Part shown: piece after piece, positions 1 to 64,000 of the stretch
Layout: each line of letters starts with the position of its first letter
Position numbering within the stretch: position 1 is the stretch's first letter
From: Trueperaceae bacterium
GTDB lineage: Bacteria; Deinococcota; Deinococci; Deinococcales; Trueperaceae
Reading direction: 5' to 3'
Assembly: GCA_965213925.1 (NCBI GenBank)
Contig: OZ243927.1
Coordinates: 3,232,001-3,296,000, forward strand
Length of the DNA: 64,000 nucleotides
Notes under the pieces: generated by a model
What the model was told of the DNA's origin: nothing
Seen by the model: the letters and a program-made list of their open reading frames with translations, nothing else
Database searches by the model: none
Program-made: the position numbers and the translations under genes

Positions 1-285
1 GTAAAGCCGTTCGCTCTCCTCGGCCCTAAATCGTCCCTCAGCGAAGCGTCGATGTAGAGTGGCCTCTGACAAACCAAGGTAGCTTGCTAACGATTTTTGG
101 GAGACACCCAGGAGGGACTGAAGCCGACCGAAGGTGTCAGCCGGTAAGCCCTGCTCGAGCCGCTCGAGCAGCTCGCCCGTAGTATTGACACTTAAGCCCA
201 AACCAGTTCCGTACCGGTTTGAGCCCTGCTCTCCGGGTACGAAGGGTGTAAACATCATATCTGCCACCTCAACCACCTCTTTCAT
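1..285 (-). CDS. Xre/MbcA/ParS-type antitoxin of a RES-Xre type II TA system, partial (runs off window start)
   Basis: Not in ORF track; my translation: MKEVVEVADMMFTPF...LLERLEQGLPADTFGRLQSLLGVSQKSLASYLGLSEATLHRRFAEGRFRAEESERLY, the HTH + 'ESERL' pattern of this family. Alternative start at 258. Confidence 0.75.
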   Translation of the reverse strand, partial: MKEVVEVADMMFTPFVPGEQGSNRYGTGLGLSVNTTGELLERLEQGLPADTFGRLQSLLGVSQKSLASYLGLSEATLHRRFAEGRFRAEESERLY

Positions 286-338
286 ATGACAAGTATATCA
301 CTTTCGTATGAGGGTAGGGTGCGCACTTCTTCCCAACT

Positions 339-1229
339 TTATTGCGGAAAGTGCCGTCTATAGAGCATCTGCCGCGACTCCCCGGAGAGGTTGACGTAGA
401 GCTGCGTAGTTGTGGGCGAGGCATGATCAAGAATCGACTGCACGGCAGCGATAGGCGCGCCTTGGTTTAAGAGCAGCGTGGCTAGCGTATGGCGCAGCAC
501 GTGCGGCGTCACTTTCTCCTCTAAACCGCACCGCTTTGCTACGCGCTTGAAGATGCGCTGTATCTGCGAGGTGCTGAGACGTTGATGCTCCAAAGTCCCG
601 CTATGCTGACGTCTCCGTCGCTTCGTAGCGAACAGGGCGAGGCAGTTGTCTGAACGGCTGTCCAGATATCGTTTAAGCCACAGCGCCGCTTTCGCCCCGA
701 AGTACACTTCTCGCTCTTTGTTGCCCTTACCTAGCACAACGACGCTCCGGCGTGACCAGTCGAGGTCGATTCTGTCAAGTTGATGTATCTCGCTGACTCT
801 GCAACCCGTGGCGAAGAAAAACTCGATAAGGGCGTGCTCCAATAGATTCTCACAGGCGTCTCTGAGCAACTCGATCTCTTCTACCGAAAGCGCTTTCGGG
901 ATTCGTGCGGGTAGGCGCGGTTCTCGGAGTTTCAGCGCGGGGTTGCGCTCCAATATCTCCTCTTCATAGAGCCACTTGAAAAAGATTTTGAGGGCGCGGA
1001 CTTTGTTCGCTAAACTCGACGTTTGCAGATGTGTCAAGCTTGTGAGGTGAGCGCGCAGGTGCTCAAGCTTTACTGTCTCAACAGGGGTTTCGCCTCCAGC
1101 ATCCAACATCAAGCGCTTCAGATGCAGCTTGTACGAGTAGAGCGTCCTGTCGCTGTAACCGTCCAACTTCCTGGCTTTCAAATATGCCTGAATACAACTC
1201 GCTAAAGTGAGAACTTTTTGCTCGTCCAT
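339..1229 (-). CDS. Tyrosine recombinase/integrase (XerC/XerD-like)
   Basis: TGCRVSE, GKGNKER, HVLRH and TTQLY catalytic motifs with N-terminal SAM-like domain; ATG at 1229 follows a GGAGG RBS. Confidence 0.93.
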   Translation of the reverse strand: MDEQKVLTLASCIQAYLKARKLDGYSDRTLYSYKLHLKRLMLDAGGETPVETVKLEHLRAHLTSLTHLQTSSLANKVRALKIFFKWLYEEEILERNPALKLREPRLPARIPKALSVEEIELLRDACENLLEHALIEFFFATGCRVSEIHQLDRIDLDWSRRSVVVLGKGNKEREVYFGAKAALWLKRYLDSRSDNCLALFATKRRRRQHSGTLEHQRLSTSQIQRIFKRVAKRCGLEEKVTPHVLRHTLATLLLNQGAPIAAVQSILDHASPTTTQLYVNLSGESRQMLYRRHFPQ

Positions 1230-1407
1230 AAAAAACCTCCGAGCCGTAGTCTGCACGGAGGTTGACGTCAGCATGTTTTCGAGGGGTGATAGCAATGCGC
1301 CAGACGCGCGCGTTAATTGCACAATAGATCATCTTACAAGTTCGTCACAAAACCTTTTCTACTATTCAGTGCTGGCAACATAAAAAGCTGCTCTCCAAAT
1401 GTACGCG

Positions 1408-1427
1408 GAATTAACTGGATAGACCAA
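1408..1427 (-). mobile_element. Orphan copy of the IS630 left terminal sequence
   Basis: GAATTAACTGGATAGACCAA matches 17/20 with 5275-5294 in the same orientation. Confidence 0.6.
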
Positions 1428-1652
1428 CAAATGTCCGGCCTCGAACCGCTGAAGTGAGCAAATAGCCCTTATGTAAACCTTCTCCTTTTTCCACCAGTTT
1501 TCTATAGAAGACACCAAAAACTTGTCAGCACGGCGACACCTTCGTTTGTGTCGCGAGGGCCGGCACAGCGTTCGCCTACAGTTTGCCGAAGGCGGCGTGC
1601 AGCGTTTTGACCAGCTTTTATCTCTACACCCAAGCCGACCCGACGCGCCAAG

Positions 1653-3848
1653 CTAAGGCGCTAGGCGCTTCTCTCGCAACCTAAGCACCGTTTCGACCTC
1701 CGGCTCCGCTGCGGCATCCCGAGCGAGCCGAACGCGGTAGTCGCCCTCAGCTACAGTCCAGCCGGGGGTATCCGGGTCGTAGGACGCCATCACGCGCAGC
1801 TCGTCGCAGATGATGCGCACCGTTGCCGACTGACCCGGCTCGAGCGCAACGCGCGCCCAGCCCGCGAGACGGAAGGTTGGCTCGTTCGCCCCAGCTGGCT
1901 CTACGGATGGCGGCGCGACGTACACCTGCGGTGTGTCGATGCCCGAATGCTTGCCCGCGTTGCTCACCGTCAGCGACGCCTCGATCAGCCCGTCGCCATT
2001 CACCGCAACGGTGACATTGCTGTAGTCAAAGTGCGTGTAGGATAGACCGAACCCGAATGGAAACCTCGCCGGTCGCCCCTCACGCGCGTGCCAACGGTAG
2101 CCGATATCCACGCCCTCGATGTCGTAGTCGACACCGACATAGTCGCCCTGGCGCGGCTGACCCGGGAAGGACGTTGTGTTTTCAGGAGAGCGCATCTCCG
2201 GGCGCGGCAGGTCTGCCTCACTGATCGGGAAGCTGACCGGCAGCCGACCCGAAGGCGTGACCTCTCCCGACAGCACATCAGCGACCGCCTGCGCCCCCGC
2301 AGTGCCGCCATACCACGCGGCTAGCACCGCTGACACGTCGTCCAACCAGGGCATTACCACTGCTCCAGGCGTTTCCAGAACCACCACCGTGCGAGGCACC
2401 CTCGCCGCTACCCCAGCGACCAAGTCATCTTGAGTTCCGTCCAAAGCGAGATCGGGGGCGTCCCAGCCTTCGGTAGCCCACTTCTCAGCGAGGACGACGG
2501 CGACGTCGTCCTCGCGCAGCGCCGTCAGGTCGTCGCCCAGGAACACGACTTCATTCTCGCTGAAGCGTTCTTTTATTGTATTGAGTGGTGAAGGTCCGTG
2601 GTAGATGCGCGGGAACTCCATCTGCGGAACGCGCATCCCCTCTCTCTTGGTGTGTTCGGGCGGCGTCACCGCCGAGCTTCCGCCACCCGAAAGCACTCCG
2701 AGGTCGGCATTCTTGCCGAGCACGGCGATACGTCCTTGCGGCGGGTTCAGCGGCAGGATACCGTCGTTTTTTAGCAGCACAAGCGACTGCTCAGCGACCC
2801 TCTGTGCGACCTCCAGGTGGCGTGGCAGCGGGGCGGGGCTCTGCAGCCGACGGCCCTCTAGCGCGCCGACGGAGTGCAGCGCAGCGAGGATGCGCGTCAC
2901 CATATCGTCCAGCCGCGCCTCGCTGACCCTACCCTCGGTCACCGCGCGCTTCAGCGGCTCGCCGAAAAAGTGCGCCGTGTCCAGGTCCCAACCCGACTGC
3001 CGGTCTAATCCGGCCCACGCTGCATGATCGGTTGAATGGGTCGCGCCCCAGTCCGACATGACGAAGCCCTTGAACTGCCAGTCGCCCTTGAGAACCGTAG
3101 TGAGCAGGAAATGACTTTCTGACGCGTAGACCTTGTTGACCATATTGTAGCCAGTCATGATCGAGCGCGGCTGACCGTGTTCGGTGGCGATTTGGAACGA
3201 GAGCAGGTCGGACTCGCGCAGCGCCTTTTCGCTGATGTCCGAGCTGACCATCACTCGTCCGGTCTCCTCGGGGTTGATGGCGAAGTGCTTGAGCGTCGAG
3301 AGTACCCCCTGCGACTGGATGCCTGCGACGGACGCCCCCGTGAGCAACCCGGTATGTAGCGGGTCCTCGCCCACATATTCAAAGATGCGCCCGCCGCGCG
3401 GCTCGCGGATTAGGTTCATGCCTCCGGCAAGCTGGACGGCAAAGCCCAGGTGCCGCGACTGAGCGCCGACAGCCTCGCCCACCGCGTGCGCTGCGTCACG
3501 GCAGAAGGTCGCGCCGAGGGCGATCAGCGAGGGGAAAGCGGTGACGTCCTCTTGACCACGGACGTTGTTGGGGTTGGTGACCCCCATGCTGGCGTCGCTC
3601 TCGTCCCACATGGGGATGCCTAAGCGAGGCACGCCGGGCGTGGCTGCAGCCGAGCCGTGCGCGCCTTCCGGCGCTCCATCCGCCGCCATCGGAGCCGACG
3701 CGAGCGCGACCTTTTCGTCCAGGGTCATCTGGGCGACCAGCGCTTTGGCTGCCGACCAGTCGTCCTGCCAGCCAGCCCACGGTCCGGATTCGGTGTGGAA
3801 ACGACAGGTTATCTCTGTAGTCATTATCTCCCCCGTTTCTCTTGCCAC
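1653..3848 (-). CDS. Glycoside hydrolase family 3 beta-glucosidase
   Basis: KHFAIN and FVMSDWGA (nucleophile Asp) motifs, PSGRLPVSFP, FPFGFGLSYT, FN3-like C-terminus. True start may be 3824. Confidence 0.93.
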   Translation of the reverse strand: MARETGEIMTTEITCRFHTESGPWAGWQDDWSAAKALVAQMTLDEKVALASAPMAADGAPEGAHGSAAATPGVPRLGIPMWDESDASMGVTNPNNVRGQEDVTAFPSLIALGATFCRDAAHAVGEAVGAQSRHLGFAVQLAGGMNLIREPRGGRIFEYVGEDPLHTGLLTGASVAGIQSQGVLSTLKHFAINPEETGRVMVSSDISEKALRESDLLSFQIATEHGQPRSIMTGYNMVNKVYASESHFLLTTVLKGDWQFKGFVMSDWGATHSTDHAAWAGLDRQSGWDLDTAHFFGEPLKRAVTEGRVSEARLDDMVTRILAALHSVGALEGRRLQSPAPLPRHLEVAQRVAEQSLVLLKNDGILPLNPPQGRIAVLGKNADLGVLSGGGSSAVTPPEHTKREGMRVPQMEFPRIYHGPSPLNTIKERFSENEVVFLGDDLTALREDDVAVVLAEKWATEGWDAPDLALDGTQDDLVAGVAARVPRTVVVLETPGAVVMPWLDDVSAVLAAWYGGTAGAQAVADVLSGEVTPSGRLPVSFPISEADLPRPEMRSPENTTSFPGQPRQGDYVGVDYDIEGVDIGYRWHAREGRPARFPFGFGLSYTHFDYSNVTVAVNGDGLIEASLTVSNAGKHSGIDTPQVYVAPPSVEPAGANEPTFRLAGWARVALEPGQSATVRIICDELRVMASYDPDTPGWTVAEGDYRVRLARDAAAEPEVETVLRLREKRLAP

Positions 3849-4192
3849 CTGATTCTAAAGGAGCACGGGTATAGAGCACCTATGCCGGTCATACAGGTAA
3901 CCTAGATAGGGGAAGGATCGGCACGCCGTCTGACCGTTTCGCAATCGGATGAGACCATTGTTGGTTCGTCCATTAAAAAGCGCTCACGGTAGGGAGGGCG
4001 GCGACGCCAAACTTACGCGGCGTGCGGTGGCGTCTTCTTCTGCCCCAAACGTAAGGGTGCTTGTGGTCATTCCAGTAGGCAGTGGCTCTTCGAATGGGCT
4101 CAACCATCTCGGTCCAGACCTCGAAGCGCCTGCCTTTGAGAGCTAAAGAGCGTAACGTCTTCCACCAGGGCTCGGTGAGGTTGAGATACCCC

Positions 4193-4256
4193 TAGGTGAT
4201 CGCCGCTAGGCGAATCCGGTCCTGTGCCCTGCGAAGCGGGTATTGTCGGTAACCTA
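4193..4256 (-). mobile_element. Micro-element E2 (64 bp insertion in transposase)
   Basis: AGGTTACCGACAAT...GGACC...GCGATCACCT splits the PKYA|GYLNL motif and shifts the frame. Confidence 0.75.
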
Positions 4257-4725
4257 GCGTACTTGGGCTGGAAGACGAACTCCCACCTGGGGTGAGCCAG
4301 ACTAAAAAGGAGCACGTCGTAAGAGCTGTGCATGTAGAGATTGTCGATGATGGCGTAGATGTGCTTGACCTCGGGCGGGACCCACTGCTCGACCTTTCCC
4401 AGAAACTCGGTATAGTGCCCGCCGATGCGGCGCGGGACCATCTCAGTGAATACTGCGCCTGAGGCGGGTTCTAATGCGCCGAAGACGAAACCACCTTTCG
4501 GGCGATGTGTATAGTCAAGCGCGACTTTCGCGCGTCCGGCGGGGGGTCCACGAATTTTGGTCAGCTCCTTACCTTCATATGTTCTTGAGGCGAGCGGTCC
4601 CATCTCGTCTATGCAGAGGACGACGTTGTTCTCTGGTGGGTCGGTGTAGAGCTGTAGGGTGGCACCCTTTTTTCAGCGAACTCGGGGTCCACCTTTTGTC
4701 CATACCACCCTCCTTGTTGTCGCCA

Positions 4726-4791
4726 AAGGTTACCGCCAACGGCGGCTAGCGGGAGCGGGACCACGCGACTTCGCTTTACGCGATCACCTGT
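4726..4791 (+). mobile_element. Micro-element E1 (66 bp in-frame insertion in transposase)
   Basis: AGGTTACCGCCAAC...GGACC...GCGATCACCT adds 22 foreign codons between EGLR and WRQQ. Confidence 0.75.
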
Positions 4792-5329
4792 CCTGAGCCC
4801 CTCGTTCCTGAAGATTTCGCTCATGCGACTGCGCCCCATCATGATGCCTTCCTCTTCGCTGAGATACGCTACCAGCCTATCTAAGGTCCAAGAGCCGAAA
4901 GGTAGTCCTAGCTCATCAGGTTTCGTTAAAGCCGTTTGAATAACAGTGCCGACATGCTCGCTTTTGTAGATGTGAGGTCGCCCGTGACGCGGGCTTTCTT
5001 CTAAACCAGGAATACCCAGCTTCGTGAAGCGGTTCACCCACTTGCGCACCGTCTGGTGGTGTAGCTCGAGCTTCTCGGCAACCTCGTGCACTGACAGCCC
5101 TAAGTTCGACTGCAAGACAATCCGCGCCCGACGCACTTTGCTCACACCCATCGTCCTCGAACGTTCCCACCTTTTAAGTTCTTGATACTCTTCTTCGGTT
5201 AGCCGACGAACACGGGCATACGGGCGCACGGCTCACCTCCACTAGAATTGAGAACTCTAGCTTAGTCCTGAGTCGAATTAACTGGATGAGCCAATAACTG
5301 TTTGCGTTGAGCGGTGCCCTAAGGCGCGC

Positions 5330-5905
5330 TCAACGATCCGATGACGCCTGGGGTAGACCTCTTAGCGGTGCCAAACCGCGCTGAGCCGCGTCACGAAGTT
5401 TCTCCCACCCCACCTGCCCTAAAGGTTCCACGCTGCTCGTTAGCCAGCCCTCAACCTCAGCCGCGGCTGCACGTGCCGCAGTTGCCTCTTTAGGCGTAAT
5501 CAACCCCGCCGCGCACGCCGCCGCGAACTCATCCTCGTCGTCCACGACCACGCGACCATCCGGTCCCCGGTAGGGGTCAAGCTCAAGGTCCACGAACCTC
5601 CACTCGCCGCCGAGAAGCCCGGGCGGCGTGCACACCTCCATGCTGACGAACGCCCCCGCACCTTCGGCAGTCCACTGCGCCATCCACCAACCGGACAACG
5701 GGATTAGATGCAACACCGCCAAACCGGATGGACGTGTGCCCTGCCCGACCTCGCACTCCGCAATCGCCCCACCGACCTCCGCCCGGTATAAACTCCCCGG
5801 TGGGGTGAATAGCCGGAGGCCGAAACCGTCGCGGTCGAACTCGTTGGCAGACCAGCGCGCGAAGCCCTTCGACCGCTTGATCTTCCGTATCACTGTCGTC
5901 CTCAA
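5330..5905 (-). CDS. DUF402 domain protein
   Basis: WW..W and EVCTPP...FVDLELD...VVDDEDEF pattern typical of DUF402. Confidence 0.7.
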   Translation of the reverse strand: MRTTVIRKIKRSKGFARWSANEFDRDGFGLRLFTPPGSLYRAEVGGAIAECEVGQGTRPSGLAVLHLIPLSGWWMAQWTAEGAGAFVSMEVCTPPGLLGGEWRFVDLELDPYRGPDGRVVVDDEDEFAAACAAGLITPKEATAARAAAAEVEGWLTSSVEPLGQVGWEKLRDAAQRGLAPLRGLPQASSDR

Positions 5906-6250
5906 GGCTGTACCTCGCTAGCGACGTAACTAGGGATCATCAGCTCTTTTGCTCGCTTCAGCGCAACGCGAAGGTGCACGGTGTGCTACGAGTTGTCCAG
6001 CGGGTTCTCCTAAAGTACCTGTTAGGAAGAGACCGCTGCTAAACACCCTCGGAGGCGCATGAGCTCCCAGACATACCTTTGACAGAGTAAATCACTTCAA
6101 TGGTTCGGACAGGTATTGCTATTAAGAAAGCCATCACGCTAGTTTGGATGTGTGACCAAACAAAAGAGCAGTGATGGCTTAACACGAATAATAGAGCACG
6201 CCCGATTCTGTTTCCGAAACTTGGTATTCGTGGTAGCATTGCAATATGCA

Positions 6251-6333
6251 TAGGTTGTAAAGCAACCCTGAAAACTGGGTTGTAACGCAACTCTAAAAAA
6301 CTGCAGTTTTTTAAATACTGTATATCAACTCTA
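6251..6333. repeat. Tandem ~25 bp palindromic repeats plus a perfect palindrome at the island boundary
   Basis: AGGTTGTAAAGCAACCCT, GGGTTGTAACGCAACTCT, AAAAAACTGCAGTTTTTT, partial third CAACTCTAAA. Confidence 0.6.
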
Positions 6334-6389
6334 AATATGACAGCGTTTAACCCTGCGCTTAAACTTTGGCGAAGAGGTACGATGCAGGC

Positions 6390-7295
6390 ATGGGTCAGCC
6401 AGCCAACGCGCGCCTCTATCTCGTCTTGGGTTGCGGCGTCATCGCCGTAAGTCTAGCCGCCATCTTTATCCGCTTAGCCGACGCGCCCGGCGTAGTCGTG
6501 GCGGCGTACCGGATGGTCATCGCCAGCCTCGTTTTGCTCCCTTGGACGGTCAAGGCGCTTAGAAAAACGCCGCTTACGAAAGAGAACATAGGTTACACGC
6601 TCCTCGCGGGTCTCTTCTTAGGCGCGCACTTTGCTACCTGGATCACCTCTTTGTCGTATACGACGGTCGCGGCGAGCGTTGTTTTGGTCACCACAAATCC
6701 GCTTTGGATGGCGCTCTTTAGCTGGATTTTTCTAGGACTCGCGCCCTCATTCACCGTCTTGATGGGCGTACTCATCGCAGTCTTAGGCGGCGCGCTCATC
6801 GGTTTTGGCGACCTGAGCGGCGGGAGTGCGCCGCTTTTAGGCGACACGCTCGCGCTCTTAGGCGCGGTCTTCGTGTCGGCGTATCTACTTTTAGGGCGTG
6901 CGGCGCAGCGGCGCGGGTTGTCCCTCCAGGCGTATATCGGCGTGGCGTACGCGGTCGCTGCGCTTGTCCTTGTGCCTCTGCCGCTTCTCCTCGGTCTTCC
7001 CTATACCGGTTACAGCGTGGAGACGTTTTTTTGGATCGCGCTTTTGGCGCTCGTGCCGCAGCTTATCGGGCATACGTCCTTTAACTACGTGGTGAAACAT
7101 TTAGACCCAACCTTTGTTGCCACGGTGACCTTGTTGGAGCCGATTGGCTCGAGCCTCCTAGCCCTCCTCCTCTTTAGTGAAATTCCTGCGCTCCTCACCG
7201 TTTTAGGGGGGTTTATCCTGCTCTTCGGCGTCGCCCTCACCACACGCAACAGCCGCGCCGCGAAGCCAGCAGTGAACCAAGCCGCGTCGGACTGA
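6390..7295 (+). CDS. DMT/EamA family transporter
   Basis: About 10 hydrophobic segments, two EamA repeats (ALVPQLIGHTSFN, LLEPIG); leaderless TACGAT-N6-ATG. Confidence 0.9.
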   Translation: MGQPANARLYLVLGCGVIAVSLAAIFIRLADAPGVVVAAYRMVIASLVLLPWTVKALRKTPLTKENIGYTLLAGLFLGAHFATWITSLSYTTVAASVVLVTTNPLWMALFSWIFLGLAPSFTVLMGVLIAVLGGALIGFGDLSGGSAPLLGDTLALLGAVFVSAYLLLGRAAQRRGLSLQAYIGVAYAVAALVLVPLPLLLGLPYTGYSVETFFWIALLALVPQLIGHTSFNYVVKHLDPTFVATVTLLEPIGSSLLALLLFSEIPALLTVLGGFILLFGVALTTRNSRAAKPAVNQAASD

Positions 7296-7685
7296 GTAGA
7301 GAGTCGAAAGCAATGAGTCGTGAGATAAGAGGTTTTTACTTTTAACTCGTTGCTCGTTGCTACCTTATACGGAATTGCATAACTTACTTAGCTTTACGGA
7401 GGCGTTTTAACTTACCGTCACGAGAGACCGCACCACATACTGCACGCTTTCCGTGTAAAAATCTTCATACTCTGTAAGCTGATGCTAGTAAATGGACGAG
7501 AAATTTGTTACAATAATGCACGTGGTTGTGCTTTTTATCCCTTCCTCGTCAAAGCAAAACGCACACCTAACCATCCCAGAGACAATCTATCCAGCAGTTC
7601 TTGACTCAACTTTCAACACGCTGCGTCACTGACACCTCAGCGAGCACCGTGCTGACTAAACCGTGTGAATTAAAGGAGTATACCC

Positions 7686-8192
7686 TTGAAAGAATCACAG
7701 AAAGCTTACAAGAACGGCGACCAGGTCGTTTTGCCCCCTTACGGCGTCGGGGTCGTTTTAGGTACGACGGTGCGTAGCGTAGCAGGCTCGGAATACCAGT
7801 ACTACGAAGTGGACTTTCCCAACGGCACTTCTAAAGCGTTCGTCCCCGTCGCCTCACCTCATGCCGCCGGGTTACGTCCCGCGCTCACTAAAAAAGAAGT
7901 GCAAGGGGTTTTAGAGCGCCTCAGCAATGGACGCATCAACCTCCCCAAGCAGTGGGCCGCGCGTCACCGCCGCGTCACCGAGATTCTTTCAAGTGGCGAC
8001 CCCTACCAAATCGCCACTTTAGCGAGCGAACTGCGCCGCTGGGACCTAGAGCGTGGTCTACCTGACCTGGACCGCCAAGCCTACCGCCGCTCCTTACGCC
8101 TCTTGGCGGGTGAAATTAGCGCGGTTTTAGGCATCACCGCCAAGGAAGCGCGCAATATGATGGACGCGGGCGACGACGACGATTTGAACTAG
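7686..8192 (+). CDS. carD: CarD family transcription regulator
   Basis: GDQVVLPPYGVGVV N-terminal RID, AGLRPAL, LPKQWAARHR (conserved Trp); AAGGAG RBS before TTG. Confidence 0.92.
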   Translation: MKESQKAYKNGDQVVLPPYGVGVVLGTTVRSVAGSEYQYYEVDFPNGTSKAFVPVASPHAAGLRPALTKKEVQGVLERLSNGRINLPKQWAARHRRVTEILSSGDPYQIATLASELRRWDLERGLPDLDRQAYRRSLRLLAGEISAVLGITAKEARNMMDAGDDDDLN

Positions 8193-8213
8193 ACATACTC
8201 AAGCACGTTTTTA

Positions 8214-8244
8214 TTAGACCAAGGTTATCTTGGTCTATTTTTTT
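8214..8244 (+). terminator. Intrinsic terminator after carD
   Basis: TAGACCAAG-GTTAT-CTTGGTCTA followed by a T-run. Confidence 0.75.
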
Positions 8245-8262
8245 GCTTAGAAAGAGGTCGAG

Positions 8263-8577
8263 ATGGAATTCACTGAGTTAATACGCCGTGCAGGGGAAGT
8301 TAGAACGCTCTACGCCAAGTTCGAAGAGGTCAAGTACGGGCGAAGTTGGACCACTGAGGAGCTTGCGTTAGGGTTTATGGGAGACGTAGGGGATTTGGCA
8401 AAGCTCGTTCAAGCTATGAATGGTGTAAGAGATATTCCTGATGCTAGAAAGAAGCTGGGGCACGAACTCGCTGACTGCTTATGGTCGGTGATTGTATTAG
8501 CACAGGCGCGTGAGGTCGACTTAGAGGCGGCGTTTCTTAAGACGATGGATGAGTTGGAGGTACGCTTAACAAAATAG
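8263..8577 (+). CDS. MazG-like nucleotide pyrophosphohydrolase
   Basis: GDVGDLAK...HELADCLWS helix motifs. Confidence 0.8.
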   Translation: MEFTELIRRAGEVRTLYAKFEEVKYGRSWTTEELALGFMGDVGDLAKLVQAMNGVRDIPDARKKLGHELADCLWSVIVLAQAREVDLEAAFLKTMDELEVRLTK

Positions 8578-8658
8578 GAACTTCCGGTACTTATCGGTCG
8601 TACAAATTGAGCATAACCACGCTAGACACAAGATTAGCTCGCCGCTTATAATCCGCAG

Positions 8659-9513
8659 ATGAAAAACAATCAACGCTCATTTGATGGTGACAGCGTAAGA
8701 GTTTTGACGCACAACCTCTACGGGCGACGCTCAAATTGGGAAGACCGGCGGCGCGTCCTCATCGAGGGCATTAGAAAACTCTCTCCAGACCTCATCTCTT
8801 TTCAAGAGACAATTTTGACTGATGATTACGATCAAGCTGCCGATTTGCTTCCCTCTGACTTTCACATCGTCAATTCAGAAGCGAGAGAAAAGGACGGACA
8901 AGGCGCTTCAGTCGCGAGTCGCTGGCCCATCCTAGAGGTGCGCGAGCTTGACTTGAACGTCACGCCTCGTACAGTAGATTTTTCCTGCACGACGCTCATT
9001 GCTAGAATTCAAGCGCCGGAGCCTTTTGGACCTCTTTTACTCGTCAATCACTTTCCTAATTGGCAAGTGGATTACGAGTATGAGCGCGAGCTGCAAACTG
9101 TGATCGCGGCGCGGTCTACCGAAGCTATGGTTAGAGAGCAGCACATGCACATCATCATAGCGGGCGACCTCGACGCTGATCCTGACGCTGCCAGCGTGCG
9201 CTTTCTCGCTGGCAAACAGTCTTTAGACGGCATAAGCGTTTGCTACCGGAACGCCTGGGACAGCGCGCATCCTGGCGAACCGGGGTACACGTTTACGGCT
9301 CAAAATCCGCTGGTTATGGAGACGGGCTGGGACTGGCCGTACAAAAGGATTGACCACATTTTTGTGAGGTGCGGACAGCACGGCGGGCCTACTTTGCACA
9401 TTTCCGCTTGTGAATTGGCTTTTGATGAGCCAATAAATGGGGTCTGGGCGAGTGATCACTTCGGCATAACCGCAGACCTCACACTCCCGAAACCCAGTGC
9501 CAAAACTTCGTGA
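8659..9513 (+). CDS. Endonuclease/exonuclease/phosphatase (EEP) family protein
   Basis: LTHN, FQE, AGDLDA, RIDHIF, ASDHFG motifs; TATAAT-N6-ATG. Confidence 0.88.
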   Translation: MKNNQRSFDGDSVRVLTHNLYGRRSNWEDRRRVLIEGIRKLSPDLISFQETILTDDYDQAADLLPSDFHIVNSEAREKDGQGASVASRWPILEVRELDLNVTPRTVDFSCTTLIARIQAPEPFGPLLLVNHFPNWQVDYEYERELQTVIAARSTEAMVREQHMHIIIAGDLDADPDAASVRFLAGKQSLDGISVCYRNAWDSAHPGEPGYTFTAQNPLVMETGWDWPYKRIDHIFVRCGQHGGPTLHISACELAFDEPINGVWASDHFGITADLTLPKPSAKTS

Positions 9514-9528
9514 CGAAATCCGTGTAAT

Positions 9529-9909
9529 TCAATCGAGATAACTCTGGCGCAAGAACCTAAGCGCAATGGCGTACGCCGCGTAATCATCAATTAAACGCGG
9601 CGGCGAGCGCAGTCCTTTAGGTAAGAGCTTGAACAGACCTCTCGGCGGATTCGCTTGAAAGTAGAGTTCGCGCCCCTCGAGCGTCGTATCCGTTTCGTCT
9701 ATGAGCGCAAACGTCTTACCGCGTTCACGCAGCACCTCTTGAACCTTATCGCTGCCCGTACCATCGCCGACGACGATGGTGATACCGGGGGGCAGCTCGA
9801 GCCCGCGCAACTCCTCCAACGTAATAATATTTCTATAAACCAACTTCTCTTTAGCGTTGACGAACGCCACGCCAATATTCTTGCCAGGGTCTAAACCAAG
9901 CACCATCAT
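9529..9909 (-). CDS. YqgF/RuvX-like RNase H-fold nuclease
   Basis: LGLDPG..IGVA, IDETDTT, IDDYAAYAI motifs. Confidence 0.78.
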   Translation of the reverse strand: MMVLGLDPGKNIGVAFVNAKEKLVYRNIITLEELRGLELPPGITIVVGDGTGSDKVQEVLRERGKTFALIDETDTTLEGRELYFQANPPRGLFKLLPKGLRSPPRLIDDYAAYAIALRFLRQSYLD

Positions 9910-9972
9910 TCCAAAATAACAAAAGAAGAAGAGCCGGAACGTGTCCGGCTCTTTCTAATAAGAGGTTTAAGT

Positions 9973-12900
9973 TTAGGCTTCGGGGCGCTGCTCGCGCTCG
10001 CTAGCAGGACGCGACGGCGCACTCGGCTGCTCGCGCTCGCCTTGTGCGGGCGCTTCCTTGCGGCGCTCCAACATCCGCTCGTCGGCGACGCGCACCTCGC
10101 GAATCGCGTCTAAACCCGTACCCGCAGGAATCAAACGCCCTAAGATGACGTTCTCCTTCAAACCGACGAGGTCGTCCGCTTTGCCCGACACAGCGGCTTC
10201 GGTCAGCACGTGCGTGGTGTGCTGGAACGAAGCGGCGGAGAGCCAGGACTTGGTGGACAAGCTCGCTTTGGTAATACCCAACAGCACGGGCTTCCAGCTT
10301 GCGGGGTTCTTGCCCTCGTCCAAGAGCTTGTCGTTCACCTCTTCTACGTCGAAGCGCTCGATAACTTGCCCCTCCAGGAACTCGGAATCGCCCGACTCCA
10401 GAATCTCGACGAACTTGAGCATCTGCCGCACGATGACCTCGATGTGCTTATCGTGTACGGATACGCCCTGTCCGCGGTACACGCGCTGAATCTCGTTGAC
10501 GAGATAGCGCTGCACGTCTTCGGGACCGCGCGACTCCAAGAGGTCGTGTGGGTTGACCGCGCCGCGTGTAAGCTGCGCGCCCGCCTCGACTTCGTCGCCG
10601 TCGCGCACTAAGACGCGGACGTTGCGGTCCAACTTATAGGTCTTAGAGAAGTCACCGTCACGACTCGAGACCGTCAGCTTCACCTTCTCGTCGTCCTCGT
10701 TGATGGAGACGACGCCGTCTAGGTCGGAGATGAACGCTTTGACTTTCGGCTTACGCGCCTCGACGAGTTCGATGACGCGAGGCAGACCCTGCGTGATGTC
10801 GCCGCCCGTCGCGATACCCCCGGTGTGAAAGGTGCGCATGGTGAGCTGGGTGCCCGGCTCGCCGATGGACTCCGCCGCGATGACGCCCACCGCTTCGCCG
10901 AGCGAGACGGGGCGCATCAGGGACATATCGAGCCCGTAGCAGGTGCGGCAGATGCCCGCGCGGGTTTGGCACACCACGGGGCTGCGCACTTCGATGGTGC
11001 GTACGGCGGGATTATCCGATAGGAGCGGATACAGCTCGTTAATGTGCTCCTTCATCAGAATCGTGCCTTGCTCCAAGGCGTAGTCGCCGATCTCCAAATC
11101 GAGCGCTAGGTAGCGTCCATAGAGGCTCATCTCCAAGTGGCTCTTCGAGCGCAGACGCCCGTCCTCGCCGTAGAGCGGAACCTCGGAGAAGTCCGCCGTG
11201 CCGCAGTCGTGCTCGCGCACCACGATCTCGTGCGCCACGTCTACGAGCTTGCGGGTCAAGTAGCCCGAGTCCGCCGTGCGAAGCGCCGTGTCCGCGCCCC
11301 CTTTACGCGCCCCGTGCGTGGAGATGAAGTACTCCAACACGGTCAGACCTTCGCGGAAGTTCGTGCGGATGGGTAGCTCGATGGTGTCGCCCGAGGGCTT
11401 CGCCATGAGCCCGCGCATCCCCGCGAGCTGACGAATCTGCTGCGGATTACCACGCGCACCCGACTGCGCCATGATGAACAAAGGGTTGAAGGGCATGTTG
11501 TCCTTGAAGTTGTCAAAGACCGCTTGGCGGACGCTGTCGGTGGTCTCGTTCCAGAGCTTCACGACTTGTTGGTAACGCTCCAAGTCGGTGACGAAACCCT
11601 TGTTGAACGCGCTGGTAATCTTGCCGAGCTTCTCTTCGGCTTCGGCTAAGAGTTCCGCTTTCTTAGGCGGAATCGCCACGTCGTCGATGCCGATGGTGAT
11701 GCCCGAGGTGGTCGAGAGCTTGAAGCCCTCATCTTTCAGCGCGTCCAGGAGCTTCGCGGTGCGCTCGATGCCTAAGAGCTTGAAGGAGTCCACGACGAGG
11801 TCGCGCAGCGCGTTTTTCTCATACGCGGTGTCGTAGCGGATGAGCGAGGTTGGCACTTCGCCGCCATCTTCGGACAGGGTCTCCTCCACCAAGCGGGCGA
11901 AGAAGGTCCGTCCGGGGCTGGTGTGGATCATCTCGCCATTGATCTTAATCGAGACCGTGTCCTGCATGTCGATCTCTTCACGCTCGACGGCTAAGAGCGC
12001 TTCGTCCACGCTGCTGAAGTGGTACTTGAGGCGTCCGACGCTGGTCTCTGCCCCATCCACCGTGATGCTGCTGTTGAGGTCGAGTTGGTTGTTGCGGTAG
12101 GCTTCTAACGCCTTTTCCACATTTTTGTAGCTGTTGCCCACGCCCTTACGCCCAATATGGACTTGAGTAAGGACGAACAACCCCAAGATGATGTCACGGC
12201 TCGCGCCGACATTCGGGTTGCCGTGCGCGGGCGACAAGAGGTTATGAGACGAAAGCATCTGGAGCCGCGCTTCGGCTTGCGCGTAGACCGATAAAGGCAC
12301 GTGAATTGCCATTTGGTCGCCGTCGAAGTCGGCGTTAAACGCTTCGCAGACCAGCGGGTGAAGCTGAATCGCTTGACCCTCAACGAGCACGGGCTCGAAG
12401 GCTTGAATACCTAAGCGGTGGAGCGTCGGGGCACGGTTTAAGAGCACGACGCGGTCTTGGATGACCTCTTCCAGGGCGTCCCAAATCTCGTCGCGGGTGT
12501 CGCGGTAGCGCTCTAAGAGTTTACGGGCGCTCTTGATGTTCGAAGCGACGCCGCGCTCTTCCAACGTTTTGAACAAAAAGGGCTTGAAAAGCTCCAATGC
12601 CATGCGCTTCGGCACACCGCACTGGTGCAGCCGGAGCTGCGGACCGACGACGATGACCGAGCGCCCGGAGTAGTCCACGCGCTTACCCAAGAGGTTCTGG
12701 CGGAAACGCCCTTGTTTACCGCCCAAGAGGTCGGTCAAGGAGCGCAAGGGGCGGTCGCTGCCGGGGTGCACCACAGCGCTGCCGCGACGCCCGTTGTCGA
12801 TGAGCGCGTCTACGGACTCTTGCAACATCCGCTTCTCGTTGCGCACGATCATCTCGGGTGCGCCCTGCGCCATGAGCTTCTTGAGGCGGTTGTTGCGGTT

Positions 12901-14556
12901 GATGAGGCGGCGGTAGAGGTCGTTTAAGTCCGAGGTCGCGAAGCGTCCGCCCTCGACCTGCACCATCGGGCGCAAGGCGGGGGGCATGATGGGCACGGCG
13001 TCTAAAATCATCCACGAGGGATTGTTACCCGACTCGATGAAGGAACGGGCGACTTCGAGGCGCTTTCGCGCTTTGGCGCGTTTGTGGCGGCTCGGCGACT
13101 CCATCTCTTCAACTAACTCAGCCTCGAGCGTCGGCAAGTCGATCTGCTCCAAGAGTTCACGCACCGCGTCCGCCCCCATCTTCGCTTCGAAGTCGTAGGA
13201 CTCGATGAGACGAACCTGACGGCGCACGAGGTCGATTTCGACGCGACCGGAGATGTCCGCTTTGACCCTGCCGTCGTCGGCGAGTTCATCGCCGGGGATG
13301 ACGCGGTCGCCGTTGACGACGATGGGCTCGTCCTCGTAGGGGTAGATTTTGGCTCTCGAGACCACGATGCTCGCAGGCTCAGCGATGTGGAGTATGCCAT
13401 CCGCTTCCGCAAAGATTTCTTGCGCCGCGTCGATTGCGCCCACGACTTTTTGCCCTTCGCTGACCTGTGCGCCGTCACTGGTGAGGACGTGCATGGTCGG
13501 GTTGATGGGCATCTCGTCGCGTCGGGACCACTCGACATTGAGCGTGAGTTCCGTTTCAGGACCGCGCTTGCGGCTCTTAGTAATGCTGACCGAAGCTTCG
13601 CGGGGCACGGAGAGCTGCGTGCCGGAGCTTGCTTTGGCAAGTTCCGCGCCTTCGTCCACAAATTCACCATCGCCCACGACGAGTTCCATCCCGTTCAGGA
13701 TGAGGTGCGAGGCGATGACTTCATCTTCGTCGGGGTCGCGGAGGTTCAAGAGCCCGCCGTCTGCACCGATGGGGAGCAGTTCGACAATGCCTTCACCTTT
13801 AGCGGTGATAGAAATATCGCTGGCGAGGTCAGCGAAAGGCTGTCCGCCCTTATAGCGCTCCTCTTCGATCCATGCCTTCGTCGGCACGGTAAAGCTCGCG
13901 TCCCTCGACTCTTCATAGTCGAAGATGAGCTTGCGCGGAAAGCGGTACTGCGCCAAACCGGAGAGCTTCGACTTCACGCCTTTGGCGAGTTGCTGCCCCG
14001 TTTCGACGTAGTCACCGTCGGCAACCACGGCGTCTTCACCCATCGAAACGCTGTACGTCTCCTGATGACCGTAGCGGAGTTGGCGGTACTCTTCGTCCGT
14101 CAAGAGGTCGCCGCGGCGGAGCGGTCTGCCGTCACGCAGCGCGTCCATCGGGTCGGTGACGACGTACTTGGCGAAATAGAGGACCTGCTCTAACTGACTC
14201 GTCGAGAGGTTGAGAAGCGCCCCGACCTTACTCGGGATATCCTTGACGTACCATATGTGCGTGCAAGAGGTCGCCAGTTCGATATGACCCATGCGGTAGC
14301 GGCGCACCGTCGCTTTGGTGACTTCGACGCCGCAACGCTCACAGGTCTTACCCTCGAAACGCTGGCGCTTATATTTGCCGCAAGCGCACTCGTAGTCTTT
14401 TTCGGGTCCGAAGATGCGCTCGTCGAACAAACCGTCGCGCTCCGGCTTGAGGGTGCGGTAGTTGATGGTTTCGGGCTTGGTGACCTCGCCGTAGCTCCAG
14501 CCGCGAATCTGCTCGGGCGCGGCGATTTTGATGCGAACCTTGTTGAATTCTCTCAT
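9973..14556 (-). CDS. rpoC: RNA polymerase beta' subunit
   Basis: NADFDGDQM active site, Zn finger, large Deinococcus-Thermus-type insertion near the N-terminus. Confidence 0.99.
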
Positions 14557-14642
14557 TCAGTATTCCCTTCGGGAAAAGAGTGAATAGTGGCTAGTTGTTA
14601 GCTCTTACTTGCCACTAACAACTAAGCGCTATCCACCGGTTT

Positions 14643-17600
14643 TTACTTGCCCCGCCCCGACTCGTCGAAGATACCGACGGGCTTGTCGTCGTCCATCACC
14701 TGCACGTCAAGTCCGAGCGAGTGAAGCTCCTTGACTAAGACCTTGAAGGACTCGGGGATGGTGGGCTCCAACACATCGTCCCCCTTGACAATCGCTTCGT
14801 ACGCCGTGTTGCGCCCGTCGATGTCGTCCGACTTAATCGTCAACATCTCCTGGAGCGTGTGCGCCGCGCCGTGCGCCTGGAGCGCCCAACACTCCATCTC
14901 ACCTAAGCGCTGACCGCCAAACTGCGCCTTACCACCCAGCGGTTGCTGCGTGATGAGCGAGTAAGGTCCAGTCGAGCGGGCGTGCATCTTGTCCTCGACC
15001 ATGTGGTAGAGCTTCATGACGTACATCACGCCGACGACGATGGGCGCGTCGATGGCTTCGCCCGTGCGTCCGTCGTAGAGGACCGCTTTGCCCGTGCGAG
15101 CGAGAGCGCGTTGGGCGGTATCCATGTCGAGGTCGGGCTCTAAGATGCCCAACTTGCTGGCGCGGCGCAAGACTTCGGTGTCGCGCCTGTCGGCGGTGAA
15201 GCCTGCTTCCTTGTCAGCTTCTTGTTCCTTGACGGAGGCGTCTTCCAAGAGGTCTTTAATCTTTTCCTCTTGTGCACCATCGAAGACGGGCGTGACGTAG
15301 GAAACGTTGTTTTTGTAGGCGGCGAAGCCTAAGTGGGTCTCCAAAATCTGACCTAAGTTCATCCTCGAGGGAACGCCGAGCGGGTTGAACACAAGGTCTA
15401 CAGGCGTGCCATCGGGCATGTAAGGCATGTCCTCGGGCGGTAAGATTTTTGCGACGACGCCCTTGTTCCCGTGCCGGTTCGCGAGCTTGTCCCCTTCGAT
15501 GAGGCGGCGCTTCTGCGCAATGTAGACGCGGACCATCTCCTGCACGCCGGGCTTGAGTTCGACGCCGGGGTCGGTCCGCTTGAAGCGCACCGTGCGTAAG
15601 ATGATGCCGCCGTCGCCGGGCGGGACGCGGAGCGAGGTATCTTTGACCTCTCGAGCCTTCTCCCCGAAAATCGAGCGCAAAAGCCGCTCTTCGGGCGTGG
15701 GCTCGGTCTCCCCTTTGAACGAGGTGTGACCGACGAGGATGTCGCCCTGCTTGACCTCTGCACCGATGCGAACCACGCCGTCTTCGTCTAAGTCGCGGAG
15801 GGCAGCTTCGGATAAGCCGGGGATGTCGCGCGTAATCTTCTCGGGTCCGAGTTTGGTGTCACGCGCTTCTTTCTCGTACTTCTCGATGTGCACCGATGTG
15901 TAGTTGTCACCGCGCACAAGCTTCTCAGAAAGCACGATGGCGTCCTCGAAGTTGTAACCGTCGAAGGGCATGATGGCGATGAGAACGTTCTGCCCGAGCG
16001 CCAAACGCCCGTTCTGCGAGGCGGGTCCGTCCGCAATCACTTGACCCTCTTCAATCGTGTCGCCGATGTTGACTAAGGGACGCTGGTCCAAGTTCGTATT
16101 CTGGTTCGAACGCTGGAAACGGGTCAGGACGTACTCTTTCTCGACGCCTTTTTCGTTCTCGGTGAGGATGCGCTTCGCGTCTACGGACGTGACCGTACCT
16201 GCTTCGGTGGCGAGGAGGACAGTGCCGGAGTCTCTCGAGACCCGCTCCTCAACCCCCGTGCCCACGTAAGGCGCGTCGGTCTTGATTAAGGGAACCGCCT
16301 GCGACTGCATGTTCGAGCCCATCAGCGCCCGGTTCGCGTCGTCGTGCTCCAAAAAGGGGATCAAAGAGGTCGGTACAGAAATGATCTGCTTAGGCGACAC
16401 ATCCATGTAGTCCACGTCTTCGTGCGGGGCAAAGACAGGGTCGCCGAGCTTCCGCGCCAAGATGGTCTCGTTGACGAAGCCGCTGTCCTCGTCCAGGATG
16501 GTATTCGCCTGTGCAATGGTGTACTGGTCTTCGGTGTGCGCGGTCATGTACTCGACTTCGTCCGAGACCTTGCCGTTTTGCACGCGGCGGTAGGGCGCTT
16601 CGATAAAGCCTAAATCGTTGACTTGCGCGTAAGAGGACAAAGAGGTAATGAGACCGATGTTCGCGCCTTCCGGCGTTTCGATCGGGCAGATGCGCCCGTA
16701 GTGCGTGCGGTGCACGTCGCGCACGTCGAAACCGGCGCGTTCGCGGGTCAGACCGCCCGGTCCGAGCGCCGAGATGCGGCGCTTGTGGCGCAGTTCGGAC
16801 AAGGGGTTGACCTGGTCCTTAAACTGTGAGAGCTGGCTGCGCCCGAAGAACTCGCGCAAGGCAGCGACGATAGGACGGTTGTTGACGAGTTTTTGCGGCG
16901 TGGCAGCGTCAGGGTTCCCTAGGAGCATCCGCTCGCGCACACCCCTCGCCATACGCCCTAAGCCAACACGAATCTGGTCCGCGACGAGTTCGCCCACCGT
17001 ACGGATGCGGCGGTTGCCCAAGTGGTCGATGTCGTCTTCTTGGTAGCCTTCGGTGCCTGCTTGCAGGTTGACGAGGTACTGAATGGCGGGAATTAAACCG
17101 TAATCGGTGAATTCGCCTTCGGAGAAGCCCATGAGGGTACTCTGTTCATGATCTAAGCCGAGCTTAGTGTTCATCTTATAGCGCCCAGCGTCACCCAAGT
17201 CATAGCGGCGCGGGTCGGCCAAGAGGCTGAAGAGGTAAGAGGTCGCTTTGTCCACTTTGGGTGGGTCGCCCGGACGCAAGATGGTGAAGAGGCGTAAAAG
17301 CGCTTCCTCTTTCGACGCGCCTGTCGTCGAGTCCTCTTCAAAGGCAGGCTCGATCATGTGCTCTTGCCCCTCGAAGAGCCCACGAATCTGCTCGTCGCTC
17401 ATCCCTAAAACGCGCAAGATGAGGGTGAAGGGGAACTTCTTCTTGTTGACCTTCATCCATAAAACGTCGGAGTTGTCGAACTCCAACTCGATCCAGGGTC
17501 CGCGCTTGGGCATCGGAATGATGCTCGCCATGTAGGTGCGCCCCGTGCCTTTAGGTGCGCCCGTGAAGTACACGCCCGGCGAACGGTGAATCTGCGAGAC

Positions 17601-18035
17601 GATAACCCGGTCTGCGCCGTTGACAACGAAGGAGCCGTCTTCGGTCATGAGCGGTAAGTCGCCTAGGAAAACCTGGTCCTCTTTAATGAGACCCGTGTCC
17701 TTGTGGACAAGTTGCAGTTTGGCGAACAGCCCGGAGTGATACGTCAAGTCCTTCTCGCGGCACTCCTCCGGTGTGAATTCGGGGTCCTCTAAGGTGTACT
17801 CCAAGAAATCCAGGACGAGACCCGTCTGACGTCCGCGCTCGGTCTCGTCAATTGGGAAGACCTCTTTGAAGGCGCTCTGCAAGCCCATATTGTCACGGGC
17901 ACTTGCAGGCGCTAAGTTGCCCTCTTCGTCCATTTGCAAAAACGTGTTGTATGACTTAATCTGAATGTCGGTGAGGTTGGGGAGGTTGATAACCTCTTTG
18001 ATCGAACCGAACTTCCTGATTTCGCGCATTGTCAC
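14643..18035 (-). CDS. rpoB: RNA polymerase beta subunit
   Basis: GDKLANRHGNKG, HKRRISALGPGG, GGQRLGEME motifs. Confidence 0.99.
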   Translation of the reverse strand: MTMREIRKFGSIKEVINLPNLTDIQIKSYNTFLQMDEEGNLAPASARDNMGLQSAFKEVFPIDETERGRQTGLVLDFLEYTLEDPEFTPEECREKDLTYHSGLFAKLQLVHKDTGLIKEDQVFLGDLPLMTEDGSFVVNGADRVIVSQIHRSPGVYFTGAPKGTGRTYMASIIPMPKRGPWIELEFDNSDVLWMKVNKKKFPFTLILRVLGMSDEQIRGLFEGQEHMIEPAFEEDSTTGASKEEALLRLFTILRPGDPPKVDKATSYLFSLLADPRRYDLGDAGRYKMNTKLGLDHEQSTLMGFSEGEFTDYGLIPAIQYLVNLQAGTEGYQEDDIDHLGNRRIRTVGELVADQIRVGLGRMARGVRERMLLGNPDAATPQKLVNNRPIVAALREFFGRSQLSQFKDQVNPLSELRHKRRISALGPGGLTRERAGFDVRDVHRTHYGRICPIETPEGANIGLITSLSSYAQVNDLGFIEAPYRRVQNGKVSDEVEYMTAHTEDQYTIAQANTILDEDSGFVNETILARKLGDPVFAPHEDVDYMDVSPKQIISVPTSLIPFLEHDDANRALMGSNMQSQAVPLIKTDAPYVGTGVEERVSRDSGTVLLATEAGTVTSVDAKRILTENEKGVEKEYVLTRFQRSNQNTNLDQRPLVNIGDTIEEGQVIADGPASQNGRLALGQNVLIAIMPFDGYNFEDAIVLSEKLVRGDNYTSVHIEKYEKEARDTKLGPEKITRDIPGLSEAALRDLDEDGVVRIGAEVKQGDILVGHTSFKGETEPTPEERLLRSIFGEKAREVKDTSLRVPPGDGGIILRTVRFKRTDPGVELKPGVQEMVRVYIAQKRRLIEGDKLANRHGNKGVVAKILPPEDMPYMPDGTPVDLVFNPLGVPSRMNLGQILETHLGFAAYKNNVSYVTPVFDGAQEEKIKDLLEDASVKEQEADKEAGFTADRRDTEVLRRASKLGILEPDLDMDTAQRALARTGKAVLYDGRTGEAIDAPIVVGVMYVMKLYHMVEDKMHARSTGPYSLITQQPLGGKAQFGGQRLGEMECWALQAHGAAHTLQEMLTIKSDDIDGRNTAYEAIVKGDDVLEPTIPESFKVLVKELHSLGLDVQVMDDDKPVGIFDESGRGK

Positions 18036-18546
18036 CCCTTAATGTGATATGCATTAGAATACTGACTTATTTACGACTGTGCGTTACCGAGCCCACGTTG
18101 AAGTTCAGCGAGCAACCTCAACCTAATTTCGTGAAAACTCACGCATCACCTCGGTTAGATTTTTGCTAATGTTGACAATGAAAATGAACCGTTGCGAGAA
18201 AAGCTCCGGTTTGAACAGATAATCGGTTGTAACGTGACGTTAAAATCGTCCTAGCACCTACTGACGGCTTCCAGATACTAAAATACTCCAATCAAGAGAA
18301 GCGCAGATAAACATTGAGCAAGCCATTATGGACCTCCTCGAGGGGTTCAGAAACCCAACTCAGTAGTCTAGCATATATTGAGATAGAAGAGGTCAAGGTA
18401 AGCCATCTTACTGGCTTACCTCAACTGCATCTGGTGCTTGAAGCAGATATCATCCTTACAATGTGAATGCCAATCAATGGCGCTTTCTACGAAGAGCGTT
18501 ACTTCGCAGGACTTCGTACATTGTGACCAGATGATACCTGCTTACC

Positions 18547-18930
18547 TTACTTGACTTCGACGGTTGCGCCTGCTGCCTCGAGCTTCCCTCTAATCTCGTC
18601 GGCTTCCTCTTTCGAGATGTCCTCTTTGACAGTGCCGCCCGACTCTACGAGTTCTTTAGCCTCTTTGAGACCTAAGCTCGTAATCGCACGAACCTCTTTA
18701 ATGACGTTGAGCTTCTTGTCACCGGGGCTCTTGATGGTCACGGTGAATTCGCTCTGCTCCTCGGCGACTGCGGCTGCTTCGCCACCGCCTTGCGGCATCA
18801 TCATGCCGGCGGGCACCGCGGCGGCGGCTTCGACGCCCCACTTGTCTTTGAGTCCTTCGACTAAGTCCACTAGCTCTAAAACGGTCAAGCCGCTGAGCTG
18901 CTCCATCATCGCTTCTTTATCAAATGCCAT
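18547..18930 (-). CDS. rplL: 50S ribosomal protein L7/L12
   Basis: [24 protein letters not shown]. Confidence 0.98.
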
Positions 18931-19460
18931 TATCTCTCCTCCTTGAGTTTCTCTGAGTAGTTATTGAGTACCGATACCAAGTTCTGCGGGGGCGCTTGCA
19001 GCACGCCGACGAGCTGCTGCATGGGGGCTTGCAAGACGCCGACAAGCTCACTGAGGAGTTCGTCGCGGGTGGGCAGCTTAGCGATTTTAGCAAACGCTTC
19101 GGGCTCCACCATCGAACCTTGCAAGAGCCCACCTTTGGGCGTGGGCAGGTCTTTGGCATTATCGTCCGCGAAGTCGGTGAGCGCCTTGACGGGCTGCACC
19201 GGGTCTTCGTCAATGAGGACTAAAGCCGTCGGACCGCTCAGCTTTTCGCCAAACCCCTCGATGCCCTGTTCTTTCAGGACAACGTTGATGAGGGTATTTT
19301 TCGCGACTAAAAGCCTGCCGCCTGCGTCGCGCACTTTGGTACGCAACGCGCCGATCTGTTCCGCAGAAAGTCCCTGGTAGTCCACGAGGAAGAAGGTGAC
19401 AGCGTCCGCGAGTAACCCGCGCAACTCTTCGACCGACTCCGTGTTTCTTGGGTTTGCCAC
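18930..19460 (-). CDS. rplJ: 50S ribosomal protein L10
   Basis: VDYQGLS, VAKNTL, LPTRDEL; GTG start at 19460 preferred. Confidence 0.97.
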
Positions 19461-19649
19461 GTTAGGGAACCTTTCTAAGAGAGGTATCATCTCGTTTCGG
19501 ACGAAATCCGTGAGTCAAGCTCTGAAGATTTCGCGTGCTCGAGGGTACACTCTTTACACTTTTGAGAGTTGTTCTGCGCAACACCGCCACAAAACTATCT
19601 CCACGTCAACCGCGAAGCTGTACTAAACGTAATCCTTGAACTACGTTTA

Positions 19650-19703
19650 GCGCCTCGGCAGGATATTTAAGCTCCTGGCTGAGCCCCTGCTATCTTGGAC
19701 GCC
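19650..19703 (-). promoter_or_regulatory. Ribosomal protein L10 leader RNA
   Basis: CCAAGATAGCAGG...TTAAATATCCTGCCGAGG upstream of rplJ resembles the L10-leader consensus. Confidence 0.8.
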
Positions 19704-19835
19704 AGTAAGGTACTTGAAGCGAGAGCGCCGTAGCGTTCTGGCTTGCTTCGCACCGAGATGCTTAGAAGAAGTAACGAGGACTGAGTGCTGAGGTGAAAGT
19801 GAAAATCTTAAACTCAGCGCTCGAGCCTCACGACA

Positions 19836-20519
19836 CTATGCGTTTACTTGAACGCTCGGCCCCATCGTCGAGGTGAGATAGACCGTGCGGATGTAGAGAC
19901 CTTTGGCGGTGTCCGGCTTCGCGGCTTCGACCGCTGCACGGAACGCGCTCAAGTTCTCCGTAAGTTTCGCCGCATCGAAGCTCGCTTTGCCGATTGGGGC
20001 GTGCACGACGCCTGTTTTGTCGTTGCGGAATTCGATCTGACCCGCTTTGAGCGCCTTGACGATTTCGCCGATGTTCTGCCCGACTGTGCCCGACTTGGGG
20101 TTCGGGAGCAGACCGCGCGGTCCTAAGACGCGCCCGAGCTTGCTGCCGACCGCCGCCATCATATCCGGTGTGGCGACAACCGCGTCGAAGTCCAGCCAAC
20201 CCTCTTGGATACGCTGAATCATGTCGTCGCCACCAACGAAGTCTGCGCCCGCAGCTTCGGCGTCTTGGACTTTATCGCCCTGCGTGAGCGCGAGAACGCG
20301 AACCTCGCGTCCCGTGCCGTGAGGGAGGGCGACGGTGCCGCGTACCGTCTGATCGGACTTACGGGGGTCAATGCCTAAGCGGACGTGCGCCTCGACCGTT
20401 TCGTCGAACTTTGCCGTGGCGAGTTCTTTGACCAATGAGGCGGCTTCGTCGGGGGCGTAGACCTTTTTGCGGTCTACTTTCTCTAAGAGACTCCTGTACC
20501 TCTTACCGTGCTTAGCCAT
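19836..20519 (-). CDS. rplA: 50S ribosomal protein L1
   Basis: [27 protein letters not shown]. Confidence 0.98.
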
Positions 20520-20952
20520 TGACGGGTGCTCCTTCTACCGTGACGCCCATCGAACGCGCCGTGCCTGCGATGACCTTCGCAGCAGCTTCTTCGGAGGCGG
20601 CGTTGAGGTCTTTCATCTTGTTGCGCCCGATTTCCAAGCACTGGTCCCAGGTGAGCTTGCCGACTTTTTCCTTGTTCGGCACACCTGAGCCTTTGGGGAT
20701 GCCAGCCGCTTGGCGAATCAGGTAGCTCGCGGGCGGCGTCTTAGTGATAAAGGTGAACGAGCGGTCCGCGAAGATGGTGATCTCTACCGGAATAATCGCG
20801 CCCGCTTCTGAAGCCGTTGCCGCGTTGTATTCCTTGACGAAACCCATGATATTCGCGCCGTACTGACCTAACGCGGGTCCGACGGGTGGGGCAGGTGTCG
20901 CGCCGCCAGCGGGTAGCTGGAGCTTGACGATGCCAGCAACTTTCTTTGCCAT
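20512..20952 (-). CDS. rplK: 50S ribosomal protein L11
   Basis: [26 protein letters not shown]. Confidence 0.98.
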
Positions 20953-21052
20953 ACTTCCTCCTTAGCTCCCCCGAGAGGTCTGAGCCTCTGGGGTTCTAGC
21001 GCTATCGACTACTTAGTCGCTTCAATAGCTAGTTCTTAGTCTGCTTTTGAAT

Positions 21053-21184
21053 TGTCACCCTGAGCCGAAGGCGTAAGGGTCTCGTTTCGCAATCTCCGAC
21101 AGTGGAGAAGGCAAATGCAGAAATTCTTTCATCAGGCGAAGCCAATCCTGTAAAGGGCTCCACTTCGTTCCGTTCAGAATGACA
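21053..21184 (+). repeat. TGTCA...TGACA palindromic intergenic repeat, copy 1
   Basis: TGTCACCCTGAGCCGAAGGCG...TTCAGAATGACA; three more copies in the window. Confidence 0.85.
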
Positions 21185-21196
21185 CAGCGGTCATAC

Positions 21197-21754
21197 TTAG
21201 TTCTTCATAACCTGCGAAAAATCGAGTTCAACAGGCGTTTCACGTCCGAAAATAGAAACGAGTACCTTAACTTTGCCGCGCTCGGGGTTAAGTTCTGATA
21301 CTACACCCGTAAAGTCTGCAAACGGTCCCGAGGTGACTTGCACCATCTCGCCGACGTTAAAGCTGACCCGAACTTTGGGCGTCTCTTTTGTTTCAGAAAT
21401 GCCTAGCGTGCCGAGCATCCGTGCTTCTTCCTCTTGCGTGAGGGGAACCGCCCGCGTCGCTGTACCGACAAACCCTGTGACGCCAGGCGTGTTGCGCACG
21501 ACTTCCCACGCTTCGTTAGGTTCGTCTAAGTTGTCACCCAAATCCATCTGCACGAAGACGTAGCCTGGAAAGAGCTTGCGCTTGACGACCTCTTTCTTGC
21601 CGCCGCCCGCATGTTCAACGGTCTCTTCAGACGGGACAATGACCTGATAGACCATGTCCGCCATGCCCAACGACCTCGCACGCTGCATCATGTTGGTGCG
21701 CACCTTCTCCTCGTGACCGACGTAGGTATGAACGGCGTACCATTCGATACTCAT
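21197..21754 (-). CDS. nusG: Transcription elongation factor NusG
   Basis: [27 protein letters not shown]...FGRETPVEL. Confidence 0.98.
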
Positions 21755-21818
21755 GCGCGGACCTCGCGAAAAAGTCTAAGTTGTGCCTGATGGCTAGACA
21801 TACACGTCACGTCCTAAA

Positions 21819-21998
21819 CTAGATAACGAAGTTGATGAGGTTGCCGAAAATCGTATCCACTGCGAGCAAGAAGATCGCCGTGACGAGCACGAAGATGAGC
21901 GTCGCTTGGGTGGACTGGACGACCTCGTCGCGGGTGGGCCAAGTGACGCGCCCGAGTTCCGCGCGAGAGTTCCTTAGATACTTGAGAACCCTATTCAC
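21819..21998 (-). CDS. secE: Preprotein translocase subunit SecE
   Basis: Not in track; MNRVLKYLRNSRAELGRVTWPTRDEV + one TM helix, between rpmG and nusG. Confidence 0.95.
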   Translation of the reverse strand: MNRVLKYLRNSRAELGRVTWPTRDEVVQSTQATLIFVLVTAIFLLAVDTIFGNLINFVI

Positions 21999-22000
21999 AC

Positions 22001-22165
22001 TTACACCTTAACTTCGCGGTGCTGGGTGTGCTTGCGGTCCCAGGGACAGTATTTGCGCAGCTCGAGCTTCGCCTGGGTATTACGACGGTTCTTATTCGTC
22101 GTGTAGTTGCGGCGCTTGCACTCTTGGCACTCGAGCAGCAGCTTGATTCTTACATCGCTCGCCAT
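22001..22165 (-). CDS. rpmG: 50S ribosomal protein L33
   Basis: Not in track; [54 protein letters not shown]. Confidence 0.97.
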
Positions 22166-22253
22166 TTTAACTCCTAAACAGCCTTCTCCTATAGCCTGCT
22201 GAAACGAGAAGAGGGAGACACAGTCTAAACTGTGCTCCCTTAGATTCTCTAAC

Positions 22254-23471
22254 TTACTTCGTCACTTCCGTCACGACGCCTGCACCCACGGTCCGACCAC
22301 CTTCACGAATGGCAAAGCGCAAGCCCTCCTCCATCGCAATCGGCTTGATCAGTTCAACGTCAAGTTCCACGTTGTCCCCAGGCATCACCATCTCTACCCC
22401 GTCAGGCAAGGTGCACACACCCGTGACGTCCGTCGTGCGGAAGTAGAACTGCGGGCGGTAGCCCGTGAAAAAAGCAGAGTGGCGTCCGCCCTCCTCCTTC
22501 TTGAGGATATACACCGAGCCCTTGAAGCCCGTGTGCGGGGTGATGGTGCCCGGCTTGGCTAAGACTTGTCCTCGTTCGATGTCGTCACGCTGCACGCCGC
22601 GAAGAAGCACGCCCACGTTATCGCCCGCGATACCCGAGTCCAACGTCTTACGGTGCATCTCGACGCCCGTGACAACTGACTTGCGGGTATCAGTTAAGCC
22701 GACGATGGCGATCTCTTCGCCGGTCTTGACCTGTCCACGCTCAACTCTACCGGTGGCAACCGTGCCACGACCCGTGATGGTGAACACGTCTTCGACGGGC
22801 ATCAAGAAGGGTTTGTCCACGTCGCGCTCAGGCGTGGGGATGTAGGAGTCCACCGCGTCAAGCAGGTCCCATATCTTATCGACCCACTCGTTCTCGCCTC
22901 TTTGGGTGTTGGGGTTCTCGCCCAGGGCTTCGAGGGCTTTAAGAGCCGAGCCTGCGACAATCGGGGTGTCGTCGCCGGGGAACTCATAGGAATCTAGGAG
23001 TTCGCGCACTTCCATCTCGACGAGTTCTAATAACTCTTCGTCGTCGACCATGTCGGTCTTATTCATGAACACGACGATGTAGGGGACGCCCACCTGACGC
23101 GCCAAGAGGATATGTTCTCTCGTTTGCGGCATAGGACCATCTGCTGCCGAGACGACCAGGATTGCGCCGTCCATCTGGGCGGCACCTGTAATCATGTTCT
23201 TGACGTAGTCGGCGTGTCCGGGGCAGTCCACGTGCGAGTAGTGGCGCTCTTTCGTCTGGTACTCCACGTGCGAGGTGTTGATGGTGATGCCCCGCGCTTT
23301 TTCCTCGGGGGCTTTGTCGATCATATCGTAGCTGAGTGTTTCCACCGTAGGATCAGCGGCGGCGGCTGTAAAGGTGATCGCAGCCGTTAAGGTGGTCTTG
23401 CCGTGGTCTACATGTCCTACCGTGCCGATGTTCACGTGCGGTTTCGTGCGGTTGAATGTGGCTTTGGCCAT
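22254..23471 (-). CDS. tuf: Elongation factor Tu
   Basis: [31 protein letters not shown]. Confidence 0.99.
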
Positions 23472-23591
23472 TATTCCGTTCCTCTCCTGTCTCTCCTAGA
23501 TACTTCTTATCTGTAAGAACTTGACAGTCAAAATTTAGCCAGTATCCCTTATCTTTTCGGGTCTGACTTCTTAAAGGTTTTGGTTCTAAGT

Positions 23592-23666
<75 letters not shown>

Positions 23667-23771
23667 CTACTTGAGAACCTTCTGGAAAACAGGTTACACC
23701 CTATTTCTAAGGTGACTCGCTCCGCTCGCTTCGGACGGGCAGAGCCCGAGCCGAAAAGCGGACCTGTTTTT

Positions 23772-23845
<74 letters not shown>

Positions 23846-24039
23846 AAGAGAGGTATCATCTATCAGAAAAACAATACCTGTTTCCTGCCAAGTGGGGTAT
23901 CATCCGTCCTCGGAATCGCCCCGTTTCGTAGAGAGGTATCATCTATTAAAAAACGCAATCAGTTTAGATTGACTGTCTTTTTGATACCTCTTGCTCTCGA
24001 GCCCCCACTATCTCTAACGAAGAACTCGAGCCTTACTCC

Positions 24040-24124
24040 TGGTGGGCCGGGATGGATTTGAACCATCGTAGGCGTAGCCAACGGATTTACAGTCCGTCCC
24101 CTTTAACCACTCGGGCACCGACCC
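24040..24124 (-). tRNA. tRNA-Tyr(GTA)
   Basis: GGGTCGGTGCCCGAGTGGTTAAAGG, loop CTGTAAA, long variable arm, CCA. Confidence 0.95.
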
Positions 24125-24191
24125 GCGCACCAGATGCCACTTAAAAAACCTCAGAGCGCTATCAGTAAGTAGAAACGAATCTCCGAGATTT

Positions 24192-24267
24192 TGGAGCCAC
24201 CCATCGGAATCGAACCGACAACCTTTCGATTACAAATCGAGTGCTCTGCCAGTTGAGCTAGGGTGGC
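24192..24267 (-). tRNA. tRNA-Thr(TGT)
   Basis: GCCACCCTAGCTCAACTGGCAGAGC, loop TTTGTAA, GGTTCGATTCC, CCA. Confidence 0.95.
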
Positions 24268-24399
24268 AAAAAGCAGCTCAGACAGAGGCGCACAACCTCG
24301 CGTCCGAATTGACAGCCTAGCATGCCCTTTTGCGAGGTGTCAACAAGGATGGAGACAAATTTTATAGCGGTTTTTTGGAAGGCGGGCTCGAGCCTTTTT

Positions 24400-25425
24400 T
24401 CACCTGCTTTCGAAGCCAGTAAGTACGTTGGTGACATTTTTTCCCAACGCCTCTACCGCGTAGCCACCTTCCATTACGAAGAGGGTTGGTAACTCGAGGC
24501 TCGCTAAGCGTGCGCCTAACTCCGAGAAGTCTTGAGCGTGTAAGGTGAAGCTCGAGATGGGGTCGTCCACAAAACTATCCACCCCGAGTGATACGAGGAG
24601 CACATCCGGTGCGAACTCCTCAATTTGCGTTAGAGCCGTTTGCAACGCTTTTCTGTAACCTTGCCAATCCGTCTTGAGGGGAAGAGGTAAGTTGAGATTA
24701 AAGCCCTCGCCCTCCCCTATCCCACGCTCGCCTTCGTAGCCGGAAAAGTACGGATAATCGTAAGCGGGGTCCGCGTGGAGCGAGATGTAAAAAATGTCAC
24801 TCCTGTTATAGAAGATGGATTGCGTGCCGTTGCCGTGGTGGTAGTCCACGTCTAAGAGGGCGACGCGCTTGTCCTCATCCGCAAAGGCTTGCGCCGCAAC
24901 CCCCGCGTTGTTCAAAAAGCAGTAACCGCCGTAGAGGTCCGCTGCGGCGTGGTGTCCGGGCGGGCGGCAGAGGGCGAAAGCGGCGCGTTCGCCTTTTGAA
25001 ACGAGTTTCCGCGCCGTCAGCGCAACGTTTACTGAAGAGGTTGCCGCTCGCCAAGTTCCCGCTGTGACGGGCGTCGCCGCGTCAAACGAGTAATAGCTCA
25101 GCTTACCTTCCACCGTCTTCGGGATTTTCGGGGAGAAGCCGCGTACTGCCCAGTTAAGAGGTAAGGCGTCACGTTTACCAAAGGTTTCAGACCACTCGCT
25201 ATAGGCTGTTCGTAAAAAGGCGACGAACTCCGAATCGTGCACGCGCAAAACCGGCTCTAAACCGAAATCTTCTGGTGGGATAACCTCTCCCAAGCTAACC
25301 TCTTGTACGCTCCGCAAAATCATCTCGGCGCGTTCGGGTTTTTCGACGGGAGGTTTGAGCTGTCCGTCGATGAGTTCAGCTTGTCCGTGATGAAGTTTGT
25401 GGTCTTCGCCGTAGACGGTCTTCAC
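24400..25425 (-). CDS. Histone deacetylase family protein (acetylpolyamine amidohydrolase-like)
   Basis: RPPGHHA, GYCFLNN, DVDYHHGNGT, MEGGY. Confidence 0.92.
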   Translation of the reverse strand: MKTVYGEDHKLHHGQAELIDGQLKPPVEKPERAEMILRSVQEVSLGEVIPPEDFGLEPVLRVHDSEFVAFLRTAYSEWSETFGKRDALPLNWAVRGFSPKIPKTVEGKLSYYSFDAATPVTAGTWRAATSSVNVALTARKLVSKGERAAFALCRPPGHHAAADLYGGYCFLNNAGVAAQAFADEDKRVALLDVDYHHGNGTQSIFYNRSDIFYISLHADPAYDYPYFSGYEGERGIGEGEGFNLNLPLPLKTDWQGYRKALQTALTQIEEFAPDVLLVSLGVDSFVDDPISSFTLHAQDFSELGARLASLELPTLFVMEGGYAVEALGKNVTNVLTGFESR

Positions 25426-27125
25426 GGTCTCGGCTTGAGCCTCGAGAGAAAACCCTCTGCGGTCGGCGCAGTGTTCACTACATCGTCCACGCTCAGACCC
25501 GCCTTTCGCGCCATCATCACGCCGTAGCGCACGTCGTCATAACCGCTCGTGTGGTGCGCGTCGGGGTCGATGGAGAAGGTGCAGCCTAAACGCTTCGCCT
25601 TGATGACCCAGCGCCAGTCGAGGTCGAGTCGGCGCGTGTTGGCGTTGATTTCGATGACGGTTCCGGTTTCGGCACAGGCTTCAATGACCTCTTGTAAATT
25701 GACGGCGTAGCCCGGTCTGCGCAGCAAGAGGCGTCCGGTGGGGTGGGCGAGAATGGTGGCGTAAGGGTTTCGCACCGCGTTCACGATGCGCCCCGTCTGC
25801 TTGGCTTCGCCCAGGGTAAAATTTTGGTGGACGCTGATGACAGTATAGTCGAGCGTCGCTAAAACCTCATCGGGGTAGTCGAGCTTGCCGTCTGGCATGA
25901 TGTCCACTTCTACCCCATGTAACACCTTAAAGTTACTACCTTCATCTACAAGTTCTTGCTGAATCTTCGCAATTTCCGCTGACTGCTGCTCGACTCGCTT
26001 GATGCTCAAGCCGTTGGCGTAGTAAGAGGTCCTCGAGTGGTCCGCCATCGCCAGATAGGTGTAGCCCAACTCCCGCGCCGCCGCGACCATCTCCCGCAAC
26101 GACGACGCCCCATCTGACCAGGTCGAGTGGTTGTGAATCACGCCGCGCATGGCGTCCATTGAAATGAGGTCGTCCGGTGAAGAGGTCTGGACGCCCTCGC
26201 GTTGTTCGGGTGAGATATAGGGGATATCCAAGTGTTCAAATACGGTGCGTTCTTCGGGCGTAGGAATGAATTCATCCTCTTTGAAAAGACCCTCGGGGCA
26301 GAGCTTGTAACCTCTTCCGTCAGCCTTGTCTTTCAACATCTCCACGAACGCTTTGCCACCCGTTTTCACGGCTAAAGCTGCGCCTAGCGCGTCCTCTTGG
26401 ACGAGGGTTAGCTCGAGCCGTCGCCCCTCGAAGTCCGCCTCGAGATAGGGCGGATTCGTCTCCAAATCCTCTACAAACGGCCCTAAGACCTGAGCGACCT
26501 CTTCAAAACTCACGCCTGTGACGATGACGTCCAAATCGCCTACCGTTTCCAAGCTGCGGCGCAAGCTGCCTGCGAAGGTCAACTTTGCCTGTGGCAACGC
26601 GGCGTTCATGACCTCTTGGAGCGCCGAGGCGTACGCTTCGGCAACGTCTAAGCGCATCCGCTTTTTTGCCTCCAAAGCGAACTCCGCCGCGTTCAAGATA
26701 GATTCCGCACTTTTCTTCCCGAATCCTTTAAGCGACGCGACGCGCCCATCGCGGCTCGCTTCTACAAGCTCGTCCAAGTCAGCAATACCATTTTGCCAGA
26801 GCAGACTGATTTTTTTCGCGCCTAAACCCGACACGACGAAGAGGTTGCGCACGCCTTCGGGCACGCGCCCGTAAAGCTCGTCTAAAACACTGAGCGTTTC
26901 ACGCTCTTTTAGGGTCATGATTTCGGCGGCGAGCCCCTGACCGATGCCGCGAATTTGGGTGAGCTTGCCCATTTCGAAGAGGTGTGAAAAGTCGCCCTCG
27001 AAGTTCTCCAACTGCCGCGCGGCGTTCGCATACGCCTTGGCTCGGTGAGGCTCTTCGGCCAGGACCTCGAGCAGTTTCGCCGCCTCACTGAGTTGGGCGA
27101 CGAGTTGTTTTTTCGTGATCTCCAT
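25422..27125 (-). CDS. polX: Family X DNA polymerase/3'-5' exonuclease with PHP domain
   Basis: HhH motifs, AGSLRR...GDLD, PHP HNHSTWSDG, DHS, AHPTGR, DAH. Confidence 0.92.
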   Translation of the reverse strand: MEITKKQLVAQLSEAAKLLEVLAEEPHRAKAYANAARQLENFEGDFSHLFEMGKLTQIRGIGQGLAAEIMTLKERETLSVLDELYGRVPEGVRNLFVVSGLGAKKISLLWQNGIADLDELVEASRDGRVASLKGFGKKSAESILNAAEFALEAKKRMRLDVAEAYASALQEVMNAALPQAKLTFAGSLRRSLETVGDLDVIVTGVSFEEVAQVLGPFVEDLETNPPYLEADFEGRRLELTLVQEDALGAALAVKTGGKAFVEMLKDKADGRGYKLCPEGLFKEDEFIPTPEERTVFEHLDIPYISPEQREGVQTSSPDDLISMDAMRGVIHNHSTWSDGASSLREMVAAARELGYTYLAMADHSRTSYYANGLSIKRVEQQSAEIAKIQQELVDEGSNFKVLHGVEVDIMPDGKLDYPDEVLATLDYTVISVHQNFTLGEAKQTGRIVNAVRNPYATILAHPTGRLLLRRPGYAVNLQEVIEACAETGTVIEINANTRRLDLDWRWVIKAKRLGCTFSIDPDAHHTSGYDDVRYGVMMARKAGLSVDDVVNTAPTAEGFLSRLKPRP

Positions 27126-27170
27126 AGCGCATCTTAACCGAGCACAGCAAGTTTTCGGTACACTGTGGCG

Positions 27171-27656
27171 GTGCGCACTTCTATTTTGACTTTACTTATC
27201 CTTTTGGGTTCTGCCACGTTTGGGCAGTCGGTGTGGTTAGAGGGCGGCCTTGGCTACGACGAGAACAAGGCGACCAATACCTACGACCTCTCTTTTAAGG
27301 GAGGCGTACGCGGCACCTATCCGCTGAGGGAGGAACTGCTCAGCCGTTCGGGTCTTTACGCGGCGGCAGCGTGGCGAAGAGGTGTTCTTGTGGATGCGGG
27401 TGGCTGGTTCACCTTCTTGCCCGAAGGGAACGAGCTTTACGGCTTCGAGGCGCATCTTGGGGCGGGGCTCACCTACGCGGTAGACAGCTTTGGTGTGGCG
27501 CTCAGCGCGGGGCTCAGTTACGACCTCACGCAGGGGATAGCACTGTCGTTCGTCTACACGCATCGCCCCTTGTTGCTGCCCGAACTCAAGCAGGCGTTCG
27601 ACCTTTCAGCGGGCGTCAGGATCGATCTGGATGAGGAACTGTTCGGGCTGCGTTGA
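27171..27656 (+). CDS. Hypothetical secreted/outer-membrane beta-barrel protein
   Basis: Signal peptide-like N-terminus, alternating beta-strand pattern; TACACT-N6-GTG start. Confidence 0.6.
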   Translation: MRTSILTLLILLGSATFGQSVWLEGGLGYDENKATNTYDLSFKGGVRGTYPLREELLSRSGLYAAAAWRRGVLVDAGGWFTFLPEGNELYGFEAHLGAGLTYAVDSFGVALSAGLSYDLTQGIALSFVYTHRPLLLPELKQAFDLSAGVRIDLDEELFGLR

Positions 27657-27846
27657 GACGCGGAAACAATCCCGTCAGAGGAACTCAGGCGCGCTTCAGA
27701 ACTGCTGCCCTCCTGACCGAGCAGGCTCCATAAAGGAGAAAATGCCGCGTGTCGGCTGTACCTCATGTGAGTTAGCGTTCTTCGGCAGATCAAGGCGCGT
27801 GCGTACAAAAAAAGCGAGAGGTTGGCGTCAACCTCTCTAAGTATTT

Positions 27847-28068
27847 TTACTTCTTACGGTTGCGGCGGTAGCTCTCGCCGAAACGCTTCTGGAACTTCTC
27901 GACGCGACCTTCGGTGTCGATAAAGCGCTGCTGCCCCGTGTAAAAGGGGTGATTACCCGACCACACGTCTACGCGGACCTCGGGCTTGGTGCTGTAGGTT
28001 TCCATCACGACTTCGCCGTCGCAGTAAACTTTGCACGGGACCATCTTGGGGTGAATATCTTTTTTCAT
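27847..28068 (-). CDS. rpmE: 50S ribosomal protein L31
   Basis: MKKDIHP...HPFYTG...GRVEKF. Confidence 0.97.
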   Translation of the reverse strand: MKKDIHPKMVPCKVYCDGEVVMETYSTKPEVRVDVWSGNHPFYTGQQRFIDTEGRVEKFQKRFGESYRRNRKK

Positions 28069-28424
28069 AACATCTCCTTTTGCGGATAACGGCTCTATAA
28101 TTCAAACGCTACAGGCGTTCTGCCTGCAAAACAAACTTGATTCTAGCAGACATGGCTCGGCGTCCACAACTCGGCACGAACCGGTCCAGCAATTCCAAAC
28201 GGAAGCGGTAGTTTGTGGAGACGGAAAAGTAGCTCGAGCGAGTGGATACTCGCACGCTCGGTGCGTGCTCGTGTCGGCGCAAACATCACCTTGATTTTGT
28301 CGGCTACTCAACCCGTACCCTGAGCCAGAACTTCGACTTCTTGAAATTCTCTGTTTCCCGCCCGAAAGGTTGGCGAAATTTTCACTTGGCTGCACAAGCT
28401 CGGCATTTTTCGTTATGCTAGAGT

Positions 28425-29327
28425 GTGATTCGTTCCCTTGCCCCCGACGAGCTAGAGTGGTTTATCGCATCTTATTACGACTTTTTAGGGCACAGCGACC
28501 CTCGGCACTTCGCGCGGCGAGCCGTGCGCAAGGTTCACAACGTGGCGCACCACCTAGAGCAGGAGGCGGACCGCTCCTTCATCCTCTTTTCAGAAGGAGA
28601 CGTGCCGCTCGCGGGCGCTCACATCATCGCGCCCGAGCCCGATGACGACGACCAAAACCTCTATTTGAGCAACATCTGGTTCAAGCGTGACGCCGAGGAT
28701 TTGCAGAGGCTTTTAGCGAAGCTGTTACGCAGGTTCGACCATGAGGCGGTGCACTGCCCGCTCTACAACTTCTCGGAGGCGCGTTTGGCGCGCGTGCAGC
28801 CCGTGTTTGAGGCACTCGGCTTTACACTCCGCCACGCTTACGACCTGGAATTCGAACTGAGCGAGCTGCCCCCCTTGGGCACACCTCTGGTGCTCGAGGC
28901 GTGGAGCGACGAGAGCGACGCGCTCTTCCGGGAGGTCTATAGAGACGCCGAAGGCAGCGACCCGTCCGACGGCTTCTGGGCTTGGCTCAAACGCTGGCGC
29001 GGACCCTTCCGCCCCAACTTGTGGTTTACCGCGAGCGAGACGCTCGACCAGGAACCCGTCGGCTACGCCTTTTACGGCAGATATAGCGGCGGCGTAGACG
29101 GCGTCTACTACCTCACGGCGGCGGGCGTTTTAGCGGAGCACCGGGGCTCGAGCGACATGCTTAAACGCCTCATGATTTCGAGTATGCACGAACTCGCCGC
29201 CCGCAGCCCCCTCGGGCGCATCCAGACGCTCGTCACGCAGCAAGACCCCAAACTCATCGAGATTTTGGAGTCGTTAGGTTTCAGGCGGCGCGACGCCTAC
29301 CCTGCGTTTATCAAGCGTCCTGAATAG
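28425..29327 (+). CDS. Hypothetical protein, probable tandem GNAT-like fold
   Basis: 300 aa ORF with host-like codon use; GVLAEHRG and 'LESLGF' GNAT-like segments. Confidence 0.55.
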   Translation: MIRSLAPDELEWFIASYYDFLGHSDPRHFARRAVRKVHNVAHHLEQEADRSFILFSEGDVPLAGAHIIAPEPDDDDQNLYLSNIWFKRDAEDLQRLLAKLLRRFDHEAVHCPLYNFSEARLARVQPVFEALGFTLRHAYDLEFELSELPPLGTPLVLEAWSDESDALFREVYRDAEGSDPSDGFWAWLKRWRGPFRPNLWFTASETLDQEPVGYAFYGRYSGGVDGVYYLTAAGVLAEHRGSSDMLKRLMISSMHELAARSPLGRIQTLVTQQDPKLIEILESLGFRRRDAYPAFIKRPE

Positions 29328-29702
29328 AGTAGGACATACAGATCGACTTTCGTATTCCACATTTCTTTGCGTCTCGCGTCGCCCAAATCCTAATATACGG
29401 TAGTGGTTTCAAGTCCAATGCTGCCATGTGCTCCTTATGCTATCTCTAAAGCAATTCGCATAAACACTGAGCTTGAGTCACGTAAGTATCATTCTCGAAT
29501 GTGCGTGCTCGTCAATGTTGTCTCTTCCCGGATTGGCTCAAACCAAATGATACTTGCTATACGTAATGTACAAGGTTGAAACCCCTTGCTTTGACATCAG
29601 CATCATTCCAGATAAAGCCACTACCATGTAGACGTCATACGGACGAGCCGCTCCGTGTACGCCGAACGCATAGCGCTAGATTTGCGGTGCTAAACTCTCT
29701 TT

Positions 29703-30074
29703 ATGTACATCTTGATTCGTTGGCTTCTCAACGCACTTGCACTCTGGCTCACCGCGCAGCTCGGCGTCGGGCTCTACTTTACGCAGACGGGGCTCGTCCC
29801 TGTGCTCGTCGCGGCGCTTATCTTAGGGCTCGTCAACGCGGTCGTGCGCCCCGTTATGATCTTTCTGACGCTGCCGCTCACGATTATTACGTTGGGTCTT
29901 TTTCTGCTCGTCGTGAACGCGCTCTCGCTGGCGCTCGTCGCGGCGCTCACGCCCCTCGCGATTACAAACTTCTGGGGTGCGGTTTTCGGGGCGCTCATCC
30001 TCACCGTCATCAGCGCGCTCCTCAACGCGCTCGTCGGCGAGAACCGGCGCCGGGAGGTAGAGGAGTGGCGCTGA
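29703..30074 (+). CDS. Phage holin family / YvlD-like membrane protein
   Basis: GLVNAVVRPV..LTLPLTIITLGLFLLVVNA. Confidence 0.88.
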   Translation: MYILIRWLLNALALWLTAQLGVGLYFTQTGLVPVLVAALILGLVNAVVRPVMIFLTLPLTIITLGLFLLVVNALSLALVAALTPLAITNFWGAVFGALILTVISALLNALVGENRRREVEEWR

Positions 30075-30123
30075 GCCGCTGATATGAAGGCGAGCGCGGT
30101 TGCCCTGCAACCGCGCTTATTTT

Positions 30124-30417
30124 TTAGACCCGCACCGCTAGACCCGCAACCGACCCTATGTACTCATCGCGGTAGCGTGCTAGCTTGAGACCTCCGTCGC
30201 TCCTCAGCGCCACGATGTCGTCTAAGTAAATCGGCGCGTTCGGGAAGACGCGCACCTGTTCACCTCTGCGGAAACCCCAAGCGGGAATGTCGTGCTCGAG
30301 CACCCACGCCCCTTTGCGTATGGTAGGACTGTTCGGCGTGCAGGTAGCTTCGGGCTGAGGCTGTCTACTTGGCGAGAATTTAAGCCGTGCTTGCGTCGCT
30401 CTAAAGAACCGTTTCAT
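30124..30417 (-). CDS. Small hypothetical protein (S24/LexA C-terminal-like beta region possible)
   Basis: TATGCT-N6-ATG at 30417; GFRRGEQVRV...DIVAL...VAGLAV. Confidence 0.45.
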   Translation of the reverse strand: MKRFFRATQARLKFSPSRQPQPEATCTPNSPTIRKGAWVLEHDIPAWGFRRGEQVRVFPNAPIYLDDIVALRSDGGLKLARYRDEYIGSVAGLAVRV

Positions 30418-30589
30418 ACTTTTAGCATAAGAATTTGCAGCGGTAACGAAGCGAAAAATTCGCGCTGCCAAGGACGTTTCGCATATCTCACACGGCGTGC
30501 TGTTTTAGACGTTCAGGTAGCCGCGTAACGTCAAGGAAAGGTCGGCGGCCCTTGCTTTTGGCACCCCACCGAATGGTTACACTGAACCT

Positions 30590-31846
30590 GTGAAAACTAT
30601 CGTTATCGGTGCGGGTCTGGCGGGTCTTACGGCGGCGAAGGTCTTGCACGGAGCCGGGGTCGACGTGAGCGTGCTCGAGTCCGAGCCTTCGGTGGGGGGG
30701 CGCGTGCGTTCGGAGCACGTGGACGGCTTTACCCTAGACCGAGGCTTCCAGGTGCTCTTTACCGCCTATCCCGCCGTGCAGCGCCACCTCGACTTGGCGC
30801 GTTTAGACCTCTCCCCTCTGCCGCCAGCGGCGGTGGTCTTCCGCGGGGACCGGCGCGAGACGCTCGGCGACCCCTTACGCGACCCGGCGAGCTTGTTCTC
30901 GACGCTGGGCGCAGCGGCGCTCACCACGCGCGACAAGCTGCGCGTCGTTCGCCTCGTCGCGAAACTTAAACTCGGTCCTGCGCATGCCCTGCTGCAGGGT
31001 CCGGATGAGACGGCGCTCGCTTACTTGCGGCGCAACGGCTTCTCGGAGCGCGCGGTGCGGACCTTTTTTGCGCCCTTCTTCGGCGGCATCTTTTTGAACC
31101 GCGACTTGAGCACGAGCGCGCGCCTCTTTCGCTACTACTTCCGGATGCTTATAGACGGCGACATCGCCACGCCCCGGCGCGGCATCGGCGCGGTTACGGC
31201 GCAGCTCGCGGAGGGCCTCCACGTGCGCACCGGCGCGCACGTCCAGCGTTTGGAGGCTCAGGACGAGCACGTCACCCTGCACACGACCCAGGGGACGCTG
31301 CGCGCCGAGCGCGTAGTCGTCGCGACCGCCCCGCCCGAGTTGCACCGGCTGACGGGCGTCGTCCCGAGCAAGGCCGCGGTCCCCAGCACCTATCTCTACT
31401 TCGCGAGCGAGGCGGGGCTCAGCGCCGAGCCCCGCCTCCTCCTTCAAGCCGAGGCGGGGCTCATCAACAACGCCCTGTGGAGCAGCCACACGAACCCCGA
31501 CCTCGCGCCCGCCGGTCAGCACCTCCTCGCCGTGACGGTGCTAGGCTCGCCCGAGCTGTCCGACGACGCGCTCGAGCACGCCGTGCGCGCCGAGTTGGGC
31601 CGTTGGTACGCCCGCGCTGAAGACTTGCGCCTCCTCCGCGTGCTCCGCCTCCCCTTCGCCCAGTTCGCGCAGCCGCCGGGGTTCAGCGCGACCCTGTTGG
31701 GGCACACGACCCCTCTGCCGGGCGTGCTTATCGCGTCCGAGGCGACCAGCATGAGTTCGGTCCAGGGCGCGATGGAGAGCGGCGAAAAGGCGGCGGCTAT
31801 CCTTCTCGGCGACGCGGCGGCGATGGGCCGGGCGCGCGGGGCGTAG
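30590..31846 (+). CDS. FAD-dependent oxidoreductase (amine oxidase/phytoene desaturase-like)
   Basis: GAGLAG, VGGRV, LDRGFQV, QGAMESG. Confidence 0.88.
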   Translation: MKTIVIGAGLAGLTAAKVLHGAGVDVSVLESEPSVGGRVRSEHVDGFTLDRGFQVLFTAYPAVQRHLDLARLDLSPLPPAAVVFRGDRRETLGDPLRDPASLFSTLGAAALTTRDKLRVVRLVAKLKLGPAHALLQGPDETALAYLRRNGFSERAVRTFFAPFFGGIFLNRDLSTSARLFRYYFRMLIDGDIATPRRGIGAVTAQLAEGLHVRTGAHVQRLEAQDEHVTLHTTQGTLRAERVVVATAPPELHRLTGVVPSKAAVPSTYLYFASEAGLSAEPRLLLQAEAGLINNALWSSHTNPDLAPAGQHLLAVTVLGSPELSDDALEHAVRAELGRWYARAEDLRLLRVLRLPFAQFAQPPGFSATLLGHTTPLPGVLIASEATSMSSVQGAMESGEKAAAILLGDAAAMGRARGA

Positions 31847-31915
31847 CGGCGCGCGTTGGCTCGAGCCCACGATGAACGACACTTCTTCTGCGCACGCGGT
31901 AGACTCCTAACTGGC

Positions 31916-32446
31916 ATGAGTAAACCCCGCATCATCGGCGGCGCGGCGAAGGGTCGCGTCCTAGAGACCCCTAAACGCGGCACCAGACCCAGCCCCTCTC
32001 GCTTACGCGAAGCGCTCTTTAACATCCTCGGGTTTCAGCCTCGGGGCACCTTTTTGGACCTCTACAGCGGTTCCGGGGCGGTCGGGTTGGAGGCGGCGTC
32101 GCGGGGCTGGCAAGCGACCTGTGTGGACCTGAGCCGCGAGGCGGCGAGCGTCATCCAAAAAAACGCGCGGACGCTCAAGCTGGACGCCCAGGTCGTGCAG
32201 GGTGACGCGCTCCGCTTCGCGAGCCAACACCCGCACGCTTACGACGTCGTGTTCGCCGCCCCGCCCTACCCCCTGGATTTGGCGGCTATTTTTCAGCAGA
32301 TCGTCGCGTCTGAAGTCGCTGCTGATCTCTACATCTTTCAGCATCCCTCGAGCCTGCACCTGCCCTTCCTCGCTAGCAGCGACGTGCGCACATACGGCTC
32401 GAACGCGCTCAGCTTGTTGCGCGTGGACCGCGAGGACGAGGGGTAA
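31916..32446 (+). CDS. rsmD: RsmD family RNA methyltransferase
   Basis: RIIGG..KGR, TRPS..RLREALFN, LDLYSGSG, APPY. Confidence 0.85.
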   Translation: MSKPRIIGGAAKGRVLETPKRGTRPSPSRLREALFNILGFQPRGTFLDLYSGSGAVGLEAASRGWQATCVDLSREAASVIQKNARTLKLDAQVVQGDALRFASQHPHAYDVVFAAPPYPLDLAAIFQQIVASEVAADLYIFQHPSSLHLPFLASSDVRTYGSNALSLLRVDREDEG

Positions 32447-32491
32447 GGTTCAATCTGCTCGCCCCTTTGTGACGCTCGCAGGGGCGCACCG

Positions 32492-33457
32492 CTACTCCGT
32501 CCACCACGGCTTTCCTACAGGCTCGGAGAGTATCGCTCCTCGGAGCGTCTCCACCGCTTTGCGCAAGCCCTCATCGGGCGAGTCTAAGGCGTCCTCGTGT
32601 TCGATGGAGATGACGCCGTCGTAGCCCACGGTCCGCAGAGCGGAGATGATGCGCTTCCAGGTGAGCGCCCCGTGCCCGTACCCCACCGAACGAAAGACCC
32701 ACGAGCGGTCCTCGACCTGGTCGTAAGGAACGGTATCTAAAACCCCTTTGAGCGGCAAATTGACGGGGTCTAAATGCGTGTCCTTCGCGTGGAAGTGGTA
32801 GATGGTCTCGCCCAAATAGCGAATCGCCCGCACGATATCGACCTGTTGCCAAAAGAGGTGACTCGGGTCGAAGTTGACGCCCACGTTGTCCCGCGTCTCG
32901 CCGCGCAGCCGCGTTACGTGTTCGGGGTGGTAGACGACGAAGCCGGGGTGCATCTCGAGCGCAACCTTAACGCCATATTCCTCGGCGAACGCCGCCTCCT
33001 CGCGCCAGTAGGGGATCACGCGCTCTTGCCACTGCCACGCCAGAGACTTCGCGTGGTCGGTAGGCCACGCGCACACGTGCCAGTTCGGGACCTTATCGTC
33101 GGGTCCGCCCCCTGGACAGCCCGAGAACGTTACGACGACCTCCACACCGAGCTTTTCTGCGAGCTTGACGGTATTTTTCCAGGCGTCGTGATGAGGCTGA
33201 GAGACCGCCTCGTCCGGGTGGAGCGGGTTGCCATGACACGAGAGCGCCGAGATGGTGAGGTCGCGCTTGTCGAATTCGTCTTTGAAAGCGCGGCGTGCGC
33301 TGTCGTCTTCCAGTAACGTCGCGGGATTGCAGTGGCTGTTCCCGACGAAGCCGCCCGTACTGATTTCGGCTGCTTCTAAGCCCAAATCTACGAACTTGTC
33401 CAGCATATCCGTCAGTTCCAGATTACCGAACAGCGGGTCAAATGCACCTAATTTCAT
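32492..33457 (-). CDS. Sugar phosphate isomerase/epimerase (xylose isomerase-like TIM barrel)
   Basis: ALEMHPG, NFDPSH, HFHAKD, SIEHED. Confidence 0.88.
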   Translation of the reverse strand: MKLGAFDPLFGNLELTDMLDKFVDLGLEAAEISTGGFVGNSHCNPATLLEDDSARRAFKDEFDKRDLTISALSCHGNPLHPDEAVSQPHHDAWKNTVKLAEKLGVEVVVTFSGCPGGGPDDKVPNWHVCAWPTDHAKSLAWQWQERVIPYWREEAAFAEEYGVKVALEMHPGFVVYHPEHVTRLRGETRDNVGVNFDPSHLFWQQVDIVRAIRYLGETIYHFHAKDTHLDPVNLPLKGVLDTVPYDQVEDRSWVFRSVGYGHGALTWKRIISALRTVGYDGVISIEHEDALDSPDEGLRKAVETLRGAILSEPVGKPWWTE

Positions 33458-34497
33458 ACGGGTTCCTTTACGTCTAGCTCGATATTTACACGTCGCCCCG
33501 TCTCCGAACTCTCCACCGCGCCGTAGACCATCGCTAAACTGCGGATGTTGTGCGCGCCCGTCGTCTCGGGCGTTTCACCGCGCTGCACCGCGTCCACGAA
33601 CGCTTCGATGGCGCTGCCATGCCAAGCGGTCATCTCTGTTTCTTCAAGTTCGGGTACTTTGGCCTTTTTGTAAGGATAGATAAACCCTTCAGGCGTCTCG
33701 ATGACTTCACAGCGCAAACCCGTCGCCCCGTCCCACAACACGCTCCCTTTCGTTCCAATAATGCGCCACGCACTCTCCCAAGGCGTGCGCAACCCTTCGG
33801 CGCACCAGCTCCCTCGGTAGGTGAAGACGATATCTCCTGTCATCTCAAAAATCGCTACGGCGGAAGCGTCGCGCTCGTACCAGGAGTTTTTAGGGTTCCA
33901 TTCGTAGCAGTAAACACTACGAGCATCCTGAGCGGTCAAAAGCCGCGCCGAGTCGAAGGTGTGAATCGCCATGTCCTTAACCAGCACATGCGCCATCTCC
34001 TCGCGGAAGCCGCCGAAGTGAGCGCCGATGTAAAAGTCCGCGTCCACCGTCGTAAGGTCGCCGATGACGCCGCTCCGCAAGAATGAGGTCAGCGTGCGGA
34101 TATTCGGGTCATAGCGGCGGTTTTGCATCACGGCGAAGGTCTTGCCCGCTTTTTCCGCTACGCGCAGCATCTCACGCGCCTCTTTTATCGTGTCCGCCAT
34201 CGGTTTTTCGCTGAAGACGTGAGCGCCGTGCTCGAGCGCTCGTGTCGTCACCTCAAAATGCGCCGCCGGGACCGTGCAGTTGAAAACGACATCCGGCTCC
34301 AGACGCGTCAACGCCTCCTCTAAATCTGTACCGACGAAAACGTCAAAGCCGAACCTTTCCGCCTGACCTCTTGCGGTTTCTTCCACAAGGTCAACTAAAC
34401 CGACGAGTTCGACACTGGGCAGCCGCTTGGCAGGCTCCAACCACAGATCGCTGATACCGCCGCAGCCGACGAGCAGGGCTTTAAGGGGATGATTCAT
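33454..34497 (-). CDS. Gfo/Idh/MocA family oxidoreductase
   Basis: VGCGGIS, HVFSEKP, DMAIHTFD. Confidence 0.9.
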   Translation of the reverse strand: MNHPLKALLVGCGGISDLWLEPAKRLPSVELVGLVDLVEETARGQAERFGFDVFVGTDLEEALTRLEPDVVFNCTVPAAHFEVTTRALEHGAHVFSEKPMADTIKEAREMLRVAEKAGKTFAVMQNRRYDPNIRTLTSFLRSGVIGDLTTVDADFYIGAHFGGFREEMAHVLVKDMAIHTFDSARLLTAQDARSVYCYEWNPKNSWYERDASAVAIFEMTGDIVFTYRGSWCAEGLRTPWESAWRIIGTKGSVLWDGATGLRCEVIETPEGFIYPYKKAKVPELEETEMTAWHGSAIEAFVDAVQRGETPETTGAHNIRSLAMVYGAVESSETGRRVNIELDVKEPV

Positions 34498-34514
34498 CCT
34501 CACTCCAGACTAAG

Positions 34515-34538
34515 AACAAGGGGTTGCAACCCCTTGTT
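34515..34538. repeat. REP-like 24 bp perfect palindrome
   Basis: AACAAGGGGTTGCAACCCCTTGTT; identical copy at 50213-50236, variants at 57628 and 29571. Confidence 0.85.
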
Positions 34539-34562
34539 GATTGGATTTCGGAACTATACCAA

Positions 34563-35387
34563 CTACTGCTTTACCGCACCCGACGTTAAACCTGCCACCA
34601 CATACCGCTGCGCAAACAAAAAGATGATTAAGGGCGGCAGCATCGCTAAGGTCGAAAACGCCATCACCGCGTTCCAATCGGTGACGCTCGAGCCGATGAA
34701 GTTCCAAAGCCCCGCCGTGACGGGTCGAAACGAGTCGTTGTTAGTCAACGTCAGCGCGAACACGAGGTCGTTCCAGCCGAACAAAAAGGTGAAAATCCCG
34801 GCAGTGGCGAGTCCGGGCGTCGCGAGCGGCAGCATCACCCGCAAAAACGCGCCCCACGCGGTGCAGCCGTCGATCTTGGCGGCTTCGGTGAGTTGGGGCG
34901 GTAGCGAGAGGAAAAAAGGACGCAGAACGACGAGCGCGAAGGGGAGCGCCAGCGCCGTATTCGCCACGATGAGACCGACGTAACTGTCTAAGAGTCCGGC
35001 GCGGCTAAAGGTGATAAAAAGGGGCGTCGCCAGCATGATCGCCGGAAACATCAGCGAGCTGAGGCTCACCAAGATGAGCAGCCACTTCCCCCTTAGCGGC
35101 AGGTGCGCGACCCCGTACGCGGCGGGCGTGGCGAGCGCCAAGGTGAAAAGCGTCGTCCCTGTGCCGACGATGAGGCTATTCAAGAAGTAGCGCGGAATCG
35201 CCGCGTTGCCGAAAATCCTGCCCCACGCGCTCCAGCTCAGCTCGCTCGGAAAGAAGCTCGGCGGATAGGCGAAGATTTCGGTCTGAGGTTTGACGGAGGT
35301 CACGACCATCCAGTAGATAGGAAAGAGAAAGAGCGCCAAAAAGAGCACGCTGAGAATAGCGGAGAGGTAACGGCGGTTCGACTTCAT
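34563..35387 (-). CDS. Carbohydrate ABC transporter permease
   Basis: EAA loop LTEAAKIDG, 6 TM segments. Confidence 0.92.
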   Translation of the reverse strand: MKSNRRYLSAILSVLFLALFLFPIYWMVVTSVKPQTEIFAYPPSFFPSELSWSAWGRIFGNAAIPRYFLNSLIVGTGTTLFTLALATPAAYGVAHLPLRGKWLLILVSLSSLMFPAIMLATPLFITFSRAGLLDSYVGLIVANTALALPFALVVLRPFFLSLPPQLTEAAKIDGCTAWGAFLRVMLPLATPGLATAGIFTFLFGWNDLVFALTLTNNDSFRPVTAGLWNFIGSSVTDWNAVMAFSTLAMLPPLIIFLFAQRYVVAGLTSGAVKQ

Positions 35388-35397
35388 CCAACACCTC

Positions 35398-36339
35398 TCA
35401 CGATACTGTTTCCTCGTAACGCAAGTTCCATAAATAGAGGAGCGAGACGCAGAAGAGGATCAAAAAGAGCGTATTCAGCACGGCTGCACCCTCCCCGAAA
35501 AGAAACTGGCTAAAGATCATCTGAAAGGCGACCGTGGAAAAGACCTGCGTCGCGTTAAAAGGCCCCCCTTGCGTCGTGACCCAAATCACGTCAAAGACCT
35601 TAAAGGTATAGATGAGCCCTAACAGCAAGGTGGCGACGAGCGCAGGACGCAAGAGCGGCAGGGTGACGTAGCGGAGCTTCGCGCCGCCCGACGCGCCGTC
35701 TATCTCCGCCGCCTCGTAGAGTTCGTCAGGGATGCCTTGCAGCCCAGCCAGAAGGAGCGCCATATTAAAGGGGATGCCGAGCCAGATGTTGATGATGACC
35801 GCGACTAGCGCAAGCTGCAAGTCCGCGAGCCAGAAGATATTTTCTTGGGTGATGTTGAGCGTGGTGAGGAGCCAGTTGATGACGCCCACCTGACCGTCGA
35901 AGAGCCAGCGAAAGACGATGCCGACGACGACTGCCGGGATCGTCCAGGCGATGAGGTAGAGCCCGCGCATGGTTTTGTTGCCGGGAAAGGGGCGGTTGTA
36001 AAAGAGCGCCAGCGCGAGCCCGAAAAAGAGCTGAAAGACGATCGAGCCCGCCGTGAAGATAAAGGTTTGCCGCGCCGCTTGGCGGTAGAGCGGGCTGCTG
36101 AAAATCTCGGCGTAGTTCGAGAAGCCGACCCAAGGCGCGTCGCCGCTCATGAGGTTGATAGCTTTGAGGTCTTGAAAGCTGATGCGGAAGTTGAAAAAAA
36201 TCGGATAGGCGATGAAGAGAAGGAGGAACACGCCAGCGGGCAAGACGAAGGAGTAGTTGACGAGCTGGCGCATGAGGTGTGAGCGCCGCGCCGAACCTTT
36301 CGCGCGGCGCTCGGGAACCGCTAGCTTGCGTGTGCTCAT
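35398..36339 (-). CDS. Carbohydrate ABC transporter permease
   Basis: LYEAAEIDGA, FKVFD. Confidence 0.92.
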   Translation of the reverse strand: MSTRKLAVPERRAKGSARRSHLMRQLVNYSFVLPAGVFLLLFIAYPIFFNFRISFQDLKAINLMSGDAPWVGFSNYAEIFSSPLYRQAARQTFIFTAGSIVFQLFFGLALALFYNRPFPGNKTMRGLYLIAWTIPAVVVGIVFRWLFDGQVGVINWLLTTLNITQENIFWLADLQLALVAVIINIWLGIPFNMALLLAGLQGIPDELYEAAEIDGASGGAKLRYVTLPLLRPALVATLLLGLIYTFKVFDVIWVTTQGGPFNATQVFSTVAFQMIFSQFLFGEGAAVLNTLFLILFCVSLLYLWNLRYEETVS

Positions 36340-36379
36340 ACTTGTGTACTCCTCGTCGTCTTATAGACCTCTCACCTCA

Positions 36380-36507
36380 TGTCACCCTGAACGAATGTGA
36401 AGGGTCTCGTTTAGCTACGCTAAAACTTCGTAACTTGCGCTTTTCTGTTAGAGGAGTCAGCAAGGTCAGAGATTCTTCACTCCGCTAGGGCTCCGTTCAG
36501 AATGACA
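36380..36507 (+). repeat. TGTCA...TGACA palindromic repeat, copy 2
   Basis: Highly similar to 54199-54327. Confidence 0.85.
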
Positions 36508-36561
36508 TATCCGTTTATAGGCAGACACCGATACCCCGCTGACAACGCTGTTCGCTCTCGC

Positions 36562-37158
36562 CTACTCGCTTAGCAAAGGCGTAATGACCGCCGCCGCTTG
36601 CTCGGGCGTCTTCGCGCCGACCAAAACGGCTTGGACCATATTCATAATCTCTTGTGAAGCTTCGGGGTAGTTGGGACCGTACGCCCGCGGCTTCGCCACC
36701 GAGACGGCTTCGACGAACTGCGCGAGCTGCTCGTCCGAGGTGAATAGCTCGTTATCCGCTAGGTCTTCGCGGTTAGTAATAAAGCCCGAGGTTTCGTACA
36801 TACCTAAGAGGTTTTCGGGCTGCGTCACCCACTGAATCACGTCCCAGGCTGCTTCGACGTTCGAGCCTGCGCCGACGGCTAGGTTTTGCCCGCCCAAAAT
36901 CGAGGTCGACGTGCCGCCATCAGGCCACGCCGCGACGTCCCACGCGAAGTCAGGGTTCGCCTCGCGGATGCCGGGAAGTTGCCACGGACCGTTGATCATC
37001 ATGGCGCACCGGCCCGCCAAAAATTGATTGTTCACGTCGCCCTGTCCCCACTGGAGCGCAGAGATGGGAATGCTGCGGTCCTCGTTCATCATCGTATTGA
37101 GGAGCGTCAATGCTCCGATGTTGGCTTCGCTATCTACATTTTGCAGGTCGCCGCCGCT
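36562..37158 (-). pseudogene. Sugar ABC substrate-binding protein, 5'-truncated
   Basis: Only the C-terminal half (FLAGRCAMMINGPW, LGGQNLAV); SBP-like sequence starts abruptly at SGGDLQNV with no signal peptide. Confidence 0.8.
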
Positions 37159-37161
37159 TCC

Positions 37162-37327
37162 CCTGGCGCTCTGTCCGAGTGTGGTCGGCAGTCATCCCGA
37201 AGCGCCCCGCCCCGGACTGGTCGAAGGAGCCGCGTTCCGTCCCCAGCGTGCACCGCAGTCGAAACCCGTGAGTTTGCGCAGAGCGGGCGACCACCTCTTC
37301 TTGCGTTCAACGTACCTCTACCCCTAA
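37162..37327 (+). pseudogene. RibD/DHFR-like reductase C-terminal fragment
   Basis: LALCPSVVGSHPEAPRPGLVEG...SLRRAGDHLFLR, upstream of the deaminase. Confidence 0.55.
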
Positions 37328-37347
37328 AGCTTACAGGTGAAACCGTG

Positions 37348-38550
37348 ATGGACCTTATCCTCCGCAACGCCCGCCTTTCGGACAGCACGCTGGTTGATAT
37401 CGGCGTAGACGATGGGGCGATCGTCAGGCTCGAGCCCGACCTGGAAATCTCCGCCCAACAAGAGGTCAACGCTGACGGCAACCTCACCCTGCCCGCTTTC
37501 GTCAACGGACAACTTCACGCCTGTAAGGTCTTCTGGCGTCGCAAGCTCGCCACACTTTCAAACGAGGTGCGGCGTCTCCCCCGCTTCGAAGCGGCGAAGC
37601 ATGTCAAGCGCACCTACACACCTGAAGGTGTTTTCGAGCGGGTGGACGAGGCGATGCGTTTAGCCCTCGAACACGGCACGTGCGCCATCCGACTCTTCGC
37701 AGATGTGGATGAGGATTCGGGCTTGAACGCGGTTAAAGGGCTCTTCGAGATAAAAAAGAAGTATTAACCTCTTATGAACGTGCAAGTCGTCGCCTTTCCG
37801 CAAGACGGGGTGGGCGGACGAACTGAGGCGTTGATGCGCGAGGCGTTAGAGCTAGGCGCGGACGTCGTCGGCGGCATCCCCTGGATCGAACGGGACGAAG
37901 ACGCACAAAAAGCGCATACGGACATGTGCTTTTCGCTCGCGAAAGAGTTCGGTAGAGATTTACATATGGTCTGCGATGACACGACGAATCCTGGCTCGAG
38001 AACCCTCGAGTATCTAGCCCGTCAGACCGTTGAAAATAACTATCAATACCGCGTCACCGCCACCCAGTGCGCCGCGCTCGCCTTTTACGACGACGCTTAC
38101 GCGCAAGAGGTCATCGGACTTGTTAAAGATGCGGGCATCACCGTTTTTAGCAACGCGCACGTCTCTCTCGTCACCACTGAACATCAGGGAGAACCTTATC
38201 CGCGCGGCGTCACCCGCGTTCGCGAGTTGCTCGAGGCGGGCGTGCCCGTCGCCTGTGCACAGGACGACATCGACAACTGGTACTACCCGTTCGGGCGCAA
38301 CGATATGTTGGAGGTCGCCCAGTTCACGGCGCACGCGGGCGGCTTCGGCTGGGAGGGTGAGCGCGTCGTGCCGATGGTGACGGACGTTCCTGCGAAGGTC
38401 ATGGGTCTGTACAACTACGGCTTAGGGGTCGGCAAGTCGGCGGATGTCGTGGTTTTAGGTGCGGGGACTTGGCACGAGGCGTTGCAGTTTCAAGTGGCAA
38501 AAACGGTGCTTATCTTACGGGGTCAGCGCTTGCGCCGACCCGCCGAGTAG
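37348..38550 (+). pseudogene. Cytosine deaminase-like amidohydrolase split by an in-frame stop
   Basis: MDLILRNAR..LPAFVN, HGT..IR, QVVAFPQDG, DVVGGIP, GVTRVREL, YPFG; TAA at 37765-37767 with the same frame continuing. Confidence 0.85.
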
Positions 38551-38558
38551 GAGCCGGC

Positions 38559-39797
38559 TCAAGAAGCGAGCCGCCGCAACGTCTGCGCTAACACGCGCAC
38601 GCCCGCAACGATCTCCTCCGGCTTGCTGTACTCGTCCGGGCGGTGACTAATGCCGTCTTTCGAGGGAATAAAGATCATCCCGACCGGACAAACGCGGGCT
38701 ATAAAGAGCGTGTCGTGGTACGCGCGGCTCACCATCTGCATACTCTCCAGAGAGAGGTTCTTCGTCCCCTTCTCGACTGCCTGAACAACCTCGGGCGCAC
38801 ACGTTGCAGGTGGGTCGGCGTTGAGGGTTTTGAGATCTACATTGACACCGCGTTCGTCGGCGATGCCTTCCGCTGCTCGGCGGATTTGCGTCATTACTCG
38901 GTCACGCCTTGAGAGGTCAACGTCGCGCACGTCCACGCTCATAAACACGCGGCTCGGGATGCTGTTCACCGCTCTCGGGTGTACATCGAAAATCCCGACG
39001 GTTGCCACAGTATCGCCGCTGCCGCTCTCCCTCGCTGAGCGCTCAACCTCGAGAGAGAGTTCCGCGCCCGCTGTGAGCGCGTCTTTGCGGTCCGCCATTA
39101 GGACCGCGCCCGCGTGTCCGCCTTGTCCTTCTAACGTGACGTGTAAGGTGGCCGGCGCGGCGATGTTCGTTACGACGCCGATAGGGACGCCCGCCCGCTC
39201 CAACCTCGGACCCTGTTCGATGTGGAGTTCGACAAAAGCGTGATAGTGACCTTCGTCTAACTCGACCTCGTCTAACTCGCCCTCGAAGCCCACCTCGCGC
39301 CTCACCTCATCGGGATTGTTGCCCGCTTCGTCCTCCAACGCGCGGACCTCTTCGGGCGAAAGCGTGCCGGACATCGCTCTCGAGCCCAGACACCCCACCC
39401 CGAAGCGCGTCGGCTCCTCGGCGGTGAAGAGGATAAGCTCGAGCGGGCGTTGCGGCGTAAAGCCCGACGCCTTGAGCGCTCGGATCGCTTCCAAGCCGCC
39501 CAACACGCCCACCACCCCGTCGTAGCGCCCCGAATGCGGAATCGCGTCGATATGTGAGCCTGTTGCCACCGCCGAGCGTTCGGGGTTCGCGCCCTCCCAA
39601 CGGGCGAAGAGGTTGCCTAGAGCATCCTCGTGGATAGAGAGGTCGACTTCACGGATGAGGTCTTTGAGGTACTCCCTCGCTTTCATATCCTGCTCGGTGT
39701 AGAGAACGCGCGTCACGGCGGGCGCGGGCGCGTCGCTATAGGTCGCGAGCGTTTCAATCTGGTTCATCAGACGGTCTTGGTCTATCTCGAGGGTCAT
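38559..39797 (-). CDS. M20 Zn-dependent hydrolase, allantoate amidohydrolase/N-carbamoylase-like
   Basis: GSHIDA, GRYDG, EEPTRF, ELHIEQGP, GHAG, SRAYHD, GISHRPDE; last gene of the urate operon. Confidence 0.88.
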   Translation of the reverse strand: MTLEIDQDRLMNQIETLATYSDAPAPAVTRVLYTEQDMKAREYLKDLIREVDLSIHEDALGNLFARWEGANPERSAVATGSHIDAIPHSGRYDGVVGVLGGLEAIRALKASGFTPQRPLELILFTAEEPTRFGVGCLGSRAMSGTLSPEEVRALEDEAGNNPDEVRREVGFEGELDEVELDEGHYHAFVELHIEQGPRLERAGVPIGVVTNIAAPATLHVTLEGQGGHAGAVLMADRKDALTAGAELSLEVERSARESGSGDTVATVGIFDVHPRAVNSIPSRVFMSVDVRDVDLSRRDRVMTQIRRAAEGIADERGVNVDLKTLNADPPATCAPEVVQAVEKGTKNLSLESMQMVSRAYHDTLFIARVCPVGMIFIPSKDGISHRPDEYSKPEEIVAGVRVLAQTLRRLAS

Positions 39798-39913
39798 TCG
39801 GTCTCCAATTTAATAAAGAAGCAATGAGTTGAAAGCAATCCAGTCAAGCTGGTGGCTTTAGCTTCCGCAGGAACGAACGGTGAGCAATGAGTCTAAAGGT
39901 TTTCACTTTCAAC

Positions 39914-40348
39914 TCACTGCTCGTTGCTCATTGCTCCTTCTAACAACTCAAAGTCCTCAAAGTCGAACCCCGGCACGACGACGCACGACACCAGCGCGTA
40001 GCCCTCGGCATCTCCCAGCGGCTCCGCCTCCTGCACGTAACCTCCTGGCACGACGACCTGCGGCCGTTCTAAACCGAGCGTTACGACCTCTTGCGCGCCG
40101 TCCGGTGAGGTCAGCGTCAGGTTGATGGGGTCGCCCCGGTGAAAGAGCCACAGCTCGTCCGAGCGGACGCGGTGGGGGCGGCTCCGTTCTCCTGCGGGGA
40201 GCAAGAAGAGGATGGCGGTGCCGGCGGCACGTGTACTCGGATAGCCCTCTGGCTCGACTTCGTGCGGTGAGCGCCAGGTTTCGCGGTAGTAGCCGCCTTC
40301 GGGGTGGGGTTTGAGGTCTAGCGCTTCGATGAGGTCTTGGGCGCTCAC
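39914..40348 (-). CDS. Cupin domain protein (DUF985/Cupin_5)
   Basis: LKPHPEGGYYRET, HRVRSDELWLFH, CVVVPGFDFEDF. Confidence 0.9.
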   Translation of the reverse strand: MSAQDLIEALDLKPHPEGGYYRETWRSPHEVEPEGYPSTRAAGTAILFLLPAGERSRPHRVRSDELWLFHRGDPINLTLTSPDGAQEVVTLGLERPQVVVPGGYVQEAEPLGDAEGYALVSCVVVPGFDFEDFELLEGAMSNEQ

Positions 40349-40375
40349 GCTAGCGTTCCTCGGGGCTCAGCGCCA

Positions 40376-41662
40376 TCAGTTGAACCAGAGCGCGAAATTG
40401 AGGAAGTTGCCGCCAAAAAGTCCTTGCAAGCGCCGCCAGGTATCGGCGCTACTGAGTGGGCCCTCTTCGAGGTAGGGCGTCGCCGCGCTCCCTTGAAACC
40501 AGAGCAGGGCGTCAAAGGTTCGCGGCTCCATGAACACGCGGCGCACGTTGACGCCGCGCCCATCTTGCACGCGCGGATGCGGAATCAGTAGGTCACCCGC
40601 AAGGACGGCGTCCGCCTCGTCCAAAAAGGTTAGCCAAGCCTCTATCTGCACTTCAGTGAGGCGCACACCTATCACACTACTCTGAGTGGCGTTCGGTATC
40701 CACTCGTGTTCGTCGTCGGTTTCGGCGCGTACCGCGTCCCACGAGCGTCGGCTCTCTAAGAGGACGGTCTCAAAACGTTCCAATGCCCTTTCCAAGCGCT
40801 CAGGTTCAGTTGGCTCGAGGTTCAGCAGATGGATAAAGGCGATGAGGTCAGCGATGAGCGTGACGTCGAACATGCCCTCGGGCTCACCCGTGCGACTCAA
40901 AAACTCATGCGGCGTCTGCACCCGTTCGTAGGTCAGATGCGCCGTGCGTTCGAACAGCTCACGGCTGTCGTGAGCTAGATAGATGTCTGTCAGGGCGCTC
41001 AGAAGTTCGGCGTAACCTCGGAACCAGTGAACATCACCACGGTCAAATGCGGTGAGGAGGTCCCCTTCTCCGGGCAGAACCTGGTTGGGCTGACCAAAAC
41101 GGGCAAAAAGCTGTTGAAGACTTTCATCCTCACGGGCGTCGCCGTCGCCATTAAAGTCCAGCCGGATGCGCCCGACAGGTAGCTCGAGCTTGACCTCACC
41201 GTCCTTAACTTCACCGTCCTTAACTTCACCGTCCTTAACTTCACTGTCTTGAACCTCAGCGTCACCGAGAAAATCCTCGAGCGCCGCGAAGGTTGCACTC
41301 GCTTCGCTCAAGTCTGCTAGAAAGGTTTCTAAAATAGCGCGTAAGTTCTCATATGCGATTTCACGCGCGTCACCATCCGCCGCCGAGGGAAACTGAAAGG
41401 GTAAAAAGGTGACGGCCCGGTCATCGGTGCGTAAGCCGTAGCGAGCGAAGGACTGAGACGCGCCCTCGAACGCGCCAAGAAACTGGACGATGCCCAAGCT
41501 AAACTGCGCTTCGGCGTCTTCCGGCTGAGAGCCTAGTCTCTCCAGAAGCGCAGTTTCAGCCTCGAGCAGACGCCCCGTCTCCAGGTAGGGCACAACGAGC
41601 GGCTGAGCAGCTCCAAAACCCGCCAGCCAGAACCAACACAGTATCAGCATAGAAGTGCGCAA
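40376..41662 (-). CDS. Hypothetical secreted protein with EVKDG tandem repeat
   Basis: Signal peptide, TPR-like start, LDFNGDG motif, C-terminal ..ALWFN. Confidence 0.7.
   Translation of the reverse strand: MRTSMLILCWFWLAGFGAAQPLVVPYLETGRLLEAETALLERLGSQPEDAEAQFSLGIVQFLGAFEGASQSFARYGLRTDDRAVTFLPFQFPSAADGDAREIAYENLRAILETFLADLSEASATFAALEDFLGDAEVQDSEVKDGEVKDGEVKDGEVKLELPVGRIRLDFNGDGDAREDESLQQLFARFGQPNQVLPGEGDLLTAFDRGDVHWFRGYAELLSALTDIYLAHDSRELFERTAHLTYERVQTPHEFLSRTGEPEGMFDVTLIADLIAFIHLLNLEPTEPERLERALERFETVLLESRRSWDAVRAETDDEHEWIPNATQSSVIGVRLTEVQIEAWLTFLDEADAVLAGDLLIPHPRVQDGRGVNVRRVFMEPRTFDALLWFQGSAATPYLEEGPLSSADTWRRLQGLFGGNFLNFALWFN
41196..41255. repeat. In-frame 15 bp tandem repeat
   Basis: TCACCGTCCTTAACT x3 plus one degenerate unit. 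Confidence 0.9.
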
Positions 41663-41663
41663 C

Positions 41664-42416
41664 CTAACTCTCCCTCTCCAAACTAAACGGGTCTCGGTTC
41701 ACCTCTTTGTAAAGCAGATAACTCGAGGGCTCTCGCCCCAACGCCCCAAACCACTGCGAGCAGTACGGACCCATCCAGATCACGTCGCCCTCCTGAATCG
41801 GATACCAGACCTCTTCCACCTTGTAGACGCCCCCGCCCGAAAGCATCAAGAGCCCGTGCTCCATGATGTGCGTCTCGACGAAAGGCAGTGGCGTGCCGGG
41901 CTGAAAGGTCATGACGTTTACGGCGAGGTCGAAGCTGGGGTGCTCGGGTAAGAACTTTTTGACGATGAGGTGCTCGTCACCTAGAAACGGCTCGCCTTGC
42001 ACATCGACTTCATGTCCAGTGACGACTTCGGGTAAGGGGGTTTCCTTTAGCTTCACGTAACGCCGCTCGAAGAGGTTGAGGCGTGCGCCGGACGATGTAG
42101 TGAGTGTGTGGTCTTGGTCGGGCGGCACGTAAGCGAAGCCGCCTTTGGAGAGCGCGACCTCTTTCGCCATCTGAAGCGTCACCTCGCCCTCGATAACGTA
42201 GATAAAGCGCTCCACACCGGGGAGTGGCGAGACGCCCTCGCCGCCTTCTTCCAATGTGACCAGTACCTGGACGAAAGCTGCGCCCATCTGCGGCGAGATG
42301 AGCGTAATGGCGCTCGCGAGCGTCCAACCCGGTAAGCCCGTTGGGACGTAGCCGTCGGGGGCGATGAAGGCGTGGTTGCGCCTAACGTTCGTACGAGTTG
42401 CGCCGAAAAAGGTCAT
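41664..42416 (-). CDS. allE: (S)-ureidoglycine aminohydrolase
   Basis: Bicupin; ETHIMEHGL, GDVIWMGPYCSQW, YLLYKEVNR; AAGGAG RBS before ATG 42416. Confidence 0.92.
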   Translation of the reverse strand: MTFFGATRTNVRRNHAFIAPDGYVPTGLPGWTLASAITLISPQMGAAFVQVLVTLEEGGEGVSPLPGVERFIYVIEGEVTLQMAKEVALSKGGFAYVPPDQDHTLTTSSGARLNLFERRYVKLKETPLPEVVTGHEVDVQGEPFLGDEHLIVKKFLPEHPSFDLAVNVMTFQPGTPLPFVETHIMEHGLLMLSGGGVYKVEEVWYPIQEGDVIWMGPYCSQWFGALGREPSSYLLYKEVNRDPFSLERES

Positions 42417-42429
42417 GAGATGCACTCCT

Positions 42430-43774
42430 TTATGGTTGAGTCGGATGGGGAGTCAGAAACTTGCCCTTTGTCCGCTCCAATTTACCATTCCAAACGAGCC
42501 TCTCGCCGCGCAAAAACGTTCCCCTAACGCGCCCACGCAAGGTCTGATTCACGTAAGGGCTTGCCTTGTGGCGGGTCAAGAGGTCGCTCGCTGTCAGGGT
42601 GGTCGTGCCGGGGAGGTCAACAAGGGAGAAGTCGGCGTCGTAGCCAGGCTTGAGCCGTCCCTTCCCCTTCAAGTTAAAACGCGCTGCCGGATTCGAAGCG
42701 GTCAACCGGGCAATCTGCTCGAGCGCTAACCCTTGCGTTTCATGTCCACTAAGGAGCACATTCAAACTGGACTGCACCCCCGCAATCCCGCCCCACACCT
42801 CGAAGAAGTCATCCTCCTCTTTCAGCTCAGGTGGTGAAGGAGAATGATCAGAAGCGATGAAGTCAACCTCTCCCGTTAGAACGGCACGCCACAAGGCTCC
42901 GCGCTCCGCGCCATTTCGAAGAGGCGGCGCACACTTCAAGAGCGCGCCAAAGCGCTCCACGTCTTCATCCGTGAAGTAGAGGTAGTGCGGACACGTCTCA
43001 CAGGTGACGCGCACGCCGCGCTTTTTTGCCTCGGTAACGAGAGAGACGCCTCTCGCCGTGCTGACGTGGACGATGTGGAGGTCTGCGCCGGTCTCTTCAG
43101 CGAAGAGCAGGGCGCGGCTGATAGCTTCAAGTTCCGCGATGACGGGTCTCGAGTCCAGATAATCTCGCACGCCTTGTTGACCTCTTGAAGTCGCCTCGAA
43201 ACGCAACGTCTTCGTCAGCGCCTCGCTCTCCGCGTGAACGGCGACGGGCAAGCCCAACTTAGCCGCGCGCTCCATGCCCCGGTAGAGCGTGAGGTCGTCC
43301 GCCGCTAAGAAGTCGTCCATTCCGCTGTCCGACATAAAAGCCTTGAAGCCGACCACGCCGCATTCGGCGAGTTCATCTAAGCAGTCCAAGTTCTCAGGTG
43401 TCAGCCCGCCCCACAGAGCGAAATCCGTGAGCGACGTGGCTTCGGCGGCGGTTTTTTTTCTCGAGAAAATTCGTTCTGTCTAGCGTCGGCGTCGAATTGA
43501 GCGGCATGTCGATAAACGCCGTGCCGCCGCCCGCCGCGAGCGCGGCGCTGCCTGTCGCGACGCCTTCCCAGTGCGTACGCCCCGGCTCGTTAAAGTGAAC
43601 GTGCGCGTCGATGAGTCCAGGAAAAATATGGAGCCCGCTCGCGTCTAGCGTCTCCCCTGCCCCGTCCAAAATTTCTGGAGCAATTTGGACGATTTGCCCA
43701 CCCTCGACGAAGAGGTCAGCCCGTTCTACACCTCCAGGTGTGACGAGCGTTCCGCCGCGGACAACGAGCGACAT
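42430..43774 (-). pseudogene. allB: Allantoinase with +1 frameshift in an A8 run
   Basis: DAHVHFNEPGRTHWEG (ORF 43394-43774) and GFKAFM, HAES, CETCPHY, SDHSP (ORF 42430-43389) join if the run at 43452-43459 has 7 rather than 8 bases. Confidence 0.88.
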
Positions 43775-44127
43775 CAGCTCCCCCGGTACGTGCTGTAACT
43801 CCAGGGCGACACGAGCAGCGGCACGTGGTAGTTCTGCGTCTTATCGGCAACGCCGAAGCGGACGGGCACGGTATCTAAAAACTTGGGGTTGGGCAAGTCT
43901 AGCCCGGCGAAGTAGTCGCCCACGTGAAACACGAGTTCGAACACGCCGACCTCTAAGTCGTCAGTCAGCAGCGGCGCGTCGGTGCGGCCGTCCTCGTTGG
44001 TCGTGAAGCTCGCCAAGTGCTGGCGCGAGTCGCTCATGACAAAGAAGAGGTCGATTCGGATGCCTGCGGCGGGTTTTCCGTTCGCCGTATCTAAAACGTG
44101 CGTGCTGAGGCGTCCCACCTGACTCAT
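43774..44127 (-). CDS. uraH: 5-hydroxyisourate hydrolase
   Basis: LSTHVLD, C-terminal YSTYRGS. Confidence 0.95.
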
Positions 44128-44663
44128 ACCCAGCCCTCGCGCTTGCGTAACGAGGTGATGTGCGCTAAATGATGCTCGCCGTGCCAGGCGTAGTTGGCTA
44201 AACTCTGCGCTAAGTTGAGGGTCTGACCGGAAGCGGGATGCGTAAAGGTGCGCTGCCAGTCACGTTCTGAAAGCGAGTGAAGCAAGATGACCCAGCGCCT
44301 ATGCAGCGCATCCAAGAGCGCTAGCGAGACCTCTACGGGCGCGTGACTATCCCCCAACTCCGCCCAGCCCGCCTCGTCGTAGGGGCGAATCGTCGGGTTC
44401 TCCTCCGTCAAGGCGAGCTTGAAGCGCGTGTAGCTGTTGAGGTGACTGTCGGGCAGGTGATGGACGACCTGGCGCACGGTCCAACCACCGGGGCGGTACG
44501 GCGTGTCAAGCTGCGCGTCGGAGAGTCCGCGAAGCGCCTCTTGTAACTTCTGAGGCAACTGCGCGACCTCTTGTAGCCACGCCCCCTTCTGCGCGACTGT
44601 TACCTCATCTGGCGGGGTAAATTCGCCGATAGGATAGCGCAAATCCACTGCGGTTTCAGTCAT
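44124..44663 (-). CDS. YfiT/DinB-family (bacillithiol) transferase
   Basis: [39 protein letters not shown]. Confidence 0.9.
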
Positions 44664-45603
44664 CGGCGTCTCGCGTCATGGTCAGACCGATGTGACCGTA
44701 GGGCGGCCGCGGGTCCGTATGCACCTTGATACTCTCATCCGCTTCCGAGGCGTAGCCCTTGTCCCACAGCCTATTTTGCGCCTCGAAGGAGACCTCGGCG
44801 AGTTGGGGGAACCGCGCGAGGACCCGCTTGCCCATCTCGTACACGAGGTGTTGGATGGACTTGCTGTTGAATTCGTGAAAGACCGTCGCGGCGACGTCGC
44901 GCACCTGTTCGGCGGGGACGTAGTACGAGTCGTCTGAGACCGCGTGCGCCGCGTCCGCGTAACGCCAGAAGATATCCAAATAGATAAAGAGCGGGCGGTC
45001 GACCATCTCAGGCAACGTCGTGTGCTCGTCGCGCACGAAGTTGGCGAACGAGCTGCCCGTCACCTTGACGAGCTGCAACCCTATGCGCCCGCAGCGGTGC
45101 GCGAGCACGCTGACACCTGCGGGGGTCCGCTCGAGCGCCAGTTGCGCCGCGGCGCGGTCGCCTTGCGAGCGGTGAAAGAGCACCTCGCTCGGCGCGCCGT
45201 TCGCGTGCGCCGCCGTAAAGGGCTGCTCCTCGCCCGAAACGTTAAGCGCCTCCATCTCGGGGTAGCGCTCTAGAAACTGCCGTCCTAAAAACATCAGGTA
45301 GCCCTCTAGGGTCGCGCCGCCGAACTCGAGCGCCTGCTTCAAGATAAAGTTCTTCATGCTATCGGTAGCGACCACGTTGCTGTTGTCGCCTTCGGTATAA
45401 GCGGGTACGAAGTTGTGCCCTAAGACCTGCACGTCGACCTGTACAGCGAAAAGCGTGTTGGCGCGTCCCGTGAAAGACGATTCCGGAATAGGACTGACCT
45501 GTAGCGGAGGGGCGTTAAAGCGGTACACCGTGACCTCGGCTTTGCCGTAGTCTATGGCGGTGATGGTGGGGCTACGCATCTTCGCAGTGGTGGAATCGCT
45601 CAT
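44656..45603 (-). CDS. pucL: Urate oxidase (factor-independent uricase)
   Basis: [34 protein letters not shown]. Confidence 0.93.
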
Positions 45604-45706
45604 GGTCCTCCTAAGCTCGAGGGGAGTTTCTTATCGGTATCGGTGACGGGTTTCGTCTTTGCAAGTTGCAGTTAGGTTTCAGTTGGCAAGTTTCAGGCAG
45701 CTGGGT

Positions 45707-46210
45707 CTAACCTACAAGCGCGTCTAACCTAAAGCGGGCGATACGGGCGATTTCGGCTAGCGCGCGTTTTTGCTCGGTCTCGAGGTCGTTGGAGAGCCGC
45801 GCCTCAAACGCGCTTAGAATGCTCTCTTTGGTATGTCCTTTGACGGCGATGATGAAGGGGAAGCCGAACGTCTCTTTGTAAGCCGTGTTGAGCGCGTGAA
45901 AGCGTCTATACTCCTCCTCGCTCAGCCGGTCTAAGCTTGCGCCCGCCTGCTCCTCTTTAGAATTAGCGGTCAGCTCCCCAGCAAGCGCCGCCTTGCCCGC
46001 CAGGTCGGGGTGGGCGCGGATTAGCGCCACCTTCCTCTTTTCGCCTGCCCGCTTCACTACGCCGACCATCGCGCTGTGAAGGTCGGCTAAAGAGGCAAAA
46101 GGACGCTGCGCCGCGACCTCTTGGGCGACCCAGGGTGAATGCTCAAAAATACCGCCTAAGACGTTGACGAAGTCCGCCTCGTTCATCTGGTTGAGTTCGG
46201 CGAGTGTCAC
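45707..46210 (-). CDS. uraD: OHCU decarboxylase
   Basis: IFEHSPWVA, AHPDLAG, SKEEQAGA, YKETFGFPFIIAV; GTG start at 46210 preferred. Confidence 0.92.
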   Translation of the reverse strand: MTLAELNQMNEADFVNVLGGIFEHSPWVAQEVAAQRPFASLADLHSAMVGVVKRAGEKRKVALIRAHPDLAGKAALAGELTANSKEEQAGASLDRLSEEEYRRFHALNTAYKETFGFPFIIAVKGHTKESILSAFEARLSNDLETEQKRALAEIARIARFRLDALVG

Positions 46211-46397
46211 CGAGCGCCGCAATCTGAGCACGAAGTTTGACGGTAAGGAGGAGGCGAGTACGGCATCGCGGGGCATTGTATCACTCCCCTAAGAAGCGAG
46301 TCTCGTCTGTATGCCCACAAACGAATAATTTCACAATTCCTCTGCTCGTGAAAAATTTAGTTCGCGTGCTGTAGACCATGTTCGGGTTTACCAGCAC

Positions 46398-46433
46398 AAA
46401 AGAGGCTCCACGTAGGAGCCTCTTCTCTTTTTT
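46398..46433. terminator. Bidirectional intrinsic terminator
   Basis: AAAAGAGGCTCC-ACGTA-GGAGCCTCTT with A/T runs on both sides. Confidence 0.75.
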
Positions 46434-46446
46434 CTGGTGAGTAGCG

Positions 46447-46605
46447 TCAGCCCTCGTCCAAAATAAGCGGCACCGAAAGCAGCACGCCGCCCAGGATGAT
46501 GAAGGGTAAGGGCGCGGTTGCGATTGAACCCGTCACGCCTAAAAGCGCGATAATACCGGAAAGAAGGGCGATAACAACGAGCACGAGCCGGATATTGGTA
46601 TTCAC
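46447..46605 (-). CDS. Small 52-aa two-TM membrane protein
   Basis: Not in track; GGAGG RBS, GTG start, MNTNIRLVLVVIALLSGIIALLGVTGSIATAPLPFIILGGVLLSVPLILDEG, terminator downstream. Confidence 0.7.
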   Translation of the reverse strand: MNTNIRLVLVVIALLSGIIALLGVTGSIATAPLPFIILGGVLLSVPLILDEG

Positions 46606-46942
46606 TGGTAGCCTCCATAAAACGTCTTGAACTACTTACACGCTCATATTGCTGTGACTTTGTTTTACCATAATACAGCAGGCCTAGCGGGCTAGTGGGA
46701 ACGGAGTGACGGGTTGCGACTTCGTCCACGGTGCATGAGACGCGTGAGCCAATGCGAAGCAGCGCCTACAGCGGATGAAGCTTAGTCATAGTACAAGATG
46801 ATACTCGCACGCTTCGACCTTAGTGGACATAAGGACCGCTGCAATTGCAATCTCGAGCGAGAAGAGCGTTGCGGCGTTTGCAGCACGCCGCGTAGAGAAA
46901 TCGCGAGGAGGGTCCGCTGACGGTTCATCATGAGGAGAGACA

Positions 46943-49168
46943 ATGTCAGAGTTATCTAAAGAAGCGAAAACCCAGATTGATCCAGACGTAAACACATCTG
47001 TTGAGGTCGCGCAGGCCGCACAAAAGGAGCGCGCGGCGGGCGCGACGCCGCCCAAAGCCACCGCGCCTAACGATGTGCCCCCTGACGTCCCGTTGGATAA
47101 CCCCTCGCTCTACTTCAACCGCGAACTGAGTGAAATCGACTTTCACTGGCGCGTGTTCTACCAGGCGAAGGACGAGCGCTTACCTCTCCTGGAGCGCGTG
47201 CGCTTTTTGTCGATCACCGCGAGCAACATGGACGAGTTTTTTCAGAAGCGTGTAGGCGGTTTGAAGCGGCAAGAGGTCGCGGGCGTACGTAAGCTCTCCC
47301 CGGACGGGCGCACGCCCGCCGAGCAGCTGGAGCTTATCCGCCCAGCCGCTAGGGTGATGTACGAGGAGATGGCGGCGCTGTGGGAGGCGCTGAAAGCTGA
47401 GCTAATCGAGCAAGCGGGGTTTGAAGTAACCTCCTATAGCGCGCTTTCAGACGAGGACAAGGAAAAAGCAGGAGCCGACTTTCAGAGCAGCGTCTACCCC
47501 ATCCTCACGCCGCTCGCCGTGGACCCCGGACGCCCCTTCCCCTTCATCTCCAACTTGAGCCTGTCTTTGGCGGTGAGGCTGCGCCATCCTGAGCGAGACA
47601 CCCATAGCTTTAACAACACGCATTTCGCCCGCATCAAGGTGCCGCTAAGCCGAGGGCGGTGGTACGAGGTCGGGGCGGACCGCGTGATTCCGTTGGAGCA
47701 CCTTATCGCGCATCACGTTCAAGACCTCTTCGCCGGGATGGACGTGTTGGAGGTTCACGCCTTTCGGGTCACGCGCAACGCCGACTTGCGCCGCGACGAG
47801 GAGGAGGCGGACGACCTCTTGGCGATGATCTCCGAGGAGTTGCGGGAGCGGCGCTTTGCGCCCGTGGTGAGGCTCGAGGTCGAAACCACCATGCCCGAGC
47901 CCTTGCGGACGTATCTGCTGGAGAAGTTGGAACTAGACGAGTCGGACCTCTATCCCGCGCCGCTCCTCTCCCTCGCCGACCTCTCCGAATTCGCCGACTT
48001 GCCGCGCGAAGGCCTGCAGTATCCGAGCTGGAAGCCCGTGACGCCCCCGCGTCTAGCGGAGGACGGCGAACGGGAGACGGACGACATCTTCGCTACCCTG
48101 AGGCGCGGCGATGTACTCGTCCATCACCCTTACGAGCGCTTTCGCACGTCGGTCTTGCGCCTCGTCGAAGAGGCGGCCCAAGACGAGCGCGTCGTCGCGG
48201 TTAAACAGACCCTGTACCGCACCTCGGACGACTCGCCCACCGTCGCGGCGCTCGTGCGGGCGGCGGAGAGGGGCAAACAAGTCGCCGTACTGGTCGAGGT
48301 CAAAGCGCGCTTCGACGAGGCGAACAACATCGAGTGGGGGCAGATGTTGGAGAACTCGGGCGTTCACGTAGCGTACGGGCTCGTCGGGCTCAAAACGCAC
48401 GCCAAAGCGACGCTCGTCATCCGCGAAGAGGACGAGGGTGTGCGGACGTACGTGCATATCGGCACGGGCAACTACCACATCAAGACGGCTCGCCTCTACA
48501 CCGACTTAGGGCTGCTCAGCGCTGACCCCACGCTCGGCGCGGACGTGACGCGCCTCTTTCACTACCTCACAGGCTACGCGCCCGAGCAGCGCTACGACGC
48601 CCTGCTGGTCGCGCCGCGCGACATGCGCAAGAGGTTTTTGAGGCTTATCGAAGGCGAAATCGAGCAGCACAAGGCGGACGGCAGCGGACGCATCATCGCA
48701 AAGATGAACGGTCTGGACGATACCGAGATCATCAGAGCCCTCTACCGCGCTTCGCAAGCGGGCGTGCAAATCGACCTCATCGTGCGCGGGCTCTGCCGCT
48801 TGCGTCCAGGGCTGCCCGGTATCAGTGAAACCATCCGGGTCATGAGCATTCTCGGGCGTTTTTTAGAGCATGACCGCGTGTACTATTTTCATAACGGCGG
48901 TGCGCCGCACCTCTATCTGGGCAGCGCGGACTGGCGGCGGCGCAACCTCTCGGACCGCGTCGAAGCGGTTGCACCCGTAGAGGACGCGGCGCTGCAGCGG
49001 CGGCTCATCGAAACTTTAGAGGCAGCTTTGGAGGACAACCGTTTGGCTTGGGACCTGCGCGCGGACGGACAGTACGCGCAGCGCAACCCTGCGGCAGGCG
49101 AAGAGGTCAGGAACTACCACGACACGCTCATAATGAGGGCTTTGGACGATGCGCAGGTCAAGGAGTGA
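46943..49168 (+). CDS. ppk1: Polyphosphate kinase 1
   Basis: YFNRELS, DEFFQKRV, VHHPY, KQTLYRT, KTHAK, GRFLEH. Confidence 0.97.
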   Translation: MSELSKEAKTQIDPDVNTSVEVAQAAQKERAAGATPPKATAPNDVPPDVPLDNPSLYFNRELSEIDFHWRVFYQAKDERLPLLERVRFLSITASNMDEFFQKRVGGLKRQEVAGVRKLSPDGRTPAEQLELIRPAARVMYEEMAALWEALKAELIEQAGFEVTSYSALSDEDKEKAGADFQSSVYPILTPLAVDPGRPFPFISNLSLSLAVRLRHPERDTHSFNNTHFARIKVPLSRGRWYEVGADRVIPLEHLIAHHVQDLFAGMDVLEVHAFRVTRNADLRRDEEEADDLLAMISEELRERRFAPVVRLEVETTMPEPLRTYLLEKLELDESDLYPAPLLSLADLSEFADLPREGLQYPSWKPVTPPRLAEDGERETDDIFATLRRGDVLVHHPYERFRTSVLRLVEEAAQDERVVAVKQTLYRTSDDSPTVAALVRAAERGKQVAVLVEVKARFDEANNIEWGQMLENSGVHVAYGLVGLKTHAKATLVIREEDEGVRTYVHIGTGNYHIKTARLYTDLGLLSADPTLGADVTRLFHYLTGYAPEQRYDALLVAPRDMRKRFLRLIEGEIEQHKADGSGRIIAKMNGLDDTEIIRALYRASQAGVQIDLIVRGLCRLRPGLPGISETIRVMSILGRFLEHDRVYYFHNGGAPHLYLGSADWRRRNLSDRVEAVAPVEDAALQRRLIETLEAALEDNRLAWDLRADGQYAQRNPAAGEEVRNYHDTLIMRALDDAQVKE

Positions 49169-49194
49169 GGGAGGCTATAGATAAAGGCTTTTCG

Positions 49195-49384
49195 GTGGAC
49201 GTTTCAAATCAAAGCAGACCTCTTTGATGAAGTCATGTTCATAGAGGATTACGCTGCTTGTCCCCTATGCCCTCTTCAAGTCCGCCAGAGAAGACGCCAT
49301 CTTGCAGCCGCAAAGAGGCTGCACAAAGGCAATCTCTCTAGCGAACCGCTGACGCCCCCCGGCGGATGTGGGGTTGACCCACAC
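49195..49384 (-). ncRNA. Putative structured ncRNA, copy A (family not recognised)
   Basis: TTGCTG-N17-TACACT promoter; homologous to 51460-51654 with compensatory stem changes; G-U pairs favour the minus strand. 3' end approximate. Confidence 0.65.
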
Positions 49385-49437
49385 GCCTAGTGTACGCTAC
49401 AAACCCCTTCTCAGCAAACGTAACGCGTAGGGAACGC

Positions 49438-49776
49438 ATGGAGCAGCATACTTTTCCTATGAGAACCTATACCTTGGAGGAGATCGAGAGCGAACTCCTC
49501 TTCGACATGTTCATCGCCCAAGAGACCATCTCCGAGCGGTTTGGCCGCGACGCCCAGAGGGACGGGTGGCGCTACACCGTCTACTCGACCAAGCAGCCGG
49601 GCGAACTCGCGGTTCACGCGCGGCGCGGCGGGCGCACCCGCTTCCGCGTCCTCAAAGCGCCCTTTCTCTCCGAGTACTTAGGCGAGGCGCAAGGCACGCC
49701 GCTAACGGGACAGAAGGCGCTCGAGGTGGTGACGAAAATCGAGGCGCGCTTGGGCAGCACTTTTCCTTGGGTATAA
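49438..49776 (+). CDS. Hypothetical protein
   Basis: 112 aa ORF with host-like codon use; no recognisable motif. Confidence 0.6.
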   Translation: MEQHTFPMRTYTLEEIESELLFDMFIAQETISERFGRDAQRDGWRYTVYSTKQPGELAVHARRGGRTRFRVLKAPFLSEYLGEAQGTPLTGQKALEVVTKIEARLGSTFPWV

Positions 49777-49900
49777 ATAGCAGTTCTACTTGTCGTTGCT
49801 TGGACGAAGTCATGCGAAGCAACGCTTCTCCGCAGATTTCACGGCTTTGCCGTAACGGAACTTCATCCCTGAAAGTGCGTGCTAGACGTTAATCTTTCCA

Positions 49901-50161
49901 GTGAGAGTGTAGCTGACCAGACGACCTGTTCCCGGAGGGAAACTTCGTAAGCCCGGCGTCAGCGGGTGTACCTGCTAAAAAAGCAGAGCAACCCTCCGCT
50001 CTGGACATGCCCCACGCCCTCCGTCCACCGGGGAGGTCGGTCTAAAGAGGTGAGTGCCGAATCGCAGATTGCTGCTCCGCCTTTCCTAAGTTAGTCTGAA
50101 ACAGCTCAGCGTTCTGTCAATTGGTTGACCGCAGCGGAGACACACGAATCGGTTGAGTCAC
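49901..50161 (+). ncRNA. Putative structured ncRNA C
   Basis: TAATCT -10 box; two long branched stems (AGACGACC..GGTCGGTCT; GTGA..CCGA..CTCCGC/GCGGAG..TCGG..TCAC) joined by AAAGAG. Confidence 0.5.
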
Positions 50162-50212
50162 GTAGAGAAGAGAGAAGGGTAGTGGCTTTCTCTGGGATGC
50201 TCACTGAATATG

Positions 50213-50236
50213 AACAAGGGGTTGCAACCCCTTGTT
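50213..50236. repeat. REP-like 24 bp palindrome
   Basis: Identical to 34515-34538. Confidence 0.85.
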
Positions 50237-50399
50237 TGCAGAAGTCGGATTCCGTTCACGAGGCGCGTGACCTTGGCTCACTACCAAGAGAAGGAACGCG
50301 CTCACACGCCTTCTCACTATCTTCTTTGACCTGAGCGACGTCTCGTGCAACTCGCAGCGTCGCACCTTCCGAATACAGCCGTTCTGATAGCATCACCTC

Positions 50400-50750
50400 A
50401 TGATACTCGGACTACTCACGCTCTTAGGCTATCAACTCATCGGTGAAGTGATGGTGCGGCTGCTGAACTTGCCCGTGCCGGGCCCGGTCCTCGGGATGCT
50501 CCTCTTGTTCGCGACGCTGCTGCTGCGCGGCGGCGCGTTTGCGGGGCTTGGAGAGGTCTCGAGCGGTCTCTTAGCGCACCTCGCGCTGCTCTTCGTGCCT
50601 GCAGGCGTGGGCGTGGTGCGCTACTTGCCGCTTCTGCGGAGCGAAGGCCTCGCGCTGAGCGCAGTCCTTATCATCAGCACGCTGCTTACACTCGCGGTGA
50701 CGGGCGGGATTTTCTATCTCATGCTCAGGTTGGGGTGGGCGCGTGATTGA
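50400..50750 (+). CDS. CidA/LrgA family holin-like protein
   Basis: LPVPGPVLGMLLL, LLFVPAGVGV. Confidence 0.92.
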   Translation: MILGLLTLLGYQLIGEVMVRLLNLPVPGPVLGMLLLFATLLLRGGAFAGLGEVSSGLLAHLALLFVPAGVGVVRYLPLLRSEGLALSAVLIISTLLTLAVTGGIFYLMLRLGWARD

Positions 50751-51456
50751 GGACATCTGGGTCTATCTCGCGCAGACGCCCCTCTTGTGGCTCACCGTGA
50801 CGCTGCTCGTCTACAGCGGGGCGCAGTGGCTCTTCACGAAGAGCGGGTCGCTGCCACTGGTCAATCCGGTGCTCTTGTCGATCACAGCGCTCGTCGCGAT
50901 GCTGCTCGTTACAGGAACGCCCTACGACACCTACTTCGAGGGGGCGCAGTTCGTCCACTTCCTTTTGGGACCGGCGACCGTGGCACTCGCTCTTCCGCTC
51001 TACAACCAGATTGGGAAGGTTCGCTCGAGGCTCCTGCCCCTAAGCGTCGCCCTCATCGCGGGCTCAGCGACGGGCATCCTCGCGCCTACGCTGCTCGCGC
51101 GGGCATTCTCTTTAGGCGAGCGCACCGTCCTCTCGCTCGCGCCGAAAAGCGTCACGACGCCCATCGCGATGGGCGTCGCTGAGAAGATCGGCGGCGCGCC
51201 TCCACTCACGGCTGTGCTCGTCATCCTGACAGGCATCGTCGGGGCGAGCATCGGGGTCGAGGTGCTGCGGCTGCTGCGGCTGGAAGGTGGCGCGGTGCAG
51301 GGCTTCGCGATCGGCACGGCGTCGCACGGCATCGGCACGGCGCGCGCGCTTCAAGTGAGCGAAGAGGCGGGCGCATTTTCGGGGTTAGCGATGGGGCTTA
51401 ACGGCGCGTTGACCGCGCTGCTCGTTCCCCTTCTTATACGGTTGTTGGGGTTGTAG
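50743..51456 (+). CDS. lrgB: LrgB/CidB family protein
   Basis: LLGPATVALALPLY, SLAPKSVTTPIA, HGIGTARA. Confidence 0.93.
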   Translation: MIEDIWVYLAQTPLLWLTVTLLVYSGAQWLFTKSGSLPLVNPVLLSITALVAMLLVTGTPYDTYFEGAQFVHFLLGPATVALALPLYNQIGKVRSRLLPLSVALIAGSATGILAPTLLARAFSLGERTVLSLAPKSVTTPIAMGVAEKIGGAPPLTAVLVILTGIVGASIGVEVLRLLRLEGGAVQGFAIGTASHGIGTARALQVSEEAGAFSGLAMGLNGALTALLVPLLIRLLGL

Positions 51457-51459
51457 ACT

Positions 51460-51654
51460 GGGTGTCTGAGCGAAACCTCCGGTTTCTCTTTACGGAACGC
51501 CCACACCAATGCCCATACCATAGAACCTTCCCGCTACCTCTCTGAACCGCCAGAGGGACGCTTTCGTGCAGCCGTCTAGTGAGGCTACACGGAAGCAGTC
51601 TCTCTAGCAGGCTACTCACGCCCCCGGCGGAGGTGTAAGGTTAGACCTTACACC
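51460..51654 (-). ncRNA. Putative structured ncRNA, copy B
   Basis: TATACT -10 box; homologous to copy A. 3' end approximate. Confidence 0.65.
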
Positions 51655-51896
51655 TGCGAGTATACGCCAAACGCCGCGAGCATGATGGTCTTATCTTTGG
51701 AGCGACTCTGCATAGAGTTAGCAGATGTTTTCTACCCGAAAGAACGTGACGCCGCTCGGTCCCTTCGGCGTTTCATCCAGGGGCGTAGACACCCTCGAGC
51801 CCATACCTAGCGACCTTTTCATTGCCCCTAACAGCGACGAACCAGCGTCCCAATAGAGTCAGATTAAACACACCTTTCGTACGCTATAGTGGGTCC

Positions 51897-52883
51897 GTGT
51901 TTGACTACCTTTCAAAACTCACCGGGCGACTTCTCAGCCCCCTTTTGTGCGCCCTTGCGCTCTGCCCCCTGGCCGCCGCGCAAACCTACACAGTAGGTGC
52001 CAACGCCTCCTCAGCGGGCTTCGAGCCGGATGTGCGTATAGAAGGGATTAGAGCTGGAGGGCTGCGCTTTGGCGTGCGCGTCGCGGGGGACTCTGAAGCG
52101 GGACGCTTTGAAGGAGGCGCAAGCACCCGCTTCAGCACCTCACTCGGTCCTTTAGGCAACGTCGCAGTGACGGGCCGCGCCAACGCGGATACAGCGGGCG
52201 CGTTCGCCGCCTCGGTGCGCGGCAGCGGTGTGCTCGGACCTGTGGGCGCGCGGATACGGCTGGACGCTTTCAATGTTAACCCGGGTCGCTTCGCACCCGA
52301 AACCCTCTTTGAGGGCGAGCGACCCTTTCTGCTCGGCGCACCTAGTCAAGAAGCGTTCGCCGCCCAACTCGGCGTCGGCTTGACCTACCGCCTCAGCCGC
52401 ACGACGATATTCACCTTAGACCCCGACCTCCTCTATTCGTGGGAGGATGACGAGAGCGGGCTCGGCGTAAGGGGTACGGGCACCGTCGAGCTGCGCCGTT
52501 TAAGAGGTCGGGATAATGGAATCGTATTGGCGGAAGGATACTTGGAGCCAGGAGCCGACGCGGGCTACGGCGCGGCAGGCTTCACCTACGCGCTCAATAG
52601 GCGCAGTTTACCGACGATGAGAGGAACGCTGCTCGTCGGCGCAGGCAGTGAGGGACTCTCTCCGGGCGCACGCTTCTTCATGCAGAAGCGGGACAGGTTA
52701 GATTACAGCCTCACTCTCGCTGCCGAGCCCTACCGCACGGACGTTCCTAAAGTGCGCGGCGAGGCGAGCTTAGCGGGCGCGTTAGGATCAGGGACATTAC
52801 ACACCACCTTGCTCGCCGCGCCGACAAAAGATTTCGATGTACCCCTTCTTACGCTGAGGAGTGCGTATCAGTTTAGCTTTTGA
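51897..52883 (+). CDS. Hypothetical outer-membrane beta-barrel protein
   Basis: TATAGT-N6-GTG start, signal peptide (..LAAAQ), C-terminal YQFSF. Confidence 0.65.
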   Translation: MFDYLSKLTGRLLSPLLCALALCPLAAAQTYTVGANASSAGFEPDVRIEGIRAGGLRFGVRVAGDSEAGRFEGGASTRFSTSLGPLGNVAVTGRANADTAGAFAASVRGSGVLGPVGARIRLDAFNVNPGRFAPETLFEGERPFLLGAPSQEAFAAQLGVGLTYRLSRTTIFTLDPDLLYSWEDDESGLGVRGTGTVELRRLRGRDNGIVLAEGYLEPGADAGYGAAGFTYALNRRSLPTMRGTLLVGAGSEGLSPGARFFMQKRDRLDYSLTLAAEPYRTDVPKVRGEASLAGALGSGTLHTTLLAAPTKDFDVPLLTLRSAYQFSF

Positions 52884-53426
52884 GGGCGGGAGTTGAATGT
52901 CAGAATTTAGCACCGCTACATCGACTTCTGAATTCTGGCGAAGCGTGGGGGCTCTTTAGTTTGACAACTTTGGCTTCTAAACCGCCCATGAGAACGTACG
53001 ACCGCAAAGCGTCTCTAGCGAGACGCTTTGCATGTGAAACACGTCTCAGCTCGGCTTCTTCCAGTTACGGCTTCCTACTCAGGGCTTACGCATGTAGATT
53101 CGTGACATCCTATTCGCATTCGATATGTAGCTTTTCAAGGGACAGAATTCGGCTTTATACCCTCTTCGAGCGAACTCTGTTTTCATTTCGAAAGGTTCAC
53201 AGCGACTTCTTCCAAAGAATTGGCGTACATACGTACGCCCTACTTCCTACTTGCGTAGGTGCGACACGTTCGGCGCAGCGTGTTAGACTGAAGCGTGTTT
53301 TCTCAGACCCCTCGAGCCTCTCTGCCGCTACAACCCGCCCCCGACACGCTGGCGGGCGTTTTTTTGGCTCGAGCGGGGCGCACGTGGTGGTAGTGTAGTG
53401 AGGGGCGCGTCTTACCAGGAGGACCC

Positions 53427-54125
53427 ATGCTCGACAAACTCAGCCAAGTACAACTGCGCGACCTAGACCTCGACACCTTGCAAGAGGAGAAGGGGCGCAC
53501 CCCCGAAGACCTCAGCGCCGCGAGGGAGCGCAAAGAGGCGCTAGAAACGCGCCTGGCGCAGACCGAAGCGCGCTTCAATGAGGTGCGCCAAGAGGTGAAC
53601 CGCAACGAGCTGGAGATTAAAACCTTGAACGAGCGCCGCGAGGGTGCCGCGAACGCCGCCATCGCCGCAGGTCCGACCCGCGAAGCGGCGCAGTATCAAA
53701 ACCAAGAGTTGCAGTTCGCGACCCGCGTGCAGGAGTTAGAGGACGACACCTTGCCGCTCATGGAGCGCATGGAGGGGTTAGAGCGAGAGGTCGCCGAGCT
53801 GAAAGTCGCGCTCGCCGACCTCGGACCTCAGCTCAGCGAACTCGCACAAGCCGAAGAGCTTAGGGTCGCCGAGGTCGAGGAGAAGATCAGCGCCATGACG
53901 AACGAGCGCAACGCCGCAGCCAACGGCATCGACGCCTCGCTCCTCAAGCAGTACGAACAGGTGCGCCGCTCGAAGCGCGGCGTCGGCGTGGTGCCCATTG
54001 TGGATAACCAGCGCTGCGGCGGCTGCAGTATGCGCCTGCCTATCCACGTGATCCAGAAAGCCAAAACGGGCAAGAAGATCACCCGCTGCCCGAGCTGCGG
54101 GCGGATTCTGTGGGCGAAGGATTAA
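53427..54125 (+). CDS. Coiled-coil / C4 zinc-ribbon protein (DUF164-like)
   Basis: Long coiled coil, CGGC...CPSCGRIL. Confidence 0.88.
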   Translation: MLDKLSQVQLRDLDLDTLQEEKGRTPEDLSAARERKEALETRLAQTEARFNEVRQEVNRNELEIKTLNERREGAANAAIAAGPTREAAQYQNQELQFATRVQELEDDTLPLMERMEGLEREVAELKVALADLGPQLSELAQAEELRVAEVEEKISAMTNERNAAANGIDASLLKQYEQVRRSKRGVGVVPIVDNQRCGGCSMRLPIHVIQKAKTGKKITRCPSCGRILWAKD

Positions 54126-54198
54126 GAGCAGCAATGAGTTGAAAGGCTTTGGTTTTCACTCATTACACCGCAAACTAACTATTGATACTTCTTACTGA

Positions 54199-54327
54199 TG
54201 TCACCCTGAGCCGAAGGCGTGAGGGTCTCGTTTAGCTACGCTAAAACTTTGTGACTCGCAATCTCTGCAAGAGGAGTCAGCAAGGTCAGAGATTCTTACG
54301 CTCCACTGCGTTCCGCTCAGAATGACA
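54199..54327 (+). repeat. TGTCA...TGACA palindromic repeat, copy 3
   Basis: TGTCACCCTGAGCCGAAGGCG...GCTCAGAATGACA. Confidence 0.85.
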
Positions 54328-54359
54328 TCACTCTTTAATTAGCAGTGTACTGACGAACT

Positions 54360-55136
54360 TCAACTCGACGTTGCGCTCTCACGCTCAGGCTTCCGCCCTA
54401 AAATAATCATGCTGAGCACGTCATCTTTGCTCACCTCGTCCGTTAAGCGTGTATCTACGAGCTGACCATTGTGCAGCACGCTGACGCGGTCGGCGAGGTC
54501 GAACACGTCGTGGATGTCGTGGCTGACCAAAAAGATACCGATGTCCTCGCGCTTGAGCTGACGCACTAACTCGCTCACTTTCTGCGTCTCTTGCGGTCCT
54601 AACGCGGCGGTCGGCTCGTCCATGATGAGCACCTTCGCGTCGAAGTAGATGGCGCGTCCGATAGCGATAGCTTGGCGCTGTCCGCCGGAGAGGTTGCGGA
54701 CGCTCTCGCGCAAGGAGGTGATTTTCAGCTCGAGCCTATCCAACACCTTGCGCGTCTCGCTCTCCATCGTGTCGTTATCAAGCACGCCGAACGCGCCTTT
54801 GATCTCACGACCTAAAAAGACGTTCGCCGCCGCATTGAGGTTGTCAGCCAACGCGAGAGTTTGGTAAATCGTCTCGATGCCACACGCTTTGGCGTCTTTA
54901 GGGCTGCGAAAATCCTGGCGCTCGCCGCGCACATAGACCTCTCCCTCATCCGCTTGCAGTGCGCCCGAAAGAATCTTGATAAGCGTGGACTTGCCCGCGC
55001 CGTTATGCCCGACGATGCCGACCACTTCGCCCGGCTGAACGTCGACGCTGACGTTCTCTAAAGCGTGGACGCCGCCAAAGCGCTTCGAGATACCGCGCAT
55101 CTCGACAAGAGGTGTATCCGCCGCGCTACCCGACAT
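54360..55136 (-). CDS. Monosaccharide ABC transporter ATP-binding protein
   Basis: [21 protein letters not shown]. Confidence 0.93.
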
Positions 55137-56401
55137 CAAGCTGCCCCTCTGCGCCGCCGATAAGCGACGTCAAGCCAGACCGCTAAGATGAGCACGAGCC
55201 CGATAATGACCTGCTGCAAGGCGCTCGTCAAGCCGAGAAGCACCATGCCGTTCTGTAAGCTCTGCATGATGACTGCGCCAAGCACGGCCCCGGTAACGGT
55301 GCCGACCCCGCCCGAAAGCGAAGTGCCGCCGACCACAGCCGCCGCAATCACGTAGAGTTCGGCTAGAGTACCTGTCGAGTTCGAGCCCGCGTTGAGCCGC
55401 GCCGACGCCACCGCGCCCGCCACCGCGCAGAGCATCCCGATAATTACGAAGACGAGCAGCTTGATGCGCCGCGTGTCGATGCCCGCTAGCTCGGCGGCTT
55501 CAGGGTTGCCGCCAATCGCGTAGACGTAGCGCCCAAAAGCGGTGAGCTTGCTGAGCGCACTCATCAGCAGCGTGATGCCGATGAGGATAAGGACCGGAAC
55601 GGGTATACCCCGCCCGACGTCGCTCTGCGGCAGCGTGTAGGCGTTCATCGTCATCACGAAGGCGACGACCAGAGCGCTCAGTAGAAGCGGCGTGGCGACT
55701 TCCGCCCAGAGTGGCTTGGTGGGGAAGTTGAGTTGCTGCCGCCTGCGGCGCGTCCGCAGGGTAAAGCCCGCGATACAGGCGACGGCTAAACCGCCCAGCA
55801 CCCAACTCCACGTGCTGCCAATCGAACCATCAACGCCGCCGCCCAAAACTTGAAAGTTTTCGTTTAGGGGTGCGACGGTGCGCCCTTGCGTCACGAGCCA
55901 AGCGCCGCCGCGCCAGATGAGCAGCCCTGCTAAGGTCACGATAAAGGAGGGAACGGCGCGGTACGCGCTCCAGTAGCCCTGAAACGCGCCGACGACCCCG
56001 CCGAGCACCACGCCGAGCGCGAGCGCCACAAGCCAAGTCCAAGCTGCCTCGGGTAAAATCTCGGTCTGCAAAACCGCCATGACCATCCCTAAAAAGCCTA
56101 AGAGCGAGCCGACCGAGAGATCTATCTCGCGGGTGATAATTACGAGCACCATGCCGGTGGCGATAATGGCGACGACGCTCGTTTGCACCGCGAGGTTCCA
56201 CAGGTTACGGGCGCTCAAAAACGCGCCGTCCGTGAGGAAGTGGAAGCTGAGCCAGATGATCGTCAAGGCCGCGAACATGCCGAGCAGACGCGGGTCGATG
56301 CCTAAAAGCTCGAGGTAATCCCGCGCTCGCTCAGGTTGTTTTTCAGACTGCTCTTCAGATTTTTGTGCGCCTGGCGCATCCTTGACTGTTTCACTGCTCA
56401 T
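55136..56401 (-). CDS. xylH: Xylose-type ABC transporter permease
   Basis: [31 protein letters not shown]. Confidence 0.85.
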
Positions 56402-56406
56402 GAAGG

Positions 56407-57465
56407 CTACTGGCTACAGACCGCAGGGGCAGCGTCACTCGCCGCGTCGACGCCGTCGCAGACCGTCGCCTGGTCAATCCAACCCGCGTCGATGACGACG
56501 TTTAAGTTGTCCTTCGTGATGGGGATGGGCTCGAGCAGCACCGCGTCCATCTCGACACCTTCCGGTCCGTCGTCCCACGTGGTCAAGTCAGCGACGCCGC
56601 TCACGTCCTCACCTCTCGCGAGCGCGACGGCGACCTCAGCGGCGATGCGCCCTAACTCAGCCGTGTCCTTCCACACACTCACGGTCTGTAAGCCCCGCGC
56701 GATGCGGTTGAGCGCGGCGGCGTCGCCGTCTTGCCCGGAGACGGGCACGTCACCCGCTAAACCGGAGGAGCTGAGCGCCGACACGACGCCCCCCGCAGTG
56801 CTGTCGTTCGACGCCACGACCGCCGCAACCTCGCCGTTATTCGCCGTTAAGATTTGCTCCATATTCTGCTGCGCGACCTCGGGCAGCCAGTCCTCGGTGT
56901 ACTGCTCGCCAACCACCGTGATGTCACCCGCGTCGATGGCGCTCTGCAACACGTCGAGCTGTCCTGCGTGCAAGATGTCGGCGTTGGGGTCGGTTGGGCT
57001 GCCCTTGATAAAGGCGTAGTCGCCGGTAGGTTGCGCGTCGTACACGGCTTGCGCCTGTAAGCGCCCTACCTCGCGGTTGTCGAAAGTGAGGTAAAAAACA
57101 TCCTCCGCTTCGATGAGCCGGTCATAGCCGACTACTGGAATGCCCGCGGCCTGCGCCCGAGATATCGCCGGAATCACCGCTTGGGTATCTTGCGCGACGA
57201 TAACGATGACATTTGCGCCGCGCGTGATGAGGCTCTCGATGTCGGTGAGTTGCTTTTCAGGCGAGCCCTGCGCGTCTGTACTGATATAGTCCGCGCCCAA
57301 CTCTTCAAGCCTCGCAGTCAGCGCCGCTTCGTCGGTGCGCCAGCGCTCGAGCTGAAAGTCCGACCAACTCACCCCGACGGTCTGCGCCCACGCAGCACCC
57401 ACCAGAGAGAAAACCACCGTTAAGACCACCGCTAAAGTCACCGTAAAAAGAGAACGCTTCGCCAT
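56407..57465 (-). CDS. xylF: D-xylose-type ABC transporter substrate-binding protein
   Basis: [36 protein letters not shown]. Confidence 0.85.
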
Positions 57466-57888
57466 AGTTGCTCCTCCTTAGAGCTGCCCCGCCCCGATAC
57501 CTATTTTGACTGACGCTTTGATTATGACCTAAATATGTAACGAATGTAAACCGCCCGCTCGAGAAGAGGTCGCGCGAAACGTCAGTGGAGTGGTGGGATA
57601 GGAAGTGCAGAAGAGAGAATGTCAATGCAAGGGGTTTCAACCCCTTGTTCATCACGTAGATATAGTAGAGAGATAGCAACAGGGAGCACACGGCAGCGTT
57701 CGACTCAGAACCACCACCCACTCCTTTTTAGAATTCTGTCTTCTCGGGGTCGATCAGCTTGTCCAGACCTCCCTGAAGGTTACGGAGCTTGAACATGACA
57801 CGCTCTGTTCTACCCCCCACAGTTTGCCACCACAAGACTTACGCTATACTGATTGGGCACAAACGTATAGAAATGGAGAGATGATCAA

Positions 57889-58737
57889 GTGAGCACGGTT
57901 CCTAGCGTCACAATGAATAACGGTAAGACTATCCCGCAGCTCGGCTTCGGAACATATCAGATTAAACCAGATAACACGGTGGAAGCGGTGACAAAAGCGT
58001 TGGAGGTCGGCTACCGGCACATCGACACCGCGCAGATGTACGGCAACGAGAGAGAGGTCGGCGAGGCGATTCACGCTTTTGACGTAGACCGGAGCGACGT
58101 GTTCGTGACGAGCAAGCTCAACAACAGTTTTCACGAACCTGACGACGCGCGCAGGGCGTTTGACGACACGCTCTCCAAACTCGGCTTCGACTACGTGGAC
58201 CTCTTTTTGATCCACTGGCCGCTGCCGACGCGCTACGGCGGCGACTACGTCTCGACCTGGCAGACCCTAGAGGAGTTTCACCGCGACGGGCGCGCCCGCT
58301 CGATCGGTGTGTCGAACTTTCAGCCGGACCACCTCGAGCGGCTCGCCGCCGAGACCGACACCGCACCGGCGGTCAATCAGATCGAGGCGCACCCCTATTT
58401 TCGCAACGACGAGGTGCGCGCTTACGGTCAAGAGCACGAGATCGAGACCGAAGCGTGGTCGCCCATCGCGCAGGGCGAGGTGCTGGACGACCCCGCCATC
58501 ACACAGATTGCACAAGAGGTCGGTAAAACGCCCGCGCAAGTCGTGTTGCGCTGGCACATCCAGCGCGGCGACATCGTGTTCCCTAAGTCCGTGACGCCCT
58601 CCAGAATCGAAGAGAACTTCGCTATTTTCGACTTTGAACTGGATTCAGACGCAATGGACAAACTGAGCAGCTTAGGCAAGGGTGAAGAGGGTCGCACCGG
58701 ACCCCACCCGGACACGTTTGACTACATCCCCGACTGA
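57889..58737 (+). CDS. Aldo/keto reductase (2,5-DKG reductase-like)
   Basis: LGFGTYQ, DTAQMY, LIHWP, IGVSNF, FPKSV. Confidence 0.93.
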   Translation: MSTVPSVTMNNGKTIPQLGFGTYQIKPDNTVEAVTKALEVGYRHIDTAQMYGNEREVGEAIHAFDVDRSDVFVTSKLNNSFHEPDDARRAFDDTLSKLGFDYVDLFLIHWPLPTRYGGDYVSTWQTLEEFHRDGRARSIGVSNFQPDHLERLAAETDTAPAVNQIEAHPYFRNDEVRAYGQEHEIETEAWSPIAQGEVLDDPAITQIAQEVGKTPAQVVLRWHIQRGDIVFPKSVTPSRIEENFAIFDFELDSDAMDKLSSLGKGEEGRTGPHPDTFDYIPD

Positions 58738-58812
58738 TCAAACTGGGTTACGGGCGAGATTGGATTTTGAATTCGGGTGTAGTACGCTGTTGATTAAGTT
58801 CTGCAACACTGT

Positions 58813-58937
58813 TGTCACCCCGAGCCCAGTCGAGTGGTCTCGCCTTGCATTCTCTCACAGGGAAGAAGGCGGTCAGAGATTCTTTCTCTCCACAGCCTGC
58901 CCTGAGCAAGGTCGAATGGGTTACGCTCAGAATGACA
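58813..58937 (+). repeat. TGTCA...TGACA palindromic repeat, copy 4 (divergent)
   Basis: TGTCACCCCGAGC...GGTCAGAGATTCTT...GCTCAGAATGACA. Confidence 0.75.
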
Positions 58938-59050
58938 CGGCTTATTTTTTATTTAACGGTGTAGTAGCGTGAGTTAGTAGAAAGTTGTGAATAGATGGAA
59001 AGAGAGGCTCGAGCCCATTAAAACGCCCGAGCCTCTCTATCAACGAAAAA

Positions 59051-60193
59051 TCAAAACTCCGCTTCCATAAGCGCCTCGAAGCGTTCGCGCATCTCGCTAG
59101 CTTTCGCGCTCTGACCGCGCAGCTCCCAAATATGCGCGAGCCCTTCCCAGGCGCTCTCGCTGTAGGGGTCGTGCTCGGTCATGGCGGTGTAAAAGCGCGT
59201 GGCGCTGTCGTAATCTTCCTGCGTCTCCGCCATCTCCGCCGCCGTCAAAAGGTTGGTGAGGTGGTCGGCGTGAAGCTCGGCGCGGGTCACTTCCGCCCAC
59301 TCCGAATCGACGCCCGTCAGGAAATGCCCTCTATAAAGCTCTAAAAGCTGGATGTAGTCCTCTAAGGTGCCCTCCGACTGCACCGCGAGGCTCTTCGAGC
59401 GGTAACGCTCTGCGTCGTACGTCATCTCCAAATTGCGCTGCAAGTAGTAGCGGCGGTTCGCCGACTCGACGATCTCGCCGCCCATCACCTTGCGCAGCCG
59501 GTATAAGGTGGTGTGAAAGGAGCTGCTCGCTTTAGACTCGGTCTTGCCGGGCCAGAGCGCCTCCGCGACCTCAAAGGTGCTCACGCCGTCCGGGTGTTCT
59601 AAGAGGTAGAAAAATAGCTCTAACGCCTTGAGCGAGTCCCAGTCGAGCCGCTCACCGCCCTTCTCGACCAGCGGCGCGCCCAGCGCGGACGCCTGAACGA
59701 CGCCCTCGACGGGCTTGCGAATCTCCGCAAAGCGCTCGATGCGCCGCTCGACCGCGCCTATGACCTCAGAGCGCTCAAACGGTTTGGTGAGGTAGTCGTC
59801 CGCGCCGAGCGACATGCCGTGGCGCACGTGTTCGCGCTCGCCCATCGCCGTCAGGAAGATAAAGGGGACGCCGCGCAACTCGGCGATATCGCGAGTGTGA
59901 CCGCAGAATTCAAAGCCGTCCATGACGGGCATCGTCACGTCCGAAATGATGACGTCGGGGCGCAGACCGCCCCTGAGTTCCAGGAGCGCGTCCTTCGCCC
60001 GGTCGAAGGTGATGACGGCGAAGCCCGCCGAGACGAGGCTCACCTCGATGAGCTTGCGGATGGCGGTGTCGTCGTCTACGGTTAGGACGAGCCGGTTGGT
60101 GTTCGACTTCTTAACGGGTTGGCTGACGAGGTTGGTCTTTTTCGCCGCACTTTTCGCCGTATCCTTCGCAGCGCTTTTCGTCGCAGTTGCCAC
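59051..60193 (-). CDS. Response regulator with SARP-type wHTH/BTAD output
   Basis: Receiver (VDDD, ISDVTMPVMDG, YLTKPF), ALWP...LYRLRK, TPR-like C-terminus. Confidence 0.88.
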   Translation of the reverse strand: MATATKSAAKDTAKSAAKKTNLVSQPVKKSNTNRLVLTVDDDTAIRKLIEVSLVSAGFAVITFDRAKDALLELRGGLRPDVIISDVTMPVMDGFEFCGHTRDIAELRGVPFIFLTAMGEREHVRHGMSLGADDYLTKPFERSEVIGAVERRIERFAEIRKPVEGVVQASALGAPLVEKGGERLDWDSLKALELFFYLLEHPDGVSTFEVAEALWPGKTESKASSSFHTTLYRLRKVMGGEIVESANRRYYLQRNLEMTYDAERYRSKSLAVQSEGTLEDYIQLLELYRGHFLTGVDSEWAEVTRAELHADHLTNLLTAAEMAETQEDYDSATRFYTAMTEHDPYSESAWEGLAHIWELRGQSAKASEMRERFEALMEAEF

Positions 60194-60387
60194 TAGTCCG
60201 ACCAGCTCTCGGTCTGCTGGTAGTAGACGAGCGCGCTGTACTCGACATTTTGCACGGCTACAGCCGTTGAGAACTTGATATCTACGATGATGTCGTCGGT
60301 GTCTAACGAGGTGACGAAACGCTCCAGCCTCTCTTCGAAAGTGTCGACGCTACTCGAGGTAATCAGCTTAAATTTGGGCTCCATCAT
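60193..60387 (-). CDS. Small hypothetical protein (Cse60/DUF2758-like)
   Basis: GAGGAG RBS; FEERLERF...IVDIKFS...YSALVYY. Confidence 0.6.
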   Translation of the reverse strand: MMEPKFKLITSSSVDTFEERLERFVTSLDTDDIIVDIKFSTAVAVQNVEYSALVYYQQTESWSD

Positions 60388-60530
60388 TCTCTCCTCTACA
60401 ACCTCTATAAGCAGGCGCATCTGATCAGAAGCGCGCGTCAAAGCCGTCAGCACACACCTCATAAAATCCCGCTAGCCTTATCAGGCTGAGACTTATGTGA
60501 TTTCAACTCAGCCGCGCCTGTCGCGCTTAT

Positions 60531-61370
60531 CTATCCGCGTTCATCTATCCGTCGCGCGTCCACCCCAGCGTCTCCCGAACGCTTTACAGATAACACCTCA
60601 TCTTTCAACGCTTCGGGGTCATCCGCCATGAGACCGTTCACACCTAGGCGGGTGAGGTCTTTCACACGTTCTCTATCGTTCACCGTCCAGGTGTTCACAG
60701 GCAGTCTGTGACGCGCTGCCCAGCGCAGCATCCGCGCGTCAACCTGGCTGTGGTGCGGATGAAGCGCGTCGACGTGGAGCCACCTGGCGAGGTAGCCGGA
60801 GCGCAGCAGGAGAGGTAAGTCAGGAGCGTAGAGAAGCGCCGTGCGCAACTCGGGGGCGAGCAGGCGCACGCGGAGGAGAGACAAAGGGTTGAAGCTCGAG
60901 AGCAGCACCCGCCCCGCCAAGCCAGACTCGAGCACCGCTCGGACGACCTCCTTTTCCAACCCGTCCGAGCGTAAGCTTTGAGATTTGATCTCCAAGTTGA
61001 GCAGCTTGCCCGGATACCCTCTCGCTAAGGCGAAGAGGTCGTCCAGTGCGGGAATATCTCCGTCAAAGGCCTGCAGTTCCGCCAACGTGAGCGAACGCGC
61101 CGAGCGTCCGTCCGGCAGGTCGACATCGTGGTAGATGAAAAGTCGACCGTCACGGCTCCTCTGCACGTCGAATTCGACGCCGTCCAGCCCCGCTTCGAAA
61201 GCAGCGGTGAAAGCAGCGAGGCTGTTTTCAGGCAGACGCCCGCGCAGCCCGCGGTGTCCGATGAGAAGAGGTCGCGTGGTGGCGCTGACGTCGGGAAGAG
61301 GTCGGGGAAACCAGAGCAGCGCCCAAAGTACGAGGAGCGTGATGAGGCTCACTGTCCAGAGAAAGAGCAT
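60531..61370 (-). CDS. Glycerophosphodiester phosphodiesterase
   Basis: IGHRG, PENSL, VEFDV, NLEIK, SSFN, WTVN. Confidence 0.93.
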   Translation of the reverse strand: MLFLWTVSLITLLVLWALLWFPRPLPDVSATTRPLLIGHRGLRGRLPENSLAAFTAAFEAGLDGVEFDVQRSRDGRLFIYHDVDLPDGRSARSLTLAELQAFDGDIPALDDLFALARGYPGKLLNLEIKSQSLRSDGLEKEVVRAVLESGLAGRVLLSSFNPLSLLRVRLLAPELRTALLYAPDLPLLLRSGYLARWLHVDALHPHHSQVDARMLRWAARHRLPVNTWTVNDRERVKDLTRLGVNGLMADDPEALKDEVLSVKRSGDAGVDARRIDERG

Positions 61371-61430
61371 GATGACGCAGTATACTCATCCGTATGAACG
61401 GCGACCTCTTACACAACTCCCGGTTCGACG

Positions 61431-61865
61431 GTGCCTGAGTACCCGCTCGCTACGGTCGGCGCACTCGTGGTCGGGCCCTCGGAGCGCGTGCTCATCATTA
61501 AGACGCACAAGTGGCGCGGCAAGTGGGGCGTGCCGGGAGGCAAAATCGCGTACGGCGAGCGCATGACGCGAGCCTTGAAGCGTGAATTTTTAGAGGAAAC
61601 GGGTCTTACGCTCACCGATATCTACCGAGGACCCGTGCAAGAGGCGGTTGACAGCGCGGAGTTCTACAAGGACGCGCACTTCATCTTGCTCAACTTCGTC
61701 GCGCGGACGAAGAGCGAAGAGGTTACGCTCAACGAGGAAGCGGAGGTGTACACGTGGGTTTCGCCCGAACGGGCGCTGACCTACGACCTCAACACACCGA
61801 CTCGCCGGCTTGTCACGTTTTATCTCGAGCATCCTTTAGAAACACTCCCGTGCCTGCCGCATTAG
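61431..61865 (+). CDS. NUDIX hydrolase
   Basis: PGGKIAYGE...ALKREFLEETGL Nudix box. Confidence 0.92.
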   Translation: MPEYPLATVGALVVGPSERVLIIKTHKWRGKWGVPGGKIAYGERMTRALKREFLEETGLTLTDIYRGPVQEAVDSAEFYKDAHFILLNFVARTKSEEVTLNEEAEVYTWVSPERALTYDLNTPTRRLVTFYLEHPLETLPCLPH

Positions 61866-62554
61866 TCACCGGCTCCGCCAAGGGCATCGGCAGAGCGTTA
61901 GCGCTCATGCTGGCGGAAGAGGGCTACGACGTAGGGGTGCATTACCGAACCAGTCAGCGTGAAGCGCGAGAGGTCGCGCAAGAGGTCAGAGAGAGAGGCG
62001 TCCGCGCCGTCACGCTGCGAGCAGACGTGACCGACGCCGAGCAAGCGGCGGCGTTAGTCGGAGAAGCACACGCGCAACTGGGTCAACTGGATGTGCTTGT
62101 CAACAACGTCGGCGACTACCTCTTCACGCCACTGGACGAACTGGGAATAAATGACTGGCACGCCATGTTCGACTCGAACTTGCACAGCACCTTCTACACC
62201 TGCCGCGCCGCCGTCCCGCTGATGAGAGGGAGAGGTGGGCGCATCATCAACTTGGGCTATGCGGGCGCAGAACTCGTCAAAGCGAGACCGAGCATCGCGG
62301 CGTACAGCATCGCCAAAACGGGCGTGATCCTCTACAGCAAGGCGCTCGCTAAGGTGGAGGCGAAGCGCGGCATTACAGTCAACGTCATTTCACCTGGCAT
62401 CATGGAGAACAGCGTGTCGACGCCCGACGACTTGCCGATGGGACGCGCCGGTGCGCTCACCGAACTCACGGGCGCGGCGAGGTACCTCATCTCACCCGAG
62501 GCGCGCTACGTGACGGGGGTGACGCTCGAGGTCGCCGGGGGATGGAACGTTTAG
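61850..62554 (+). CDS. SDR oxidoreductase (pteridine reductase-like)
   Basis: TGSAKGIG, VHYRTS, NNVG, YSIAK; GTG start at 61850. Confidence 0.88.
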   Translation: MPAALVTGSAKGIGRALALMLAEEGYDVGVHYRTSQREAREVAQEVRERGVRAVTLRADVTDAEQAAALVGEAHAQLGQLDVLVNNVGDYLFTPLDELGINDWHAMFDSNLHSTFYTCRAAVPLMRGRGGRIINLGYAGAELVKARPSIAAYSIAKTGVILYSKALAKVEAKRGITVNVISPGIMENSVSTPDDLPMGRAGALTELTGAARYLISPEARYVTGVTLEVAGGWNV

Positions 62555-62555
62555 G

Positions 62556-63692
62556 TTAGGGAATCGAGACCGGGAAGCTGTCGATGCCGAGCGCTTGGAG
62601 CTGCGCCTGGACCTCCTCGAGTTCGTTCGGTCCTAAAGGTCCCACGAAGAGCCTGACGAGCCCCGCGCCCGTCTCGCGTTCAGAGGTTCGGTAGCCGAGT
62701 TCTTCGATGCGTTCGCGCCTGAAGCGCGCACTGTCCGAGGAGCCGAACGCGCCCGCTTGCAAAAAGGTTCCGCTCTGCACCATCTCTCCACTGTTGACCG
62801 CGCTACCCGTCGTAGGGGTGCTAGCCACTGCGGTGTCTTCCGCGCCCTCTGCAGCGCCTTCTGCGCCCTCTTCTGCAGCGGCTGAACCTTCCGCGTCCGC
62901 CTCGTCCGAACTCGCTTCTTCCGGTTCGTAGGAATAGACGAGCGCCTCGCCGCCGCCTTCGATAATCGTCTGCGCGACGCTGTTCGCTTCTTCTTCGGTG
63001 GCGTAAGGGCCCACGAGGGCGAGGCTCAAGTCGCCCTGTGAGGCGACGAAGGTCGGGAAACCCTCTTCGCTATAGCGCTCGGTGAGGTTTTGCGCGCCCT
63101 CTCTCGAGGCGAACGCCCCCACTGACACGCGGTATGAAGGGCTCTCTACGGGAACGGTGGTTTCAGAAGCGTCAGGTGGTGTTTCCGCTGTTTCGCCCTC
63201 GCTCGGCGGCGCAGCCGCGTTGTCTTCCGCGCTGCCGCCCGCCGCCGCATTCTCGGCGTTTTGCCCAGACGCCGCACCAGCCGCTTCGTCCTGATTCTGA
63301 GCGGGCGTCTCATCGGCTTGGGCTTGGGCATTATCTGACGCATTGCTCGGCAAGTCGGGCGCGACAGGCTCGATGCCACTCTGCTGAGCCGCATCGCCGC
63401 TCGCGTTGCTATCCGCGCTATTTGCAGGGGCGTTAGCTTGCGACTCCGGGTTCTGCGCGGCACTTTCTCCCGCGCCTCCTTCCGCGCTCTGTTCGGTATC
63501 TTGCCCCGTATTCTGACCGGGGTTCTGCGAGCCTTCTACTGCTGCGGACCGCCCAGTGCTCGTGTCACCTAGACCTTGTCCGCTGAGAGAGAGAGAGCCG
63601 CCGCTGAGCAGCGTCGCCACAATACCGGCGATCACTGCGACTAGGGCGACGCCGATGATGAGGTCGGGCCAATTGCGTCTTAACCAGTCCAT
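62556..63692 (-). CDS. Membrane-anchored SPOR domain protein
   Basis: N-terminal TM, acidic low-complexity linker, two SPOR domains (VSVGAF..VGPY; LQAGAF..VGP). Confidence 0.88.
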   Translation of the reverse strand: MDWLRRNWPDLIIGVALVAVIAGIVATLLSGGSLSLSGQGLGDTSTGRSAAVEGSQNPGQNTGQDTEQSAEGGAGESAAQNPESQANAPANSADSNASGDAAQQSGIEPVAPDLPSNASDNAQAQADETPAQNQDEAAGAASGQNAENAAAGGSAEDNAAAPPSEGETAETPPDASETTVPVESPSYRVSVGAFASREGAQNLTERYSEEGFPTFVASQGDLSLALVGPYATEEEANSVAQTIIEGGGEALVYSYEPEEASSDEADAEGSAAAEEGAEGAAEGAEDTAVASTPTTGSAVNSGEMVQSGTFLQAGAFGSSDSARFRRERIEELGYRTSERETGAGLVRLFVGPLGPNELEEVQAQLQALGIDSFPVSIP

Positions 63693-63845
63693 GCCCTATT
63701 CTAAAACGAATTTAAGTTTAGAAGTATTTGATTCGAGAAGAACAGCGCTGAAGAGGTCAGCCAAATAGAAAAATAGAATGCAAAAGGCAGAAAGGAAAAC
63801 GCTCCTTTCTGCCTCTAAGTTCTCTGATATCTTGACGGCGCTCGC

Positions 63846-64000
63846 TTAGAAGTACTGCCTGAGTGCGGTCCGAGCCGGGGTGTAGCCCAAGTCCGAGGAG
63901 CGCTCCCACGCCTGCCGCGCTTCGTTGCCGCGCCCTTGCGAGAGGAGCGACCAACCCAGGTTATAGTAGGTGTCCGCGTCGCCGCCGGTCTGCTGGATGA
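63846..64000 (-). CDS. TPR protein, C-terminal part (runs off window end)
   Basis: ..DADTYYNLGWSLLSQGRGNEARQAWERS..QYF*. Confidence 0.7.
   Translation of the reverse strand, partial: IQQTGGDADTYYNLGWSLLSQGRGNEARQAWERSSDLGYTPARTALRQYF

Follow-up and report, generated by a model that had tools for sequence, protein, structure and literature searches.

A transposase gene in a chromosome of the Trueperaceae is interrupted twice, by two short segments, designated E1 and E2, that have similar ends and different interiors. The locus raises the question of whether these segments are DNA that was inserted into the gene and, if so, what kind of element they are. The answer was sought in the window, which is the whole 64-kb stretch of DNA that was analysed, and in homologous proteins, genomes, plasmids and phages. 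Both segments are insertions; what kind of element they represent is less certain.

The interrupted gene belongs to an insertion sequence (IS), the ends and terminal inverted repeats (TIRs) of which were set by comparison with a relative on the Deinococcus grandis plasmid pDEGR-2. The parts of the IS are:

3961–5294, minus strand: host insertion sequence of the IS630 family, 1334 bp (1204 bp once E1 and E2 are subtracted)
5278–5294, minus strand: left TIR of the IS, TTGGCTCATCCAGTTAA, matching the D. grandis TIR TGGTTCATCCGCTAA
3961–3976, plus strand: right TIR of the IS, TTGGTTCGTCCATTAA, overlapping the transposase stop codon at 3973–3975
4609–5229, minus strand: orfA (HTH domains), carrying E1 in frame and ending in an out-of-frame tail, ...TTSSSA
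4656–4673, minus strand: A6G run (4667–4673) and 5-bp hairpin, the −1 frame-change site from orfA to orfB
4256–4672, minus strand: first part of orfB (DDE domain), to PKYA
3973–4191, minus strand: last part of orfB (GYLNLTEPWW... to the stop), in another frame owing to E2

Elements of the IS630 family are about 1.1–1.2 kb in length and are flanked by TA. The host is a member of this family by its transposase, its TIRs and its size, and has TA (5295–5296) on one side and TG (3959–3960) on the other. NCBIfam model NF033545 matches both pieces of the transposase, and Pfam HTH domains match its N-terminal part. The inverted-repeat alignment of the two TIRs has a score of 21 (shuffle p = 0.036); the TIRs of the D. 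grandis relative read TA followed by A or G and TGGTTCATCCGCTAA. A solo TIR neighbours the host IS and was taken as a sign of local IS630 activity. As for the organism, ribosomal protein L1 shares 81% identity with its counterpart in Truepera radiovictrix, the best-matching named relatives are MAGs of the Trueperaceae and Deinococcota, and an assembly with a 4.39-Mb contig carries an identical L1.

The −1 frame change at the A6G run is a normal feature of the element, not damage, and is probably programmed, because the CAAAAAAGGGG motif and the two-ORF layout are the same in D. grandis and because orfB-sized matches in the protein database (795, of 76–244 aa) far outnumber fused forms (19, of at least 245 aa). 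The tail of the D. grandis orfA, ...TTASSSA, also parallels that of the window. Besides E1, E2 and this conserved shift, the transposase frames are open over the whole gene. The preliminary description of the locus had called the gene otherwise undamaged; no other lesion is present, but the wording is correct only because the A6G −1 shift is conserved in this subgroup of the IS630 family. E2 sits seven codons upstream of what we take to be the catalytic Glu of the DD35E triad, a residue placed from the motif and spacing of the family. This IS copy is unable to make transposase, since E2 splits the second Asp from the presumed Glu and shifts the frame. E1 merely lengthens the linker that joins the HTH and DDE domains, by 22 residues.

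The two segments have opposite orientations, and both start with AGGTTACCGnCAA and end with GCGATCACCT. Their cores, and the net extra DNA indicated by the homologues described below, are:

4727–4789, plus strand: E1 core, 63 nt, AGGTTACCGCCAAC-N17-GGACC-N17-GCGATCACCT
4726–4791: E1 net insertion, 66 nt (A + core + GT), in frame, 22 extra residues, TGDRVKRSRVVPLPLAAVGGNL
4194–4255, minus strand: E2 core, 62 nt, AGGTTACCGACAAT-N19-GGACC-N14-GCGATCACCT
4192–4255: E2 net insertion, 64 nt (core + AG, or T + core + A), frame shifted

The pattern that E1 and E2 define is real and beyond chance. The two-ended motif AGGTTACCGnCAA...GCGATCACCT has two matches in the window and none in 100 dinucleotide-preserving shuffles, whereas each end motif alone occurs in the window at chance frequency. 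When one mismatch is allowed at each end, E1 and E2 are still the sole matches (shuffle mean, 0.1). When two are allowed there are 22 matches, compared with a mean of 9.45 and a maximum of 16 in 20 mononucleotide shuffles; these are E1, E2, E1 again on the opposite strand, and others that are unlike the elements. An nhmmer profile built from the two sequences finds E1 and E2 alone in the window (E = 2e-13 and 2e-12), and the next match has an E value of 2.5. The relaxed pattern and the profile thus reveal no third copy in the 64-kb window, that is, none in the other 62.7 kb. A candidate at 3806–3903 on the minus strand (98 nt, with 1 and 2 end mismatches) was rejected as being within chance expectation; its 3' part is the start of a GH3 gene. 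The sequences and coordinates of E1 and E2 in the preliminary description proved exact, and its statement that the 64 kb hold no other full copy agrees with these searches.

Relative to every informative homologue, E1 and E2 are DNA-level insertions. At E1, a tblastn search and an alignment of seven sequences place an exact 22-column gap in all six orfA homologues, among them the D. grandis orfA (60% identical). In each of these N-terminal homologues EGLR or EGLK is joined directly to the next residue, with WR following in five of the six. At E2, the closest full-length relative (P0001) passes from PKYA (4256) to GYLNL (4191) with no residue lost, and FQPKYAGYLNL is intact in P0141 (91% identical) and P0142 (84% identical). 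A further relative, P0143 (93% identical), is frameshifted upstream, yet by reading it is contiguous over the E2 site in another frame. The E2 site is crossed without a gap in 132 of the 139 listed orfB homologues (the 19 fused-size matches and 120 listed of the 795 orfB-sized ones, with the window's own ORF included), and no E-like insertion is found in other homologues among these 139 proteins. The other seven comprise the ORF of the window itself; P0143; P0251, in which the break is further downstream than the E2 site; and P0154, P0172, P0219 and P0238, which stop at or before the site. Five fragments (P0154, P0219, P0238, P0242 and P0192) end near the E2 site. Because they come from different lineages and their end points are scattered in a highly conserved stretch, we read them, at the protein level only, as contig ends and not as insertions.

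The homologues therefore set the net extra DNA at 66 and 64 nt, in line with the earlier proposals that removing 66 and 64 bp restores the gene and that there are two DNA-level insertions in opposite orientation. Whether intact homologous transposases contain the segments had been named as a point on which these proposals could fail, and the homologues are without them. The junctions so fixed leave room for no target-site duplication (TSD) that is compatible with the frame at either insertion, the flanks being CAA/GTC at E1 and GCT/AGG at E2; a frame-restoring TSD had likewise not been seen in the preliminary description. The junction bases are unequal, 1+2 at E1 and either 0+2 or 1+1 at E2.

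The earlier characterization of E1 and E2 as having fixed ends and variable interiors is also borne out, the ends being near-identical and the interiors near-random to each other. The two elements are identical at 12 of 14 positions on the left and at 10 of 10 on the right. Within an element, one end is an imperfect inverted repeat of the other over 10 bp (AGGTTACCGC vs AGGTGATCGC), and reading of the sequence gives the same 8/10 agreement as was first reported. The outer ends of the pair, 4194–4203 and 4780–4789, form a perfect 10-bp inverted repeat. In the interiors, which are about 40 nt long, 14 of 40 columns are identical by our count of a one-gap MAFFT alignment. The gapped alignment of the interiors is marginally above shuffles (p = 0.033), and their reverse-complement alignment is not above shuffles (p = 0.61). 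The position of the central GGACC differs by 2 nt between E1 and E2; by a rough estimate, made without computation, this common centre is not significant.

Each arm had been said to form a small hairpin. Hairpins are indeed predicted, but no strand of E1 or E2, folded as DNA or as RNA, does better than its shuffles (z = −0.12 to −0.96). The right-end hairpin, TCGC(C)-loop-(G)GCGA, lies directly before the terminal TCACCT in both elements, and a left-end hairpin is predicted in E1 only. Rfam has no match at E ≤ 10 over positions 4150–4850, and its only matches at the gathering threshold in the whole window are four tRNAs. No promoter-like or terminator-like sites from a scan overlap E1 or E2 when the coordinates are compared. 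E1 and E2 are short and non-coding, E1 being merely read through within the host ORF.

Several searches were made for relatives of the elements, for donors or guides and for an enzyme that might move them. A genome-wide search for the pattern had been suggested at the outset. Scanning 185,579 species, each represented by one genome, for the exact ends gave three matches, in unrelated MAGs of Noviherbaspirillum, Oceanospirillum and Acidimicrobiia, none of which resembles the elements. All three are, by reading, apparently within coding sequence and none has the GGACC centre, and since about 1.7 matches had been estimated before the scan we read them as chance. As E1 and E2 themselves were not among the matches, the collection apparently lacks the source genome. 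When E1 and E2 were compared by blastn with 72,556 plasmids and 50,697 records of phages, only fragments with E ≥ 5 were obtained, and in the rest of the window nothing scores above shuffled elements. Neither in complementarity nor in identity to the 60-nt flanks do the variable arms exceed shuffles (best p = 0.03–0.05 among eight tests). The idea that the arms match other loci thus finds no counterpart in the flanks, the window, the plasmids or the phages, and because of this nothing suggests a guide. Literature searches yielded no description of such elements.

The preliminary description had also proposed comparing the ends with those of known ISs and looking for a long, enzyme-encoding version. 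In similarity to five IS630-clade TIRs, the ends do not exceed their shuffled versions (p = 0.10–0.45), and the 64-kb window holds no longer element that has the same ends (AGGTTACCG...GCGATCACCT) and encodes an enzyme. A scan of 47 window proteins identified mobile-DNA functions in the IS630 transposase and one tyrosine recombinase only, with neither a Y1 (HUH) transposase nor a RAYT present. The recombinase gene is:

339–1322: tyrosine recombinase, XerC/XerD-like, below curated cut-offs

Its score against the integron-integrase model is 111 bits (cut-off, 265), and against invertase models it is 24 bits (E = 3e-5; cut-off, 221). The connection once drawn between this recombinase and the elements has gained nothing from these results, as nothing ties the two together. 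The recombinase adjoins a fragment of an Xre/ParS-type antitoxin.

The way in which E1 and E2 entered the gene can be explained in several ways. One possibility is that they are MITEs derived from the IS630 family, with the form GGTTACC...GATCACC, which were moved by an IS630 transposase into TA (CTAG) with duplication of the TA. IS630 elements classically insert at CTAG and duplicate the TA, and E2 can be read as GC-TA-GGTTACC...GATCACC-TA-GGGG, i.e. as C-TA...TA-G; the host IS and the neighbouring solo TIR indicate IS630 activity at this locus. However, excision of the E2 element with one TA accounts for 62 nt, 2 nt short of the 64 that the homologues need, and the gene stays out of frame. 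At E1 the flanks are AA and TG where the model requires TA twice, an extra codon that is absent in all six homologues would be left behind, and the ends have no more than the chance likeness to IS630-clade TIRs given above. The TA-duplication model was rejected because the frame is not restored at E2 and E1 has AA and TG as flanks, and an origin as IS630-derived MITEs is quite unlikely. The segments could instead have been copied or ligated from a repeated donor locus during repair of two breaks in the IS. The absence of a TSD and the unequal junction bases are in keeping with such templated repair, as are the resistance of the lineage to radiation and desiccation, the PolX and DinB-family genes in the window, and the likeness, at 9 of 11 positions by reading, between the left end of E1 and its left flank (GTTGTCGCCAA vs GTTACCGCCAA). 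Once multiple testing is allowed for, that likeness lacks significance (p about 0.1, our estimate and not a computed value), and the donor sequence is absent from the window. Two events would moreover need identical boundaries of 13 nt and 10 nt, which points to a defined unit and not to random filler. Repair is accordingly an unlikely source of the segments.

The location of both insertions in one IS has suggested that mobile DNA is their target. The IS occupies 1.9% of the window, and the probability that both insertions fall inside it is 3.6e-4 if all bases are equal targets. The probability is about 0.011 if only the IS and the approximately 10 kb of DNA outside long ORFs tolerate an insertion of about 60 bp, an estimate made with a crude greedy set of ORFs for a case of two insertions chosen post hoc. 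The location is suggestive but post hoc. It is common for dispensable mobile DNA to contain nested insertions. That E1 and E2 represent a class of TSD-less micro-elements of about 62 bp, with ends of 10–13 nt and variable interiors, that prefers IS630 transposase genes and is in effect a transposon parasite, two diverged members of which would independently have entered this one 1.2-kb IS, is decidedly doubtful. A parasite of ISs or a guided system directed against mobile elements, homing into transposase genes perhaps by means of the variable arms, is very unlikely. Both copies are in one 1.2-kb IS, less than 600 bp apart (p = 3.6e-4 or about 0.011, as above), and their divergence implies two events and not a local duplication. 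Against homing, there are only two copies, selected post hoc, and an IS that is dead or dispensable is among the few sites where an insertion is neutral. The arms have no complementarity to the flanks; the two target sites have, by reading, no common motif; the 132 orfB homologues that run through the E2 site are all free of insertions at it; and no associated enzyme was found among the window proteins. The earlier suggestion that the elements prefer, or are guided to, mobile DNA is weakened by the same small sample, by the rise of the probability from 3.6e-4 to about 0.011 and by arms that match nothing, and the suggestion of an anti-mobile-element inactivation system has no evidence behind it. 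It is highly improbable that E1 and E2 are recombination sites in inverted orientation that bracket an invertible segment of 471 bp and switch the transposase, for example through a Xer-like enzyme. The two are mutually inverted, their outer ends are a perfect 10-bp inverted repeat and the tyrosine recombinase is 2.9 kb away; but the bracketed DNA is colinear and in the correct orientation, the sites themselves break the gene and are absent from the homologues, the recombinase is XerC/XerD-like and not an invertase (24 bits against the cut-off of 221), and the arms share no extended core past 10–13 nt. An artefact of assembly or sequencing, for which there is no positive evidence, is extremely improbable: the segments occupy codon-exact positions in a gene that is otherwise intact, their sequences are not the same, the window belongs to a contig of 4.58 Mb and, to our knowledge, E1 and E2 match no sequencing adapter.

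The reading that we favor, with belief and doubt about evenly balanced, is that E1 and E2 are two members of a family of very small, non-autonomous elements that leave no TSD and are moved in trans. They would represent two separate insertions of small non-coding DNA, with a core of 62–63 bp and a net length of 64–66 bp. Because the ends alone are conserved, the ends may be the part that is recognised by a protein, and the elements would thus be non-autonomous. The protein may be a recombinase or transposase that acts in trans and is encoded outside the 64-kb window, and its chemistry would be other than the TA-duplicating type of IS630. The IS has no lesion apart from E1 and E2, which suggests that the insertions are recent relative to its decay. 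On that timescale the interiors would not have had the time to diverge after insertion, so E1 and E2 had probably diverged before they were inserted, as separate members of the family; an origin from two diverged members implies that further copies exist somewhere. A mobile family normally has more copies, and classical MITEs have a target-site duplication. The proposal of a small-element family is weakened by the presence of two copies only in the window, with none in its other 62.7 kb, and by the three matches in 185,579 species genomes, none of which resembles E1 or E2. It is weakened further because no parent element or candidate enzyme was found in the window, because the ends are not like IS630-clade TIRs above chance, and because the additional 3 and 2 flanking bases differ between E1 and E2.

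If E1 and E2 are mobile, they are among the shortest elements with inverted-repeat ends in bacteria, and the missing TSD hints at a mobilising enzyme outside the common DDE transposases. The constant ends and unconstrained interiors would then define the minimal recognition signal of that enzyme. Two independent hits in one IS, if borne out genome-wide, would be a case of mobile DNA preying on mobile DNA. For now, E1 and E2 are a well-documented curiosity that disables one IS630 copy in a chromosome of the Trueperaceae (Deinococcota).

In the way they work, E1 and E2 most resemble MITEs, but they lack the target duplication by which MITEs are recognised and are far shorter than is typical. Like E1 and E2, bacterial MITEs, which include the Correia elements and RUP, are small and non-coding, have terminal inverted repeats and are presumed to be moved in trans, and they can sit inside genes and other mobile elements. 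The interiors of E1 and E2, unlike those of bacterial MITEs, are almost unrelated, and two copies were found and no parent IS was identified. The Coxiella burnetii elements QMITE1 and QMITE2 are 300–400 bp with direct repeats of 2–3 nt and 150–190 bp with direct repeats of 7–11 nt, respectively (PMC5896051). In contrast to these elements of 150–400 bp, E1 and E2 have 62–63 bp and no direct repeats.

REP and REPIN sequences are moved by RAYT and, with palindrome-associated derivatives of IS200/IS605, have no TSD, have hairpin ends and have a constant flanking target. Elements of these kinds are treated in a published source (PMC3116915). E1 and E2 are like them in being very small, in having no TSD and in having a predicted right-end hairpin before TCACCT. 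Unlike REP and REPIN, however, E1 and E2 fold no better than shuffles and only E1 has a left hairpin. They also differ from IS200/IS605 in that their left flanks are not alike, CCAA vs CGCT, and have no constant target tetranucleotide: the left flanks are ...GCCAA at E1 and ...ACGCT at E2, and in the reverse orientation the flanks are ...AGGAC and ...CCCCT. The absence of a Y1 transposase among the window proteins is a further difference from the IS200/IS605 and RAYT systems.

The attC sites of integrons ("59-base elements") are about 60 bp in length, have the core sites RYYYAAC and GTTRRRY, and are acted on by a tyrosine recombinase with no TSD. E1 and E2 have in common with them the length of about 60 bp, the conserved and imperfectly inverted ends and the variable centre. 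By reading, however, the RYYYAAC and GTTRRRY core sites are absent from the ends of E1 and E2; there is no cassette array, and the nearby recombinase, at 111 bits, is far from the integron-integrase cut-off of 265.

The last comparison is with Deinococcus radiodurans, a member of the same phylum. Its small noncoding repeats (SNRs) were reportedly first described by Makarova in 1999. According to a later source, 295 mosaic SNRs of at least nine types are present in that genome (PMC1978522). The SNRs have conserved segments that alternate with variable or optional ones; they are described there as noncoding repeats, whereas E1 and E2 are inserted in a gene. The window holds another repeat family, with four intergenic copies that have conserved inverted ends (TGTCACCCTGAGC...GCTCAGAATGACA) and optional internal blocks, and this mosaic family resembles the SNRs in style. 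Because of the four-copy family and the mosaic repeats of D. radiodurans, small repeats with conserved ends are plausible in this lineage.

The orfA (HTH) and orfB (DDE) frames of the host IS630-family element (the IS; 3961-5294, minus strand) are joined by a -1 frame change at an A6G run with a 5-bp hairpin downstream of it. Both features are kept in the IS and in its relative on Deinococcus grandis plasmid pDEGR-2:

4656-4673, minus strand: orfA/orfB frame-change site of the IS
L004:1130-1141: frame-change site of the D. grandis relative

In the zero frame the codons read GAA AAA AGG, a register that differs from that of the classical A_AAA_AAG heptamer. More likely mechanisms seem to be slippage of a single tRNA ahead of a rare AGG codon, or slippage during transcription.

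Five metagenomic IS630 orfB fragments from various lineages (P0154, P0219, P0238, P0242 and P0192) end a few residues from the site of E2, the minus-strand one of two 62-63 bp end-sharing insertions in the transposase gene, with the terminal sequences …FVFQ, …FQPT or …TYAGI. In these protein sequences the ends most likely reflect contigs that break off within a conserved stretch.

The 110 bp that separate the IS from the GH3 gene contain a third, solo terminal inverted repeat (TIR) of IS630 type, which has the orientation of the left TIR and directly adjoins the IS at its right end:

3945-3959, minus strand: solo TIR, AATGGTCTCATCCG

It shares 13 of 14 positions with the D. grandis left TIR and is probably what remains of a second IS630 copy or of a MITE derived from IS630. 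The same gap holds CTAGGTTACC (3896-3905), 10 nt identical to the E2 left junction, a match within chance.

Two adjoining genes at the window's left end (1-1322) may mark an edge of an integrated element:

1-285, minus strand: Xre/ParS-type antitoxin, cut by the window edge
339-1322, minus strand: XerC/XerD-like tyrosine recombinase

Further repeats lie at several places in the window, one of them within an ORF:

about 21053-21194, 36382-36517, 54199-54337 and 58812-58937, plus strand: four-copy intergenic family with inverted ends TGTCACCCTGAGC...GCTCAGAATGACA
29574-29597, 34508-34541, 50206-50236 and 57619-57652: perfect palindrome AACAAGGGGTTGCAACCCCTTGTT, at four intergenic sites
19762-19809 and 39896-39943: 48-nt inverted pair separated by 20 kb, with 77% complementarity and both members AT-rich
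41189-41263: 15-nt unit CTTAACTTCACCGTC repeated about five times in tandem, within ORF 40376-41662

The interior of the four-copy family is mosaic, with a 23-nt block confined to the 36k and 54k copies and a block of ~28 nt confined to the 21k and 58k copies; the family resembles a MITE or the mosaic small noncoding repeat (SNR) type of Deinococcus. The palindromes could constitute a terminator-like or REP-like hairpin family, and the inverted pair may represent a further dispersed intergenic repeat. The ORF product (428 aa) has no Pfam match; the tandem array would encode a pentapeptide repeat within it.

Follow-up and report, generated by a model that had tools for sequence, protein, structure and literature searches.

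Two homologous, hairpin-rich intergenic elements in a Trueperaceae genome: a pair of candidate small RNA genes

Two related elements on the minus strand

The window analysed here, a 64-kb stretch of a genome of ~4.6 Mb, carries two related intergenic elements, A and B, each of which lies between co-directional plus-strand genes, ~80-115 nt (counted) 3′ of a plus-strand stop codon and 5′ of the next plus-strand gene. Their neighbours are ppk1 and a 105-aa protein without a known family at A, and lrgA/lrgB and a secreted protein without a known family at B.

46943-49168, plus strand: ppk1, convergent with A
49282-49365, minus strand: conserved core of A, 84 nt (alignment, covariance model at 100.5 bits, folds)
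49459-49776, plus strand: open reading frame of the 105-aa neighbour
50743-51456, plus strand: lrgB, convergent with B
51547-51630, minus strand: conserved core of B, 84 nt (alignment, covariance model at 101.3 bits, folds)

The original prediction described A and B as homologous copies, and the alignment agrees: A (49407→49271) and B (51675→51537), ~137 nt each on the minus strand, align with a local score of 72, as opposed to a mean of 18.8 (sd 2.4, maximum 31, n=200) for shuffled sequences. The homology begins just 5′ of a TAYACT box. The plus-side flanks of A and B, beyond the element, show none, with a score of 19 against a chance level of 18.4 ± 2.1. Mean column identity reaches 87% across the 84-nt cores (49365→49282 in A, 51630→51547 in B), and overall identity is ~75-87%. 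Because identical runs of 8-10 bases are expected at this identity without any selection (an estimate), conserved blocks alone do not prove constraint.

Both copies share one orientation, and motif searches, a repeat finder and a covariance model found no further copy in the 64 kb that the count covers. Run across the window with filters off, the covariance model returned 24 matches at E≤10, of which only A and B (scores above) are real; next came their reverse strands (2 matches) and then 20 matches with E≥1.3. Local alignment of either copy with the remainder of the window scores 24-26 at best, within the range of the shuffles.

Both elements are non-coding, since stop codons interrupt every frame across at least one copy and the indels between A and B measure 1, 2 and 1 nt. 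A 51-aa plus-strand frame over A, tried as a route to relatives, yielded no candidate. A 61-aa minus-strand frame over B gave two matches, one of 629 aa with 11 matched stretches and one of 277 aa with 5, which we read as repetitive or low-complexity and did not use.

As the original prediction had supposed, neither copy matches an RNA family in Rfam. At the gathering score, Rfam 15 (4227 models, among them, to the extent that this release has them, those for riboswitches, 6S, SRP, RNase P, tmRNA, Y RNA and IS605-associated RNAs) identified only four tRNAs (23595-24267) in the whole window and nothing on A or B. Relaxing the threshold to E≤10 within 48900-52000 gave three weak matches of 13-19 bits, compared with gathering scores of 35-90; the only one that overlaps A or B comes from an animal microRNA model and falls on B, plus strand. 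ARAGORN found no tRNA or tmRNA gene in the same interval. The absence of an Rfam match, together with the absence of a TROVE domain among the 57 ORFs scanned, speaks against a bacterial Y RNA.

A search for relatives with a pattern of three exact blocks in 185,579 species-representative genomes, a set that does not include A and B themselves, retrieved one locus, in a Fermentithermobacillaceae MAG. It sits inside a 254-codon ORF, has neither the G-run block nor the 5′ arm of hairpin b, and is in our reading a chance match, about 2-3 of which we estimate for this pattern; being exact, the pattern misses diverged relatives. Distant blastn against plasmids (A and B) and phages (A) gave no match, and a full-text literature search returned nothing on the motif.

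As predicted, both copies point toward the 3′ ends of convergent genes (ppk1 and lrgB). Because no minus-strand gene lies downstream of either, they cannot be same-strand leaders: the candidates on that strand are a 12-codon frame after A (by eye) and an antisense 56-aa frame after B, which are unrelated to each other. The next plus-strand genes show an apparent -10 box of their own, placed 6-7 nt 5′ of the start codon (CATACT..ATG 49459; TATAGT..GTG 51897), so the elements need not belong to the mRNAs of these genes.

The proteins adjoining the two copies are unrelated, and the loci have no partner gene in common. The 105-aa neighbour of A is a genuine protein of narrow distribution (15 clusters, 56-100% identity) that has no Pfam or NCBIfam family, an AlphaFold model with a mean pLDDT of 65, no PDB fold match at E≤0.001 and no tblastn match among plasmids; it gives no link to RNA. 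Likewise, the 57 ORFs scanned in the window encode no TnpB, IscB, IS200/IS605, Ro/TROVE or toxin-like protein. The earlier idea of guide, decoy or antitoxin RNAs thus finds no backing at these loci.

Fold of the conserved core

On the minus strand, the core is predicted to fold into a series of hairpins, in which a G-rich mini-hairpin precedes a long imperfect hairpin that carries hairpin b at its tip.

49364→49353, minus strand: mini-hairpin of A, CGCC-GGGG-GGCG (folds)
49342→49284, minus strand: long imperfect hairpin of A, from GCUAGAGAG (49342) to CUCUGGC (49284), hairpin b at its tip (folds)
49323→49303, minus strand: hairpin b of A (folds)
51629→51619, minus strand: mini-hairpin of B, CGCC-GGG-GGCG (folds)
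51608→51549, minus strand: long imperfect hairpin of B, hairpin b at its tip (folds)
51591→51565, minus strand: hairpin b of B (folds)

Hairpin b, which the original prediction had already drawn, forms eight or all nine of its nine modelled pairs in both copies. The lower stem of the long hairpin (GCUAGAG / CUCUGGC) has the same sequence in A and B, and its apical loop starts with a CCUC-like sequence of the anti-Shine-Dalgarno type. Full-length A has an MFE of -81.4 kcal/mol (z -4.7), which none of 200 shuffles equals, and full-length B one of -83.0 kcal/mol (z -2.9), which one of 200 does.

The folding is biased toward the minus strand. Over 121 nt, the MFE of A is -60.5 kcal/mol on the minus strand and -48.8 on the plus strand, a difference of 11.7 kcal/mol; the corresponding values for B are -64.4 and -62.4, which differ by 2.0. 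In the RNAalifold consensus, all five one-sided changes are switches between G-C and G-U, while A and B alike have U-G at pair 26-82. Read on the plus strand, each of these wobble-type changes, as well as pair 26-82, becomes an A.C mismatch, whereas one position of B (A31.C77, read from the alignment) pairs only on the plus strand. The G-U pairs first cited in favour of the minus strand point the same way as the energies. Compared with shuffles, both strands of both copies are far more stable (z -3.7 to -5.9).

Other parts of the predicted architecture fared less well. The core had been proposed to form a three-way junction, which can be drawn with 97.9% of 47 cells paired at an energy of -23.8 (A) and -26.8 kcal/mol (B). 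By itself, the long hairpin that competes with it reaches -28.8 kcal/mol in A and -35.6 in B, and the single-sequence MFEs of A and B, as well as RNAalifold, all select the long hairpin and thereby the hairpin series. Such a junction is possible, yet the modelling does not support it, because energy and consensus folding both disfavour it. One of its branches, 'hairpin a', amounts to three pairs only. The kissing interaction proposed between loops a and b is at chance level: their complementarity is worth -4.6 kcal/mol in A and -4.5 in B, values that 10.9% and 26.9%, respectively, of 5000 random loops equal or better. The covariation reported for the core comes down to one doubly changed pair, matched by 237 to 247 of 500 shuffles; with two sequences alone, the support for the structure is not statistical.

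The pyrimidine strand GCGUCYYYUCUGGCGG has two alternative partners, CCGCCGGGGG(G)CG and GCUAGAGAGAYUGC, either of which leaves 97.9% of cells paired. At column 38 of the alignment, A has C and B has U, a change that covaries with column 19 (G/A) and also with column 70 (G/A), its two alternative partners, and thereby hints at a two-state switch.

Promoter-like, 5′ hairpin and 3′ elements

The core is flanked by the following elements, all on the minus strand.

49389-49417: promoter-like region of A, TTGCTG (49417→49412), 17-nt spacer, TACACT (by eye)
49394→49389: -10-like box of A, TACACT (read from the sequence)
49367-49383: 5′ hairpin of A, UGUGGG / loop UCAAC / CCCACA (MFE folds)
49240-49275: AGAGG motif of A (49275→49271) and 3′ hairpin CAUAGGGGA / UCCUCUAUG (49269→49240) (MFE, partly alignable to B)
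49207-49234: terminator-like hairpin of A, GACUUC..GAGGUC, then UGCUUUGAUU (terminator scan)
51659-51675: upstream block kept in B, GGCGTTTGGCG and TATACT (sequence and alignment)
51664→51659: -10-like box of B, TATACT (read from the sequence)
51631-51655: 5′ hairpin of B, 11 bp, AGGUGUAAGGU / loop CUA / ACCUUACACCU (MFE folds and inverted-repeat listing)
51462-51541: AGAGG motif of B (51541→51537) and diverged 3′ region (sequence, folds)

The -10 boxes named in the original prediction are present, 4-6 nt 5′ of the 5′ hairpin in both copies, and the box is conserved between A and B together with ~12 nt upstream of it. By eye, B has no -35-like hexamer, and a strict sigma-70 consensus scan listed zero sites, including neither of the two promoter-like boxes. 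The compensatory changes noted in the 5′ hairpin also held up: the sequence of its apex differs entirely between A and B and is complementary in each.

At the other end, the AGAGG motif follows the core in both copies, as described before. The sequence beyond it had been called an unrelated variable domain. A permissive alignment recovers weak homology past AGAGG (UAG(C)GGGA ... UCUAUG), so that this part is in fact partly alignable, and only the remainder is diverged, in the manner of ordinary spacer. In A, a terminator-like site (49234→49217) with a U-rich tail has no minus-strand protein gene to serve; the scan that found it listed seven terminator-like sites compared with 2.9 ± 1.7 in shuffles of the region. 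For B, the scan listed no minus-strand site. In the 3′ region of B, the hairpin GAAACC-GGA-GGUUUC (51489→51469) has a U-rich tail on the plus strand only, so that it would suit lrgB, not B, as a terminator.

Candidate small RNAs, alternatives and known systems

We tentatively interpret A and B as a pair of lineage-restricted candidate small RNA genes of ~180-195 nt on the minus strand, outside Rfam. Their homology, stable folds, strand bias, differing but complementary 5′ apices and the terminator-like end of A all favour this interpretation, as do the lack of common terminal inverted repeats or duplications and the -10 boxes of the next genes. It is weakened by the empty promoter scan, by the missing -35 hexamer and minus-strand terminator of B, by the failure to find a homologue or a common partner gene, and by the plus-strand pairing of A31.C77 in B. 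Paralogous stand-alone RNAs are nonetheless the single most likely reading. From the original proposal of trans-acting paralogues we thus retain a homologous, non-coding, hairpin-rich and minus-favoured pair, and set aside the three-way junction and kissing loops as its architecture.

Transcription, the RNA ends and function we infer as follows. Transcription would start a few bases past the conserved TAYACT box, and the RNA would open with a 5′-terminal hairpin of the type that protects bacterial sRNAs from 5′-end-dependent decay. The mini-hairpin CGCC-GGG(G)-GGCG, the long imperfect hairpin of ~60 nt, and the AGAGG motif with the diverged 3′ part would follow in this order, with the terminator-like hairpin closing A. 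The most probable action would be that of a trans-acting regulatory RNA, in which the conserved hairpin module may serve as a stability or protein-binding scaffold, and the C/U-rich loop and pyrimidine tracts, or else the diverged 3′ part, may contact targets.

The main rival, less likely though to be taken seriously, is that A and B are instead a structured intergenic DNA repeat, REP/ERIC-like or similar to the small noncoding repeats (SNRs) of Deinococcus. Such a repeat would spread or duplicate as DNA without a transcript of its own, its hairpins kept as a palindrome or as a recognised hairpin, and any transcription would be passive, within the untranslated regions of neighbouring genes. 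The prior for a plain repeat is raised by the genome's richness in others, as at least three further dispersed intergenic families occur in the window:

21095, 36444, 54264 and 58851: repeat family 1, four copies
34508, 50206 and 57619: repeat family 2, three copies
7314, 39881 and 54130: repeat family 3, three copies

The core itself approximates one long imperfect palindrome (30-nt arms, 70% complementary, 7 nt apart), both of its strands beat shuffles, and the failure to detect relatives in other species is expected of repeats with fast turnover. D. radiodurans is described as carrying 295 SNRs of at least nine types, mosaic in structure and absent from D. geothermalis (PMC1978522). What speaks against a repeat is the low number of copies, two in 64 kb, both in one orientation, and the fact that the inverted and direct repeats found are internal hairpins or locus-specific, with no terminal inverted repeats or target-site duplications common to A and B. 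The numerous duplication-flanked copies of a MITE, which the original prediction had itself considered, are not seen in these 64 kb. Within the window, A and B are also unlike the IS630-like element, the other repeat families and the remaining sequence, and share no modules with those families in the manner of an SNR-type mosaic. Finally, the G-U pattern and the strand difference of A point to selection at the level of a one-strand RNA.

We consider it improbable that the functional strand is the plus strand, with both copies acting downstream of ppk1 and lrgB, within the 3′ untranslated or intercistronic region, as mRNA-stabilising hairpins or a processing site. Their shared placement between a plus-strand stop codon and the next plus-strand gene would suit this role, and so would the significant folding of that strand (z -4.1 and -5.6) and the single position of B that pairs only there. 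However, the plus-strand fold of A is much the weaker one, all wobble-type changes turn into A.C mismatches, a terminator-like hairpin of lrgB itself (51469-51489, tail UCUUUAC) comes before B, and ppk1 and lrgAB are functionally unrelated.

A bolder extension of the small-RNA interpretation, in our view a long shot, is that the two elements are founding members of a new stand-alone RNA family confined to Deinococcota, with a two-state switch as its core. In one state, the pyrimidine strand would pair with the 5′ G-run in a closed three-way junction that exposes GCUAGAGAGA; in the other, it would pair with GCUAGAGAGAYUGC in the long hairpin and expose the G-run. The conserved module would act as the sensor, for a ligand, a protein or temperature, and leave the output in trans to the diverged 3′ part.

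It is very improbable that A and B are orphan guide-RNA scaffolds of the TnpB omega/reRNA kind, either left behind by insertions that have decayed or serving in trans a nuclease whose gene lies elsewhere. IS200/IS605-TnpB elements are known from Deinococcota, and the layout resembles such a scaffold, in that the conserved module of ~137 nt stops fairly sharply near AGAGG and gives way to sequence that is largely unrelated; yet the scanned ORFs contain no TnpB, IscB or IS200/IS605 domain, no relevant Rfam match appears at E≤10, weak homology runs on past AGAGG, and the element opens with a promoter-like box, not with nuclease-gene remnants. A cis-regulatory leader, whether a riboswitch, a thermosensor or an attenuator, that exploits the mutually exclusive pairings of the pyrimidine strand is scarcely credible, because, despite those alternative partners and the Shine-Dalgarno-like AGAGG and anti-Shine-Dalgarno-like CCUCU motifs, each copy runs into a convergent gene at its 3′ end, is followed by no minus-strand ORF beyond the two unrelated frames, and matches no Rfam riboswitch.

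To our knowledge, the regulatory RNAs of Deinococcota are poorly catalogued. If expressed, A and B would contribute two sibling structured small RNAs for this phylum and provide a tractable example in which a conserved hairpin scaffold is attached to a diverged 3′ part. If mere repeats, they would join the intergenic repeat families of the genome, and their interest would lie mainly in the bookkeeping of genome evolution. Either way, two sequences with an architecture unsupported beyond thermodynamics do not yet bear on a long-standing question.

Among known systems, MITEs are likewise small, non-coding, palindromic and repeated, but A and B lack common terminal inverted repeats and target-site duplications and do not resemble the ends of the IS630-like element. 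With TnpB omega/reRNAs, they share a conserved structured scaffold that precedes variable 3′ sequence, whereas they have a promoter-like box of their own, no Rfam match and no adjoining nuclease or transposase gene (57 ORFs). Like SNRs and REP/ERIC elements, they are intergenic, non-coding, hairpin-forming and lineage-restricted, in a host genome that is Deinococcota-like as judged from its RNA polymerase beta′ and has other repeat families; unlike these (the SNRs being compared by description only), they number two, in one orientation, with strand-biased G-U pairs. Sibling sRNAs with a conserved module include OmrA/OmrB, PrrF1/2 and Qrr1-5. Although A and B have no sequence or Rfam relationship to them, and what they conserve is for the most part double-stranded, not a single-stranded seed, they resemble such siblings as nearby, stand-alone, intergenic and hairpin-rich copies, in which a conserved 5′/central module is joined to a diverged remainder and one of the two, A, has a terminator-like end.

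Two homologous elements on the minus strand

The intergenic elements A and B align locally with a score of 72, compared with 18.8 ± 2.4 (maximum 31) for 200 shuffles, confirming the two homologous minus-strand copies of the original prediction. They lie 2.27 kb apart in the same orientation, and their conserved cores share 87% mean column identity, separated by three indels of 1, 2 and 1 nt. The plus-side flanks are unrelated beyond the boundary (score 19 versus 18.4 ± 2.1). On the other side, the predicted AGAGG follows the core in both copies, and past it a permissive alignment recovers ~35 nt of weak similarity (UAG(C)GGGA ... UCUAUG).

Elements A and B, their signals and neighbouring genes
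49407 to 49271, minus: element A, intergenic, homologous to B
49365 to 49282, minus: core of A, 84 nt
51675 to 51537, minus: element B, intergenic, homologous to A
51630 to 51547, minus: core of B, 84 nt
Before A, minus: promoter-like TTGCTG, 17-nt spacer, TACACT, read by eye
Before B, minus: promoter-like TATACT, no recognisable -35 hexamer, read by eye
49234 to 49217, minus: terminator-like hairpin with U-rich tail after A, from the terminator scan
46943-49168, plus: ppk1, 3' end downstream of A
49459-49776, plus: 105-aa protein gene, follows A
50743-51456, plus: lrgB, 3' end downstream of B
51897-52883, plus: gene following B, whose protein starts like a signal peptide and ends in phenylalanine

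A covariance model built from both cores and searched across the entire window (filters off, E≤10) gave 24 matches: A at 100.5 bits, B at 101.3 bits, the reverse strands of B (21.3 bits) and A (13.6 bits), and 20 others with E≥1.3. Because only A and B score well, the copy number in the 64-kb window is exactly two. Beyond it, 185,579 species-representative genomes were scanned with three exact blocks of A/B, a search that diverged relatives would escape and that did not return A and B themselves, their source genome lying outside the readable collection. It matched one locus, in a Fermentithermobacillaceae MAG; this falls within a 254-codon ORF, the remaining conserved blocks are missing, and it was therefore taken as a chance match. 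No relatives were found in plasmids or phages, and searching through mis-called ORFs overlapping A/B gave nothing usable.

At gathering score, Rfam 15 found nothing in the whole window besides four tRNAs at 23595-24267. On 48900-52000, the three matches to Rfam at E≤10 were all weak and not credible, and ARAGORN found neither a tRNA nor a tmRNA, upholding the earlier failure to match known RNA families. Full-text literature searches yielded no description of the motif. We rejected A/B as coding sequence, each reading frame being broken in at least one copy and the core indels being 1, 2 and 1 nt long.

Fold, strand and transcription signals

In both copies a 5' hairpin starts 4-6 nt after the predicted -10-like box, conserved as TAYACT. 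Its apex reads GGG/CCC in A and AAGGU/ACCUU in B, so that the compensatory changes claimed for it stand: the sequence differs and complementarity is kept. The full-length minimum free energy folds (A, -81.4 kcal/mol, z -4.7; B, -83.0 kcal/mol, z -2.9) continue with a mini-hairpin, CGCC-GGG(G)-GGCG, and then a long imperfect hairpin, GCUAGAGAGAYUGCY with RGCGUC..CUCUGGC, which alone reaches -28.8 kcal/mol in A and -35.6 in B. The three-way junction originally proposed can be drawn, with 24 pairs, 97.9% of 47 cells paired and energies of -23.8 (A) and -26.8 kcal/mol (B). In these models it is not the preferred fold, since both the minimum-energy folding and RNAalifold on the core alignment take the long hairpin, which places the 1-nt G-run indel in a loop where it needs no compensation. 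A hybrid model, in which CCGCC/GGCGG closes the long hairpin, also pairs 97.9% of cells. Hairpin b, the tip of the long hairpin, recurs in every model as predicted, and switches from C-G to U-G between copies at core-alignment column 45.

Two further claims fared less well. With two sequences the covariation control is powerless, and 237 and 247 of 500 shuffles reach the observed level. Column 38, in the sole doubly changed core pair, covaries with column 19 in the three-way junction and with column 70 in the long hairpin, a curiosity rather than evidence. The proposed kissing of loops a and b is ordinary: the pairing (-4.6 kcal/mol in A, -4.5 in B) is equalled or bettered by 10.9% of 5000 random loops in A and matched by 26.9% in B. 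Separately, a 17-nt segment ~100 nt upstream of B (51759-51775) shows 82% complementarity to the core of B on its 3' strand (51543-51559, GTCCCTCTGGCGGTTCA); the match may be accidental, or the segment may partially duplicate the core's 5' strand.

The G-U argument for the minus strand holds. All five one-sided changes in the RNAalifold consensus are G-C/G-U switches, and A and B both have U-G at pair 26-82; read on the plus strand, all of these become A.C mismatches. A single position of B, A31.C77, opposes the trend. Over 121-nt regions, the minus strand folds better by 11.7 kcal/mol in A (-60.5 versus -48.8) and by 2.0 in B (-64.4 versus -62.4). A strict consensus promoter scan returned 0 sites, listing neither promoter-like sequence. 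The scanned region holds seven terminator-like sites, including A's, versus 2.9 ± 1.7 in shuffles; for B the terminator scan found none on the minus strand.

Gene neighbourhood and other window features

The window comes from a chromosome of Deinococcota type; its RNA polymerase beta' (1527 aa) aligns end to end with Thermus proteins (2149 bits), and G+C over the window is 58.6%. The order is ppk1, A, 105-aa gene, 620-nt gap, lrgA, lrgB, B, secreted-protein gene, all plus besides A and B. The proteins following A and B are unrelated to one another. The 105-aa protein is real, with a narrow distribution (15 clusters at 56-100% identity, start at MRTY/MKRTY); neither Pfam nor NCBIfam assigns it a family, and its predicted fold is uninformative (pLDDT 65, and nothing in PDB matches at E≤0.001).

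The gene-free gap (49780-50400, 620 nt) contains a strong minus-strand terminator (50003 to 49984, then CUUUUUU) and may hold another small transcript; Rfam at E≤10 gives only a weak plus-strand glutamine-riboswitch-like match there (17.2 bits versus a gathering score of 35). The ~540 nt at 52884-53427 are probably non-coding, the 172-codon frame there having an odd composition and no family; they include a perfect 12-bp palindrome (GCAAAGCGTCTC-TAGC-GAGACGCTTTGC, ~53007-53034) and a plus-strand terminator (53346-53359, then seven T), and Rfam at E≤1 found nothing credible.

A four-copy dispersed intergenic family of ~110-140 nt (21095-21194, 36444-36517, 54264-54337, 58851-58937) has conserved blocks, including TCAGAGATTCTT and TCAGAATGACA, and an insert in two copies. 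Rfam does not match it at gathering score, and it may represent either a further RNA or a mobile repeat. The perfect hairpin GAACAAGGGGTTGCAACCCCTTGTT occupies three intergenic sites (34508-34538, 50206-50236, 57619-57649), the copy at 50206 scoring as a weak minus-strand terminator-like site. A third short intergenic family (~30-48 nt, 69-79% identity) lies at 7314-7361, 39881-39928 and 54130-54158. Elsewhere are a tyrosine-integrase gene (339-1322) and two minus-strand ORFs (4100-5229) that together make up an IS630-like transposase, with HTH_32/HTH_23 in 4609-5229 and no domain match in 4100-4603; convincing terminal inverted repeats were not found. Four tandem 15-nt CTTAACTTCACCGTC-like units (41189-41263) lie within a 428-codon minus-strand ORF (40376-41662) of no Pfam family.

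Candidate small RNA genes or an intergenic repeat

The best single reading, which we hold tentatively, is that A and B are minus-strand genes for paralogous small RNAs restricted to this lineage. Each would comprise the -10 box, a protective 5' hairpin, the G-rich mini-hairpin, and the long imperfect hairpin with a lower stem identical in both and a CCUC-type apical loop; AGAGG and a diverged 3' part would follow, ended in A by the terminator-like hairpin. The conserved hairpin module would serve as scaffold of a trans-acting regulator, which we infer to be the most plausible role.

The main rival, less likely though a serious contender, is a structured intergenic repeat without its own transcript. 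In essence the core is a single imperfect palindrome, the window carries three or more further dispersed repeat families, and PMC1978522 documents lineage-specific repeats of this sort in Deinococcus; against this, A and B are the only copies in 64 kb, lack terminal repeats, share no modules with those families, keep a single orientation and have a strand-biased wobble pattern. Nor does the window hold the many TSD-flanked copies of a MITE.

It is improbable that A and B are plus-strand 3'-UTR elements. Near B, the hairpin 51469-51489, with a U-rich tail on the plus strand, appears to be the lrgB terminator. By eye, the 105-aa gene (CATACT, 49446-49461) and the secreted-protein gene (TATAGT, 51885-51899) each have a -10-like box 6-7 nt ahead of the start codon, which suggests leaderless mRNAs; A/B therefore need not belong to them. 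An orphan guide-RNA scaffold is very unlikely, the 57 window ORFs scanned containing no TnpB, IscB or IS200 domain. None of these ORFs encodes a TROVE domain either. Same-strand cis-regulatory leaders are scarcely credible: as originally noted, the minus strand downstream holds only the converging 3' ends of ppk1 and lrgB.

The original observation is thus largely real, while its elaborate architecture and functional guesses (guide, decoy or antitoxin type) are unsupported. As two sequences and candidate RNAs, A and B are at present of modest interest, best catalogued as a candidate sRNA pair, or repeat, still to be classified.
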